Part shown: positions 1 to 32,000 of the stretch, piece by piece
How positions within the stretch are numbered: position 1 is the first letter of the stretch
How the letters are laid out: the number at the start of each line of letters is the position of its first letter
NCBI GenBank assembly: GCA_047651235.1
Contig: CP178758.1
Coordinates: 2,280,001-2,312,000, forward strand
Direction of reading: 5' to 3'
DNA length: 32,000 nucleotides
DNA from: Candidatus Electrothrix yaqonensis
GTDB lineage: Bacteria > Desulfobacterota > Desulfobulbia > Desulfobulbales > Desulfobulbaceae
Program-made: the position numbers and the translations under genes
Notes under the pieces: model-generated
Told to the model about the DNA's origin: nothing
Seen by the model: the letters and a program-made list of their open reading frames with translations, nothing else
The model's database searches: none

Positions 1-2
1 GG

Positions 3-263
3 CCGGGTATTCCGCCGGAGTATCATGAGAAAATTTTCGGGCTTTTCTACCGCCTTCACAGCGGGGGGGACGGAACCGGGATAGGTATGGCTGTGGCCAG
101 AAAAATCATGAAATTCCACGACGGTGATATCCGTCTGGAACCGCAGTCCGGAGTTGCCGGGGAAGGGGCGATTTTTCGTCTTATGTTTCCGAAAGATGCG
201 CTGAGCCGCCATCAATCGGAAGATATTGATCTGAAGCAGAGTGAAGCAGAGGAAAATGCATGA
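3..263 (+). CDS. sensor histidine kinase, C-terminal fragment (5' end outside window)
   Basis: Frame 3 is open from the window edge to TGA 261-263. Translation ...GDGTGIGMAVARKIMKFHDGDIRLEPQSGVAGEGAIFRLMFP matches the G2 box/ATP-lid end of HATPase_c. The stop overlaps the next start (ATGA). Confidence 0.8.
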   Translation, partial: PGIPPEYHEKIFGLFYRLHSGGDGTGIGMAVARKIMKFHDGDIRLEPQSGVAGEGAIFRLMFPKDALSRHQSEDIDLKQSEAEENA

Positions 264-721
264 TAAGCAGGCCGGAAACAGCACAGCTTCTGCTGGTTGA
301 GGACAGCGATGATCATGCCGAGCTGGCTGAGATTCATATTAATGACTACAGTGACAGGATCCGGGTTGACCGGCTGCGTGACGGTGCCGAAGCCATGATC
401 TATCTGGAACAGGTGGAAGCCTCTCCAGAACCGGCTCTGCCCTGGCTGGTCCTGCTGGACCTGAAACTGCCCAAATATGACGGGCACGAGATCCTTGCAC
501 GGATCAAAAACAGCAGGCGGCTGGCCCGGATTCCGGTGGTCATCTTTTCCACCTCCAGTTCTGATAAAGATATCAGGCGTGCCTTGGACAATTATGCCAA
601 CAGCTATATTGTCAAACCTATGGAGGCAGACCGCTACGGTGAGGTGATCAGCGAAATTCTGCACTACTGGGAACTGAATCAGCACCATCTGGTGCAGGGT
701 ACGGGCCGGTGTGATGCCTGA
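260..721 (+). CDS. single-domain CheY-like response regulator (REC only)
   Basis: 153-aa ORF with LLLVEDSDDHAEL...VLLDLKLPKYDGHEIL...VVIFSTSS...YIVKP, the canonical receiver-domain D/D/T/K pattern. No output domain. Confidence 0.9.
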   Translation: MISRPETAQLLLVEDSDDHAELAEIHINDYSDRIRVDRLRDGAEAMIYLEQVEASPEPALPWLVLLDLKLPKYDGHEILARIKNSRRLARIPVVIFSTSSSDKDIRRALDNYANSYIVKPMEADRYGEVISEILHYWELNQHHLVQGTGRCDA

Positions 722-3323
722 GACAGCTGAGCGACCACTGAATATAGTGCTGCTTGAGGATAACCCGGATCATGCCGAGCTGTTTATGGCTAATCTTGAT
801 CTGACCGCGTATGCCGGTGCCCGGGTTGTCCGCCATCAGACCCTGAAGAACGGGCTGGTTACCCTTCGGAGGGAGCCGTTTGACCTGCTGTTTATTGATC
901 TTTCCCTCCGGGACAGCTCAATCCATGAAACCCTTGAACGGCTGCCCCTGCTGGATGCCCGCTGTCCGGTCATTGTCCTGACAGCTCTGGACGATGCGCA
1001 GACTCTGCTCAATGTCATCAGAAAAGGAGCAGATGACTGCCTGCCGAAGTCCGAGCTGACAGATACCCTGCTGGAGCGGCTCATCCAGTTCAACCTGGAC
1101 CGCTGGCAGCTGAAACAGCAGCTTGTCCGAAGCAGGGAGGCGTACCGGGATCTCTATCACCGTTCACCGAACATGCTCGGCTCCGTTGATGCCCGGACGC
1201 GCCGGGTGCTGAACTGCAACCAGACCTTTGCGGACACCCTGGGCTACAGCAAAGAGGAGGTTGTCAACCGGAAGATAACGGAATTTTACCACCCTGACTA
1301 TCTGGAGAAATTCGAGCGGATTTTTGCAGAATTCTTGACAAGCGGTGTTGTGAACAACGCGGAACTCCAGTTCAGACGGCGGGACAGCAGCAGAATTGAC
1401 GTGCTGCTCAATGCCTCGGCTGTCCGGGATGAGCAGGGGCGGATTCTGCAGACCCGATCCACTTGGATCGATATTACGGAAAAAAAAGCAGCTGAAAGGG
1501 AGCTGCAGTATATGCAGCGGCTCAATCGGCTGATCATTGAAACTATCCCGGATCTGCTCTGGCTCAAGGACACGGACGGCGTGTATCTTACCTGCAATCC
1601 CGGTTTTGAACGCTTTTTCGGGGCAAGGGAAACAGACATCGTCGGCAGGACCGACTATGATTTTGTGGAAAAAGAACAGGCAGATTGGTTCAGGGAACGT
1701 GATCAGGAGGCTATTGCTGTCGGCAGAGCTATAGTACATGAGGAATGGATCACCTTGGCTGACGGTTCAAGAATGCTGCTTGAAGCGACCAAGACCCCGC
1801 TGTGTTACGATGACGGTATTGTGGCCGGTGTGTTAGGGCTGGGGCATGATATCACGGAGCGGTACGAGGCTGCGGAAAAGGTCGAAGCAGCCAGCCGGGC
1901 CAAGTCAGCCTTTCTTTCCAATATGAGTCATGAGCTGCGGACTCCGCTGAACGCGATTCTCGGCTATACCCAGATCCTGCTGGGTGACAATTCGCTTACG
2001 GCCAGACAGCGGAATGGGATCAGGACCATTCACCGGGCCGGTGAACATCTGCTCCTGCTGATCAATGATATTCTGGACCTCTCCAAGGTGGAGTCCGGAA
2101 AAATTGAGATCTCGGAGGCAGAGCTGCGCCTTTCCTCCTTTTTGGATGACATAAAGGAAATCATGAATCTCCGGACCAGGGAGAAGGGGCTTGATTTTCT
2201 TTATACAGTGGAAGGCGAGGTGCCAGAGGTTATTCTGGCGGACAGCCTGCGGCTGCGTCAGGTTCTGCTCAATCTGCTCTCCAATGCGGTCAAGTTTACC
2301 GACTGCGGTTACTGCACCTTGCTGGTCAGGGGAGAACGTGCAGGAAATGACAGGATGCGGCTGACCTTTGAGGTTGAGGACAGCGGACCGGGGGTCGCGC
2401 CTGCAGATCAGGAGATAATTTTTGAGCCGTTCCGCCAGGTCGGTGACCGGCTGCACCACAGCGAAGGCACCGGGCTGGGGCTATCCATCAGCTGCCGCCT
2501 GGTGATGCTCATGGGTGGTGATCTGCAGCTGGTCAGTCCGGTGCACCGAGAGGTTGATCTCTGTGAAGGACCGGGCAGCCGTTTTTTCTTTACCCTGGAG
2601 GTAGCTGTATCGCAAAGCAGCGCAGACAGCGGAGCTGATGCTCCGGAGCAGACAGTAACCGGCTGTATCTCCCTGGAAGCATCCGGCAGGCAGATGAAAA
2701 TTCTCGTGGTTGATGATACGCCGTCCAATCGTGCGGTACTACGGGATATTCTGGAATCAGTCGGGTTTATCGTGCAGGAAGCCGCAGACGGTGATGAGGT
2801 GCCGGAGGCCTGTCAGGCTTTTGAACCGGATCTTGTCCTTATGGATCTGCGGATGCCGGGAACAGACGGTTTTACCGCTGTACGCCGGATGAGAGAACAG
2901 GAAGAATTTGCCGATTTTCCTGTGATCGCGGTCTCCGCTCTGGTCACGGAAAATGATGCGCAGCGGCGGCAATGTCAGGCACACGGATTCAGTGATATGG
3001 TGGGCAAGCCATGTTCGGCCAACAAACTCCTTGAAACCGTAGCGGCCTACCTGCCTGTCAGGTTGATATACGGAGAAAAAATCATTCAGGAAGCTGCGGA
3101 AAACTGCATACTGCCTCCGGATGAGGTACTGGATGAACTGGCTGCTCTTGTGGGGGTAGGAGATATTGCCGGAATACAGGAGAAAATAGAGCAAGCTGGT
3201 GCAATCGATTCCGGGAGATATTCCGTCTTCTGCAGCCGTGTGCAGGAATATGCCGATGAATTTCAGTTTACAGGGCTGCTGCATTTTATTGCTGCGAACC
3301 GGAACAGAGAGAACAAAGAGTGA
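711..3323 (+). CDS. hybrid sensor histidine kinase (REC - PAS - PAS - HisKA - HATPase_c - REC)
   Basis: 870-aa ORF. N-terminal REC (LLFIDLSL), two PAS-like segments, H-box SHELRTPLNAILGY, HATPase motifs (DSGPGV, GTGLGLSI) and a C-terminal REC (ILVVDD...LVLMDLRMPGTDG). GTG711/ATG714 overlaps the upstream stop. Confidence 0.9.
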   Translation: MMPETAERPLNIVLLEDNPDHAELFMANLDLTAYAGARVVRHQTLKNGLVTLRREPFDLLFIDLSLRDSSIHETLERLPLLDARCPVIVLTALDDAQTLLNVIRKGADDCLPKSELTDTLLERLIQFNLDRWQLKQQLVRSREAYRDLYHRSPNMLGSVDARTRRVLNCNQTFADTLGYSKEEVVNRKITEFYHPDYLEKFERIFAEFLTSGVVNNAELQFRRRDSSRIDVLLNASAVRDEQGRILQTRSTWIDITEKKAAERELQYMQRLNRLIIETIPDLLWLKDTDGVYLTCNPGFERFFGARETDIVGRTDYDFVEKEQADWFRERDQEAIAVGRAIVHEEWITLADGSRMLLEATKTPLCYDDGIVAGVLGLGHDITERYEAAEKVEAASRAKSAFLSNMSHELRTPLNAILGYTQILLGDNSLTARQRNGIRTIHRAGEHLLLLINDILDLSKVESGKIEISEAELRLSSFLDDIKEIMNLRTREKGLDFLYTVEGEVPEVILADSLRLRQVLLNLLSNAVKFTDCGYCTLLVRGERAGNDRMRLTFEVEDSGPGVAPADQEIIFEPFRQVGDRLHHSEGTGLGLSISCRLVMLMGGDLQLVSPVHREVDLCEGPGSRFFFTLEVAVSQSSADSGADAPEQTVTGCISLEASGRQMKILVVDDTPSNRAVLRDILESVGFIVQEAADGDEVPEACQAFEPDLVLMDLRMPGTDGFTAVRRMREQEEFADFPVIAVSALVTENDAQRRQCQAHGFSDMVGKPCSANKLLETVAAYLPVRLIYGEKIIQEAAENCILPPDEVLDELAALVGVGDIAGIQEKIEQAGAIDSGRYSVFCSRVQEYADEFQFTGLLHFIAANRNRENKE

Positions 3324-3937
3324 TGCAGGAAGAACAGGACATAATCCTGGTGATCGATGACCAGCCAGCCAATCTGAAGGTATTGCTTTCTTTCTTACAG
3401 GACCATGATTTCCGGGTGTATATGGTGGACAGCAGCCAGCGGGCCCTGACTGTCCTGCCGAAAATCAAGCCGGATCTCATTCTTCTGGACGTAATGATGC
3501 CGAGCATGAACGGTTTTGAAGTATGCAGGCGGATCAAGGCGGATAAAGAGCTGGTTGCTGTTCCTGTAATTTTTATGACCGCGCTGGACAGTGTCGGTGA
3601 TAAGATGGTCGGTTTTTCCGCAGGAGCTGTGGATTATATCACCAAACCGTTTCAGCAGGCTGAAGTGCTGGCGCGGATCAATACCCATATTACTCTGAGA
3701 AAACGGGAGAGAGAATTGGAACATGCATTGGAGGAGATAAAGGCCCTGACCGGTATCCTGCCGATCTGCGCATACTGTAAGCAGATCCGCAACGATGAGG
3801 GATACTGGCAGCAGGTGGAGGAATACATTGCCGAGCACTCCCGTGCCATGTTCAGTCACGGGATCTGCCCTTCCTGCTACCGGCGGGAAATAGAGCTTCT
3901 TGAACAGAGGCATGGTCCGCAGGCAGGTGAACATTGA
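3323..3937 (+). CDS. response regulator with C-terminal Cys-rich CxxC...HGICPxC module
   Basis: REC domain (ILVIDDQ...LILLDVMMPSMNG...ITKP), a helical linker, then LPICAYCKQIRNDEGYWQQVEEYIAEHSRAMFSHGICPSCY. ATG 3323 overlaps the upstream TGA (TGATG). Confidence 0.85.
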   Translation: MQEEQDIILVIDDQPANLKVLLSFLQDHDFRVYMVDSSQRALTVLPKIKPDLILLDVMMPSMNGFEVCRRIKADKELVAVPVIFMTALDSVGDKMVGFSAGAVDYITKPFQQAEVLARINTHITLRKRERELEHALEEIKALTGILPICAYCKQIRNDEGYWQQVEEYIAEHSRAMFSHGICPSCYRREIELLEQRHGPQAGEH

Positions 3938-3994
3938 GATTGCCAGGACTGCTGAGCCTGAAATTTTACTTTTCTGATTGCCCATTGCCCATTT

Positions 3995-4633
3995 TTGCCC
4001 ATGAGACTGCCGAACATACAGAAAATAGAGCCGCTGAAAATTGAGGCGGAAAGTTTCCGGATTATTGAGTCGGAAATCGGGCCTACCGATTTTACGCCGG
4101 AGCAGTTTGCCGTGGTACGACGCTGCATCCATGCGACCGGTGATTTTTCTTTTGCCGATAATATACGGTTTCATCCGCAGGCCATTGACGCCGGGCTTCG
4201 GGCCATCCGGGCCGGGAAAAATATTCTGGTTGATGTCAACATGGCAGTCAGCGGTATTTCAGATGGCCTGCTGAAAAAATTCGGCGGCAGAGTGATCTGC
4301 CGGATTGCAGAGGAAAAAACCGTGAACCGGGCCGTATCCGGCAATATGACCCGTTCCGAAGCAGCAGTAGAACGGGCTGTCCGGGACGATATCGGCATTG
4401 TTGCGGTGGGCAATGCCCCGACAGCTCTGCTCAAGGTCATGGAGCTGCTCGAGCAGGGTGCCTTTACTCCGGAACTGGTCATCGGTGTGCCGGTCGGTTT
4501 TGTCAATGCGGTCGAGTCCAAGGCCCTGCTGGCAAGTCGGGCGTATCCCTTTATTACCTCCCTTGGCCGGAAAGGCGGAACCCCGGTTGCCGTGGCAGCA
4601 GTGAACGCTCTGCTGCGTCTCGCAGATACCTGA
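3995..4633 (+). CDS. cbiC: (cobalt-)precorrin-8 methylmutase CbiC/CobH
   Basis: 212 aa. Contains IHATGDFSFADNIRFHP, VAVGNAPTAL, VIGVPVGFVNAVESK and RKGGTPVAVAAVNALL, typical of CbiC/CobH. Confidence 0.85.
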   Translation: MPMRLPNIQKIEPLKIEAESFRIIESEIGPTDFTPEQFAVVRRCIHATGDFSFADNIRFHPQAIDAGLRAIRAGKNILVDVNMAVSGISDGLLKKFGGRVICRIAEEKTVNRAVSGNMTRSEAAVERAVRDDIGIVAVGNAPTALLKVMELLEQGAFTPELVIGVPVGFVNAVESKALLASRAYPFITSLGRKGGTPVAVAAVNALLRLADT

Positions 4634-4696
4634 GAGCGACGAAAAAAAACAAACATTTCCCTCTGTTGTCCTTATGTCTCCTGAACTGCTGTAACC

Positions 4697-6919
4697 ATGC
4701 CTGTGCAACAAAAAAAAGAACCTGCTGTTTATCAGGAGGTTGTTACGGTCCTCTGCATTTTTCTCGGGATTTTCCTCCTGCTCAGCATGATCAGCTACAG
4801 CCTGCCGATTTTTGCGGACCAACCCGCGCTGCAGACAGCATCTGAAAACTGGTGCGGCGGGATAGGGTATTATACGGCTTTTTATCTGTTTTCCTTTATC
4901 GGGGTGATTTCCTTTTTCCCGGTTCTGCTGCTGTTCTATGTGGCTGCTGCTGTTTTTACGGTTTCCGGAACGCTTGAGCGTCTTCCCTTTCTTGTTGCCG
5001 GGGGGACAGGAACGGTTCTTGCCGCTTCCGGGCTGCTTGCCGGTGCGGAACAGATTATCTTTCCGCCGGAATTTATTCTGCCGGGCGGCTATCTCGGCAG
5101 CCTGCTCCGGGGGCTGCTGGAAGGACTGCTGGGCAGCGCAGGCACCTTTCTGCTTCTGGTTGTGCTGCTGATTTTTTCCCTGATGGCGGCAGTGCGTTTT
5201 TCTCCCCTTGCCTTTTCCCTCTGGCTTTGGGAGCAGTTTCCGGTGGTTCTGGAGAAAGCCGCAGCCGGAAAGGAATGGACAGGGGAAAAGATTATCGCTT
5301 GGAAGGAAGAACGGCAGAAGCGACTGGAAGAGCAGCCTCCTGCACTGAAAATTGTTTCGTCTTCCTCCTCGCCTCTCAAGTCACTGCCCCTGCTGAAGAA
5401 AAAAAAGGAACCGGCTTCGGCCGGGCCGGGCCGGCCCACAGTCCATGAGCCGGTGAAAAGAGAAACTCCGCCGGAACCGGAGGACACGGAGTTCTCGTTG
5501 TCCTCGCCTGTTCGGACCGGTAACTTTCAGGTGCCGCCGATTTCTCTGCTGGAAAAGAATACCCAAGGCGACTTGGAAGTTGACCGGAAACATTATTACC
5601 AGGTCAGCGAAAAACTGGTTGCCAAGCTGCTGGATTTTTCTGTTAAAGGTGAGGTGGTCGGGGTTTCTCCGGGGCCTGTGGTCACTACCTATGAGTTTGC
5701 CCCGGCAGCCGGTGTGAAGATCAATAAGGTAGTCAATCTGGCCGATGATTTGGCTATGGTCCTCAAGGTGGATCGGGTCAGGGTTGTGGGCTCCATTCCC
5801 GGCAAGGCAGCCATCGGCATTGAAATCCCCAATCCGGAACGGAAAACAGTGTTCTTCCGGGATATCCTGTTGAGCAACGCCTACCGCAAATCGTCCTCCT
5901 TTCTGACCGTTGCCTTGGGCGTTGATTCCATCGGCAAACCGGCTGTGGCAAACCTTGCCAGGATGCCCCATCTGCTCATTGCCGGGGCCACCGGAGCAGG
6001 TAAATCCGTGGCCATCAACGCCTTTATCTGTTCCGTCCTCTATAAGGCAACCCCGGATGTTGTCCGTCTGCTGATGATTGATCCGAAACGGATCGAGCTG
6101 TCCGTGTACGAGGGTATTCCCCATCTCCTGCATCCGGTCGTGGTGGAACCAAAAATGGCCAGCCGGGCGCTCCTCTGGGCGGTCCGAGAGATGGAACGGC
6201 GGTATAAACTGCTGGAAGAGCTGCGGGTCAAGTCCTTTACTTCCTATAATGAGGTCGCGGAAGAAAAACTGCCCTATATCGTCATTATTGTGGATGAGCT
6301 GGCCGACCTGATGATGGTGGCCTCCAAGGACGTGGAGACCTCTATTGCCCGGCTGGCCCAGATGGCACGGGCTGCCGGGATGCATATTATTCTGGCGACC
6401 CAGCGGCCTTCTGTGGATGTGCTCACCGGCCTGATCAAGGCCAATTTTCCCACCAGGATTTCCTTCAAGGTTTCCTCCAAGGTAGATTCCAGAACTATTC
6501 TGGATGGTTCCGGGGCCGAGCATCTGCTGGGGCTGGGTGATATGCTCTTTCTACCTCCGGGAGCGGCCAAGCTGCAGCGTATCCACGGGGCCTTTATTTC
6601 CGAAGAGGAGACGGAGCGGATCATTGCCTTTTTGAAAGAACAGGGAGCTGCGGAATATGATGAGTCTGTGCTCCAGATGGTGGAGGAGGAACCTGCAGGC
6701 GGAGAGGACGGAGAAGCGGAATACGATGAAAAGTATGATGAGGCCGTAGCCGTGGTGACCGAGACCGGCCAGGCCTCCATTTCTATGGTGCAGCGGCGCC
6801 TGCGGGTAGGGTATAATCGGGCAGCCCGGATGATCGAGATGATGGAGCGGGACGGGATTGTCGGGCCGTCAGACGGGTCCAAACCGAGGGAAGTGCTGGC
6901 CAGGGGGGATTATTCTTGA
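4697..6919 (+). CDS. ftsK: DNA translocase FtsK
   Basis: 740 aa. N-terminal polytopic membrane segment and a Pro/Lys-rich linker. Motor domain with Walker A GATGAGKS and Walker B IVIIVDELADL. C-terminal winged-helix gamma domain (SISMVQRRLRVGYNRAARMIEMME). Confidence 0.95.
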   Translation: MPVQQKKEPAVYQEVVTVLCIFLGIFLLLSMISYSLPIFADQPALQTASENWCGGIGYYTAFYLFSFIGVISFFPVLLLFYVAAAVFTVSGTLERLPFLVAGGTGTVLAASGLLAGAEQIIFPPEFILPGGYLGSLLRGLLEGLLGSAGTFLLLVVLLIFSLMAAVRFSPLAFSLWLWEQFPVVLEKAAAGKEWTGEKIIAWKEERQKRLEEQPPALKIVSSSSSPLKSLPLLKKKKEPASAGPGRPTVHEPVKRETPPEPEDTEFSLSSPVRTGNFQVPPISLLEKNTQGDLEVDRKHYYQVSEKLVAKLLDFSVKGEVVGVSPGPVVTTYEFAPAAGVKINKVVNLADDLAMVLKVDRVRVVGSIPGKAAIGIEIPNPERKTVFFRDILLSNAYRKSSSFLTVALGVDSIGKPAVANLARMPHLLIAGATGAGKSVAINAFICSVLYKATPDVVRLLMIDPKRIELSVYEGIPHLLHPVVVEPKMASRALLWAVREMERRYKLLEELRVKSFTSYNEVAEEKLPYIVIIVDELADLMMVASKDVETSIARLAQMARAAGMHIILATQRPSVDVLTGLIKANFPTRISFKVSSKVDSRTILDGSGAEHLLGLGDMLFLPPGAAKLQRIHGAFISEEETERIIAFLKEQGAAEYDESVLQMVEEEPAGGEDGEAEYDEKYDEAVAVVTETGQASISMVQRRLRVGYNRAARMIEMMERDGIVGPSDGSKPREVLARGDYS

Positions 6920-7220
6920 GAATCTTGTGTTTAAAAGGGCACTGCAGCATTCACTGTATTTACGTAGTTGTCGCGTCCCGTGTGATAATATACCTGAAAA
7001 GAGCTGGCCGCTGTTCCTGGCCCGTGATAAAATAAACATTATCTTATCAGAATATAAACTGACGGGTTTTTATCATCATGAATATCGCACTGCACAGAAG
7101 AGCACGCACCACTCCGGTCGAGGCACTGAAAAATTGGCGGAAAACGCATCCCGATTTATTTAAAAAGCAGGTATACAATCAGGCGGGGCTTGACAAGTAG
7201 TCATTAAAAAAAGGGGTAAA

Positions 7221-8030
7221 ATGAGCAGCGATTTATCAGATATTGGATTTGACGTAAATAATGAAGAGGCGTTTTATGAATTAATTGAGAAGGCTTACGG
7301 GAAAGCTACCTCGATTAAAGCGGACAAAGGAACGTACTTTCTGTATTCGGATTCCTCAGGAGCAGAACTATGGATACAAATAAGTAAGGCAAACCAGCTT
7401 GTTGGAGTAACCCCTTATTATAAAGGGACTGGCAGAAGGACAGTTTGTCTGTCTGAAAATGTATATAGAAAAGAAAACGAGTTAGATGGTGCTTTTTATT
7501 CATGGGCAGACCCGGCTGATAAAGATGATCCGGAAAGTGGTGTATATCCCTTTGTGTTTGACGTGCCAAATCATAACTCTTTAGGAGATGTACTGCTTCC
7601 TCAAGATATTGAGATACAATTGTCAGCATTTGCGCAAGAGGTTCGTTATTATGAGAATGAAGAAAAATTTGAAAAACAGCAAAAAGGTGAAGCAAAGTGG
7701 GCATCTCAGTCATTTGTGTCTAGTGGATTATTTCACCCGGATGAAAAATCAACTCCTAAAAAACCACCAGAAGCGTTTGGAATATTTTCAGGAATAATTA
7801 AACAGACAGAAAAAAAGAAAAATGAGTTAACAGGACAGGAATTTCAATGGATGCTTGTGGATACATTGGGAGGTGAAGTCGATGTTTTAGCTGATTTAAC
7901 GTTCTTTAACACTGAACCAAAAGTTGGAGGAGTAGTACAGGGACAATTTTGGTTGACTGGACAGCTGTTAACAACGCCTCTATTAAAAAAGAAAAAGGGT
8001 ATTATAAATAGGGTTTTTGGAAAGAAATAA
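7221..8030 (+). CDS. hypothetical protein (AT-rich orphan gene)
   Basis: 269-aa ORF with a GGGG RBS-like run upstream. It is clearly more AT-rich than its flanks. No signal peptide, TM segment or recognisable motif. Confidence 0.6.
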   Translation: MSSDLSDIGFDVNNEEAFYELIEKAYGKATSIKADKGTYFLYSDSSGAELWIQISKANQLVGVTPYYKGTGRRTVCLSENVYRKENELDGAFYSWADPADKDDPESGVYPFVFDVPNHNSLGDVLLPQDIEIQLSAFAQEVRYYENEEKFEKQQKGEAKWASQSFVSSGLFHPDEKSTPKKPPEAFGIFSGIIKQTEKKKNELTGQEFQWMLVDTLGGEVDVLADLTFFNTEPKVGGVVQGQFWLTGQLLTTPLLKKKKGIINRVFGKK

Positions 8031-8268
8031 AAGCGTTGCTCATTCCTCGTTCTGATTGTCGCTTCTGGTGATGTGGGGTATGTTATCTTCTTTCACCGAA
8101 TCACCACACCGGCATAGCCGACAACCTGTTCCGTATCCCCACTGACCTCCCCGGAATCGGTGTACCGGACAAGCTCGGCCTGCTCGGCTCCCAGCTCCAG
8201 AGCGGCCAGCAGGGTGATGGTGGTAGGGATGACGCCGCACATGGATATGGTGAGGAACAGTCTTTCGG

Positions 8269-8838
8269 TTACTCCAGAATCAGATTTCTGCCGCCAAGGA
8301 AAAGAACCCAGATAACCAGCCAGTGCATGATGATCGGCGTCCAGAGAGACCGCGAACGGATATACGACAGGCTGCAGACGATCCCTAAGCAGAAGGCAAT
8401 CGCAAGAAAAGAGGGATTGAGAAACAGCTCGCTGGCGCCCGGATTCACGGTCAGTGCGTTGAGCGGATGCCAGGCAGTAAAGAGGGCTGCGCTCAACAGG
8501 GTGAACAACAGTCCTGCTGCAGGGCCTTTTTCCTTTGTGTTGTGCGGGATCAGGATGCCGCGAAAAAAGGATTCCTCCAGAAAGGCGGGAAAAAGAAAGA
8601 GCGAGAACGGCAGAAAATACATCATCCGGGACTGCAGCATCTCAAGCTGATACAGGCTCCCGGCAGAACCGACCGCAACAGCGATGCCTCCGAATATGGT
8701 CATCAGGGCCAGAGAGAATTTCCATTCTTGCAGGGGAGATATTCTGTATCCGGCCAGCAGGTTATTTTTGATTGTCCTGAGCATAATCCGGTGTCTTGTC
8801 CGGTTGATTTCTGCTGGTTGTCTGTTACTCGGTTCCAA
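8269..8838 (-). CDS. CPBP family intramembrane glutamic endopeptidase (CAAX protease/Abi-like)
   Basis: 189-aa polytopic protein with the CPBP motifs [15 protein letters not shown] and IIMHWLVIW. The start overlaps the sdhB-like stop; an internal Met is also possible. Confidence 0.8.
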
Positions 8839-9589
8839 TCAGCGCTGCGGCAAGATATTCCCGGTTCATCCGGCCGATATTGCGGATGGAGATACCCTTG
8901 GGGCAGACCTGTTCGCATTCCCGCATATTACTGCAGTTGCCGAACCCCTCCTTATCCATTGCCGTAATCATCGATAAAGCCCGGCGTTTCCGTTCCGGTT
9001 TTCCCTGGGGCAGCAGGGCAAGCTGAGAAATTTTTGCTCCAGTAAAGAGCATGGCTGCCGCATTGGGGCAGGCTGCAACGCAGGCCCCGCAGCCGATACA
9101 GGCTGCCGCATCCATAGCCTGTTCTGCTGACTGCCGCGCTACCGGCCGGGTATCGGCATCCGGTGCGGATCCGACATTGACAGAGACAAATCCGCCTGCC
9201 TGAATGATCCGGTCAAAGGCAGAACGGTCAACCATCAGATCCCTGATCACCGGAAAGGCCCCAGCTCGGAACGGCTCGATACAGATGGTGCTGCCGTCTG
9301 CAAAATGGCGCATGTGCAGCTGGCAGAGGGTGGTTTCCCGCTCCGGTCCGTGCGCCACGCCGTCCACCACGGCTCCGCACATGCCGCAGATGCCTTCCCG
9401 GCAGTCGTGATCAAAAGCCACCGGTTCTCTGCCTTCCAGCGTCAGCTGCTCATTAAGCACGTCCAGCATTTCCAGAAAGGACATGTCTGTATTGACTTCC
9501 TGCAGTCGGCAGGTCTCAAATTGTCCTTCAGCATCCGGCCCGGCCTGGCGCCATACTTTCACAGTGATGGATATTTTTTTTATGCCCAT
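8825..9589 (-). CDS. sdhB: succinate dehydrogenase/fumarate reductase iron-sulfur subunit (B-type FrdB/SdhB)
   Basis: 254 aa. [16 protein letters not shown]...[23 protein letters not shown] (2Fe-2S), [13 protein letters not shown] (4Fe-4S), CEQVCPKGI (3Fe-4S). Confidence 0.9.
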
Positions 9590-9670
9590 ATGGTTATCTT
9601 ATCGTTCTGCTTTACTGCTTGTCCTGTTGATTGGAAAAGTTTCGATATATTCCAGACCCGCCGCCCGCTC

Positions 9671-11266
9671 CTACCGCAGCCTTCTCCCGGCCAGCCAGAT
9701 CAGCACCAGCACCGGAACGCCCATCAGGGTGGTGGCAAGGAAGAACCATTCATATCCCCAGGCTGAGACCATGCTTCCGGAATAGCCGCCGATCAGCTTG
9801 GGCAGCAGAGTCATGATGGAGCTGAAAATGGCGTACTGCACCGCTGTAAAGGAAATACTGGTCAGGCTGGCAAGAAAGGCGACAAAGGCTGTGGTGGCGA
9901 TGCCTGCGCTCAGGTTGTCCGCCGCAATGACGACAGAGAGCAGAGGCACGTTATTCCCAACCGTGGAGAGCAGCATGAAGAGCAGATTGGTGAGGCTGGA
10001 AAGCAGGGCACCGAGGAAGAGGATGCGCATCACGCCGTAGCGCACAGTCAGGGTGCCGCCGAGAAAGCCGCCCAGCAGGGTCATGAACAGACCGAAGGTC
10101 TTGATCACGCTGGCAATGACCTGTTTAGAAAAACCAATATCCTGATAAAAAACATTGGAGATCACTCCGAGCACGATATCCGATATGCGGTAGAAGCCCA
10201 CCAGGACCAGAAGGAGCAGGGCGGTACGCAGGCCGTAGCGGTTAAAGAAGTCAAGCACCGGGTTGATGTAGGTCTGGGTGACCATGCTGCCGTCCACCAG
10301 GTTCCAGCGCATCAGGAAGAAGGCCGTGAGTAGAGCGCAGAACAGGGCCACAATTAGGCGGATCGCTTCTGCCAGAAAGGAGACCAGCGGCCCTGGAGTC
10401 TCAGGGGCGGTTGAGGTCAGTCCTCGGGCCATGCCGTTGAACAGTTTTACTGTGTCGCCGGTTAGGAAGAAGACCGTGATAAAGACCCCGATTGTGCAGA
10501 CAAAGAGAAAGAGAAAGCGGAGGTAATACTCAGCCGGGTAGTCGTAATTTTTGCTCTCCGCTGCCGGTTCCGGGATCAGCAGGGTGGTTGCTACACCCAC
10601 AAGCATGACTGCCGCCATACAGAGATAGCTGTACTGCCAAGCCGCATAGCTGTACGTTTCTTTGCTTGTTCCGAACCAGGAGGCCAGATAGAGTGCACCG
10701 GCTCCGGCAACCAGCATTCCCAGCCGATAACCGGCAATATAGGTTGAAGACAAAAGAGCCTGCATCTCTTCCGGAGCGCATTCGATACGATAGGCATCAA
10801 TGACGATATCCTGGGTGGCTGAGGAGAAACCGAGCATCACTGCGGCCAAGGCCATGTAGATCAGGCTGCTGTGCCCGGCTGCCGGGTCGGTCAGGGCCAT
10901 GAAACAGATTGCGGTAATCACCGCGCCCTGAGCCAGCAGCAGCCAGCTCCGCCTTCTCCCGATCTTTTTGGTGAGCAAGGGCAGGGGCAGGGTATCCACC
11001 AGGGGTGCCCAGACAAATTTAAAGGAATACCCCAGCGCGGCCCAGCTAAAAAAGGTGACAGCGGATTTGCTCACCCCGGCTTCCCGCAGCCAGAGGGACA
11101 GGCTGGAGAAGATCAGCAGAATGGGCATCCCGGCGGAAAAACCGAAAAAGAGCATGGTGATCACTCTGGGGTGCGTCCAGGCCCGGAAGGTCTGCTGCCA
11201 GTCTTTGACCGGGACTGCATCCTGTGCTTCAGGTGTTTCAGCGTGTTCCTGCATTTGCTTCTCCAT
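9671..11266 (-). CDS. ampG: AmpG-family MFS transporter (muropeptide permease-like)
   Basis: 531 aa with many TM segments. The signature GYSFKFVWAPLVD matches the AmpG KF(L/V)W(S/A)PL(M/V)D motif. Confidence 0.8.
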   Translation of the reverse strand: MEKQMQEHAETPEAQDAVPVKDWQQTFRAWTHPRVITMLFFGFSAGMPILLIFSSLSLWLREAGVSKSAVTFFSWAALGYSFKFVWAPLVDTLPLPLLTKKIGRRRSWLLLAQGAVITAICFMALTDPAAGHSSLIYMALAAVMLGFSSATQDIVIDAYRIECAPEEMQALLSSTYIAGYRLGMLVAGAGALYLASWFGTSKETYSYAAWQYSYLCMAAVMLVGVATTLLIPEPAAESKNYDYPAEYYLRFLFLFVCTIGVFITVFFLTGDTVKLFNGMARGLTSTAPETPGPLVSFLAEAIRLIVALFCALLTAFFLMRWNLVDGSMVTQTYINPVLDFFNRYGLRTALLLLVLVGFYRISDIVLGVISNVFYQDIGFSKQVIASVIKTFGLFMTLLGGFLGGTLTVRYGVMRILFLGALLSSLTNLLFMLLSTVGNNVPLLSVVIAADNLSAGIATTAFVAFLASLTSISFTAVQYAIFSSIMTLLPKLIGGYSGSMVSAWGYEWFFLATTLMGVPVLVLIWLAGRRLR

Positions 11267-11292
11267 CGGTTGCGGTCAGGTTGCGTTGCGGA

Positions 11293-11838
11293 TTACGGGC
11301 CGGATTCCCTGCCGGGCCTCTTGAGTCTGTCGTACTGCGTAAGGGTGTATTCAGCCAGTATACTGTCCTGCCAGTAGGAATAGCGGGTAAAAAATCGACC
11401 GAACAGGGACAGACTTTCACTGCGCAGAACATCCGGCACCAGTTCCGCTTCCATTGCCTGATATAAAGGCGCAAGCTGCTCCAGAGGCAGGGAGGTGCCG
11501 CCGCCCATCACGTCCTCATAAGCCCAGACAAAGCGACGGACACCGGAAAGGAGCAGGGTACTGTAGCACATCAGACAGGGTTCCAAGGTACTGTAGACCG
11601 TGATCCGGCGGCAGTCAAGGGCGGGCTGCTCTGCCAGCAGGGCACGCAGGGTCACCATCTCAGCATGATCGATTTCATTGGAACAGGTGCCTTCGCTGTT
11701 CCGACGACGGTCGCGGGCAATAATCAGGTCGTCAAGCACCAACACGCAGCCCACCGGAAATTCTCCCGCCTCCAAAGCCAGCCGGGCCTCGGACAGGGCC
11801 TCCTGCATGAAATGTTCGTCCTGCTGTTGCTGCGTCAT
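11293..11838 (-). CDS. CMP/dCMP-type zinc deaminase (nucleoside/tRNA adenosine deaminase-like)
   Basis: 181 aa with the HAE (DHAEMV) and PCxxC (EPCLMC) zinc-binding motifs of the cytidine deaminase-like fold. Confidence 0.8.
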   Translation of the reverse strand: MTQQQQDEHFMQEALSEARLALEAGEFPVGCVLVLDDLIIARDRRRNSEGTCSNEIDHAEMVTLRALLAEQPALDCRRITVYSTLEPCLMCYSTLLLSGVRRFVWAYEDVMGGGTSLPLEQLAPLYQAMEAELVPDVLRSESLSLFGRFFTRYSYWQDSILAEYTLTQYDRLKRPGRESGP

Positions 11839-11840
11839 AC

Positions 11841-13088
11841 TCAGAGACTCCTGCCGAAATGCAGCACAGACTTGGCGATGACTGTGCCGTTCTGGGCCTG
11901 GACCCAGTCATGATGCCGGTCAAGAAAGGGCAGAAACACCAGCGAAGCAGCAATGCCTTCCGGCCGTACAGAGGGAAGATGGGGATAAATCTTCCGCTTG
12001 TTTGCGGCTGATCCGGCAAGCAGGAGCTTCAGCGATTGTTTTGCCTCGCTCAGCGGCAGGGTGACCGGATGCATGTTCGGAACGATCCGCATGGTTTCCT
12101 GCGGTCCGTCCAGGCGCCACTGGCTGACTGTAGCCTGTTTGCCGGTGCGGAGAAAAATCTTGGGCCGCAGCTTAAAGGCTGGAACCCAGAACTGCATGGC
12201 CCGGTTTTCCCATTCTTTGCGGGGCACCAGGGGCTGATTGGTGCGGCGGATAAAATCAGCAAAACTGCGGATCCCGACAGCAGGCAGGCTGGTGGCAATT
12301 CTCCAGAACGGCAGATACAGGGCCGTGTCTGCAGGGCCGGGAACCACTGTGCAGGCAGTCTGTTCAAGCCCGTTCCGGCCGATTTGCCAGGCCGTATTGC
12401 AGTTGCTGCAGGTCAGCACCAGACAGTCGCCTTTGCCGTCCAGACTCCAGCCGCAGCGGGGACAGAGGGTGGCAAGAAAATTCATCTGCCAGTTCGGCCT
12501 GAACGGGGTTGTCTTCAAGTGATGGCCATCAGACAGGTCAACGCCGGGCAGCGGCTCGCCCAGCACGGCATCAAACAGCCCGTCATCGCGCGGCAGCAGA
12601 GGCAGGTAAATATAACTCAGGGTCTCGCCGATATAGGCGCGGTGATACAGGGCCTCGTCTTCCTGCCGGAACATGCTCTGCAGACGGGACGCCTTTTCAA
12701 GAATGTGCTGCAGTTTCACGGAAAGGGTAAGAAAACGGCCCCGGGTTTTCCGATGCACCCGGACCAGCTTCATGGCCTGGGGCCGCAGTCCCAAGGACAG
12801 CGGCAGACCGGGCAGCGGGCAGCCGTCCTGGGTGGTGTCCAGCACTTTGGAAGAAATGCCGGAATCGCTCACCGTAAAAACATTTCCCTTAAACCGGAGA
12901 TACGGGGCATATATAATTTGGTCCCGCTCGTCCGGGACGACTTTGTCAGGCAGGGCGTAGCGGAAAGCCCCGGCGGCCTGCAGAAGATTTTTCACCCCGC
13001 AGTAGGGGCAGGTCAGCAGCCGGTCTGAGACCGACAGGGTCACAGAGCCGCCGCATTGGGGGCAGGGCTGTTGGACGTGGATGTTCAT
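11841..13088 (-). CDS. hypothetical protein with two zinc-ribbon motifs
   Basis: 415 aa. Contains CPQCGG...CPYCG near the N-terminus and CPRCG...CSNCN mid-protein. The start overlaps the rsmA stop by 4 nt. Confidence 0.7.
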   Translation of the reverse strand: MNIHVQQPCPQCGGSVTLSVSDRLLTCPYCGVKNLLQAAGAFRYALPDKVVPDERDQIIYAPYLRFKGNVFTVSDSGISSKVLDTTQDGCPLPGLPLSLGLRPQAMKLVRVHRKTRGRFLTLSVKLQHILEKASRLQSMFRQEDEALYHRAYIGETLSYIYLPLLPRDDGLFDAVLGEPLPGVDLSDGHHLKTTPFRPNWQMNFLATLCPRCGWSLDGKGDCLVLTCSNCNTAWQIGRNGLEQTACTVVPGPADTALYLPFWRIATSLPAVGIRSFADFIRRTNQPLVPRKEWENRAMQFWVPAFKLRPKIFLRTGKQATVSQWRLDGPQETMRIVPNMHPVTLPLSEAKQSLKLLLAGSAANKRKIYPHLPSVRPEGIAASLVFLPFLDRHHDWVQAQNGTVIAKSVLHFGRSL

Positions 13089-13948
13089 CCCTGCCTCCGC
13101 TGCTCAATCTCCCCGGCAAGACAGACAAACTCTTCCACTGTCAACTTTTCGGCCCGGATGCCGGGGGAAAGTCCGGTAGCTGCAATGCATTCTGCAAGTT
13201 TCTGTTTCGGGAGCAGCCCGCTGCTGGTCACCCCGTTGAGCAGGGTTTTTCGTCGTTGGCCGAAGGCGCTGTTGACGATCTTTTTCAGCAGTGTCCGGTC
13301 GAATGTCCCGAGGGCCTTTACTCGTTCCGGCACAGGATGAAAGGAGAGGCGCACCACCACAGAGTTCACTTTGGGGCGGGGATGGAATTCCTCCGGGCCG
13401 ACCCGCAGCAGCATGCTGACGTCGGCGCAGGTTGCCAGCATGACGGTGGGCACCCCGTATTCCTTGCTTCCCGGCTCAGCCAGCAGACGCAGGGCAACCT
13501 CTTTCTGCAGCATGATCACGGCAAAGTCAATCAGCTCAGGTTGGGCAATAAGCTGAAAGAGGAAAGGGGAGGAAATGGAATAGGGCAGGTTGGCCACAAT
13601 TTTCAGGCGGTTTCCACTGCACATTGCGCTCAATTCATTGAAATCTGCCTTCAGGACATCCTGATGCAGGAGGCGGACATTGGCGGGCAGATCCTGTTGC
13701 TCCTCATGCAGACGGATAATGCCGGAATCTGCTTCCAACCCGATAACCTGCCCTGCTGCCGCAGCTAGGGGCTTTGTCAGGGCACCGAGCCCAACCCCGA
13801 CTTCCAGCACGGTATCTTGGAGACTGATTCCGGCGAGATCCGCAATGCGTTCTGCCGTGTACTGATGGATCAGAAAATTCTGCCCGAGTTTTTTCGAGGC
13901 CGCCAGACCCTGCTGCCGAAGCACGGTTCTGCTGTTCTGATACGTCAT
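13085..13948 (-). CDS. rsmA: 16S rRNA (adenine1518/1519-N6)-dimethyltransferase RsmA/KsgA
   Basis: Homology begins at MTYQNSRTVLRQQGLAASKKLGQNFL. SAM motif VLEVGVGLGALT and the NLPY motif (IVANLPYSISS) are present. The longer track ORF (to 14218) overlaps the DUF2062 gene and is rejected. Confidence 0.9.
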   Translation of the reverse strand: MTYQNSRTVLRQQGLAASKKLGQNFLIHQYTAERIADLAGISLQDTVLEVGVGLGALTKPLAAAAGQVIGLEADSGIIRLHEEQQDLPANVRLLHQDVLKADFNELSAMCSGNRLKIVANLPYSISSPFLFQLIAQPELIDFAVIMLQKEVALRLLAEPGSKEYGVPTVMLATCADVSMLLRVGPEEFHPRPKVNSVVVRLSFHPVPERVKALGTFDRTLLKKIVNSAFGQRRKTLLNGVTSSGLLPKQKLAECIAATGLSPGIRAEKLTVEEFVCLAGEIEQRRQG

Positions 13949-14466
13949 TGCCTTACTTTTCTGTTGTTGAGTTTCTGTCGGTTCAGACGTCGGGCCCGCA
14001 GAGTGCGGAAAAAGTTCAGGACAAAAAAATAACTGATCAGCGCAACCGGAAGACCGATGAGGGCACCGCCGGTGAGCAGCACAGCTATGGTTTTCAGGCT
14101 GAGGTGACTGACCGTGGCGATCCCGTCGATCAGCCCCTCCTGCCGCACAGTCATAAGCACTTCTTTCAGATGCTCCCAGGAAACATTGCCGGGTAGCACG
14201 GCATTGCCCAGCTTCCAAGTAAGATAATACTGGGGCATGAAGGTCAGAGGATTGCTGATGATGGTCCCGGCAATTACGGCAGCAATGGTGCTGACCCGGA
14301 AGGTGATGCTGAGCGGGATAATCAGGATTGTCTGAATCGGTACCAGGGGGAGAATGCCCATGAATACACCAAAGGCAAACCCCTTGGCAAGATAGACCGG
14401 ATCTCCTTTCAGCCGGCGGATCCGCAGAAAATAATATCTGGGCAGGCGGAAAACACTTCGCAGCAT
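13945..14466 (-). CDS. DUF2062 domain membrane protein
   Basis: 173 aa. GDPVYLAKGFAFGVFMGILP plus 3-4 TM segments, typical of DUF2062. 4-nt overlap (ATGA) with rsmA. Confidence 0.75.
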   Translation of the reverse strand: MLRSVFRLPRYYFLRIRRLKGDPVYLAKGFAFGVFMGILPLVPIQTILIIPLSITFRVSTIAAVIAGTIISNPLTFMPQYYLTWKLGNAVLPGNVSWEHLKEVLMTVRQEGLIDGIATVSHLSLKTIAVLLTGGALIGLPVALISYFFVLNFFRTLRARRLNRQKLNNRKVRQ

Positions 14467-14469
14467 AAG

Positions 14470-15480
14470 TCAGTTGAGCGGAGAACGGGAAAAGGCATCG
14501 GCATCCGGACCGACCGTTGCTCCGGCAAGAAATTGAAAATAACCGGCCAGGCCGATCATGGCCGCGTTGTCGGTGCAGTACACCGGAGAAGGGATACAGC
14601 AGCGCAGCTTTGCTTCAGCGCAGCGGGCCGCCATCTGACGGCGCAGTCTACTGTTGGCGGCAACACCGCCGCCGAGCACCACCTGCCGGTGTCCGGCCTG
14701 TTCAGCGGCAAGTACGATTTTTTCCACCAGCACATCCACCACAGCCTGTTCAAAGGAAGCGCAGATATCCTCCACCGGCAAAGGCTGTTTTTTTTGCCGA
14801 CATTGATTGACATAATTCGCCACCGAGGTCTTCAGGCCGCTGAAACTGAAATCCGCACTGCCCTTGTCCAGCCAGGCGCGGGGAAACGTGATGGCCTCGC
14901 GATTTCCCTGCACAGCCAGCCTGCTGATCACCGGGCCCCCGGGATAGCCGAGTTCCAGCAGCTTGGCCACCTTGTCGAATGCCTCGCCTGCTGCGTCATC
15001 GCGGGTTCGTCCCAGGAGACGGAATGCCGTCGGCCCGGTCACGGAAAACAGCGAAGTGTTGCCGCCGGAGACCACCAGAGCCGTGTAGGGAAATTCCGGC
15101 CTGTTTTCTTGGTCCTCCAGCAGGATGGCCAGCAGATGTCCGGCCAGATGATCCACACCGGTACAGGGAATGCCCTGCACCAGAGCGAGGGCCTTGGCAA
15201 AGGTGAAGCCCACCAGCAGGGAACCGACCAGACCCGGCCCTTGGGTGGCGGCAACCAGCCCTATATCCTGCAGGGAAACCCCGGCTTCGTTCAGGGCCCG
15301 GTCCACCACCGGCCAGATCGCCTCGATATGGCAGCGCGAGGCCAGTTCCGGGACAATGCCGCCGTACTGCGCATGCACGGCAAACTGGCTGCTGACAACA
15401 TTGGCCAGCACCCGCCGGTCGTCTTCCAGAACAGCGGCTGCGGTGTCGTCGCAGGAACTTTCAATGGCAAGAATAAGCAT
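14470..15480 (-). CDS. tsaD: tRNA N6-adenosine threonylcarbamoyltransferase TsaD
   Basis: 336 aa. MLILAIESSCDDTAAAV, HLAGHL, GPGLVGSLLVG and VLGGGVAANSRLR are hallmark Kae1/TsaD motifs. Confidence 0.95.
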   Translation of the reverse strand: MLILAIESSCDDTAAAVLEDDRRVLANVVSSQFAVHAQYGGIVPELASRCHIEAIWPVVDRALNEAGVSLQDIGLVAATQGPGLVGSLLVGFTFAKALALVQGIPCTGVDHLAGHLLAILLEDQENRPEFPYTALVVSGGNTSLFSVTGPTAFRLLGRTRDDAAGEAFDKVAKLLELGYPGGPVISRLAVQGNREAITFPRAWLDKGSADFSFSGLKTSVANYVNQCRQKKQPLPVEDICASFEQAVVDVLVEKIVLAAEQAGHRQVVLGGGVAANSRLRRQMAARCAEAKLRCCIPSPVYCTDNAAMIGLAGYFQFLAGATVGPDADAFSRSPLN

Positions 15481-15618
15481 AATTCTGTGTGGCCGTCAGG
15501 AAAACCGCACTGCGGCCGGTAGTGATAGCCCTTTCCTGTTCAGAGCGTAAGGTGTACAGTGAGCAGAACATCAAGCTGGTTTATACGTCAAAATTTAAGA
15601 AGGTCAACAGGAAAACCC

Positions 15619-16686
15619 ATGCCTGCATCAAAAATTACCCCTTCTCATGAGGATTCCCCGACAAACAGTACTCTGACCGATCTGTTTTCCCGTACAGTGT
15701 CCTATCTGCGTCTCTCGCTGACTGACCGCTGCAATCTGCAGTGTATCTACTGCGTCCCGGACAGTGATCATGCTGAGCACCCCGGTTGCCGCGCCCGGCT
15801 TCGTCAGGACGAACTGCTCAGTTATGAGGAGCTGGTGCGGGTTGTCCGGGTGGCGGTTTCCATGGGTATCTCCAAGCTGCGGCTGACCGGCGGCGAACCG
15901 CTTGTCCGCAGGGATATTATGTATTTTATAGCGCAATTGGGTGAGTTTGACAACCTGAACGATATAAGAATAACAACTAATGGCGTTTTGCTGGACAAGT
16001 ATGCCGAGCCGCTAGCAGCTGCCGGGGTCAGAAAAATCAATATCAGTCTGGATACCCTGAAGCCGGAACGATTTCTCCGGATCACAGGGGCAGACTGTTT
16101 CGCCCAAGTCTGGCAGGGCATTGAAAAGGCCCGGTCAGCAGGTTTTTCGCCGATCAAGCTGAACATGGTGGTGATGCGGGGGATCAACGATGATGAGCTG
16201 GAGGCTTTTGCCGGACTGTCGCAAGACACTGAACTGCAGGTCCGTTTTATCGAGTTCATGCCCATCGGGGCGTCTTCCCGGTGGAAGAACAGCGCCTACA
16301 TGCCGTCAGATGAAATCATGGAGCGCATCCAGGGGCTGGGGGAGCTGATTCCGGTGGCCAAAGGCAAGGCCGACGGCCCGGCGACCATGTTCCGGGTCGG
16401 TCGGGAAGCCAAAGGCAAGGTCGGTTTTATCAGCCCAATCAGCCATCATTTCTGCGACCGCTGTAACCGCCTGCGCCTCACCTCGGAAGGGAAACTCCGT
16501 TCCTGCCTCCTGCATGACCGGGAAACCGACCTGCGTTCCGTGCTCCGCCGGGGCGGGACGGACGAGGATATCCGCCAAGCCCTGCTCATCGCTGTGCGCA
16601 ATAAACCCAAGGGGCATCAGATGGAAGAGCAGATCAGGACGCAGGGAGAGAACTGCCACGGAAGAATGTTCAGGATCGGGGGATGA
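15619..16686 (+). CDS. moaA: GTP 3',8-cyclase MoaA (radical SAM)
   Basis: Radical-SAM CNLQCIYC, LRLTGGEPL, and the C-terminal cluster CDRCNRLRLTSEGKLRSCL ending in GG. ATG 15619 is preferred over the GTG 15559 extension. Confidence 0.9.
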   Translation: MPASKITPSHEDSPTNSTLTDLFSRTVSYLRLSLTDRCNLQCIYCVPDSDHAEHPGCRARLRQDELLSYEELVRVVRVAVSMGISKLRLTGGEPLVRRDIMYFIAQLGEFDNLNDIRITTNGVLLDKYAEPLAAAGVRKINISLDTLKPERFLRITGADCFAQVWQGIEKARSAGFSPIKLNMVVMRGINDDELEAFAGLSQDTELQVRFIEFMPIGASSRWKNSAYMPSDEIMERIQGLGELIPVAKGKADGPATMFRVGREAKGKVGFISPISHHFCDRCNRLRLTSEGKLRSCLLHDRETDLRSVLRRGGTDEDIRQALLIAVRNKPKGHQMEEQIRTQGENCHGRMFRIGG

Positions 16687-16843
16687 GAAGGGAGAGTGAA
16701 ATCCCGCATGATTCTCGTTCAGGCGATTTAAAAAAATCTCCCGCCGAGACGAGATCTCTCCCCAAAAAGATGAAAACGAGACAACGTGTGGGAAATAAAA
16801 AAACAGGGAGCCAAGCTGTGCTGTCTAACCCCCTGAAATACTT

Positions 16844-16919
16844 GGTACGCCAAGCAGGATTCGAACCTGCGACCTACGGCTTAGAAGGCCGTTGCTCTAT
16901 CCAGCTGAGCTATTGGCGC
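16844..16919 (-). tRNA. tRNA-Arg (anticodon UCU), CCA encoded
   Basis: The reverse complement GCGCCAATAGCTCAGCTGGATAGAGCAACGGCCTTCTAAGCCGTAGGTCGCAGGTTCGAATCCTGCTTGGCGTACCA folds as a cloverleaf. It has a 7-bp acceptor stem, D stem GCTC/GAGC, anticodon stem ACGGC/GCCGT with loop CUUCUAA, and T stem GCAGG/CCTGC with TTCGAAT. Confidence 0.95.
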
Positions 16920-16973
16920 AAAGTGATTATGCCATTTTCAGTGGAGAGATTATACCGTGGTGCAACGAATAAA

Positions 16974-19325
16974 TCAATCTTCATTTCGGGTGGCATTCTC
17001 ACAAAATTTACAGGCTTCATCCTGCTCCCACACCGGCCCGTTTGCCGTATCGTGAACAATAATTCCTTTCTCCAGTAACTCTGTCCTAGCCTGATCCGCT
17101 GCAGGCCAATCCCGCCGTTGGCGCGCTTCTTCCCGCTGTTCAATCAGCCGGTTGATTTCCGGGGCCAGGACGCACTGCTCCAGGCGGAGAAAACCGAGAA
17201 CTCTGTTCATCCTGCGCAGCAGAGCAAAAATATCATTTTTCTGTTCCGAATCAAGGGCACCGACATAGAGGATCGGGTTCACCTTTTTGATGAATTCAAA
17301 TAGAGCGCCGACTGCGCCGGAAATATTCAGATCATCATCCAGCGCCGTAATAAACTGTTCCTCCAGTTCGACCAGGAGAGGGCTGATGGCCGGATGGGGA
17401 AGTCCGGGACGCAGGCAACGTAATTTTCTGGTAAATTCATCAATGCGTTTCAGGGCCTTGCGCACGGAATCCAGCTTTTTCCAGCTGAAATGCAGGGCCT
17501 TACGGTAATGCACCCCGAGCAGCATAAAGCGTATTTCCCGACCGATGTACCCTTTATCCAGCACCTGCTGCAGCGTCACCACGTTATCTGCTTCTGCAGA
17601 CATTTTTTTGCCCTTGTGCAGCAGCAGGCCGGAGTGGAGCCAGTACTTGGCCAGCGGCTTGCCGGTCAATGCCTCGGCAATGGCAATCTCGTTTTCATGA
17701 TGGGGAAAGAGCAGATCCTGACCGCCGATATGAATATCAATGGTTTCTCCGAGACATTTTGTGGACATTGCCGTACATTCGATATGCCAGCCCGGCCGGA
17801 TATTGCCCCAGTCGGTTTCAAAAAAAATGCCTTTTTTCAGCTCGCCGAGGGTGGAGCGCTTGAGCAAGGTAAAGTCTCTCGGATTTCCCTTTTCATAATT
17901 ATCCAGATCAACCGTCCGGCCCACCTGAATTTTGCTTAAATCAGCACCGGATAGCTGACCGTATTTCCTGAATTTGGAAATATCAAAATAGACCGACCCA
18001 TGTTTTTCATAGGCATAGCCTTTATGGATCAGTTCGTGGGCGATCTCAATCATTTCACCGACATAATCCGATGCTTTGGGATAGCCGGAAAAATCATTCA
18101 TCCCAAGGATGCTGATGGCCTCGCGGAAGAGGGAAATATATTTTGCCGTGAAGTCGGCCAGCGGCTGACCGGCCTTTTCAGCCCCGCTGATGGTATTATC
18201 ATCCAGGTCGGTAAAATTCATCATGGACTGGACTTCAAAGCCCTTGAAGCGGAGATACCGGGTGATCAGATCGGCAACAACCAGACGGCGGCAGTGGGAC
18301 AGATCGGGCTGTTCATAGGCGGTCGGCCCGCAGGCGTAAAAGGTAACTTTTTTTCCCTGGAGAGGCCGGAAGGCGTCTTTTTTTCGGCTGACCGTGTTGT
18401 ACAGGCAGAATTGCTGCCCGCTGTTTTCCAGTTTTTCCCGGCGGATAAAGAGTGGTGTGCTCAGGTAGCGCTCACCGCCGTCCGGCAGGATGGCAACAAC
18501 ATAGCTGTCCTTCTGTTTTTCGGCCTGCTCCATGGCAGCAAACATGGCAGCCCCGGAACTCATGCCGACAAAAAGTCCCTCTCTGCGGGCCAGGATTCGG
18601 GAAGTGCGGAAGGCATCCTCGTCTGCCACATTGACGATTGCATGAGGCAGAGATTTGTCAAATATCTCCGGCCGGTAGGACTCTTTCATATTTTTGAGAC
18701 CCTGAATCTTATGCCCGTAATACGGTTCCACGGCAACAACCCGGACTGACGGATGATGTTCTCTGAACCAGATGGACAGCCCCATTGCCGTGCCGGACGT
18801 CCCCAGCGTGGAGATAATATGCGTGACCTTACCGCCACTCTGTTCCCAAATTTCCGGAGCCGTGCTGTTGTAATGGGCCTGCCAGTTGGCCGGATTGTTG
18901 AACTGATCCGTGAGGAAATACAGACCCGGATGTTCACGCACCAGGGCATAGGCTTTTTCAATGGCTCCGTCCGTGGAACGGACAGCCGGGGTGAGTAGGA
19001 GTTCAGCACCGTAGGCCCGCATGATCTGCCGCCGCTCCATGCTTGCCGACTCCGGCATCACCAGCCGGCACCGGTAGCCCTTGGCTGCACAGACCATGGC
19101 AATGCCGATGCCGGTGTTGCCGCTGGTGGCCTCCAGGACAATCTTGTCCCGGGTCAGCTCGCCGCTCTGTTCCCCGGCCTCGATCATGTTCAGGGCAGGC
19201 CGATCTTTGACCGAGCCGCCCGGATTCAGGCATTCGAGCTTGGCGTGAATTTCGCCTGCTTCCGGCCCGACCATGCGGGGCAGGGAGACAACCGGGGTAT
19301 TGCCGATAAGATTCAAAAGATTCAT
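16974..19325 (-). CDS. fusion protein: cysteine synthase (CysK/CysM-type PLP enzyme) :: cysteinyl-tRNA synthetase-like domain
   Basis: The N-terminal ~300 aa carry NPGGSVKDR (PLP Lys), TSGNTGIGIA and GTSGT. The C-terminal ~470 aa are collinear with CysRS (ACGPT, PGWHIECTAM, FPHHENEIA, anticodon-binding DDDLN region). However HIGH reads DLSH and KMSKS reads KMSAE. ATG 19325 (TTG 19328 in the track). Confidence 0.85.
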   Translation of the reverse strand: MNLLNLIGNTPVVSLPRMVGPEAGEIHAKLECLNPGGSVKDRPALNMIEAGEQSGELTRDKIVLEATSGNTGIGIAMVCAAKGYRCRLVMPESASMERRQIMRAYGAELLLTPAVRSTDGAIEKAYALVREHPGLYFLTDQFNNPANWQAHYNSTAPEIWEQSGGKVTHIISTLGTSGTAMGLSIWFREHHPSVRVVAVEPYYGHKIQGLKNMKESYRPEIFDKSLPHAIVNVADEDAFRTSRILARREGLFVGMSSGAAMFAAMEQAEKQKDSYVVAILPDGGERYLSTPLFIRREKLENSGQQFCLYNTVSRKKDAFRPLQGKKVTFYACGPTAYEQPDLSHCRRLVVADLITRYLRFKGFEVQSMMNFTDLDDNTISGAEKAGQPLADFTAKYISLFREAISILGMNDFSGYPKASDYVGEMIEIAHELIHKGYAYEKHGSVYFDISKFRKYGQLSGADLSKIQVGRTVDLDNYEKGNPRDFTLLKRSTLGELKKGIFFETDWGNIRPGWHIECTAMSTKCLGETIDIHIGGQDLLFPHHENEIAIAEALTGKPLAKYWLHSGLLLHKGKKMSAEADNVVTLQQVLDKGYIGREIRFMLLGVHYRKALHFSWKKLDSVRKALKRIDEFTRKLRCLRPGLPHPAISPLLVELEEQFITALDDDLNISGAVGALFEFIKKVNPILYVGALDSEQKNDIFALLRRMNRVLGFLRLEQCVLAPEINRLIEQREEARQRRDWPAADQARTELLEKGIIVHDTANGPVWEQDEACKFCENATRNED

Positions 19326-19356
19326 CAAGCAGGATCTCAGATAAAATAATTACAGG

Positions 19357-19386
19357 TTAAAAGAAGGGGCACGGTGCGCCGTGCCC
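19357..19386 (-). terminator. rho-independent terminator downstream of the TolC-family gene
   Basis: On the minus strand an 8-bp GC stem GGGCACGG-CGCA-CCGTGCCC is followed by CUUCUUUUAA. Confidence 0.6.
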
Positions 19387-19411
19387 GTACAATCTCGTCA
19401 CCCGGAAATTG

Positions 19412-20860
19412 TTAAGGTTCATCAGCAATGGAAAACGGCTCCAAATTACGACCGACAGCTGCCAGCAGCTGATGCCTGGCCTGCTGATAGGCGGTGACGG
19501 CCTGCACCAGACGGGCGTAGGTGGCGGTCAGATCCCGCTGAGCTTCATTCAGCCGGACCAGAGAGGCGGAACCGGCCTCATATTCACTTTTTGCCAGCTT
19601 CCGGTTTTCTTCGACCAGCGCAACGGTTTCCCGCTGCAGCCGGACCTGTTCACGGGCAGCAGCCAGCCGGACGACATTCTGCCGCACTTCTGCGGCAATA
19701 CTGTTGCGCAGCTCGGCATGACTGTATTTTGCCTCTCTTTTCGCCTGCCGCGCCTCCAAGATCGATGCCTGGACAGCGCCTCCGGAATAGAGGGTCCAGC
19801 TGGCGCTCAGGCCGATGGAGCCTCCGAGATCATCACCGCCAGGCAGCAGGCCGTCCTGGGTGTCGCCGCCCACCTGCCCGACGATCTGCACAGTGGGCCA
19901 GTTGGCGGCTTCCGCCTGGCCCACTCCGGCTTCCGCCGCTTTGATCCGCATGGACAACGCCTTGAGGTCCGGCCGTTCCTGCAGGGCTTTTTTAATCAGC
20001 TGATCCGTCTCCCCGACGAAATCATCTGCAGAATCTGCAGAGATATCGCAGTCTCTGTCAAGTTCAGCAAGCTGCACATGCTCCGGCAGAGTCGAATCGG
20101 CAATGCCCAGCAAAGCGGCAAGACCGTATCCGGCCGCCTCATAGTCCCGCCTGCTGACCAGCAGGGTATTTTCTGCCGCATTGCGCTGCACTTTGATATT
20201 CAGCACATCGCTCAGCAAACCGCTTCCCACCTCAAGGCGGTTTTCAGCATCCTGCAGCTGCTGAGTATAAAAGTCCCTGTTGGCTTCAGCAATCTCAATG
20301 GATGTCTGGGCAAGCTGGGCATTGAAAAAGGCATCGGCAACTGCCGAGACCAGCAGGCGTCGGGTATTCCGTCTGCCTGCAACGGAAGACTGCAGCCCGT
20401 ATCTGGCCTGTTCCTGCTGAAATTTTTTCGCATGACCGTCAAACAGAAGCCAGGAGGCCTGCAGAGCCAGAGTACTGGTCTCATAATTTTGGTCCGCATC
20501 TGGCTGCGACATGGAGACAAGATCAAAATTGCTGTCTGAATATCGGGCAAGGCCGGTTGAACCGCTGGCCTGCACTCCGGGCATATCAGCCGCCATGGCC
20601 TGTTTCACCCGGGCTTTTGCCTGTTCCAGACGGGCCTGAGCAGCACCGATTCCAGGATTGCCCTGCAGGGCGATGCGCTGCGCGGTCTCCAGATCCAGTA
20701 CCTCAATTGCGCTGAGATCATATTCTGCAGATTTAGATTGAGCAGTTTCTCTGACAGCTTCCTTGCCAACTTCCTTTCCCAGCGCAGCGGTGAACAGCAG
20801 ACAGAGGGCTGCCGCCGCAATACCTGCTGTTAAAATATACTTTAATTTTATAGAGTTCAT
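19412..20860 (-). CDS. TolC-family outer membrane efflux protein
   Basis: 482 aa with a signal peptide (MNSIKLKYILTAGIAAAALCLLFTAALG). Two repeated coiled-coil/beta halves show typical OEP motifs (LDLETAQRIALQGNP..., YEAGSASLVRLNEAQ). Confidence 0.85.
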   Translation of the reverse strand: MNSIKLKYILTAGIAAAALCLLFTAALGKEVGKEAVRETAQSKSAEYDLSAIEVLDLETAQRIALQGNPGIGAAQARLEQAKARVKQAMAADMPGVQASGSTGLARYSDSNFDLVSMSQPDADQNYETSTLALQASWLLFDGHAKKFQQEQARYGLQSSVAGRRNTRRLLVSAVADAFFNAQLAQTSIEIAEANRDFYTQQLQDAENRLEVGSGLLSDVLNIKVQRNAAENTLLVSRRDYEAAGYGLAALLGIADSTLPEHVQLAELDRDCDISADSADDFVGETDQLIKKALQERPDLKALSMRIKAAEAGVGQAEAANWPTVQIVGQVGGDTQDGLLPGGDDLGGSIGLSASWTLYSGGAVQASILEARQAKREAKYSHAELRNSIAAEVRQNVVRLAAAREQVRLQRETVALVEENRKLAKSEYEAGSASLVRLNEAQRDLTATYARLVQAVTAYQQARHQLLAAVGRNLEPFSIADEP

Positions 20861-21367
20861 GATCTGTTCCGATGGCGTGACAGTTGAGGACAGCTCTGTC
20901 CCTGTTGCTCCCTATTGAAACATCGTCCTCCATATTTTGCAAAATGTTTCTTCCGGGTTATCCGCACTTGTCGGCAGATAACAAACCGCAGCGCCTCGGA
21001 ACAACAGCAGGATTATCCGAAAAAACACTTCACTCCAGCGAAAATAACGTGTATACATTCCGAATTGTTGCAGACAGCAGAGAGGGTGTTTTTTAAGGAA
21101 ACCTCAAAAGAACTCCGGAAGTGATCGATCTTCTCGAATGTTGTTTTTCGATAAATGATCGTTCTAAAAAACTTTTCAGCGCCCGAATCCTCCGTCTCTG
21201 TTTTACCGGAACCCCGGACAGTCCGGAGACAGCTGTCCGTATTGATTACGACTGCCCGGAATCCAATCCTGTTAGTTTTTAAAACAGAAGTCATGCGTTT
21301 ACCCTGCAGATAGCCAACGGAAAATCAGATTTACAGTCTATTTGAAAATTTAAGATCAGGAGAAAAA

Positions 21368-22024
21368 ATGATGAAGAACGGTATAATACTTGTTTTTGCT
21401 GTCATCCTGCTATCATTTGTAACAGGATGTTCATCAGAAAATAACAGAAAAGCACAAGGAGCTTTCCGTAACAGTCAACATGCTGTATCTGATGAAGAAG
21501 ATGTTGCTATCGATAAGGAAGTACCTTTTGCAGAACCTTCTGCGGAAGAGGAAAAACTCTATTCGTTAATCAATAACCACCGTAAACAGCATGGTTTGTC
21601 ATTTATTCCGTTATCCAAATCATTATCCTATGTTGCCAAAACTCATGTAAAAGATCTTGCAGCTCATCCCCCGGCCGGGAAATGTAATAAACATAGCTGG
21701 TCTGACAGTGATCTCTGGACATCCTGCTGCTATACAGATAACCATGCGCAAAAAAGATGTATGTGGAACAAACCTAAGAACTTGACGAATTATAGGGGAA
21801 ATGGATATGAAATTTCTTATGGTGGCAGGAAGATAAAAGCAACAGCCAAGCGGGCGCTTCAATCCTGGAAGTCCAGTCGGTTTCATAATGCGGTTATTCT
21901 TAATCGGAAGATCTGGGCAGATAAGAACTGGAAAAGTATCGGGATAGGTATCTTTGAAGATTATGCTGTTGTCTGGTTTGGTGAGAAGGTTGATCCTGAT
22001 GGATATTGGGAAAAAGGTAATTGA
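21368..22024 (+). CDS. lipoprotein with CAP/SCP/PR-1-like (YkwD-type) domain
   Basis: Lipobox LSFVTGCSS. CAP-like INNHRKQHGLSFIPLSKSLSYVAKTHVKDLAAH ... ALQSWKSSRFHNAVIL ... GIGIFEDYAVVWFG. Strong RBS AGGAGA. Confidence 0.7.
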   Translation: MMKNGIILVFAVILLSFVTGCSSENNRKAQGAFRNSQHAVSDEEDVAIDKEVPFAEPSAEEEKLYSLINNHRKQHGLSFIPLSKSLSYVAKTHVKDLAAHPPAGKCNKHSWSDSDLWTSCCYTDNHAQKRCMWNKPKNLTNYRGNGYEISYGGRKIKATAKRALQSWKSSRFHNAVILNRKIWADKNWKSIGIGIFEDYAVVWFGEKVDPDGYWEKGN

Positions 22025-22281
22025 TCCCACGGGACTTGATATACTGTCGCGTCCTGAAAAATCAGCTGGCCGGAGACACCGGTGAAATCCTGTTGCGGTA
22101 TCGGCCTTTCTCTGTTTTAATTTGTTACTCTTCCTGCTTTGTTACGGTCTATTTATCAAAGATTGCGAGGGAGAATAGATACATCGTGCTGTATTCTTGT
22201 GCATTTTTACACGCACACTCACCATTTGGACAGTCGTAAATAAAGAATATATTTCGGCTGTCTCCTTTTCCGGAGGAAGTG

Positions 22282-23307
22282 ATGCATATTCTTGTTACCG
22301 GCGGTGCCGGGTATATCGGCAGTCATACCTGTCTGGAGCTGCTCAACAGCGGACATGAGGTAACCGTTATCGACAACCTCTGCAATGCGGGTCAGGAAGG
22401 GTTACGGCGGGTGGAACGGCTCACCGGCAGATCCCTGCGTTTTTTTCAGATCGATCTTCTTGATGCGGATGCTGTTGATGCGGTGTTCAGGCAGACCCCG
22501 GAGGCGGAAGCGGTCATCCATTTTGCCGGACTCAAGGCGGTCGGGGAGTCTGTGGCAAAACCTCTGCTTTATTATCAGAATAATCTCACCGGCACGATCA
22601 ATCTCTGCCGGATCATGCAGGAACATGGGGTGAAGAATATGGTCTTCAGCTCTTCGGCTACAGTATACGGCGATCCCGCTTCCGTGCCGATTACGGAAGA
22701 TTTTCCTCTGCTGCGCTGCACCAATCCGTACGGCCGGACCAAGGCCATGATTGAAGAGATTCTCCGGGATCTGCATACGGCGGATACGGCGTGGAATATC
22801 GCTCTGCTCCGGTATTTCAATCCGGTGGGGGCGCACGAAAGCGGTGATATCGGTGAAGACCCCAACGGTATTCCCAATAATTTGATGCCGTATATTTCCC
22901 AGGTGGCTGTGGGCAAACTGGAGCAGCTTTCCGTTTTCGGTAATGATTACCCCACGCCGGACGGCACCGGGGTGCGTGATTACATCCACGTGGTTGATTT
23001 GGCTAAGGGGCATCTCTGCGCGTTGGAGAAGCTGGCAGGATGGTCCGGCGGGGTACTGGCCTATAATTTGGGAACCGGGCAGGGGTATTCTGTGCTGGAG
23101 ATGATCAGAGCCTTTGAAAAGGCAGCCGGAAAAAAGGTTCCCTATATCATCGCTCCCCGTCGCCCCGGTGATATCGCCCAATGTTATGCTGATCCGACAC
23201 GGGCTGCTCAGGAGCTGGGCTGGAAATCGGAACGGGGACTCGATGCCATGTGTACGGACACGTGGAACTGGCAGTCAAAAAATCCGAACGGCTATGCCGG
23301 AGCCTAA
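22282..23307 (+). CDS. galE: UDP-glucose 4-epimerase GalE
   Basis: [13 protein letters not shown] Rossmann motif, [13 protein letters not shown] (YxxxK), and a typical GalE C-terminus. ATG 22282 is better spaced from GGAGGA than GTG 22279. Confidence 0.95.
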
Positions 23308-23406
23308 CCTTTGGCGCCTTCCATTCGGGCAGGCCGGGCTTTGAACAGCCGGCCCCATGCTGTTCTGTTGACGGCAACCATAGCTGGCATGTAAACTCGA
23401 CTTCCC

Positions 23407-24777
23407 ATGCGTCACCCTGCTCTCCTTATCGCCGGAACTCATTCTGGCTGCGGCAAGACCACGGTCACCCTCGGCATTATGGCGGTGCTGCATCAGCGCG
23501 GGTTCACCGTGCACCCCTTTAAATGCGGCCCGGATTTCATTGACCCGACCCTGCACCGACTCATAACCGGCAATGCATCCAGGAGTCTGGATGTACGCAT
23601 GTGCGGCCCGGAGTATGTGCAGCAGACATTCAGCACCCATGCCCCGGCAGTTCCTACCGGCAGGGCAATCTCGATCATCGAAGGCGTCATGGGCCTGTTT
23701 GACGGTGGCACGAGTTCTGCTGCCCATCTGGCGATCCTGCTGGGCCTGCCGGTGATTCTGGTGGTGGATGTGCGTTCCGCAGCAGAAAGCGTGGCTGCTG
23801 TGGTCAAAGGCTTTGAGAGCCTGGATCCGCAGGTGCGGCTTGCCGGAGTGATCTGCAACCGGACAGGCAGTGAACGGCATGTGCAGATGGTGACCGATGC
23901 GGTCAGGCAGCATTGCCGGGCCGAGGTCATCGGCTCTCTGCCCAGGGAAAACGGCATCAGTCTGCCCTCCCGCCATCTCGGCCTGCACATGGGCACCGAA
24001 ATTGACCTGAACCGTACTCGGCTGATTGAACTGATGGAGGAACATCTGGACGTTGACCGGCTTGTTACCCTGGCCGGGGAAGCGCAGGTTCCCCAAAGCT
24101 CATCCGCTGCCCCACTCGAACCTGTAGGCCGGGTTCGTCTCGGTTTGGCCCGGGATGCGGCCTTCTGCTTTTATTATCAGGATAATCTGGATATGCTGGA
24201 AACCGCCGGGGCCGAGCTGGTTCTGTTCAGCCCGCTGCACGACAAAACCCTGCCGGAGAATCTTGACGGATTATATCTTGGTGGAGGGTATCCGGAGCTG
24301 CACGCAGAGGCGTTGTCGGCTAATGAGGCCATGCGGGAGGCTGTACTGGCTTTTTCACGATACGAAAAGCCGGTGTACGCAGAATGCGGCGGCTTTATGT
24401 ATCTGACCGAAGCGATTTTTTCTGCGGACGGGCAACAGTACCCGATGGTCGGAGTGTATCCGGTGACATCCCGGATGCAACCGCGTCTGCGCAGTCTCGG
24501 CTATCGCCAGGCAGAAATGCGGAGCGCAACAATCCTCGGCCCGGCAGGCAGCCGCTGCTACGGCCATGAGTTTCATTACTCCGCCATAGACGCTATGCCC
24601 GAAGAAATCAAACGGGGGTATCTGCTGGATGGCGGTCGGGAGGAAGGCTATGTCCGGGACAACACCTTGGCAGGATATGTTCACCTGCACTGGGGCCGAA
24701 CCCCGGAAGTGCCCCGGTATTTTGTCCGCATGATGCAGAAGAAAGGAACTGGCCGGGTCTATGAATTTGTTGCTTGA
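23407..24777 (+). CDS. cbiA: cobyrinate a,c-diamide synthase CbiA/CobB
   Basis: 456 aa. N-terminal P-loop GTHSGCGKTT, and a C-terminal glutamine amidotransferase domain with ECGGFMYL and a His (GHEFHYS). Confidence 0.9.
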   Translation: MRHPALLIAGTHSGCGKTTVTLGIMAVLHQRGFTVHPFKCGPDFIDPTLHRLITGNASRSLDVRMCGPEYVQQTFSTHAPAVPTGRAISIIEGVMGLFDGGTSSAAHLAILLGLPVILVVDVRSAAESVAAVVKGFESLDPQVRLAGVICNRTGSERHVQMVTDAVRQHCRAEVIGSLPRENGISLPSRHLGLHMGTEIDLNRTRLIELMEEHLDVDRLVTLAGEAQVPQSSSAAPLEPVGRVRLGLARDAAFCFYYQDNLDMLETAGAELVLFSPLHDKTLPENLDGLYLGGGYPELHAEALSANEAMREAVLAFSRYEKPVYAECGGFMYLTEAIFSADGQQYPMVGVYPVTSRMQPRLRSLGYRQAEMRSATILGPAGSRCYGHEFHYSAIDAMPEEIKRGYLLDGGREEGYVRDNTLAGYVHLHWGRTPEVPRYFVRMMQKKGTGRVYEFVA

Positions 24778-25023
24778 ACGATATTGAAGCAAGCGGGCGA
24801 GATAAGGAAGAGGAGTGACAAATTAGAAGCTGTTTTAAAAATCCTGCTGAGCCAATCTCCTTACAAGAATGCTGATCATGGAAATCTGAATCATCGTCTT
24901 TTCTGACTTTCCTGAACACTTTGATCATACCGTATCCTTTAAGATGAACTAGACCTCCTGCAAAACTGCCTGTTCTTCTCAGGCGGTGAGGTTTCCCCTT
25001 TTTTTTGTTTCGCCAGCAGTCTT

Positions 25024-25482
25024 TCATTTATCTCTTATGTGACGGAATCCCGGAGGCAGGGCAAATAAGAAACCGGGTAACGCGCAGGGCACGTACCCGG
25101 TGGACTGCTTTACATACAGCCCGAATCGCTGCTGCGGAGCAGGCCAGGCTGTAGTATTGCTTGAGACGGAGAGAGTGAGATGTACAGGTTGTAAAAAAAA
25201 CCGGCTAACGCTTCCTTCTTCTTTCTCAAGCTCTTTTGCAAGACAAAAGAATCTTTGAGCATCAATACGAAGCTCATACAGACAAAGAGCGACTGTAATT
25301 ACAAAAGCTAAAAGGGATAAAGATAGAAACCACTTTTCCATACATGATAGCGCAACTTTGTCTTGCTTCGTTAACGCAAGGAAGAACACACCAGTCGCAC
25401 CAGAGGAAACTGACAGAATATAGGCTCTTAACCTATTTCCAGCATCTTTTGCTAATTCATGATACTTTCCAATTTCAGTCAT
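25024..25482 (-). CDS. small 2-TM membrane protein (cassette ORF); 3' part probably read-through into non-coding GC-rich sequence
   Basis: The first ~90 aa are AT-rich and coherent (amphipathic N-terminus, two TM helices, ELRIDAQRFFCLAKELEKEE). After plus coordinate ~25210 the composition switches to GC-rich hairpin sequence and the translation looks non-protein-like. The ATG lies 16 nt after the attC-like junction. Confidence 0.45.
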   Translation of the reverse strand: MTEIGKYHELAKDAGNRLRAYILSVSSGATGVFFLALTKQDKVALSCMEKWFLSLSLLAFVITVALCLYELRIDAQRFFCLAKELEKEEGSVSRFFLQPVHLTLSVSSNTTAWPAPQQRFGLYVKQSTGYVPCALPGFLFALPPGFRHIRDK

Positions 25483-25498
25483 CTCGGACCCTTAACTG

Positions 25499-25580
25499 TC
25501 ATAACGCCATGCTTCATGGGCGCCGCAGTCCGGCTGCGCGAGCGGACGGGCAAGGTGTCCCATGGAAGCAAATGTTATGC
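25499..25580 (-). other. attC-like recombination site (82 nt)
   Basis: Minus strand: GCATAAC-ATTTG-CTTCCATGGG-(38 nt)-CCCATGAAG-CATGGC-GTTATGA. The L'' arm has one extra C, which gives an extrahelical G on the bottom strand. Confidence 0.55.
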
Positions 25581-25587
25581 GAATTCT

Positions 25588-26553
25588 TTATTCTGGTAAA
25601 TCTGGCAATCCCTCAAGAATTTCTTCAGTAGACTGTGCTACCGCTGGGTAAATACGTTTAAGTTCATCAACATCTACCTTGCGTCTCTTGAGATTGAAGC
25701 TTCCAGTCGTATTGTAGATCTCATAAAAATCAATTTTATTGGGTCGCGCTTCTAGGCTGCTTACGATAGCGTAAACAATTGCGTTTGGACAACGTAATCC
25801 GAATGTAACGTCTTTAAGCTCTAACGGCGAATTTTGTAAACCCTTGTTGCCAATAATGCGCCACTCTTTTTCATATTTCCACGAATTTGCTTTTCTAAAA
25901 TAAACACGGCTATCCAACAGATTTCTCGATTGTATGTTGTTTTCTACCAACGCTTCCTGAACCAGACTTGTGGGTATTTTTCGAGTTCGGTTGTATTCAA
26001 TTTTTTGTATATTCGGTTCTGGTTTTCGACTAAAACCATATCCCAAACAAATTCCCTTGTGTTCATCACCATAATGACTCCATAGAACGGGATCAATTAC
26101 CGTTGAAGAAAAACAACATAATCCGCGATCATATTTTTTTAAGATTTCGGATTGTATTTTCTGGGTCAGTAAAAATATTTCTGAGTCTTCAGGATTGCTA
26201 CCCAAATCAGGATCTTTCGCATAATAGGCAATATTGGCTAATTCAGCTTCTGCTTTCTGACTCGCCGTTTTTCTTGCATATGATTCGGCGTTCTTTCCCT
26301 TAATTTCAGAATTCGATAGTTGAAACATTATTTCATTCGAAACTCTTCTTTCAATCAGTTTTGACAAAAGAACTCGCATATCCTGTAAATTCGTGTCGAA
26401 TTCTATCGCCGGTTTACAATCGAAAGGATCATTGTACTTGGTTGGATCAGCATAATATATTTTGTCCTCACATATTAATTCGATCGTTTCTGCAGTTACG
26501 CTTCGATATCGGAAAATTGATTTGGGAAGCTTCGCCTTCATTTTCATCCCCAC
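25588..26553 (-). CDS. DUF2971 family protein
   Basis: 321 aa. FRYRSV...IYYADPTKYNDPFDC, CCFSS...VLWSHYGDEHKGICLGY and WKYEKEWRI match the DUF2971 pattern. The start is ambiguous (GTG 26553, ATG 26547 or 26541). Confidence 0.8.
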   Translation of the reverse strand: MGMKMKAKLPKSIFRYRSVTAETIELICEDKIYYADPTKYNDPFDCKPAIEFDTNLQDMRVLLSKLIERRVSNEIMFQLSNSEIKGKNAESYARKTASQKAEAELANIAYYAKDPDLGSNPEDSEIFLLTQKIQSEILKKYDRGLCCFSSTVIDPVLWSHYGDEHKGICLGYGFSRKPEPNIQKIEYNRTRKIPTSLVQEALVENNIQSRNLLDSRVYFRKANSWKYEKEWRIIGNKGLQNSPLELKDVTFGLRCPNAIVYAIVSSLEARPNKIDFYEIYNTTGSFNLKRRKVDVDELKRIYPAVAQSTEEILEGLPDLPE

Positions 26554-26602
26554 CGTTGTAATTCGATAACAATTTGTTTTAGCCGAACTTCATGTTGGCT
26601 TC

Positions 26603-26707
26603 GCATAACGATGAAGCTCACGGGCCCGCCGATCGAGCGAAGCGAGGAGGGAACCCAGCTGAGCCGCAGGCGAAGTTGGGCGGGTCCGGTGCAGCGCCGG
26701 GTTAGGC
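26603..26707 (-). other. attC-like recombination site (105 nt)
   Basis: Minus strand: GCCTAAC-CCGGC-GCTGCACCGGACCCGCC ... GGCGGGCCCGTGAGC-TTCATC-GTTATGC. The arms pair with two extra bases in the L'' arm. The stop codon TAA of the upstream ORF lies inside R''. Confidence 0.55.
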
Positions 26708-27034
26708 CACATGTTCTGCATGGACCAGCAAGAGCTTGAATTGACCGAGGCGAGAGGAGAGGAGCCACCGAATGAGCAGGTAGATGAATAAGAAGCCAAC
26801 GCATAGGCCGAGAACACCACCAACTATTGGGGCTGCTTTTGGTACACCCGCGAGGCCTAAGATAAAGCCGGCTATGCCACCGAGGATGCCTCCGCAGAGA
26901 CCAGAGCCGATTGATATGATAATGGCTCGCCAAAAGAAGCTCCAGCAGACGCTTGCTTTTGAAGAGAGAGGAAGTTCTGAGATGTTCAATGGGTTCATGT
27001 CGGACTCCGAGGGGAAAGATTCAAGAGAAGCCAT
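26702..27034 (-). CDS. small glycine-zipper membrane protein (cassette ORF)
   Basis: 110 aa with two predicted TM helices rich in GxxxG (GSGLCGGILGGIAGFILGLAG, VGGVLGLCVGFLF). The ATG lies 28 nt after the G|TTAGGC junction. Confidence 0.6.
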   Translation of the reverse strand: MASLESFPSESDMNPLNISELPLSSKASVCWSFFWRAIIISIGSGLCGGILGGIAGFILGLAGVPKAAPIVGGVLGLCVGFLFIYLLIRWLLSSRLGQFKLLLVHAEHVA

Positions 27035-27062
27035 GTAGTAGATTGATGCATTGGTGGTTGTG

Positions 27063-27125
27063 GCCTAACCATTGATTCCAAAGGCGCGCCCCTTCGGGCC
27101 ACGCCTTTGGAATGCCGAGTTGACC
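27063..27125 (-). other. attC-like recombination site (63 nt)
   Basis: Minus strand: GGTCAAC-TCGGC-ATTCCAAAGGCG-(15 nt)-CGCCTTTGGAAT-CAATG-GTTAGGC. Perfect 12-bp L stems, unpaired 5-nt spacers, and a canonical GTTAGGC core. Confidence 0.5.
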
Positions 27126-27254
27126 GTACCGGCCCAACATTTGATTCCTGCGGCGCTGCGCGCCTTCGGAACCAAACGTTGGACTCGAAATTTTCCTGGT
27201 ATAATCAACCGCAAGCGGCCATTATACCAGGAAAATTCCGGTCAACTCGGCATT
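27111..27254 (-). ncRNA. candidate structured RNA / ORF-less cassette (16-bp closing helix around two long hairpins)
   Basis: The perfect 16-bp pairing 27111-27126/27239-27254 encloses a 19-bp hairpin (27187-27205/27221-27239) and a 15-bp hairpin (27134-27148/27168-27182). All three non-WC pairs are G.U only on the minus strand. The G(CUUG)C tetraloop also exists only on the minus strand. Confidence 0.35.
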
Positions 27255-27327
27255 ATCAGGCGATGTTCACTGATAACAGGTGATAATTGACATTATCGGG
27301 AATGCTGCTCTGATAATGTATTATCAG
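27252..27327. promoter_or_regulatory. cluster of GATAAT/ATTATC palindromes (operator- or attI-like)
   Basis: CTGATAAT-GT-ATTATCAG is a perfect 18-bp palindrome at 27310-27327. TGATAAT-TGAC-ATTATCG lies at 27281-27298. ATTATCAG (27252-27259) pairs with CTGATAAC (27270-27277). Confidence 0.5.
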
Positions 27328-27375
27328 GAACTACCAGACGATTGAATGATTATCCCGTCTGATCAGTAATTCCTG

Positions 27376-27404
27376 TTTATATTCCTTAAACATACTGGTT
27401 TCAA
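27376..27404 (-). promoter_or_regulatory. sigma70-type promoter firing into the cassette array (Pc-like)
   Basis: Minus strand TTGAAA-(17 nt)-TATAAA in an AT-rich stretch, about 125 nt upstream of the first G|TT junction. Confidence 0.5.
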
Positions 27405-27529
27405 AAAGTAAACAGAAAAAAGCAGTGCAGGGGCGTAAAAAGTATCCCGCCGGTATCACACCTCTTTTTCACACCCCTTCCACAAACCACATAACGAAGC
27501 TGTCTGCTTCCGCACCTCCCGCTCTCCTT

Positions 27530-27713
27530 AAAAAATTCATCGGGTATCAAAAGGATCTTTTATCGAGTACCAAAAGGATCCTTTATCGGGCGTAGACCGG
27601 ATCACTTATCGCCCGTAAAGTGATGTATTCTACGCCCGTAAAATGGATCAATCATCGGGTATCAAAAGGATCATTTATCGAGTACCAAAAGGATCGTTTA
27701 TCGGGCGTAGTTT
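27530..27713. repeat. eight phased 23-bp iterons (consensus GGATCnTTTATCGrG...AAA), organised as a 59-bp direct repeat 115 bp apart
   Basis: GGATC at 27553, 27576, 27599, 27645, 27668 and 27691, with degenerate units at 27530 and 27622. All offsets are multiples of 23. 27537-27595 and 27652-27710 differ at 2 positions. Confidence 0.85.
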
Positions 27714-27798
27714 TACCGAACGAACGACAATACTTTTTATCCGGGACAGCCCGTGCCGGTTTCTGGCCGTAATTGTTCGGCAATCTTCAAGAAAATAC

Positions 27799-27827
27799 TT
27801 GACAGGACATACCCTGCCCTTTAAGGT
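27799..27827 (+). promoter_or_regulatory. possible sigma70 promoter of the HU-like/nuclease operon
   Basis: TTGACA (27799-27804), a 17-nt spacer, then TAAGGT (27822-27827). This lies 58 nt upstream of ATG 27885. The -10 is weak. Confidence 0.35.
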
Positions 27828-27884
27828 GTTTACAAATAAAATCTATTTTTTCATCATATTACCCCTCTGCAACGGAGAAACGTC

Positions 27885-28958
27885 ATGCCCGTGATCCACT
27901 GCAAACTCGAAGTCAACGCCCTCACAGTACCTCAGTCCTATAAAATGCGTTTTATCCCCAATAATAACCTGGGCACGAAGGACATTGCCGCAGCTATGTG
28001 CGAGATCGCCCCTGTTCTTACCCCGGATGTGGCCGAAGTCTCCATCAGCGCCCTTCTTCAGGCAGTTCAGAAGAATATGATCAACGGCAATCACGTCAGC
28101 CTGAATGACAAACTCATCTTCACCCTTTCCTTTACCGGCCGCCTGGACAATCCGGACGACCCGCTGCCGCCTGCTGCCGAGACCCTGCATGTGCGGGTTC
28201 AGCCCGCAGCAGGTTTTATGAAAGAGATACACTATCAGGCCGTGCTCGAACGGATGGACATGACTGAGAAGCTGCCGCAGATCAATCGGGTCGAGAACAG
28301 CACTCTGCAGCTCAATGATGTCCTGAGCAGCACCGATGTTCTGCAGCTGCACGGCGACAACCTGAACTTTGATCCGCAGTCGGGCAACGGGGAATGCGTG
28401 ATCAGCGGCACCCGCAGCGGCACGGCAGTCCAGACTCAGTTCGGGCCGATTTCCGACACCAATATCATCCTGATTCCCACTGTTCCGGCCCAGGACGATC
28501 CCTGGAATAACGAATACACCCTGTCGCTCTCGGTGCGCTATACCGAACACGGCACCCTGCGCACCGCCGTCTACCGCCGCAGACTGCGCACCCCGCTGGC
28601 AGTGCCCGGTCTGGGAGGGGAGACGCCGCCTGAGACCGGCATCCTGACCGGCAATGCAGCCACGCCTTATGTCGGGATCAATGCAGGCACGCTCACGGCG
28701 GACGAACGCCTCCGTATTCAGGTGGTTCAGGATGTGGCCGGAGAGCAGCTGCTCTTCTCCCTGCTTGATATGCAGGAAGGCGGCGCAGCAGGCACTGCGG
28801 TTGTCGTGACCCAGAACGGCGAATACATTCTGCCCGGCTTTGCCGGTTCCGCTGTCAGCACCCTGGAAATCACGGTGAATGAATACGCCGCCCTCTGGGA
28901 TATGATCCGCAATGACTATCAGGGCAGGCTGGTGGATGTGCTGGAGGTGGCGATGTAG
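27885..28958 (+). CDS. HU-like (Bacteroides HU_HIG-type) DNA-binding domain protein with DUF4469-like Ig-fold domain and unknown C-terminal domain
   Basis: 357 aa with RBS GGAGA. The N-terminal ~115 aa follow the HU_HIG pattern (YKMRFIPNNNLGTKDIAAAMCEIAPVLTPDVAEVSISALLQAVQKNMINGNHVSLNDKLIFTLSFTG ... LHVRVQPAAGFMKEI). The middle INRVENSTLQLNDVLSSTDVLQLHGDNLNFDP resembles DUF4469. Assignment is from remembered family patterns, not from a search. Confidence 0.55.
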   Translation: MPVIHCKLEVNALTVPQSYKMRFIPNNNLGTKDIAAAMCEIAPVLTPDVAEVSISALLQAVQKNMINGNHVSLNDKLIFTLSFTGRLDNPDDPLPPAAETLHVRVQPAAGFMKEIHYQAVLERMDMTEKLPQINRVENSTLQLNDVLSSTDVLQLHGDNLNFDPQSGNGECVISGTRSGTAVQTQFGPISDTNIILIPTVPAQDDPWNNEYTLSLSVRYTEHGTLRTAVYRRRLRTPLAVPGLGGETPPETGILTGNAATPYVGINAGTLTADERLRIQVVQDVAGEQLLFSLLDMQEGGAAGTAVVVTQNGEYILPGFAGSAVSTLEITVNEYAALWDMIRNDYQGRLVDVLEVAM

Positions 28959-29084
28959 AGGCGGGGTAAGGGGAGAGCTGAACTGTTCCCTGTCCGTGGT
29001 GCTTTATCTGTCAGTGGAACTGGAACTCTACTGACTATCTTGCAGAAGATGATGTTACAAAACAAAAAGTAAGGAGGTAGAAAG

Positions 29085-30338
29085 ATGACCGGATACAATG
29101 AATCGTTTCTTGATGGTGTGCGACTTCCCATCCCTGAATTCAATACAGTACTGTCGAGTGAAGTGCTGAATCTGGGAGAAGTGTTCCACTATCCGAACTA
29201 TTCGGTGATCATGAACAGTGCGCCGGACAAGCGTTCACCCGTGATCGTGTGCCTGAATATCGACCAGAATCTGCTCAAAAGCACCAGGAGAAGCAACCGC
29301 TGGCGTATCGATCCCCGGATCGGATTCGAGAACCAGTTGGACAACGATTACTATGTCCGGAATCCTTGGGACAGAGGCCACATGACACGCCGTACCTCAG
29401 CAGCTTGGGGGCAGACAAAACGTGATGCGCAGTATGCCTCTGACGAGACCTTCTACTATTCCAACAGCACGCTCCAGCATGCCAACCTGAACCAGGATGA
29501 ATGGCTGAAACTGGAGGACTGGGTCTATGGACTCAAGCTCGACAAGGACGGGAAAATAACCTCGTTCTCCGGGCCGATCTATGGTGATTTTGATCGGACA
29601 ATCCGTCCCTCCGGGCGGCGGACTGCACTCATTCCGGCAGGCTTTTTCAAGGTGGTCTGCTTCATCAATAAGGAGACCGGCAAGCTGGATGTCCGTGCCT
29701 TTGTCATGTACCAGGATGCCGAGGCACTGGCGGACAAGTCCGGTCGTAAACGGTATGATAACCAGCACTACCAGGTCACTATCACCGAGGTCGAGGAGCT
29801 GACCGGTCTGCGGTTCGATGATGCCATTTATGAGTCTAACCCCCTCTACTACTCTGAGGAGAATGCTGCGTCTGAAGAGAACGTTTCAACTTTTCCGGAG
29901 AGGATTGAAGTTGCCAAGCCAGAGGATATTATTGCAGCCGGAGACAAGCGGCAGACGCTTAAAGACGATATTGTCGATATCTTTATTGCTGCGGCAATGC
30001 CTGATCCTGCCGGGAGTGGCGTCGGCAACGAATGGGTGTCTTTGATCAACCTCGGCAGTGAAGCAGTCGATCTGACCGGATGGTCACTGAGCGACAACTC
30101 GGATAAACGCCTGGTAATTGATACCGTGGTCAGTGATTCTGCTTCCCGTGTGCTTGCTCCGGGAAAGTCAATCGTCGTAAAAGGATTGGAACCGTTGCAG
30201 TTGGCAAACAAGGGTGACATCATCAAACTCTATGATGCTGACGGAGCACGGATCGACTGGGTTAATTACACAAAGCCTATGGTCCGTAGCGGGAAAGCGG
30301 TGGTTTTCCTGTCACCGCGCAATACCTTGGATGTATAG
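29085..30338 (+). CDS. DNA/RNA non-specific endonuclease (Endonuclease_NS, DRGH beta-beta-alpha-Me) fused to a lamin-tail domain; no signal peptide
   Basis: 417 aa with strong RBS AAGGAGG. PWDRGHM (catalytic His) and YYSNSTLQHANLNQDEWLKLED (Mg-binding Asn region) are collinear with Serratia/NucA nucleases. The C-terminal NEWVSLINLGSEAVDLTGWSLSD...GDIIKLYDADGARID is an LTD pattern. The N-terminus MTGYNESFLDG is not hydrophobic. Confidence 0.8.
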   Translation: MTGYNESFLDGVRLPIPEFNTVLSSEVLNLGEVFHYPNYSVIMNSAPDKRSPVIVCLNIDQNLLKSTRRSNRWRIDPRIGFENQLDNDYYVRNPWDRGHMTRRTSAAWGQTKRDAQYASDETFYYSNSTLQHANLNQDEWLKLEDWVYGLKLDKDGKITSFSGPIYGDFDRTIRPSGRRTALIPAGFFKVVCFINKETGKLDVRAFVMYQDAEALADKSGRKRYDNQHYQVTITEVEELTGLRFDDAIYESNPLYYSEENAASEENVSTFPERIEVAKPEDIIAAGDKRQTLKDDIVDIFIAAAMPDPAGSGVGNEWVSLINLGSEAVDLTGWSLSDNSDKRLVIDTVVSDSASRVLAPGKSIVVKGLEPLQLANKGDIIKLYDADGARIDWVNYTKPMVRSGKAVVFLSPRNTLDV

Positions 30339-30353
30339 CTGAAGCAGAGCCGC

Positions 30354-30388
30354 AGGCCGGGTGAAGCATTATGGGAACCCGGCCTTTT
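30354..30388 (+). terminator. rho-independent terminator after the nuclease gene
   Basis: AGGCCGGG-(16 nt)-CCCGGCCT followed by TTT, 16 nt after the stop codon. Confidence 0.55.
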
Positions 30389-30564
30389 GCGCCTCTATAG
30401 TTGTCAGCACTTCCCATGGATCGTATTTTCCTTTTCTCTCACTGCCTGTTCGTTCTCTTCTTGTCAACAGCGCAAGAAATGACTATTGTTCTGATTACGA
30501 AATAATCTACAGAGGAAAACGAACCAAACAGCCCCTGATCGCCAGCGGCGATACTGTCCGAACA

Positions 30565-31011
30565 ATGAAGATCGTCTGTAAAAATAAAAAGGCCTTCCAT
30601 GATTATCATATTGATAAAACTATGGAGGCTGGCATGGTGCTGACCGGGCCGGAGGTAAAATCCCTGCGTGCCGGTCGGGCCAATATCAAGGACGGTTATG
30701 CAAGAATGAAGGACGGGGAGGTGTTTCTCTATAATATCCACATTTCCCCGTATGCCTTTGCCGCCGATGCCGCTGATCCGCTGCGGGTGCGCAAGCTGCT
30801 CCTGCACCGCCGGGAAATACGCAAGCTGATCGGCAAGCTGAATGAAAAAGGGGTTGCGCTTATTCCGCTCAAGATATACTTTATACATAACGGCAAGGCA
30901 AAAGTGGAACTCGGCCTTGCTCGCGGCAAGAAACTCTATGATAAGCGCGCCGCCTTAAAAGAAAAGCAATCAAAACGTGATGTCCAGCGTTCATTGCGTC
31001 AACAGTATTAA
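30565..31011 (+). CDS. smpB: SsrA-binding protein SmpB
   Basis: 148 aa from [37 protein letters not shown]..., a typical SmpB lying directly upstream of ssrA. The upstream part of the track ORF is rejected. Confidence 0.95.
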
Positions 31012-31018
31012 TTGTTAT

Positions 31019-31380
31019 GGGGGTGAAACGGATTCGACGGGGATATGTAAGCTCAGCGTTGCATGTCGAGTGTTCTGTCAGCTCGTAAAAATGATGGAAT
31101 TGTAAATATAATCGCAGACGATTATAACTACGCACTGGCAGCGTAAGCTGCTGTGCCGCTTTCTCGGTCCGCGCCCGTAAGGCCGGAGCAAAGCGTCGAT
31201 TCTTCGGGCTGGTCTAACCGATGTGCCTCTCATTGGAAAGACGAGAATTTAACAGGCTGGCATTCGGCAATCTGCTGTTTCGGGTGAGAGCCGGGTGCGA
31301 GATTTTTACCCGGAACTAAACATGTAGAGACGTGAGGGGAGTATTTTCGGACCCGGGTTCAACTCCCGGCACCTCCACCA
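31019..31380 (+). ncRNA. ssrA: tmRNA (ssrA)
   Basis: The 5' GGGGGTGAAACGGATTCGACGGGG pairs with the 3' ...CACCTCCACCA, including G3:U, to form the tRNA-Ala-like acceptor. T-arm GGGTTCAACTCCCGG is present. Tag reading frame 31114-31146 is GCAGACGATTATAACTACGCACTGGCAGCGTAA = ADDYNYALAA*. Confidence 0.95.
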
Positions 31381-31391
31381 AAAAAAGAAAA

Positions 31392-31426
31392 GCCCGCAAC
31401 CTGACACGGTCTGCGGGTTTTTTTTA
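31392..31426 (+). terminator. rho-independent terminator of ssrA
   Basis: GCCCGCAACC-(loop)-GGTCTGCGGG followed by a T8 run. Confidence 0.7.
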
Positions 31427-31553
31427 TGTCCGCTGCAGTCCGGGGCGTCCGTTGAGAGCCACGAAAAATTACAGTACCAAACGAAATTTCAGAAAGAGGT
31501 ACTTGTTCTGGTTAGTGAACAGTTGCATTCATTCCCTATGAATTGAAAATTCC

Positions 31554-32000
31554 ATGAGCAGACAAGGCGCAAAATCAGATCAGGGAGATAACTACCAGCG
31601 GTTCATAGCCCAGCACTGGATAATCCGCCTGATCAGTGATGACGAGATTGACTTTATTCAGGCCCAATCTACCGGTCTGCCCGGCGTGGATGAAAAAATC
31701 ACGGTTGATGACATCGTTATCTGCTATAAAAACGGGCAGCGGCGGCATATTCAGGCTAAGAAAAATCAGTCGGCAAATCGTTGCTGGAACCTGACCGATC
31801 TAAAGGACGAGCTGCCTAAGATACTGGAGCAGCTCGAAAGCTCTCCGCAGACTCTGGTTGCACTCTACTCTCGTACCCCGTTCGGCGAGTTCGCAAGTCT
31901 TGTCGAAGCAGGCAGAGAATATCCTGATTTTGCCGCATTCAAGCACGAGACCGGTAAAAATCTCCAAGATGCCTTGGCTTCGCTTGCCGCCTGTTGGGAT
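31554..32000 (+). CDS. PD-(D/E)xK nuclease-like N-terminal domain protein (DUF4297/Cap4-type), 3' end outside window
   Basis: Open frame from ATG 31554 to the window edge (149 codons), absent from the ORF track because it has no stop. GDNYQRFIAQHW...VDEKITVDDIVICYKNGQRRHIQAKKN fits the G-x-x-YQ ... D ... (D/E)-x-K layout of DUF4297-type effector domains. Confidence 0.5.
   Translation, partial: MSRQGAKSDQGDNYQRFIAQHWIIRLISDDEIDFIQAQSTGLPGVDEKITVDDIVICYKNGQRRHIQAKKNQSANRCWNLTDLKDELPKILEQLESSPQTLVALYSRTPFGEFASLVEAGREYPDFAAFKHETGKNLQDALASLAACWD

Follow-up and report, generated by a model that had tools for sequence, protein, structure and literature searches.

A CysM-type cysteine synthase fused to a CysRS-derived module with altered ATP-site motifs in Candidatus Electrothrix and related bacteria

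The window analysed here, a stretch of 32,000 nucleotides from Candidatus Electrothrix yaqonensis, carries on its minus strand a gene whose product, judged by its motifs and profile matches, is a working CysM-type cysteine synthase followed by a poorly conserved linker and a module derived from cysteinyl-tRNA synthetase (CysRS). As read from alignments of the family to which the window protein belongs, the ATP site of this module is remodelled in a pattern that is not random. We tentatively favour a reading in which the module would bind tRNA-Cys and cysteine, would not charge the tRNA, and would couple CysM to the tRNA-Cys pool. The gene and the domains of its product are located as follows:

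16974..19325, minus strand: CysM-CysRS-like fusion gene, 783 aa (ATG 19325-19323, stop 16976-16974)
18447..19325, minus strand: CysM-type PLP cysteine synthase domain, residues 1-293 (Pfam PALP, 1e-72)
18408..18446, minus strand: linker, residues 294-306 (IRREKLENSGQQF), variable, modelled with low confidence
17451..18407, minus strand: CysRS-like class I catalytic domain, residues 307-625 (PF01406, 5.6e-90)
17166..17450, minus strand: helical DALR_2 region of CysRS, residues 626-720 (PF09190, 2e-10)
17022..17165, minus strand: CysS_C anticodon-binding domain, residues 721-768 (PF23493, 6.9e-9)

The open reading frame (16974..19328, minus strand) gives 784 residues from a TTG codon or 783 from the ATG at 19325, and the ATG start agrees with the N-termini of homologues. 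The original prediction of a complete CysK/CysM domain joined in a single 783-residue frame to a full-length CysRS-like body was borne out by translation and by Pfam, which placed PALP at residues 5-282 (1e-72), tRNA-synt_1e at 319-621 (5.6e-90), DALR_2 at 657-713 and CysS_C at 720-761. The catalytic domain was aligned to 1li5, 3tqo and 8qhp, and a Foldseek match was obtained to the tRNA-bound CysRS 1u0b. Mean pairwise identity within the family was 31% for the linker against 77% for the flanking domains, and 64% for the DALR_2 region. In the AF2 model pLDDT was <50 at residues 288-303; because of this low-confidence linker and a pTM of 0.55, no trustworthy interface between CysM and the CysRS-like module was obtained from the model.

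The motifs of the CysM half (SVKDR, TSGNTG and GTSGT) are all intact. The PLP lysine, K40 of SVKDR, is encoded at 19206-19208; S38, K40, D41 and R42 were invariant in an alignment of 50 sequences, the motif was found in all distant fusions inspected, and EATSGNTGIG and GTSGT were present and conserved across the fusions. The domain shares about 50% identity with E. coli CysM (2bhs), with a Foldseek TM score of 0.92 to that structure. It scored 361 against the curated cysKM model TIGR01136, above the cut-off of 344.15, and 350.6 against the CysM equivalog TIGR01138, under the cut-off of 394.2, and is thus CysM-like but an inexact equivalog. The TSGNTG loop binds the substrate carboxylate and the glycine-rich GTxGT loop binds the PLP phosphate; an intact TSGNTG loop would point to a free amino acid as the substrate.

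For the CysRS-like module, the motif register was set by HMMER alignment to E. coli CysRS (1li5), and coordinates were checked by translating the window. The altered motifs (each from the HMMER alignment) and the kept residues (from sequence alignment) are encoded at these positions:

18294..18305, minus strand: HIGH-equivalent D341-L-S-H344 (E. coli H37-H40)
18186..18197, minus strand: KIIK-equivalent N377-T-I-S380 (E. coli 73-76)
17592..17606, minus strand: KMSKS-equivalent K574-M-S-A-E578 (E. coli 266-270)
17688..18332, minus strand: span of the kept Zn ligands and cysteine pocket
18330-18332, 17787-17789, 17775-17777, 17700-17702 and 17688-17690, minus strand: C332, W513, C517, H542 and E546, respectively

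The window protein therefore has D-L-S-H in place of the canonical H-[ILV]-G-[HN] signature and K-M-S-A-E in place of a KMSKS with its second lysine. The same replacements of HIGH, KMSKS and KIIK (by DLSH, KMSAE and NTIS) had been predicted, in the same register as the HMMER alignment; the alignment showed that the register was not wrong. The alterations are common to more than 120 full-length homologues (67-83% identity), and so are not a sequencing artefact. C332, W513, C517, H542 and E546 show no variation among 121 family sequences or in canonical CysRS, in line with the predicted retention of the Zn/cysteine-binding residues and of the anticodon-binding C-terminal region. From E. coli CysRS, we take C332, C517, H542 and E546 to be Zn ligands and W513 to be part of the cysteine pocket. 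Akaike et al. 2017 (PMC5660078) gives partial backing to this assignment. In the CysS_C domain, R731, D744, R747 and D759 correspond to E. coli R423, D436, R439 and D451, and were invariant wherever the region was present, in all four groups compared, including a subclade without a KMSKS loop. We take these residues to be readers of the tRNA-Cys anticodon.

The two domains of the fusion are equally conserved (77% mean pairwise identity each), which argues that the CysRS-like module is not decaying. Using as reference 74 sites with at least 90% conservation among 117 canonical CysRS, 58 were unchanged in the 121-member Desulfobulbaceae-type family, including the Zn sites C28, C209, H234 and E238, the cysteine-pocket sites G29, T68 and W205, and R423, D436, R439, D451 and G455 of the C-terminal domain. 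Among the 16 that changed or vary are H37, G39, K73, G226, G227, D229, K269 and S270. By our own count from the table of sites, 7 of 9 ATP-motif sites were changed compared with 9 of 65 other conserved sites (Fisher p = 1.8e-4). The HIGH consensus of the family is N-[LMI]-[AGS]-H, with N at the first position in 111 of 120 members (92%), A at the third in 92 of 120 and an invariant H at the fourth (120/120). K73 is replaced by N in 119 of 120 (99%), position 270 is E or D in 115 of 120 (96%), and K266 and M267 are invariant; position 269, the second KMSKS lysine, varies freely among A, G, E, V and D in close relatives. G39, G226 and G227 are replaced in most members, though the window protein itself keeps GGQD. 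The fixed N37, H40 and N73, together with K266/M267 and the acidic position 270, suggest that some ligand still binds the ATP site. The invariant pocket and C-terminal residues, with changes clustered in the ATP motifs, lend support to the original prediction that the domain may bind cysteine or tRNA-Cys and is unlikely to activate cysteine with ATP in the normal way.

The Desulfobulbaceae-type fusions, other fusions from Thermodesulfobacteriota and split cysM/CysRS-like pairs form one clade (A+B+C) with a neighbour-joining bootstrap of 189/200. The gene is fused in Thermodesulfobacteriota and split in Polyangia-like MAGs, where the CysRS-like gene directly adjoins cysM, and canonical pairs occur in DPANN. 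Fused or split, CysM and the CysRS-like part stay together across the clade; of the split pairs, the genes of L084 overlap by 4 nt and those of L086 are 4 nt apart. Hosts include Electrothrix and Electronema (cable bacteria), Desulfobulbus, Desulfocapsa, Desulfatibacillum, Caldimicrobium and Thermosulfuriphilus, and complete genomes with the fusion include Ca. Electrothrix GW3-4 (CP147990.1), Ca. Electronema V4 and Desulfogranum mediterraneum. No truncation of the module was found across more than 230 members from several orders. Split and other fused relatives carry K269R (56/56 and 53/59), and every A+B+C member inspected has an arginine after HIGH ('RR', in place of E. coli T43) and a K or R before KMS. 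One subclade (L008/P0129/P0126; 47-61% identity among its members) no longer has HIGH or the GG motif, carries T or S in place of the Zn ligand C209 and is missing the entire KMSKS loop, yet all CysM motifs and the C-terminal-domain motif are still present; the module is thus maintained without a credible aminoacylation site.

Clade members are 44-46% identical to the cysM-linked cysS of DPANN and 38-39% to other CysRS. This closer similarity is consistent with an acquired extra copy and not the host's own cysS. Among relatives whose motifs are normal, the nearest are cysS genes of DPANN archaea that lie 1-2 nt after cysM, which weakly suggests that the clade descended from a cysM-cysS gene pair. 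Substrate channelling, which had been proposed from the fusion, is plausible for the ancestral canonical DPANN operon but leaves the loss of the ATP motifs unexplained.

A terminator-like GC-rich hairpin with a T-run (19367..19386, minus strand; a pattern match only) sits in the 86-nt gap that separates the fusion gene from the TolC-like gene upstream of it (19412-20860), suggesting that the fusion gene is transcribed on its own. Rfam searches of the window returned a tRNA-Arg and a tmRNA only, with no upstream regulatory RNA. The neighbours at this locus are TsaD, RsmA, MoaA, tRNA-Arg and a TolC-like gene, the last being common only to Electrothrix; elsewhere Tmk or DciA is found. Gene context was set aside as a functional clue, the neighbours being housekeeping genes that differ between lineages. 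A sulfur-carrier idea based on MoaA/ThiF was also set aside: L084 has a MoeB/ThiF gene after its split pair but L086 does not, and a 73-aa ORF after the L086 pair had no Gly-Gly end and no NCBIfam match.

Under the favoured reading, the module would no longer perform housekeeping aminoacylation but would bind tRNA-Cys, plus either free cysteine or the cysteinyl end of the charged tRNA, and CysM activity would thereby be tied to the state of the tRNA-Cys pool. Such a pseudo-synthetase sensor or regulator would resemble HisZ acting on HisG or the HisRS-like domain of GCN2, and a separate canonical cysS would be expected elsewhere in the genome. When canonical CysRS was compared by tblastn with the window and every fusion locus, the fusion itself was the only match, and no second PF01406 gene was found in the 20-kb neighbourhoods of Electrothrix GW3-4, Electronema V4 and Thermosulfuriphilus. 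A scan of genome contigs gave at least about ten fusion loci, together with unrelated canonical cysS genes, among the matches listed.

A less likely reading is that the protein is a bifunctional enzyme whose CysM half produces cysteine and whose C-terminal half charges tRNA-Cys through a rewired ATP site, and which could even be the sole CysRS in these bacteria. The Zn/cysteine pocket, CP domain, helical region and C-terminal domain are conserved as in a working CysRS, and N-x-A-H is itself conserved. The fusion scored 403.6 against the CysRS model TIGR00435, above the cut-off of 340; this model fails to separate the clade from working CysRS. The ancestral-type DPANN relatives are canonical and cysM-linked, and a Nanoarchaeota fusion (P0130) has intact HIGN and KMSKS. 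Further points for a charging enzyme are the strict conservation of K269R in the split and other fused relatives and the extra arginine after HIGH. The RR arginine and the K or R before KMS could compensate for K269, for which ArgRS enzymes without the KMSK lysine are a precedent, and this counts against the sensor reading. So do the remodelled pattern of the ATP site, the TIGR00435 score and the report that K266A/K269A E. coli CysRS still translates in the PURE system, mutation of the lysines needed for cysteine persulfide synthase (CPERS) activity having left translation intact (PMC5660078). Against charging, position 269 drifts among close relatives and 270 has turned acidic, G39, G226 and G227 are replaced in most members, and archaeal DPANN cysS is closer to the clade than other bacterial CysRS are, which is expected of an acquired additional copy. 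The sister subclade without the KMSKS loop and one Zn ligand is nevertheless maintained, which argues that the module has a function not needing aminoacylation. It is somewhat less likely still that the module is catalytically alive in one of two forms, either as the sole CysRS that cable bacteria and other Desulfobulbaceae possess, charging tRNA-Cys despite lacking histidine 1 of HIGH and lysine 2 of KMSKS, or through ATP-independent chemistry on tRNA-Cys or Cys-tRNA-Cys coupled to the PLP domain.

An improbable variant would use Cys-tRNA-Cys from a housekeeping CysRS as an ATP-independent cysteinyl donor, the rebuilt pocket holding an acceptor, possibly the product of the PLP domain; the protein would then act as a transferase dependent on aminoacyl-tRNA, an ATP-free parallel to the ATP-dependent MshC reaction. 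This would fit the retention of the tRNA-reading domain and cysteine pocket alongside the loss of phosphate-binding residues and gain of an acidic residue at 270, the fixation of N37, H40 and N73 in new states suggestive of a new ligand, and the obligatory linkage to CysM. However, no acceptor-forming gene is conserved nearby, the neighbourhoods differing between lineages, and the pocket of L008/P0129/P0126, the most eroded, argues against conserved catalysis there.

Even less probable is tRNA-dependent cysteine or persulfide chemistry, in which the PLP domain would convert Sep- or Ser-tRNA-Cys as SepCysS does, or the module would act as a persulfide synthase of the CARS type. A PLP beta-replacement enzyme is indeed tethered to a module apparently able to bind tRNA-Cys, and the host lineages, judged by organism names, live on sulfide and sulfur chemistry. 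The SepCysS-like chemistry raised in the original prediction is not supported by a PLP domain that is an ordinary CysM with TSGNTG intact, and no SepRS, SepCysS or PSTK-like gene was found in the window or the related loci examined. CysM is moreover of PLP fold type II and SepCysS of fold type I. The CARS-like proposal, also raised there, is not supported either: three of the four lysines (K73, K76, K266 and K269) needed for CPERS activity (Akaike et al. 2017, PMC5660078) are missing, namely K73, K76 and K269. Finally, a CysRS-like half without function, left over from an old fusion and retained only with the useful CysM half, is most improbable: signature motifs are lost and some ATP-site positions drift, but the module is as conserved as CysM, most canonical sites are unchanged, truncations are absent, and in L084 it is kept as a separate linked gene.

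The family would be a third set of CysRS-derived paralogues beside MshC and CysRS*, the first tied directly to cysteine synthesis, and a cysteine counterpart of HisZ-HisG, with a possible bacterial, GCN2-like reading of tRNA status at the protein level. It is widespread in ecologically important anaerobes, which live in sulfide and for which keeping cysteine synthesis under control is a real problem. Were an ATP-independent version true, it would represent a new tRNA-dependent branch of cysteine or thiol metabolism. The architecture is already present in databases, where every copy seen is named 'cysteine--tRNA ligase' because it passes TIGR00435; a full-text literature search found no paper describing the CysM-CysRS-like family. 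This label can mask a missing or second cysS and disturb marker-gene counts, TIGR00435 being one of the GTDB bacterial marker models. The graded series from canonical (DPANN) through HxGL/KMSRS and NxAH/KMSxE to loop-deleted forms offers a possible view of how class I synthetases come to lose or rewire their ATP site.

Compared with canonical CysRS (class I, EC 6.1.1.16; 1li5/1u0b; TIGR00435), the window protein has the same catalytic, DALR and C-terminal anticodon-binding domains, shares the four Zn ligands, W205, T68 and the invariant C-terminal-domain residues, and shows 36-41% identity (tblastn) and Foldseek TM scores of 0.81-0.89. It differs in its replaced HIGH, KMSKS and K73, its fusion to CysM and its position in a separate clade. 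In the cysM-cysS operon of DPANN archaea and Patescibacteria, genes for these two proteins follow one another in the same order and lie 1-2 nt apart; in the P0130 PALP-CysRS fusion the two domains are joined in that order as well. An 'LLKRS...ELKRGI' insertion is shared by the split-operon cysS L005 but not by P0130. Unlike in the fusion family, the CysRS part in DPANN and Patescibacteria is fully canonical in HIGN, GG and KMSKS (118/118), and is presumably the housekeeping enzyme.

MshC, the mycothiol cysteine ligase, keeps its ATP motifs and lacks an anticodon-binding domain. The window protein, in contrast, has this domain, and the MshC model TIGR03447 gave it a score of 195.6, far under the cut-off of 485.1. 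MshC and the CysRS* of some Desulfobacterales were described in a 2022 review (PMC9437257) as the two CysRS paralogues with non-standard roles, CysRS* being without an anticodon-binding domain, linked to selC*/selB* and SelC*-charging. The window protein is unlike CysRS* in having that domain and no selC*/selB*-like neighbours. As in CARS/CPERS, a CysRS scaffold is tied to PLP and cysteine chemistry, but of the CPERS lysines only K266 survives (N377, S380 and A577 replacing K73, K76 and K269), and it is a separate CysM domain of the conventional type that brings the PLP.

The HisRS-like domain of GCN2 is derived from an aminoacyl-tRNA synthetase, lacks normal catalytic motifs and keeps ligand or tRNA binding. 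HisZ is a synthetase paralogue without adenylation that mediates histidine feedback on HisG (PMC9437257). Like these, the module is synthetase-derived, has no normal catalytic motifs and is coupled to an enzyme of the matching amino-acid pathway; the combination of lost motifs, kept pocket and C-terminal residues and coupling to CysM was seen at the sequence level only. The module is unlike HisZ and GCN2 in originating from a class I CysRS and not a class II HisRS, and in keeping both the amino-acid pocket and the anticodon-binding domain.

The open reading frame at window 16974..19328 (-) encodes 784 aa from a TTG codon; an ATG at 19325 gives a 783-aa form and agrees with the N-termini of homologues. 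A single reading frame joining a CysK/CysM domain to a CysRS-like body had been described in the original prediction, and a Pfam search confirmed this arrangement:

Pfam domains of the 783-aa fusion protein
Residues 5-282: PALP
Residues 319-621: tRNA-synt_1e, CysRS catalytic domain
Residues 657-713: DALR_2
Residues 720-761: CysS_C, CysRS anticodon-binding domain

NCBIfam scores exceed the cut-offs for both the PLP half (cysKM, 361 against 344) and the CysRS-like half (cysS TIGR00435, 403.6 against 340). The PLP half and E. coli CysM (2bhs) share ~50% identity, and its motifs SVKDR, TSGNTG and GTSGT are all present. In the CysRS-like half the Zn ligands C332, C517, H542 and E546 are retained, as originally claimed, and residue W513 is present too. 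HMMER alignment to E. coli CysRS (1li5) places D341-L-S-H344 at the HIGH position, K574-M-S-A-E578 at KMSKS and N377-T-I-S380 at KIIK, the same register in which these motifs had been read as degenerate; the coordinates were confirmed by translating the window sequence. The C-terminal tail DEACKFCENATRNED (residues 769-783, window 16977-17021 (-)) holds a CxxC; it is not conserved (18% identity in the family) and is modelled with low confidence.

In the AlphaFold model (mean pLDDT 81, pTM 0.55) the individual domains fold as expected and their mutual arrangement is left undefined; confidence in the linker is low, with pLDDT below 50 at residues 288-303. Foldseek matched the N-terminal half to CysM and the C-terminal half to CysRS, including tRNA-bound 1u0b, and no PDB entry covering both halves was among the top matches.

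Homologues were sought among 5.8 billion proteins. Over 120 clusters (771-849 aa) share 67-83% identity with the window protein; those with a named source are from Ca. Electrothrix, Ca. Electronema, Desulfobulbus, Desulfogranum, Desulfolithobacter and unnamed Desulfobulbaceae. All named homologues are annotated 'cysteine--tRNA ligase', and the architecture is already in the databases under this generic name. The altered motifs are common to the homologues and are not an accident of the window genome. Mean pairwise identity is 77% for each half and 31% for the 13-residue linker.

A total of 121 family members were compared with 117 canonical CysRS at the 74 sites (E. coli numbering) where the canonical set is conserved to 90% or more. 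Of these, 58 are unchanged in the family, among them the four Zn ligands, the cysteine-pocket residues G29, T68 and W205 and, in the C-terminal anticodon-binding domain, R423, D436, R439, D451 and G455. H37 and G39 (HIGH), K73, G226, G227 and D229 (GG-x-D motif), and K269 and S270 (KMSKS) are among the 16 that are changed or variable. By our own count from the site table, ATP-motif sites changed in 7/9 cases against 9/65 elsewhere (Fisher p = 1.8e-4), where the motifs are assigned to the ATP site, and Zn, cysteine and anticodon roles to the remaining residues, from what holds for class I synthetases in general and not from an ATP-bound structure. HIGH position 4 is an invariant H (120/120) and position 1 is N in 92% of the family; position 73 is N in 99% and position 270 is acidic (E/D) in 96%. 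Because these residues are fixed or nearly so, the presumed ATP site is not simply decaying; positions 39, 76, 226, 227 and 269 drift. Judged by its residues, the fusion comprises an intact CysM and a conserved CysRS-like module that keeps the predicted cysteine pocket and C-terminal-domain residues, the putative ATP site being remodelled.

Among the matches listed in a genome scan, the fusion occurs in Desulfobulbales, Desulfobacterales including Desulfatibacillum, other Thermodesulfobacteriota and Caldimicrobium. It lies at 849504-851855 of CP147990.1 in Ca. Electrothrix sp. GW3-4 and is also carried by Ca. Electronema sp. V4 (JBRAVP010000003.1). In an exhaustive representative search the subfamily stood out by a signature of its own ('x-H-L-G-x-C-R-R', 'H-T-S-G-x-D', 'KMSRS' and an 'LLKRS...ELKRGI' insertion). 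Polyangia and 'Deltaproteobacteria' MAGs contribute members of 467-475 aa that seemed to stand alone; this was rejected, as each one examined sits directly 3' of cysM, with a 4-nt overlap in L084/L085 and a 4-nt gap in L086. The closest canonical relatives come from Woesearchaeota, Nanoarchaeota and Patescibacteria. Canonical cysS lies 1-2 nt 3' of cysM in both DPANN contigs examined (n=2), and a Nanoarchaeota protein (P0130) has the two parts fused in the same way, with HIGN and KMSKS intact. The CysM and CysRS-like parts are obligatorily linked, physically or genetically, and the motif states of four groups read as a series:

Motif states of the cysM-linked groups (E. coli numbering)
DPANN/Patescibacteria cysM-linked type (n=118): HIGH canonical; 226 G; 269 K (118/118)
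Split pairs (n=56): HIGH HxGL; 226 S; 269 R (56/56)
Other fusions (n=59): HIGH mostly H-x-G-[LNV]; 226 mostly S; 269 R (53/59)
Desulfobulbaceae type, the window's group (n=120): HIGH NxAH; 226 mostly A; 269 variable; 270 E/D

All eroded forms fall in one clade in 189/200 neighbour-joining bootstraps, and this clade is sister to the DPANN type with weak support (116/200). On average, the window's group is 44.6% identical to the DPANN type and 38.5% to other CysRS. A cysM-cysS pair of the DPANN archaeal kind may have given rise to the family, which would have been an additional copy in these bacteria, whether acquired or formed there, with its ATP site remodelled afterwards.

Several related loci were also observed. 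On the DPANN contigs (L087 617-5395 and L088 527-5389) cysM-cysS adjoins HcyBio (PF01837) and NIL-ferredoxin genes, which looks like a compact sulfur-amino-acid gene cluster. On a contig labelled as a Pseudobdellovibrionaceae MAG (L005, CAZLRI010000403.1), cysM and a canonical cysS cluster with proteins of Woesearchaeota, Nanoarchaeota and Patescibacteria and share up to 98% identity with unnamed metagenome proteins; the contig is probably mis-binned. A canonical CysRS with a hexapeptide-transferase (serine acetyltransferase-like) N-terminus (P0162, 711 aa) and a canonical CysRS fusion with duplicated CysRS segments (P0138, 858 aa) were also found, and cysteine-pathway enzymes seem to have been joined to CysRS more than once. 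A MoeB/ThiF-type adenylyltransferase gene lies directly 3' of the split pair on a Polyangia-like metagenome contig (L084 7430-8185 (+)) and is absent at the equivalent locus L086; it hints at thiocarboxylate sulfur-carrier chemistry, as in M. tuberculosis CysO/CysM.

One subclade, formed by a Desulfatibacillum MAG protein (L008) and two relatives (P0129, P0126), is only 47-61% identical among its members and is therefore old. Its HIGH motif is gone (QLSE, QLGE or NIND), Zn ligand C209 is T or S, the GG motif is SS and the whole KMSKS loop is missing; all CysM motifs and the C-terminal-domain motif R..AR...[DN][WF]..AD..R are retained. The loss of HIGH, C209 and KMSKS with retention of the CysM and C-terminal motifs shows that selection keeps the module and its putative tRNA-reading domain in place even where a capacity to charge tRNA is implausible.

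The fusion gene appears to be transcribed alone, and a terminator-like hairpin lies 3' of the TolC-like gene and 5' of the fusion gene. The neighbours are housekeeping genes that differ across lineages, so that, apart from the cysM linkage, gene context says nothing about function. Neither a second CysRS gene nor a SepRS gene was found in the neighbourhoods examined (<=10 kb each side of the gene). Other features of the window are:

16843-16919 (-): tRNA-Arg(TCT) gene, 54 nt 3' of the fusion stop
21368-22024: CAP-domain protein
25588-26553: DUF2971 protein
29085-30338 (+): Endonuclease_NS (non-specific DNA/RNA endonuclease) and lamin-tail domains in one protein
30361-31011 (+): SmpB gene
31019-31380 (+): tmRNA gene, tag peptide ADDYNYALAA, directly after the SmpB gene in an ordinary arrangement

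Resolvase, HTH and type I restriction-modification genes lie just downstream of the orthologue in Ca. Electrothrix GW3-4 (L081 12760-22352), and restriction-modification and HicAB genes on the upstream side in Ca. Electronema (L090 1-9934); these and the nearby tRNA-Arg place the fusion gene at variable, island-prone borders. GC is 0.45-0.49 at window 20001-22000 and 24001-28000 against 0.53-0.59 elsewhere. These stretches, which hold the CAP-domain and DUF2971 proteins and ORFs without Pfam matches, may be acquired DNA.

A search of the accessible literature found no description of a CysM-CysRS-like fusion, and a 2022 review covering synthetase paralogues names none for CysRS other than CysRS* and MshC (PMC9437257). 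We regard the fusion as a case in which an aaRS-derived module is joined to the enzyme that makes its own amino acid. How cleanly the retained cysteine/tRNA sites separate from the remodelled ATP site should surprise a specialist, as should the breadth of the family and its graded natural series.

The function that we infer, and favour tentatively, is that the CysRS-like module would bind tRNA-Cys together with cysteine, or the cysteinyl end of the charged tRNA, and would tie CysM output to the tRNA-Cys pool without performing housekeeping charging. The main rival, a still-active CysRS with a rewired ATP site, is considered rather unlikely; in its favour, an extra Arg follows HIGH in every clade member inspected, a basic residue is conserved ahead of KMS, K269R is strictly retained in two groups, and E. 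coli CysRS K266/269A is reported still to support translation (Akaike et al., PMC5660078). A role as a Cys-tRNA-dependent transferase appears improbable. The tRNA-dependent or persulfide chemistry of the original prediction is highly improbable. Its persulfide variant is undercut by the same observation from which it arose: the lysines reported essential for that activity (PMC5660078) are those missing from the fusion. That the CysRS-like half is a functionless relic is scarcely credible.

Coupling of CysM to the tRNA-Cys pool through the module would have parallels among HisRS relatives. In GCN2, a HisRS-like domain plays the same coupling role for a kinase, and the module may be likened to this domain in its control of the kinase. 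The proposed action on CysM would likewise resemble that of the HisRS paralogue HisZ on HisG, to which it is coupled in comparable fashion (PMC9437257).

Follow-up and report, generated by a model that had tools for sequence, protein, structure and literature searches.

A probable small cluster of attC sites without an adjacent integrase (CALIN) in the chromosome of Candidatus Electrothrix sp. YB6

A small array on the minus strand of the Ca. Electrothrix sp. YB6 chromosome, running from about 27250 to 25200 of the 32 kb stretch of DNA analysed (the window), is very probably a CALIN, that is, a cluster of attC sites without an integrase. [quoted passage not shown] The locus fits this published definition. 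Its attC sites B and C share the minus strand, with about 1.0–1.1 kb between them, and intI is absent from the 4.9 kb on one side and the 25 kb on the other. It carries two complete cassettes (2 and 3) and then a cut foreign gene, with a cluster of palindromes upstream (Table 1). An earlier note, made from the same DNA, had described an integrase-less, integron-type (CALIN-like) cassette array, and this was borne out, with two co-oriented attC sites passing the covariance models and no intI in the window. The type of locus is common and already described, an ordinary small CALIN.

Table 1. Features of the array and its flanks, in minus-strand order (positions in the window; a dot marks features given no strand).
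Feature	Position	Strand	Description
16-nt perfect inverted repeat, left arm	27239..27254	-	AATGCCGAG then, across the junction, TTGACCG; first G/TT box 27246..27240 inside; inverted repeat I5
Hairpin P1	27186..27240	.	20-bp arms, 95% complementary, 15-nt loop; fold z = -6.0; inverted repeat I3
Site A'	27132..27184	.	Imperfect attC-like palindrome; 77% identity to A over 26 nt; direct repeat D2
Site A	27125..27063	.	63-nt attC-like palindrome: GGTCAAC, 5 nt, perfect 12-bp stem, 5 nt, GTTAGGC
Cassette 2	26609..27068	-	460 bp: TTAGGCCACA..., small membrane-protein gene, attC B, ...G
Cassette 2 ORF	26702..27034	-	110 aa from first ATG
attC site B	26707..26603	-	105 nt; covariance models give identical ends
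Cassette 3	25505..26608	-	1104 bp: TTATGC..., DUF2971 gene, attC C, ...G
DUF2971 gene	25588..26541	-	317 aa; Pfam PF11185; GC 37.5%, GC3 0.32, foreign codon usage
attC site C	25580..25499	-	82 nt; covariance models give identical ends
Unit 4	25212..25504	-	TTATGA..., then first ~89–93 codons of gene; homologues 133 aa; GC3 0.27
Terminator-like hairpin, 3' half	25195..25211	-	GCGTTAGCCGGTTTTTT, fused directly to truncated gene; direct repeat D5
Complete terminator-like hairpin	25061..25101	-	CCGGGTACGTG...ACCCGG then TTTCTTATTT; RNA fold z = -4.2

The palindromes A, B and C were found exactly where the earlier note had placed them (63, 105 and 82 nt). The R'' and R' boxes of site B are GCCTAAC and GTTATGC, and those of site C are GCATAAC and GTTATGA. 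Compared with RYYYAAC/GTTRRRY, the AAC and GTT are exact, and there are one or two deviations at degenerate positions. The spacers are 5 and 6 nt long in both sites (CCGGC and TTCATC in B; ATTTG and CATGGC in C). The R''/L'' arm of site C, CTT[C]CATGGG[A], carries an extra C (25565) and an extra A (25558), which give extrahelical G and T on the bottom (plus) strand, and the spacing of these bulges is that of the aadA1 attC, GTT[C]AAGCCG[A]. The same arm of site B, GCT[G]CACCGG[A], has an extra G (26692), an extra A (26685) and one mismatched pair; the crossover point of this site lies between G 26609 and T 26608.

The covariance models used were R1, built from 10 class 1 attC sites, and R2, built from 32 class 1 and environmental attC sites, all foreign. 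They are home-made stand-ins for the attC model of IntegronFinder, and their E-values are rough. When the 32 kb window was scanned with both models, on both strands and with filters off, the top two matches of each were exactly sites B and C (27.2–34.8 bits, E = 4e-5 to 4e-7), and these were on the minus strand only. Site B scored 27.2 bits with R1 (E = 4.4e-5) and 32.3 bits with R2 (E = 5.4e-6), and site C scored 34.8 bits (E = 3.9e-7) and 33.4 bits (E = 2.8e-6), respectively. The earlier note had suggested such a model as a check on the three attC sites it proposed; with these substitutes B and C matched and are upheld, and site A scored at background. The alignments show the 7-nt R boxes and 5/6-nt spacers of B and C, and put their two extra bases where the aadA attC sites have them. 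In control loci totalling 1.37 Mb, R1 gave zero matches at E ≤ 10, and it recovered all attC sites of ten class 1 arrays, held-out sites included, each time on the correct strand. Sites of mobile integrons reach 42–78 bits, and B and C are well below this (27–35 bits). As DNA, site C folds better than shuffled sequence (z = -2.9), while site B shows no gain over shuffled sequence (z = +1) despite its fit to the attC model. A, B and C did not recur elsewhere in the window, nor in about 2.4 Mb of further DNA.

Other scans of the locus were also run. Rfam gave nothing between 24700 and 27950 at E ≤ 1, and its gathering-threshold matches in the window all fall outside the locus. A home-made attC scanner based on R boxes and a fold threshold was abandoned; in its strict form it found only A and B, and a scanner of the same type relaxed to reach C was unspecific (12 matches in the window, where a random sequence gave about 6.7). 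Viral contigs scanned for the stem of site A and the 5' half of site C gave no match, and the 16-mer of the inverted repeat had 59 single matches among them, which is near the chance level by a rough estimate.

The units are joined at G/TT (the slash marking the crossover point), and each G/TT box was said to be exactly complementary to the R'' box of its own unit and less so to the physically adjacent one. This was confirmed. The complementarity is 7/7 in all three units (GTTGACC/GGTCAAC, GTTAGGC/GCCTAAC and GTTATGC/GCATAAC), whereas the box pairs inside one site match at only 4/7, 6/7 and 6/7 positions. It also widens, giving perfect inverted repeats (16, 12 and 10 nt). The 12-nt repeat lies at the two ends of cassette 2 (27059–27070 and 26700–26711), and the opening bases of cassette 3, GTTATGCGAA, form the complement of TTCGCATAAC at the R'' of this cassette. 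The positive controls, class 1 and environmental arrays, likewise follow the R'(n)/R''(n+1) rule. As the rule is strand-symmetric, no polarity can be derived from it, and taken alone it fails as evidence for strand. Array polarity is instead read from three things: extrahelical bases, covariance-model scores and ORF direction. Extra R''/L'' bases, including a C, had been put forward as setting a polarity that matches the ORFs, and this holds for site C and also for site B (G and A), but not for site A, which has none.

Both cassette ORFs represent real protein families, lie on the minus strand and are each upstream of their own attC site. The cassette 2 protein has 189 homologous clusters (E ≤ 1e-3), the best being proteins of about 99 aa that match over residues 13–107, and its true start is probably Met13 at 26998, giving about 98 aa. 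Two membrane helices are predicted for it, and it matches no Pfam family. Its TAA stop codon (26704..26702) lies within R'' of site B, in agreement with what had been noted for one ORF. Two other statements about the ORFs need correction. They are not all AT-rich, with the 110-aa ORF having a GC content of 52%, and they start 22 to about 70 nt past the junctions rather than 16–50 nt. Base usage at third positions is foreign-like in the cassette genes, with a GC3 of 0.27–0.32 in the DUF2971 and unit-4 genes and 0.56 in the 110-aa ORF, compared with 0.65–0.72 in resident genes. A search for cassette promoters on the minus strand gave a sole sigma-70-type match, inside the DUF2971 ORF, and the match count was at the level of shuffled sequence.

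The DUF2971 protein of cassette 3 is 100% identical to a Ca. Electrothrix sp. YB6 protein, with the next best match at 49%. It matches the candidate defence family PDC-S31 of PADLOC (E = 3.4e-43), and is a predicted ADP-ribosyltransferase-like protein and candidate single-gene antiphage protein. One member of the DUF2971 family has experimentally shown antiphage activity (PMC11381338), and a possible defence cargo would agree with integron cassettes bearing defence genes. Distant DUF2971 relatives lie inside attC arrays, on the same strand, at 5 of 80 metagenome loci. No flanking attC sites were seen in the inspected contexts of close homologues of the DUF2971 and unit-4 proteins (Hahella, an Idiomarina island and a Salinivibrio replicon).

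The fourth unit opens with TTATGA and is followed by no TCATAAC, as reported earlier. Residues 1–89 of its protein show 80% amino acid identity to proteins of Oceanospirillum and Neiella, and no counterpart was found for residues 94–133 of the homologues. Judged from these alignments, a deletion at about codon 91 of 133 took the 3' part of the gene plus any attC behind it, and the array stops there because its fourth gene is cut. The 80% identity to proteins of marine Gammaproteobacteria would point to recent exchange with a phylum rich in large integrons, and cross-phylum transfer of the gene is likely. The hairpin half at the deletion point shows 88% identity to 25067–25083, within the complete terminator-like hairpin. 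The latter is 88% identical over 41 nt in another Electrothrix genome (L099–L101), with two copies in each, and on sequence evidence is a host-lineage element and not an attC. The idea that the array ends in degenerate attC hairpins was not supported, as these have no match to the attC models and one is terminator-like and conserved in another Electrothrix.

The head of the array is made up of site A, site A', hairpin P1 and the 16-nt inverted repeat, which are attC-like palindromes not counted as attC sites. Site A has zero extrahelical bases in its L stem and its polarity is ambiguous. With R2 it scores 14.8 bits on the plus strand and 10.7 bits on the minus, against a control maximum of 15.8 bits in 169 kb, and it folds well (z = -4.9/-5.9). 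Its R'-like box holds the left junction of cassette 2. The earlier reading of A as an attC site, and with it a 'cassette 1', is not sustained, given the missing extrahelical bases and a score within the control range. The spacers of site A' are paired, and R2 gives it 20.0 bits (E = 0.007) on the plus strand, opposite to the ORFs, versus 10.8 bits on the minus. Hairpin P1 shows TGGTATAAT on both strands. The right arm of the 16-nt repeat (27111–27126) overlaps R'' of site A, and the repeat reaches 9 nt upstream of G/TT, an extension that the cassette model does not predict. Folded as one piece, 27055–27262 reaches -75.8 kcal/mol (z = -13). A reading of the 16-nt repeat as a MITE was rejected, as there are no target-site duplications and no other copies. 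It is conceivable, if distinctly improbable, that the head (27063–27254) is an attC-like site which is symmetric, has no extrahelical bases and undergoes recombination on either strand. Such a site would have self-complementary G/TT-type junctions on both sides (12 nt to cassette 2 and 16 nt to 27254), and, if real, would let cassettes enter beside the DUF4469/HU-like gene, either independently of an integrase or bidirectionally.

The window was reported to contain no tyrosine recombinase, and both domain and tblastn searches agree. No Phage_integrase domain was found in its large ORFs, and the best tblastn match to IntI1 in the window had E = 0.58, with no integrase remnant. These searches span 25 kb on one side of the array and 4.9 kb on the other (upstream), where the 10-kb pseudogene criterion for CALINs is partly covered. 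The intI, attI and Pc of a complete integron are not found at the array head, where there are instead the palindromes and the upstream region of the DUF4469/HU-like gene. This gene is native in codon usage, has conserved repeats (23-nt) of its own upstream, and is followed by smpB and the tmRNA gene. The best relative found by a synteny search with cbiA has only 60% identity, and the orthologues of a neighbouring 357-aa gene were found in other surroundings in all cable-bacterium genomes examined. Two near matches to this neighbour, from JGI metagenomes, have 88% (P0121) and 97% (P0122) identity.

The array could be part of a complete integron whose integrase lies beyond the window or was split off by rearrangement; the locus would then be no orphan but tied in function to an intI of its own genome. 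Half of the published CALINs are on replicons that also encode IntI (PMC4889954), and the window edge is only 4.9 kb upstream of the array head in a genome of 3.74 Mb. This is nevertheless unlikely, with the expected place of intI and attI held by the resident DUF4469/HU-like gene and then smpB and tmRNA, with no intI remnant in the window, and with integrons and integrases unmentioned in the YB6 genome paper.

If the palindromes were host REP-like or terminator hairpins that end by chance in TAAC/GTTA, the repeats flanking the ORFs would be coincidental. A dispersed family of terminator-like hairpins is indeed present at the distal end of the locus, A and A' resemble symmetric palindromes, and B folds no better than shuffled sequences. 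Scans of the window and about 2.4 Mb of additional DNA, however, turned up no second copy of B or C, and both sites fit, in one orientation only, an attC model trained on foreign sites, with nil in the controls. Together with an R'/R'' rule that holds at 7/7 positions and extends to 10–12 nt, this makes coincidence highly improbable. The perfect inverted repeats that bound every unit (16, 12 and 10 nt) would also be a feature of tandem, small, non-autonomous transposable elements with terminal inverted repeats, and the 144 bp between 27111 and 27254 resemble a foldback element. The repeat ends, however, lack target-site duplications, the window has no transposase, and the three repeat pairs are unrelated beyond the GTT...AAC core. 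The hairpins between units, which the attC model covers, would be left unexplained, and transposable elements are the least probable of the explanations considered.

All steps of the mechanism proposed here are taken from established integron biology. B and C would fold as hairpins whenever the plus strand, which is their bottom strand, becomes single-stranded. An integron integrase supplied in trans would read the R box, the unpaired spacer, and the extrahelical G/C and T of both sites, and strand exchange would take place between A and C of the bottom-strand AAC (G/TT on the top strand) at B and C. Exchange between B and C would free the DUF2971 cassette as a 1104-bp circle, and this circle could go on to integrate at another locus carrying attI. 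With no integrase present, the array would be static. As the cassettes are without a demonstrable promoter of their own, any transcription would have to enter from upstream, and would halt at the hairpin at 25100..25070.

CALINs are frequent, with arrays of just two cassettes making up 1362 of 2961 (PMC4889954; 10.1101/2022.09.11.507474). Like those published in 2016 (PMC4889954), the YB6 array has two co-oriented attC sites, each behind a promoterless ORF, with no intI or pseudogene nearby, a cargo that is unknown or accessory and unrelated to antibiotic resistance, and a two-cassette size that is the commonest class. It differs in its head of symmetric attC-like palindromes with a 16-nt repeat, and in a tail that is a deletion junction within a gene. 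The attC geometry, the R'(n)/R''(n+1) rule and the stop codons overlapping R'' are as in class 1 and environmental integrons, but intI, attI and Pc are absent and the attC scores are 27–35 bits, against 42–78 for mobile integrons. Unlike the homogeneous sites of large sedentary arrays, B and C are mutually dissimilar.

The array may be a decayed remnant of a larger one, may be a segment parted from its own integrase, or may have arisen by cassette insertion at a genomic site that is not an att site. Insertion at attG sites has been put forward as a source of small CALINs (Loot et al., bioRxiv 10.1101/2022.09.11.507474). As in attG-inserted cassettes and SALINs (Loot et al., 10.1101/2022.09.11.507474), the YB6 cassettes are off-platform, beside ordinary chromosomal genes, and have G/TT junctions. 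The attG pattern is not clear in the flanks, however: past the last attC the sequence reads TTATGACAGT, in which CAGT is one position off CRGM (+6 to +9), and this sequence is foreign DNA rather than host DNA.

Desulfobacterota are known to carry integrons (PMC9668308). The papers found on cable bacteria made no mention of integron elements, and the YB6 array would be the first sign of integron-type exchange in this group. It leaves the knowledge of integrons unchanged; its value is for the annotation of YB6 and as a motive for running IntegronFinder on cable-bacteria genomes. In another Electrothrix, the DUF4469/HU-like gene likewise has variable small genes beside it, which end in the same conserved hairpin. 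Short metagenome contigs of the same organism, identified by exact protein matches, break inside the palindromes.

Palindromes A, B and C were confirmed on the minus strand by re-reading the sequence, at the coordinates of the earlier note, which had taken them for attC sites of an integron-type cassette array. There were no Rfam matches at the locus, and a simple attC scanner of our own was dropped for insufficient specificity. A covariance model (R1) was trained on ten attC sites, all different, delimited by hand from ten class 1 plasmid arrays and aligned; its consensus structure has a 7-bp R box, 5/6-nt spacers and a 3+6-bp L box with one bulge. With filters off, over the whole window and both strands, R1 placed its two best matches on the minus strand, at C (34.8 bits, E=3.9e-7) and at B (27.2 bits, E=4.4e-5), with the same ends as the palindromes. 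No match at E<=10 was seen in 1.37 Mb of control DNA (86 unrelated or cable-bacterial loci). All attC sites in the class 1 arrays are recovered by R1 on the correct strand, held-out ones (gcuF, aadA16, aac(6')-29b and one more) included, and opposite-strand echoes reach at most 15-16 bits. A broader model (R2; 32 sites, of which environmental arrays supplied 16 as matches and the window none) gave 33.4 bits for C and 32.3 bits for B. In the model alignments the R''/L'' arm of C reads CTT[C]CATGGG[A], with GTT[C]AAGCCG[A] as its aadA1 counterpart, and the bottom strand of C thereby bears an extrahelical G and T; the arm of B reads GCT[G]CACCGG[A]. The attC reading, put to a covariance-model test as the earlier note had suggested, here with models built from foreign sites, passed at B and C; judged by these models, they are genuine attC sites, with the window minus strand as predicted top strand.

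Site A has the layout GGTCAAC-TCGGC-[12-bp stem]-CAATG-GTTAGGC, while the box ends of B are GCCTAAC...GTTATGC and those of C GCATAAC...GTTATGA. Complementarity had been claimed between the box that follows a G|TT junction and the R'' ending the same unit, and it holds at 7/7 positions in all three units; the match of boxes within a site is lower (4/7, 6/7 and 6/7). A repeat finder gave perfect inverted repeats of 16 and 12 nt at the first and second units, and the complementary pair of the third is GTTATGCGAA/TTCGCATAAC. In known arrays (six class 1 and four environmental), R' agrees with the R'' of the next site mostly at 7/7 positions, otherwise usually at 6/7, and better than boxes agree within a site. 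Since known arrays obey the same rule, the signature genuinely characterises cassette arrays, and it is present in the window. The junction relation is also strand-symmetric, a caveat previously overlooked: it shows each ORF to be flanked by inverted boxes, and does not assign a hairpin to an ORF.

Positions of genes and repeat features around the cassette array
Feature	Position	Strand
galE	22279-23307	+
cbiA	23407-24777	+
Cassette locus	between cbiA and 635-bp intergenic region	-
Unit 4 (cut gene)	25504..25212	-
Cassette 3 (DUF2971 gene and site C)	26608..25505	-
Site C	25580..25499	-
Cassette 2 (small membrane-protein ORF and site B)	27068..26609	-
Site B	26707..26603	-
Site A	27125..27063	
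Palindrome A'	27132-27184	
Hairpin P1	27186-27240	
DUF4469/HU-like gene, 357 aa	27885-28958	+
Non-specific endonuclease gene, then smpB	between DUF4469/HU-like gene and tmRNA gene	
tmRNA gene	31019-31380	

At the head of the array, site A has the R boxes and 5/5 spacers, and its 12-bp L stem is perfect, without bulged bases. Its R2 scores of 14.8 bits (plus strand) and 10.7 bits (minus strand) do not exceed background, as the best chance match in 169 kb of control DNA searched without filters reached 15.8 bits. The neighbouring palindrome A' is 77% identical to A over 26 nt; R2 gives it 20.0 bits, but on the plus strand, and the ORFs run on the minus strand. No ORF lies in the proposed first cassette (27245..27069), which is made up of P1 (20-bp arms), A' and A. 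Given the missing bulge, the background score and the missing ORF, neither A as an attC site nor this unit as a cassette was upheld. The 16-nt repeat bounding the unit reads AATGCCGAG|TTGACCG versus CGGTCAACTCGGCATT, and its complementarity extends over eight bases upstream of the junction G, in what the cassette model expects to be unrelated recipient sequence. The left junction of cassette 2 lies within the R'-like box of A. The region 27055-27262 folds at -75.8 kcal/mol (z=-13). This palindrome cluster is the sole puzzling part of the array, and may represent the remains of older sites, or else one symmetric site at which either strand is used.

P1 is near-perfect, and each of its strands contains the extended -10-like motif TGGTATAAT; it may act as a promoter or operator, and a sigma-70 scan requiring a -35 element found no site there. 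Directly upstream of the first G|TT junction (27255-27335) are three GATAAT/ATTATC palindromes, e.g., CTGATAAT-AC-ATTATCAG, which resemble Fur boxes but with a 2-nt rather than 1-nt centre. Because of the palindromes the locus fragments in assemblies: short-read assemblies of the same organism (L001, L002, L004, L005) end at about 24965-24993 (just past cbiA), at 27086 (in A) and at 27227 (in P1).

The fourth unit, possibly once a cassette, starts with TTATGA, as reported before, with an ATG 22 nt further on. Over its first 89-93 or so codons it is 77-80% identical to 133-aa homologues from Oceanospirillum and Neiella, and 55-73% identical to those from Idiomarina and Vibrio; no frame encodes the last 40 codons. 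The gene breaks off near 25212, where it joins a hairpin of which only the 3' half is present (GCGTTAGCCGGTTTTTT, 25195-25211); 128 nt beyond lies a complete copy (25100..25070), followed by TTTCTTATTT. Another Electrothrix has two copies (L099, 8257-8297 and 8974-9004) with 88% identity over 41 nt to the full hairpin (25061-25101), and there too they stand behind small ORFs divergent from the orthologous DUF4469 gene. The attC models found no match on the distal hairpins. The array had been thought to fade into degenerate attC hairpins; the gene broken at the hairpin, the lack of a model match and the conservation of the hairpin identify its end as a deletion, not attC decay. The array is thus cut off, and adjoins a terminator-like element of the host lineage. 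In two Electrothrix species, small ORFs running divergently from the DUF4469 gene end in the conserved hairpin CCGGGTACGTG...ACCCGGTTTTTT, and the arrangement hints that the stretch from hairpin through repeats to this gene is a module of variable content. Neither the unit-4 homologue of an Idiomarina island nor that of a Salinivibrio replicon has an attC by model. Upstream of the Salinivibrio homologue is ACCTAAC...GTTAGGT (L185, 11899-11987), ending 12 nt before the ATG; the arrangement is cassette-like, yet its attC model score is only about 8 bits.

A tblastn search with IntI1 gave no significant match in the window (best E=0.58), and the Pfam tyrosine-recombinase domain was found in none of 29 translated ORFs covering its major coding regions (those judged genes plus three overlapping alternatives), bearing out the claim that the window has no tyrosine recombinase. 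The expected intI/attI position is occupied by the upstream region of the DUF4469/HU-like gene, and the array head is 4.9 kb from the nearest window edge. [quoted passage not shown] The proposed integrase-less array therefore stands, B and C passing the attC models, though at a reduced size, with two validated sites, two complete cassettes and a single truncated unit. Published origins of CALINs are loss of intI, separation by rearrangement, and insertion at non-att genomic sites (attG) (10.1101/2022.09.11.507474); as both ends of this array are damaged, an origin as a remnant is weakly favoured. No literature link between cable bacteria and integrons was found. With 2961 CALINs in 21,105 genomes, 1362 of them with two cassettes (10.1101/2022.09.11.507474), and integrons previously known from Desulfobacterota (PMC9668308), the array is a further example of a well-known element type, and of modest interest.

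The sequence and the models show the structure of B and C. By established integron biology, their folded bottom strands would be bound by an integron integrase; G|TT exchange between B and C would release a 1104-bp circle with the DUF2971 cassette, which could be captured at an attI. CALIN cassettes are mobilisable by integrases in trans (PMC4889954, PMC9668308). The DUF2971 protein (317 aa) is 100% identical to a protein of the cable bacterium Ca. Electrothrix sp. YB6. Along its entire length it matches PDC-S31, a candidate defence family in PADLOC (E=3.4e-43). Aristaios, a DUF2971 protein of 316 aa, was shown by experiment to protect lactococci from phage (PMC11381338), and DUF2971 proteins are predicted DarT-like ADP-ribosyltransferases (PMC12522546). 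Distant relatives (23-26% identity) occur inside attC arrays, on the same strand, at 5 of 80 metagenome loci; the closer relatives (32-46%) do not.

The ORF of cassette 2 (26702-27034, minus strand) belongs to a real protein family, with 189 homologous clusters at E<=1e-3. Its best homologues are about 99 aa and align from residue 13, so translation probably starts at the ATG at 26998. A public metagenome assembly (L005) annotated an antisense 84-aa ORF (26784-27038, plus strand) instead. GC3 is 0.27-0.32 in the DUF2971 and unit-4 genes, 0.56 in the 110-aa ORF and 0.65-0.72 in cbiA and the 357-aa neighbour; the codon-usage score is negative for all three cassette ORFs, the 110-aa ORF included. 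GC over 25000-26500 is 36-44%, down from about 55%.

The 357-aa neighbour is a member of a large DUF4469/HU-like paralogous family in cable bacteria, with several copies per genome (L097, L099-L102), and its orthologues (67-75% identity) have a different, unrelated context in each genome inspected. Upstream of it lies a central inverted repeat with four copies of a 23-nt direct repeat, which contains GATC, around it (27537-27710). The repeats are 93% conserved ahead of the orthologue in another Electrothrix species (L099-L101), and are probably binding sites travelling with the gene. Other AT-rich islands with foreign codon usage (7001-8000 and 21001-22000, GC 0.38-0.41) contain a 269-aa ORF without a Pfam family (7221-8030) and a CAP-domain ORF (21368-22024), and have no attC model matches. 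At 16974-19328 (minus strand), a PALP (cysteine-synthase-like) domain and a cysteinyl-tRNA synthetase are fused in one 784-aa ORF.

Follow-up and report, generated by a model that had tools for sequence, protein, structure and literature searches.

The window analyzed here is a 32,000-nucleotide stretch of DNA from a cable bacterium (Ca. Electrothrix/Electronema). The genes around the site of interest encode a DUF2971/PDC-S31 protein, two small open reading frames without family assignment, an HU-Ig protein (a predicted HU-like domain joined to Ig-like domains), and an Endonuclease_NS+LTD protein. The HU-Ig gene is preceded by an array of phased direct repeats and a candidate promoter (Table 1), with an A-rich stretch lying before the -35 hexamer. 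A generic promoter scanner did not call the -10-like hexamer because only three of its six positions agree with TATAAT.

Table 1. Features of the array, the promoter region and the HU-Ig gene (window coordinates)
Feature	Position	Strand	Remarks
Outlying cluster of three unit-like sites	27253..27328	+	27253 TTATCAGGCGATG, 27293 TTATCGGGAATGC, 27321 TTATCAGG
Array, eight units in exact 23-bp phase	27530..27713	+	composite; layout A-A-B-(b-b)-A-A-B
A-type units	array units 1, 2, 6, 7		TTyATCGrGTAyCAAAAGGATCn
B-type units	array units 3, 4, 5, 8		TTATCGGGCGTAG or inverse CTACGCCCGTAA
Left copy of 59-nt block	27537..27595	+	units 1-3
Right copy of 59-nt block	27652..27710	+	units 6-8
Central inverted repeat	27582..27643	.	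arms 27582-27607 and 27618-27643, 26 nt, 77% complementary
Lone degenerate unit core	27737..27744	+	TTATCCGG; between array and promoter
-35 hexamer	27799..27804	+	TTGACA; 86 nt 5' of ATG
-10-like hexamer	27822..27827	+	TAAGGT; 17 nt after -35; family consensus TAnnnT
Shine-Dalgarno sequence	27874..27877	+	GGAG; inside clade-conserved 5' leader CCCTCTGCAACGGAGAAaCGtCATG
HU-like plus two Ig-like (DUF4469-type) domains, predicted	27885..28958	+	357 aa; array-adjacent gene

The phased 23-bp repeats are real. Direct reading of the sequence places the unit starts at 27530 and then in 23-bp steps to 27691, as the initial annotation had reported, and the consensus given there (GGATCnTTTATCGrG-n5-AAA) holds, as do all of its other statements about the sequence. 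GGATC occurs in six units (GATC at 27554, 27577, 27600, 27646, 27669, and 27692), those at 27530 and 27622 being degenerate; the two copies of the 59-nt block are 97% identical at an offset of 115 bp (5 x 23); and the central units have in common the word CGCCCGTAAA, found 23 bp apart at 27610-27619 and 27633-27642. The central inverted repeat, made up of oppositely oriented B-type cores, is the center of symmetry of the array. Self-identity of the array at lag 23 is 0.63, compared with 0.12 to 0.30 at the other lags from 18 to 29 and with a maximum of 0.44 at any lag in 5000 shuffles, and elsewhere in the 32-kb window no stretch of 184 nt attains 0.5 at any lag from 15 to 40. Owing to degeneracy in the middle units, TRF listed the array as a pair of 23-bp sub-arrays. 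The array is no assembly artifact, for an independent assembly built from a different sequencing run (L212) contains all of it and is 100% identical across 664 nt.

The product of the gene behind the array is predicted to combine an HU-like region (residues ~1-125) with two beta-sandwich Ig-like domains, and its AF2 model (pLDDT 91) is all-beta from residue ~130. The top Foldseek match was the HU-HIG plus Ig protein 4FMR (E 2e-11), aligned across both domains, and classical HU proteins were also matched (6n2l, TM 0.72; 5l8z), as were many Ig-fold structures. In a profile search 4FMR was likewise the best match, with weak matches to HU chains (E 0.06). Pfam gave a PF14848 score of 18.2 bits, under the cut-off of 30, and no PF14734 match; several close homologues have precomputed PF14848, PF14734, or PF18291 matches and are named 'DUF4469 domain-containing'. 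The label 'HU-like' in the initial annotation thus had a sub-threshold Pfam match only, yet it is upheld by structure prediction and Foldseek, and on the model both an N-terminal HU/IHF-like fold and a C-terminal Ig-like beta-sandwich appear to be present. The protein is acidic (pI 4.7; family median 5.2), with a net charge of about -2 to -3 on the HU-like domain. The HU 'arm' is short, forms no extended beta-ribbon in the model, and ends in a conserved acidic, proline-rich tip, GRLDxPDDPLPP.

The HU-Ig family is an expansion of stand-alone, lineage-specific genes in cable bacteria: all 98 genomic matches fall in cable-bacterium genomes, each with at least 7 to 16 paralogues. Among 72 family loci, 62 have a 23-bp-period array 5' of a conserved promoter and 10 have no detectable array; array length ranges from about 3 to 10 units, with a median of ~5. 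The best self-similarity lag was 23 in 47 of 71 upstream regions and 46, 45, or 22 in 14 more, and none of the coding and downstream control regions peaked at lag 23 (mean lag-23 identity of 0.53 upstream versus 0.28 and 0.31 in the controls). Over 318 kb of family loci, every lag-23 periodic segment lay 5' of a family gene, and the other lags from 19 to 27 yielded 0 or 1 periodic segments each. The promoter itself is of the sigma-70 type (TTGACA, 17 nt, TAnnnT), and in nearly all family loci its TTGACA stands at -86/-87 from the ATG. The array ends a median of 38 nt upstream of the -35 hexamer, and some arrays overlap it; in the clade of the window this distance is 86 nt, more than in most paralogues. 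Orthologues occur in unrelated genomic contexts in which array, promoter, and gene stay together, and no conserved neighbor gene was found within 1.5 kb on either side at about 70 loci. Each family member is thus a self-contained module of array, promoter, and gene. A conserved neighboring regulator gene was considered and rejected, the sole recurrent flanking family being TPR-repeat noise. Three Bacteroides DUF4469 loci had no 23-bp array, a sample too small to generalize.

Phased arrays of about 22 bp beside an AT-rich stretch are the hallmark of iteron-type plasmid and phage origins, and the initial annotation had offered as one explanation an active or vestigial origin of an integrated plasmid or phage. 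The locus has part of the required anatomy. Eight direct repeats lie in phase beside an AT-rich stretch and the gene of a putative DNA-binding protein, and the ~5 kb around the array are low in GC content and include a candidate defense gene, so these surroundings may be an island. Iteron arrays comprise at least three phased direct repeats of ~17-22 bp, a pattern matched here by eight units of 23 bp, but they also have an adjacent Rep gene, DnaA boxes with an AT-rich unwinding element, and one copy per replicon, none of which was found here. No Rep-family, DnaA, or helicase gene lies nearby. The TTATCC-type boxes described earlier exist (27350-27355 and 27737-27742) but are not DnaA boxes, since TTATCCACA is absent at up to one mismatch from the intergenic region 27035-27884; instead, they resemble the unit core TTATCGGG in degenerate form. 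The AT-rich stretch (27360-27430) also precedes the array of L004, the closest protein relative, and shows no sign of being an unwinding element. A comparison with plasmids and phages, which the initial annotation had proposed for the 23-mer, revealed no similarity for the array region (27500-27880 against 72,556 plasmids and 50,697 phages), and the window protein has no relative in viral contigs. Furthermore, each genome has equivalent arrays ahead of at least 7 to 16 paralogous genes on the chromosome, always at a set distance from a promoter, which does not fit an origin. The likeness to R6K gamma ori (seven 22-bp iterons), pSC101, and RK2 oriV extends to phased ~22-bp direct repeats and to a neighboring gene whose product may bind the repeats and autoregulate. 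It ends at the absence of a Rep protein, DnaA boxes, and plasmid or phage relatives, and at the number of arrays, many to a chromosome and each at a set distance from its promoter. An integrated-replicon origin was thus not borne out, and we regard it as extremely improbable.

A common dispersed intergenic repeat, the outcome that the initial annotation had set against its own proposals, was not found in that form: over the 318 kb of loci the period recurs only 5' of HU-Ig family genes. A REP- or MITE-like element likewise does not fit. The 32-kb window has no second site with the unit, and unit sequences are unique in each genome sampled. A metagenome scan with the 17-mer AAAAGGATCNTTTATCG returned, among the matches listed, single chance matches, none of them array-like by BLAST. 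Just 5' of the arrays of two family loci (L005 and L214) lies a tRNA-T-arm-like fragment in which ARAGORN found no tRNA; integration linked to a tRNA or tmRNA was considered and set aside, and this fragment does not match the 3' end of the tmRNA in the window.

The arrays are constant in pitch and private in sequence. Among 59 arrays we distinguished 37 unit classes, each confined to one paralogue inside a genome and common to its orthologues across species, always at the 23-bp pitch. No within-genome pair of arrays has a unit in common (0 of 162), and within-genome similarity does not exceed 0.47, against a background of 0.36 and a split-half value of 0.61 for the same array. Orthologous arrays correspond unit by unit across genera (L034 and L052; the window, L213, and L214), and L213 and L214 reproduce the layout of the window array, inverted B units included. 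The A-type unit is near-invariant over 16 units from four genomes. Orthologues retain about 4 to 9 full units, and those that survive stay in the 23-bp register. Judged by this conservation, orthologous arrays appear to be under purifying selection. The proteins vary along with the arrays. Between members with the same unit type, the N domain is more alike than the C domain (identity of 0.86 versus 0.76; 19 of 21 pairs), and the reverse holds between members with different unit types (0.43 versus 0.55). Of eight columns that are conserved within and differ between classes, seven fall in residues 26-127. Rather than functional co-evolution, this shift in domain rates could reflect physical linkage between the array and the gene's 5' half, together with gene conversion among paralogues in the 3' half.

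Taken together, these comparisons suggest that the array is a private, paralogue-specific upstream operator of the gene at 27885-28958, cooperatively read and probably bound by that gene's own product, a reading to which we assign a probability of roughly 0.55. A cooperative operator for the adjacent DNA-binding protein was the other explanation offered initially; its first half, the operator array, is favored by the comparative evidence, and from the same comparisons we infer its second half, binding by the adjacent protein. The two steps differ in strength. That some protein binds the units is very probable. That this protein is the gene's own product has somewhat better than even odds, and both the protein's acidity and the shortness of the HU arm weaken it. 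An inverted repeat is present in most unit cores, as would suit sites bound by a dimer, and several classes, including the B units of the window, are poor palindromes.

Alternatively, the array may be a class-specific cis-element read by unlinked transcription factors, with the HU-Ig protein merely a regulated product. In favor of this are the acidity of the protein and its short, acidic HU arm, and a position 5' of the -35 hexamer is typical of activator sites. In addition, in the related HU-HIG proteins of Bacteroidetes the Ig domain partly fills the classical HU DNA site, and these proteins have been argued to be unlikely sequence-specific transcription factors (Burroughs et al., PMC5499826). 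Such an arrangement would, however, call for a second family with ~37 specificities (7-16 per genome), all obeying the same 23-bp geometry, and genes of that kind are not linked to the modules; a one-to-one co-distribution with the arrays is known for HU-Ig alone. We consider unlinked readers unlikely.

The operator reading leaves room for a further layer, in which the six GATC sites would add a Dam-type, methylation-sensitive epigenetic switch competing with protein binding, as at pap and agn43. Across four genomes, 15 of 16 A-type units of the window class retain GATC, which lies at the center of the palindrome AAAGGATCCTTT. Seen from the arrays of L004, L005, L001, and L003, it might be placed in a non-conserved 'linker', a view we rejected on its conservation within this class in L213, L214, and L215. 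On the other hand, arrays of other classes have no GATC and most units of L004 lack it as well, its frequency in the window is ordinary (180 observed versus 156 +/- 13 expected, neither over- nor under-represented), no GATC methyltransferase was identified here, and its conservation is equally explained if it is plainly part of the recognized sequence. The Dam-dependent pap and agn43 clusters likewise have several GATC sites inside putative protein-binding sites 5' of a promoter; in contrast to these, the six sites of the window keep a strict 23-bp pitch and are confined to one array class of the family. The evidence neither favors nor refutes a methylation switch, to which we give a low probability.

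Action of the repeats as RNA is very improbable. Transcribed from an upstream or antisense promoter, each palindromic unit could form a small hairpin, and many unit cores are indeed inverted repeats. The conserved promoter, however, sits 3' of the array, several classes (the window B units among them) are poorly palindromic, and complementarity to the gene's own leader or coding sequence is not above chance. Rfam, searched at a permissive threshold over 26900-27900, gave no family match, only a chance miRNA match. A strict 23-bp DNA period with gain and loss of whole units is more naturally a constraint of duplex geometry. An array templated from, or complementary to, the leader or coding sequence of its gene (DGR-like or antisense) was also rejected, as the longest word in common did not exceed in length that of mismatched array-gene pairs.

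If the operator reading is correct, its mechanism might run as follows. A sequence-specific protein would occupy each unit, and contact between neighboring bound proteins would fix the pitch at 23 bp. Five units make 115 bp, or ~11 helical turns, so that the protein array would circle the DNA once per approximately five units. The resulting nucleoprotein filament, on or just 5' of the UP/-35 region, would set transcription of the gene, and were the reader the product of the gene behind the array, the module would be autoregulatory. The variable HU-like domain may provide class-specific recognition or class-specific dimerization, and the more conserved Ig-like domains may provide constant lateral contacts. 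As to the sign of regulation, negative feedback is slightly favored because the -35 hexamer matches the consensus as it stands and several arrays run up to it or into it. The outlying cluster upstream of the array may hold auxiliary sites; its members are interspersed with inverted CTGATAA boxes and are similar to array units of L004 and L005. This assignment is tentative because the 8-mer alone is not significant genome-wide.

A related possibility is that control of the promoter is a by-product and that the array is a nucleation or 'address' site for a higher-order complex of its cognate HU-Ig protein, with a role that is centromere-like (as in ParR-parC or omega-heptad complexes) or that organizes or tethers the chromosome by means of the Ig domains. 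Its architecture is that of plasmid centromeres doubling as operators, the pitch is constant across classes, arrays reach 10 units, the pair of conserved Ig-like domains could serve in protein-protein contacts, and partition roles have been predicted for some HU clades (Burroughs et al., PMC5499826). Against this stand the lack of a ParA/ParM-type partner or any other conserved neighbor and the want of a precedent for 7-16 different 'centromeres' on one chromosome, and we consider such a role unlikely. Extended to the whole genome, the operator reading would yield a bank of about 10-20 orthogonal, self-recognizing modules, each HU-Ig protein reading only its own array and forming a cooperative filament there. 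These modules could serve as independent bistable, epigenetic switches or as address tags on the chromosome of a cell filament that is multicellular and polyploid. Such a larger proposal is speculative, and we hold it to be about as doubtful as the address-site role.

In the literature searched, we found no description of this array-promoter-gene architecture, no mention of DUF4469, and no link of cable bacteria with tandem repeats and promoters; a recent paper on the cable-bacterium genome repertoire does not mention HU or nucleoid proteins. Should the proteins prove to read their own arrays, they would amount to a large collection of naturally occurring, orthogonal protein-operator pairs, all with one geometry and an HU-like scaffold. 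This natural library of DNA-binding specificities on a fold usually thought to be non-specific would overturn the view of HU-HIG-type proteins as not sequence specific. It would also offer an entry to gene regulation and chromosome organization in cable bacteria, for which we found no regulatory elements described, and would be a source of synthetic-biology parts. Leaving binding aside, a clean comparative rule emerges, consisting of a constant 23-bp pitch, private sequence, and exclusive linkage to one family. For annotation, the locus warns against taking every iteron-like array for an origin, even one that has GATC and TTATC motifs.

Two further known systems resemble the modules described here. 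In plasmid partition (ParR-parC of R1, ParG/omega heptads, and SopB-sopC), the gene for the binding protein has phased direct repeats beside or across its promoter, binding is cooperative and produces a helical nucleoprotein structure, and the array sequence is specific to each system. Like parC of ParR, the arrays of the window family are phased direct repeats upstream of the gene's promoter (62 of 72 loci). The family differs from partition systems in its fold, which is predicted to be HU-like plus Ig rather than RHH or HTH, in having no linked NTPase (ParA, ParM, or TubZ) within 1.5 kb at about 70 loci, in being chromosomal with 7-16 orthogonal copies per genome, and in its 23-bp units, compared with partition repeats of 7, 11, or 43 bp.

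The second is the HU-HIG clade, HU/IHF-superfamily proteins that have an Ig domain at the C terminus (PF14848 and PF14734; 4FMR, BVU_2165) (Burroughs et al. 2017, PMC5499826). Like these proteins, the window protein appears to be an HU-like domain fused to an Ig-like domain, and its family likewise shows lineage-specific expansion, an HU domain that diverges fast, and genes that stand alone with no partners in an operon (PMC5499826). HU-HIG proteins are found in Bacteroidetes and measure about 260 aa, whereas the window family belongs to cable bacteria of the Desulfobulbaceae, and the window protein has 357 aa with a second beta-sandwich domain and, unlike HU-HIG, Pfam scores below the gathering threshold. 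Finally, the conclusion that HU-HIG proteins are unlikely to be sequence specific (PMC5499826) runs counter to what the private arrays suggest for their relatives in cable bacteria.

The eight units in exact 23-bp register, the GATC sites at 27554, 27577, 27600, 27646, 27669, and 27692, the 59-nt direct repeat (units 1–3 versus units 6–8, 97% identical, offset 115 bp), and the repeat CGCCCGTAAA carried by both central units 23 bp apart, all described in the initial annotation, were confirmed on re-reading of the sequence. In addition, the two central units and unit 3 form a 26-nt inverted repeat (arms 27582–27607 and 27618–27643). Array self-identity reached 0.63 at a lag of 23 versus 0.12 to 0.30 at neighboring lags, the maximum across all lags in 5,000 shuffles was 0.44, and a self-identity scan found no comparable periodicity elsewhere in the 32-kb window. 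TRF split the array into two 23-bp sub-arrays because the middle units are degenerate. A same-strain contig from an independent assembly of another sequencing run (L212) was identical to the window over 664 nt that include the array. Approximately 200 to 280 bp upstream lies a dense cluster of TTATCAG, CTGATAA, and TTATCGG boxes (27250–27365), and the boxes at 27253 (TTATCAGGCGATGTT) and 27293 (TTATCGGGAATGC) are closely similar to array units in two orthologues of the window gene (L004 and L005). They may be auxiliary sites for the array's reader, for example in looping.

Arrays of the same pitch recur upstream of related genes. When one genome per species was scanned, 98 HU-like/Ig-domain (HU-Ig) family genes were recovered, all in cable-bacterium genomes, with the lowest count (at least 7) on the closed "Candidatus Electronema halotolerans" chromosome and the highest (16) in one MAG. 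Many MAG contigs (L020, L025, L013, L037, L062, L071, L053, and L058) stop within family genes or no more than ~300 bp upstream of them, a sign that short-read assembly may be interrupted by the arrays or by the conserved paralogues; per-genome copy numbers are therefore probably underestimated. Of the 600-nt regions ahead of about 75 family genes, about 50 had a TRF period of 23 (or 46 or 69, and in rare cases 22 or 24), and autocorrelation gave a best lag of 23 in 47 of 71 and of 46, 45, or 22 in 14 more, while control regions (coding and downstream) never peaked at lag 23. With a run-based detector, 62 of 72 loci had an array, and array length ranged from 2.4 to 10 units (median, about 5). 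Across 318 kb of fetched loci, all lag-23 segments lay upstream of family genes, and every other lag from 19 to 27 yielded only 0 or 1 segment. The longest array (10 units; L047, 1200–1420) contains four consecutive identical units (ATTAGCTTAGGATTCTAAATCCC), pointing to very recent unit amplification and an ability of arrays to expand quickly.

The promoter is conserved as well: in nearly all loci, TTGACA is positioned at −86/−87 relative to the ATG, a 17-nt spacer separates it from a TAnnnT hexamer, and GGAG follows as the Shine-Dalgarno sequence. The array ends a median of 38 nt before the −35 element (86 nt in the window), and a few arrays overlap it. Array, promoter, and gene stay together in orthologues of the window gene despite unrelated neighborhoods (MurJ/EF-G, NUDIX/topoisomerase, Rho, SNase, and TetR genes among them), and no conserved flanking gene was found around family loci. 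The suggestion that the repeats are an iteron-type origin of an integrated replicon did not hold up and is extremely improbable: there is no Rep, no DnaA box, and no plasmid or phage relative, and the strongest counterevidence is the presence of many promoter-linked array copies per chromosome. A short distance upstream of the array, two orthologous loci (L005, 1150–1205; L214, 760–810) carry a tRNA-3′-half-like fragment (GGGGTCGCGGGTTCGA(T/A)TCCTG) that is missing from the window; it gave no ARAGORN tRNA and no match to the 3′ end of the window tmRNA, and it may be an integration-site remnant.

Units of different paralogues are unrelated in sequence (e.g., CTCCATGCAAGCATGGAG, AACATCCTAGGATGTT, CCACTATAGTGCAAC, and TAGGATTCTAAATCCCATTAGC), and profile comparison sorted 59 arrays into 37 unit classes. 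None of 162 within-genome pairs shared a class; their similarity peaked at 0.47, the background median being 0.36, and halves of a single array scored 0.61. Orthologous arrays of different genomes, such as L034 and L052, share classes with unit-by-unit correspondence. Most unit sequences contain an inverted repeat, a feature relevant to arrays acting as RNA hairpins, which we regard as very improbable. The window's class (the window, L213, L214, L005, and L215; 69 to 76% protein identity) repeats a composite layout of A-A-B, inverted B units, and A-A-B, with about 4 to 9 full units and the remaining units holding the 23-bp register. Its A unit, TTyATCGrGTAyCAAAmrGATCn, is near-invariant over 16 units from four genomes, 15 of which carry GATC, whereas the closest relative by protein (L004, 88% identity) has only B-like units and one GATC. 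Judging from these units, GATC is conserved in the window-class unit and is not general to family arrays; a putative Dam-type methylation layer in this class seems quite unlikely.

We showed that the array is a selected cis-element that is class-specific, phase-constrained, and tied to the family promoter. In the model that we propose, each unit would be occupied by a sequence-specific protein, probably a dimer since unit cores are palindromic, and lateral contacts between neighboring proteins would set the 23-bp pitch. As 23 bp is about 2.2 helical turns, successive sites would rotate by ~70 degrees, and the same face would recur every five units (about 11 turns, 115 bp), a span matched by the offset of the window's internal duplication and by the median array length. 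The resulting nucleoprotein complex would then set transcription from the adjacent promoter. A single reader cannot recognize some 37 unrelated sequences, and the geometry is constant; the readers must therefore be paralogues of one family, one per array. Since one-to-one co-distribution with the arrays was seen for HU-Ig and for no other family, we favor autoregulation, in which each array is read by its own gene's product (probability, roughly 0.55). The conserved Ig domains would supply the constant lateral contacts. We lean toward negative feedback because the −35 element is consensus and arrays abut it.

Domain-wise comparison of the proteins bears on this choice. Among paralogues, conservation is lower in the half with the HU-like domain than in the other half (mean pairwise identity, 0.44 versus 0.56). 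Pairs sharing a unit class have identities of 0.86 in the N-domain and 0.76 in the C-domain (the N-domain being ahead in 19 of 21), pairs with different units have 0.43 and 0.55, and 7 of 8 columns conserved within but differing between classes fall in residues 26–127. This pattern would be expected from co-evolution of a recognition (or dimerization) domain with its site. Alternatively, it could arise if the 5′ gene half is physically linked to the array and 3′ halves are gene-converted among paralogues.

Pfam gave the window protein only a subthreshold HU-DNA_bdg match (18 bits versus a cutoff of 30). With 61 homologues as input, AlphaFold2 gave a confident model (pLDDT, 91) in which an N-terminal beta-hairpin is followed by an HU-like alpha-alpha-beta-beta-beta-alpha domain, reaching approximately residue 125, and by two beta-sandwich domains. 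The sole strong Foldseek match (E = 2e-11) was 4FMR, the structure of BVU_2165 from Bacteroides vulgatus, an "HU-HIG" protein that combines HU and Ig domains. Classical HU proteins came next, over the N-domain, and profile searches were concordant. HU-HIG proteins are a rapidly diverging family of stand-alone genes, expanded in particular lineages and judged unlikely to be sequence-specific factors (Burroughs et al., PMC5499826). The cable-bacterial family is acidic (median pI, 5.2; window protein, 4.7), its N-domain has a net charge of about −2 to −3, and its HU "arm" is short with a conserved, acidic, proline-rich tip; this acidity and this arm are caveats for DNA binding. The chief uncertainty of the whole reading lies in the proposed binding of arrays by acidic HU-Ig proteins. 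The same acidity would suit reading of the arrays by another, unlinked factor family, which is possible if unlikely and is disfavored by parsimony. An analogy to ParR-parC makes it attractive to see the arrays chiefly as sites that would serve the cognate protein for nucleation, as a centromere-like element, or as an address; there is no NTPase partner, and this role appears distinctly unlikely.

Features around the array (window coordinates)
Feature	Position	Strand	Remarks
Cobyrinate a,c-diamide synthase-like gene	ends 24777
Small ORF	25024–25482	minus	no family match
DUF2971 gene	25588–26553	minus	matches PADLOC candidate defense family PDC-S31, E 3e-43
Small ORF	26702–27034	minus	no family match
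Highly structured element	27055–27260		~200 nt
Array	27530–27713
HU-like gene	27885–28958
Endonuclease_NS + lamin-tail-domain gene	29085–30338	plus
smpB	30361–31011
tmRNA	31019–31380		tag ADDYNYALAA; directly after smpB

The window belongs to a cable bacterium, judging by homologues of the downstream protein in "Candidatus Electrothrix" and "Candidatus Electronema." GC content is low (0.39 to 0.47) over 24.5 to 27.5 kb. The DUF2971 gene lies in this stretch, with the cobyrinate a,c-diamide synthase-like gene on one side and the array on the other, and the region may represent a small genomic island; other low-GC segments lie at 7000–8000 and 21000–22000 (0.39 to 0.41), the window otherwise averaging about 0.55. 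The structured element consists of inverted repeats nested within one another: the outer stem (16 nt, 27111–27126/27239–27254) is perfect, the inner stem measures 20 nt, and there is a hairpin of 18 nt. Its predicted RNA fold has an energy of −104 kcal/mol (z = −9.5 versus shuffles). It has no Rfam match and no second copy in the window or fetched loci; possible identities are a structured RNA, a cluster of terminators, and a MITE-like element. The DNA/RNA nonspecific endonuclease with a lamin-tail domain, weakly matching the PADLOC "SNc+LTD" model, is encoded directly downstream of the HU-Ig gene here and in the same-strain contigs L211 and L212, and its gene is absent beside orthologues in other genomes. 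The longest smpB ORF begins about 70 codons ahead of the SmpB domain, and the true start is therefore probably further downstream.

At three Bacteroides DUF4469 loci, 23-bp arrays were absent. One of them (L209, 1260–1290) has three to four copies of a short motif (GACCCTATA/TATAGGGTC) ahead of the gene, a hint that Bacteroidetes relatives may have their own, simpler site clusters. In sum, we found no description in the literature searched of the combination reported here, namely, an expanded cable-bacterial HU-Ig family with a private array per paralogue, an invariant 23-bp pitch, and a conserved promoter. The HU-HIG + Ig protein family is already known from Bacteroidetes, and phased direct-repeat arrays are a known kind of operator or centromere for the product of an adjacent gene, as in iterons, parC, and the omega heptads.
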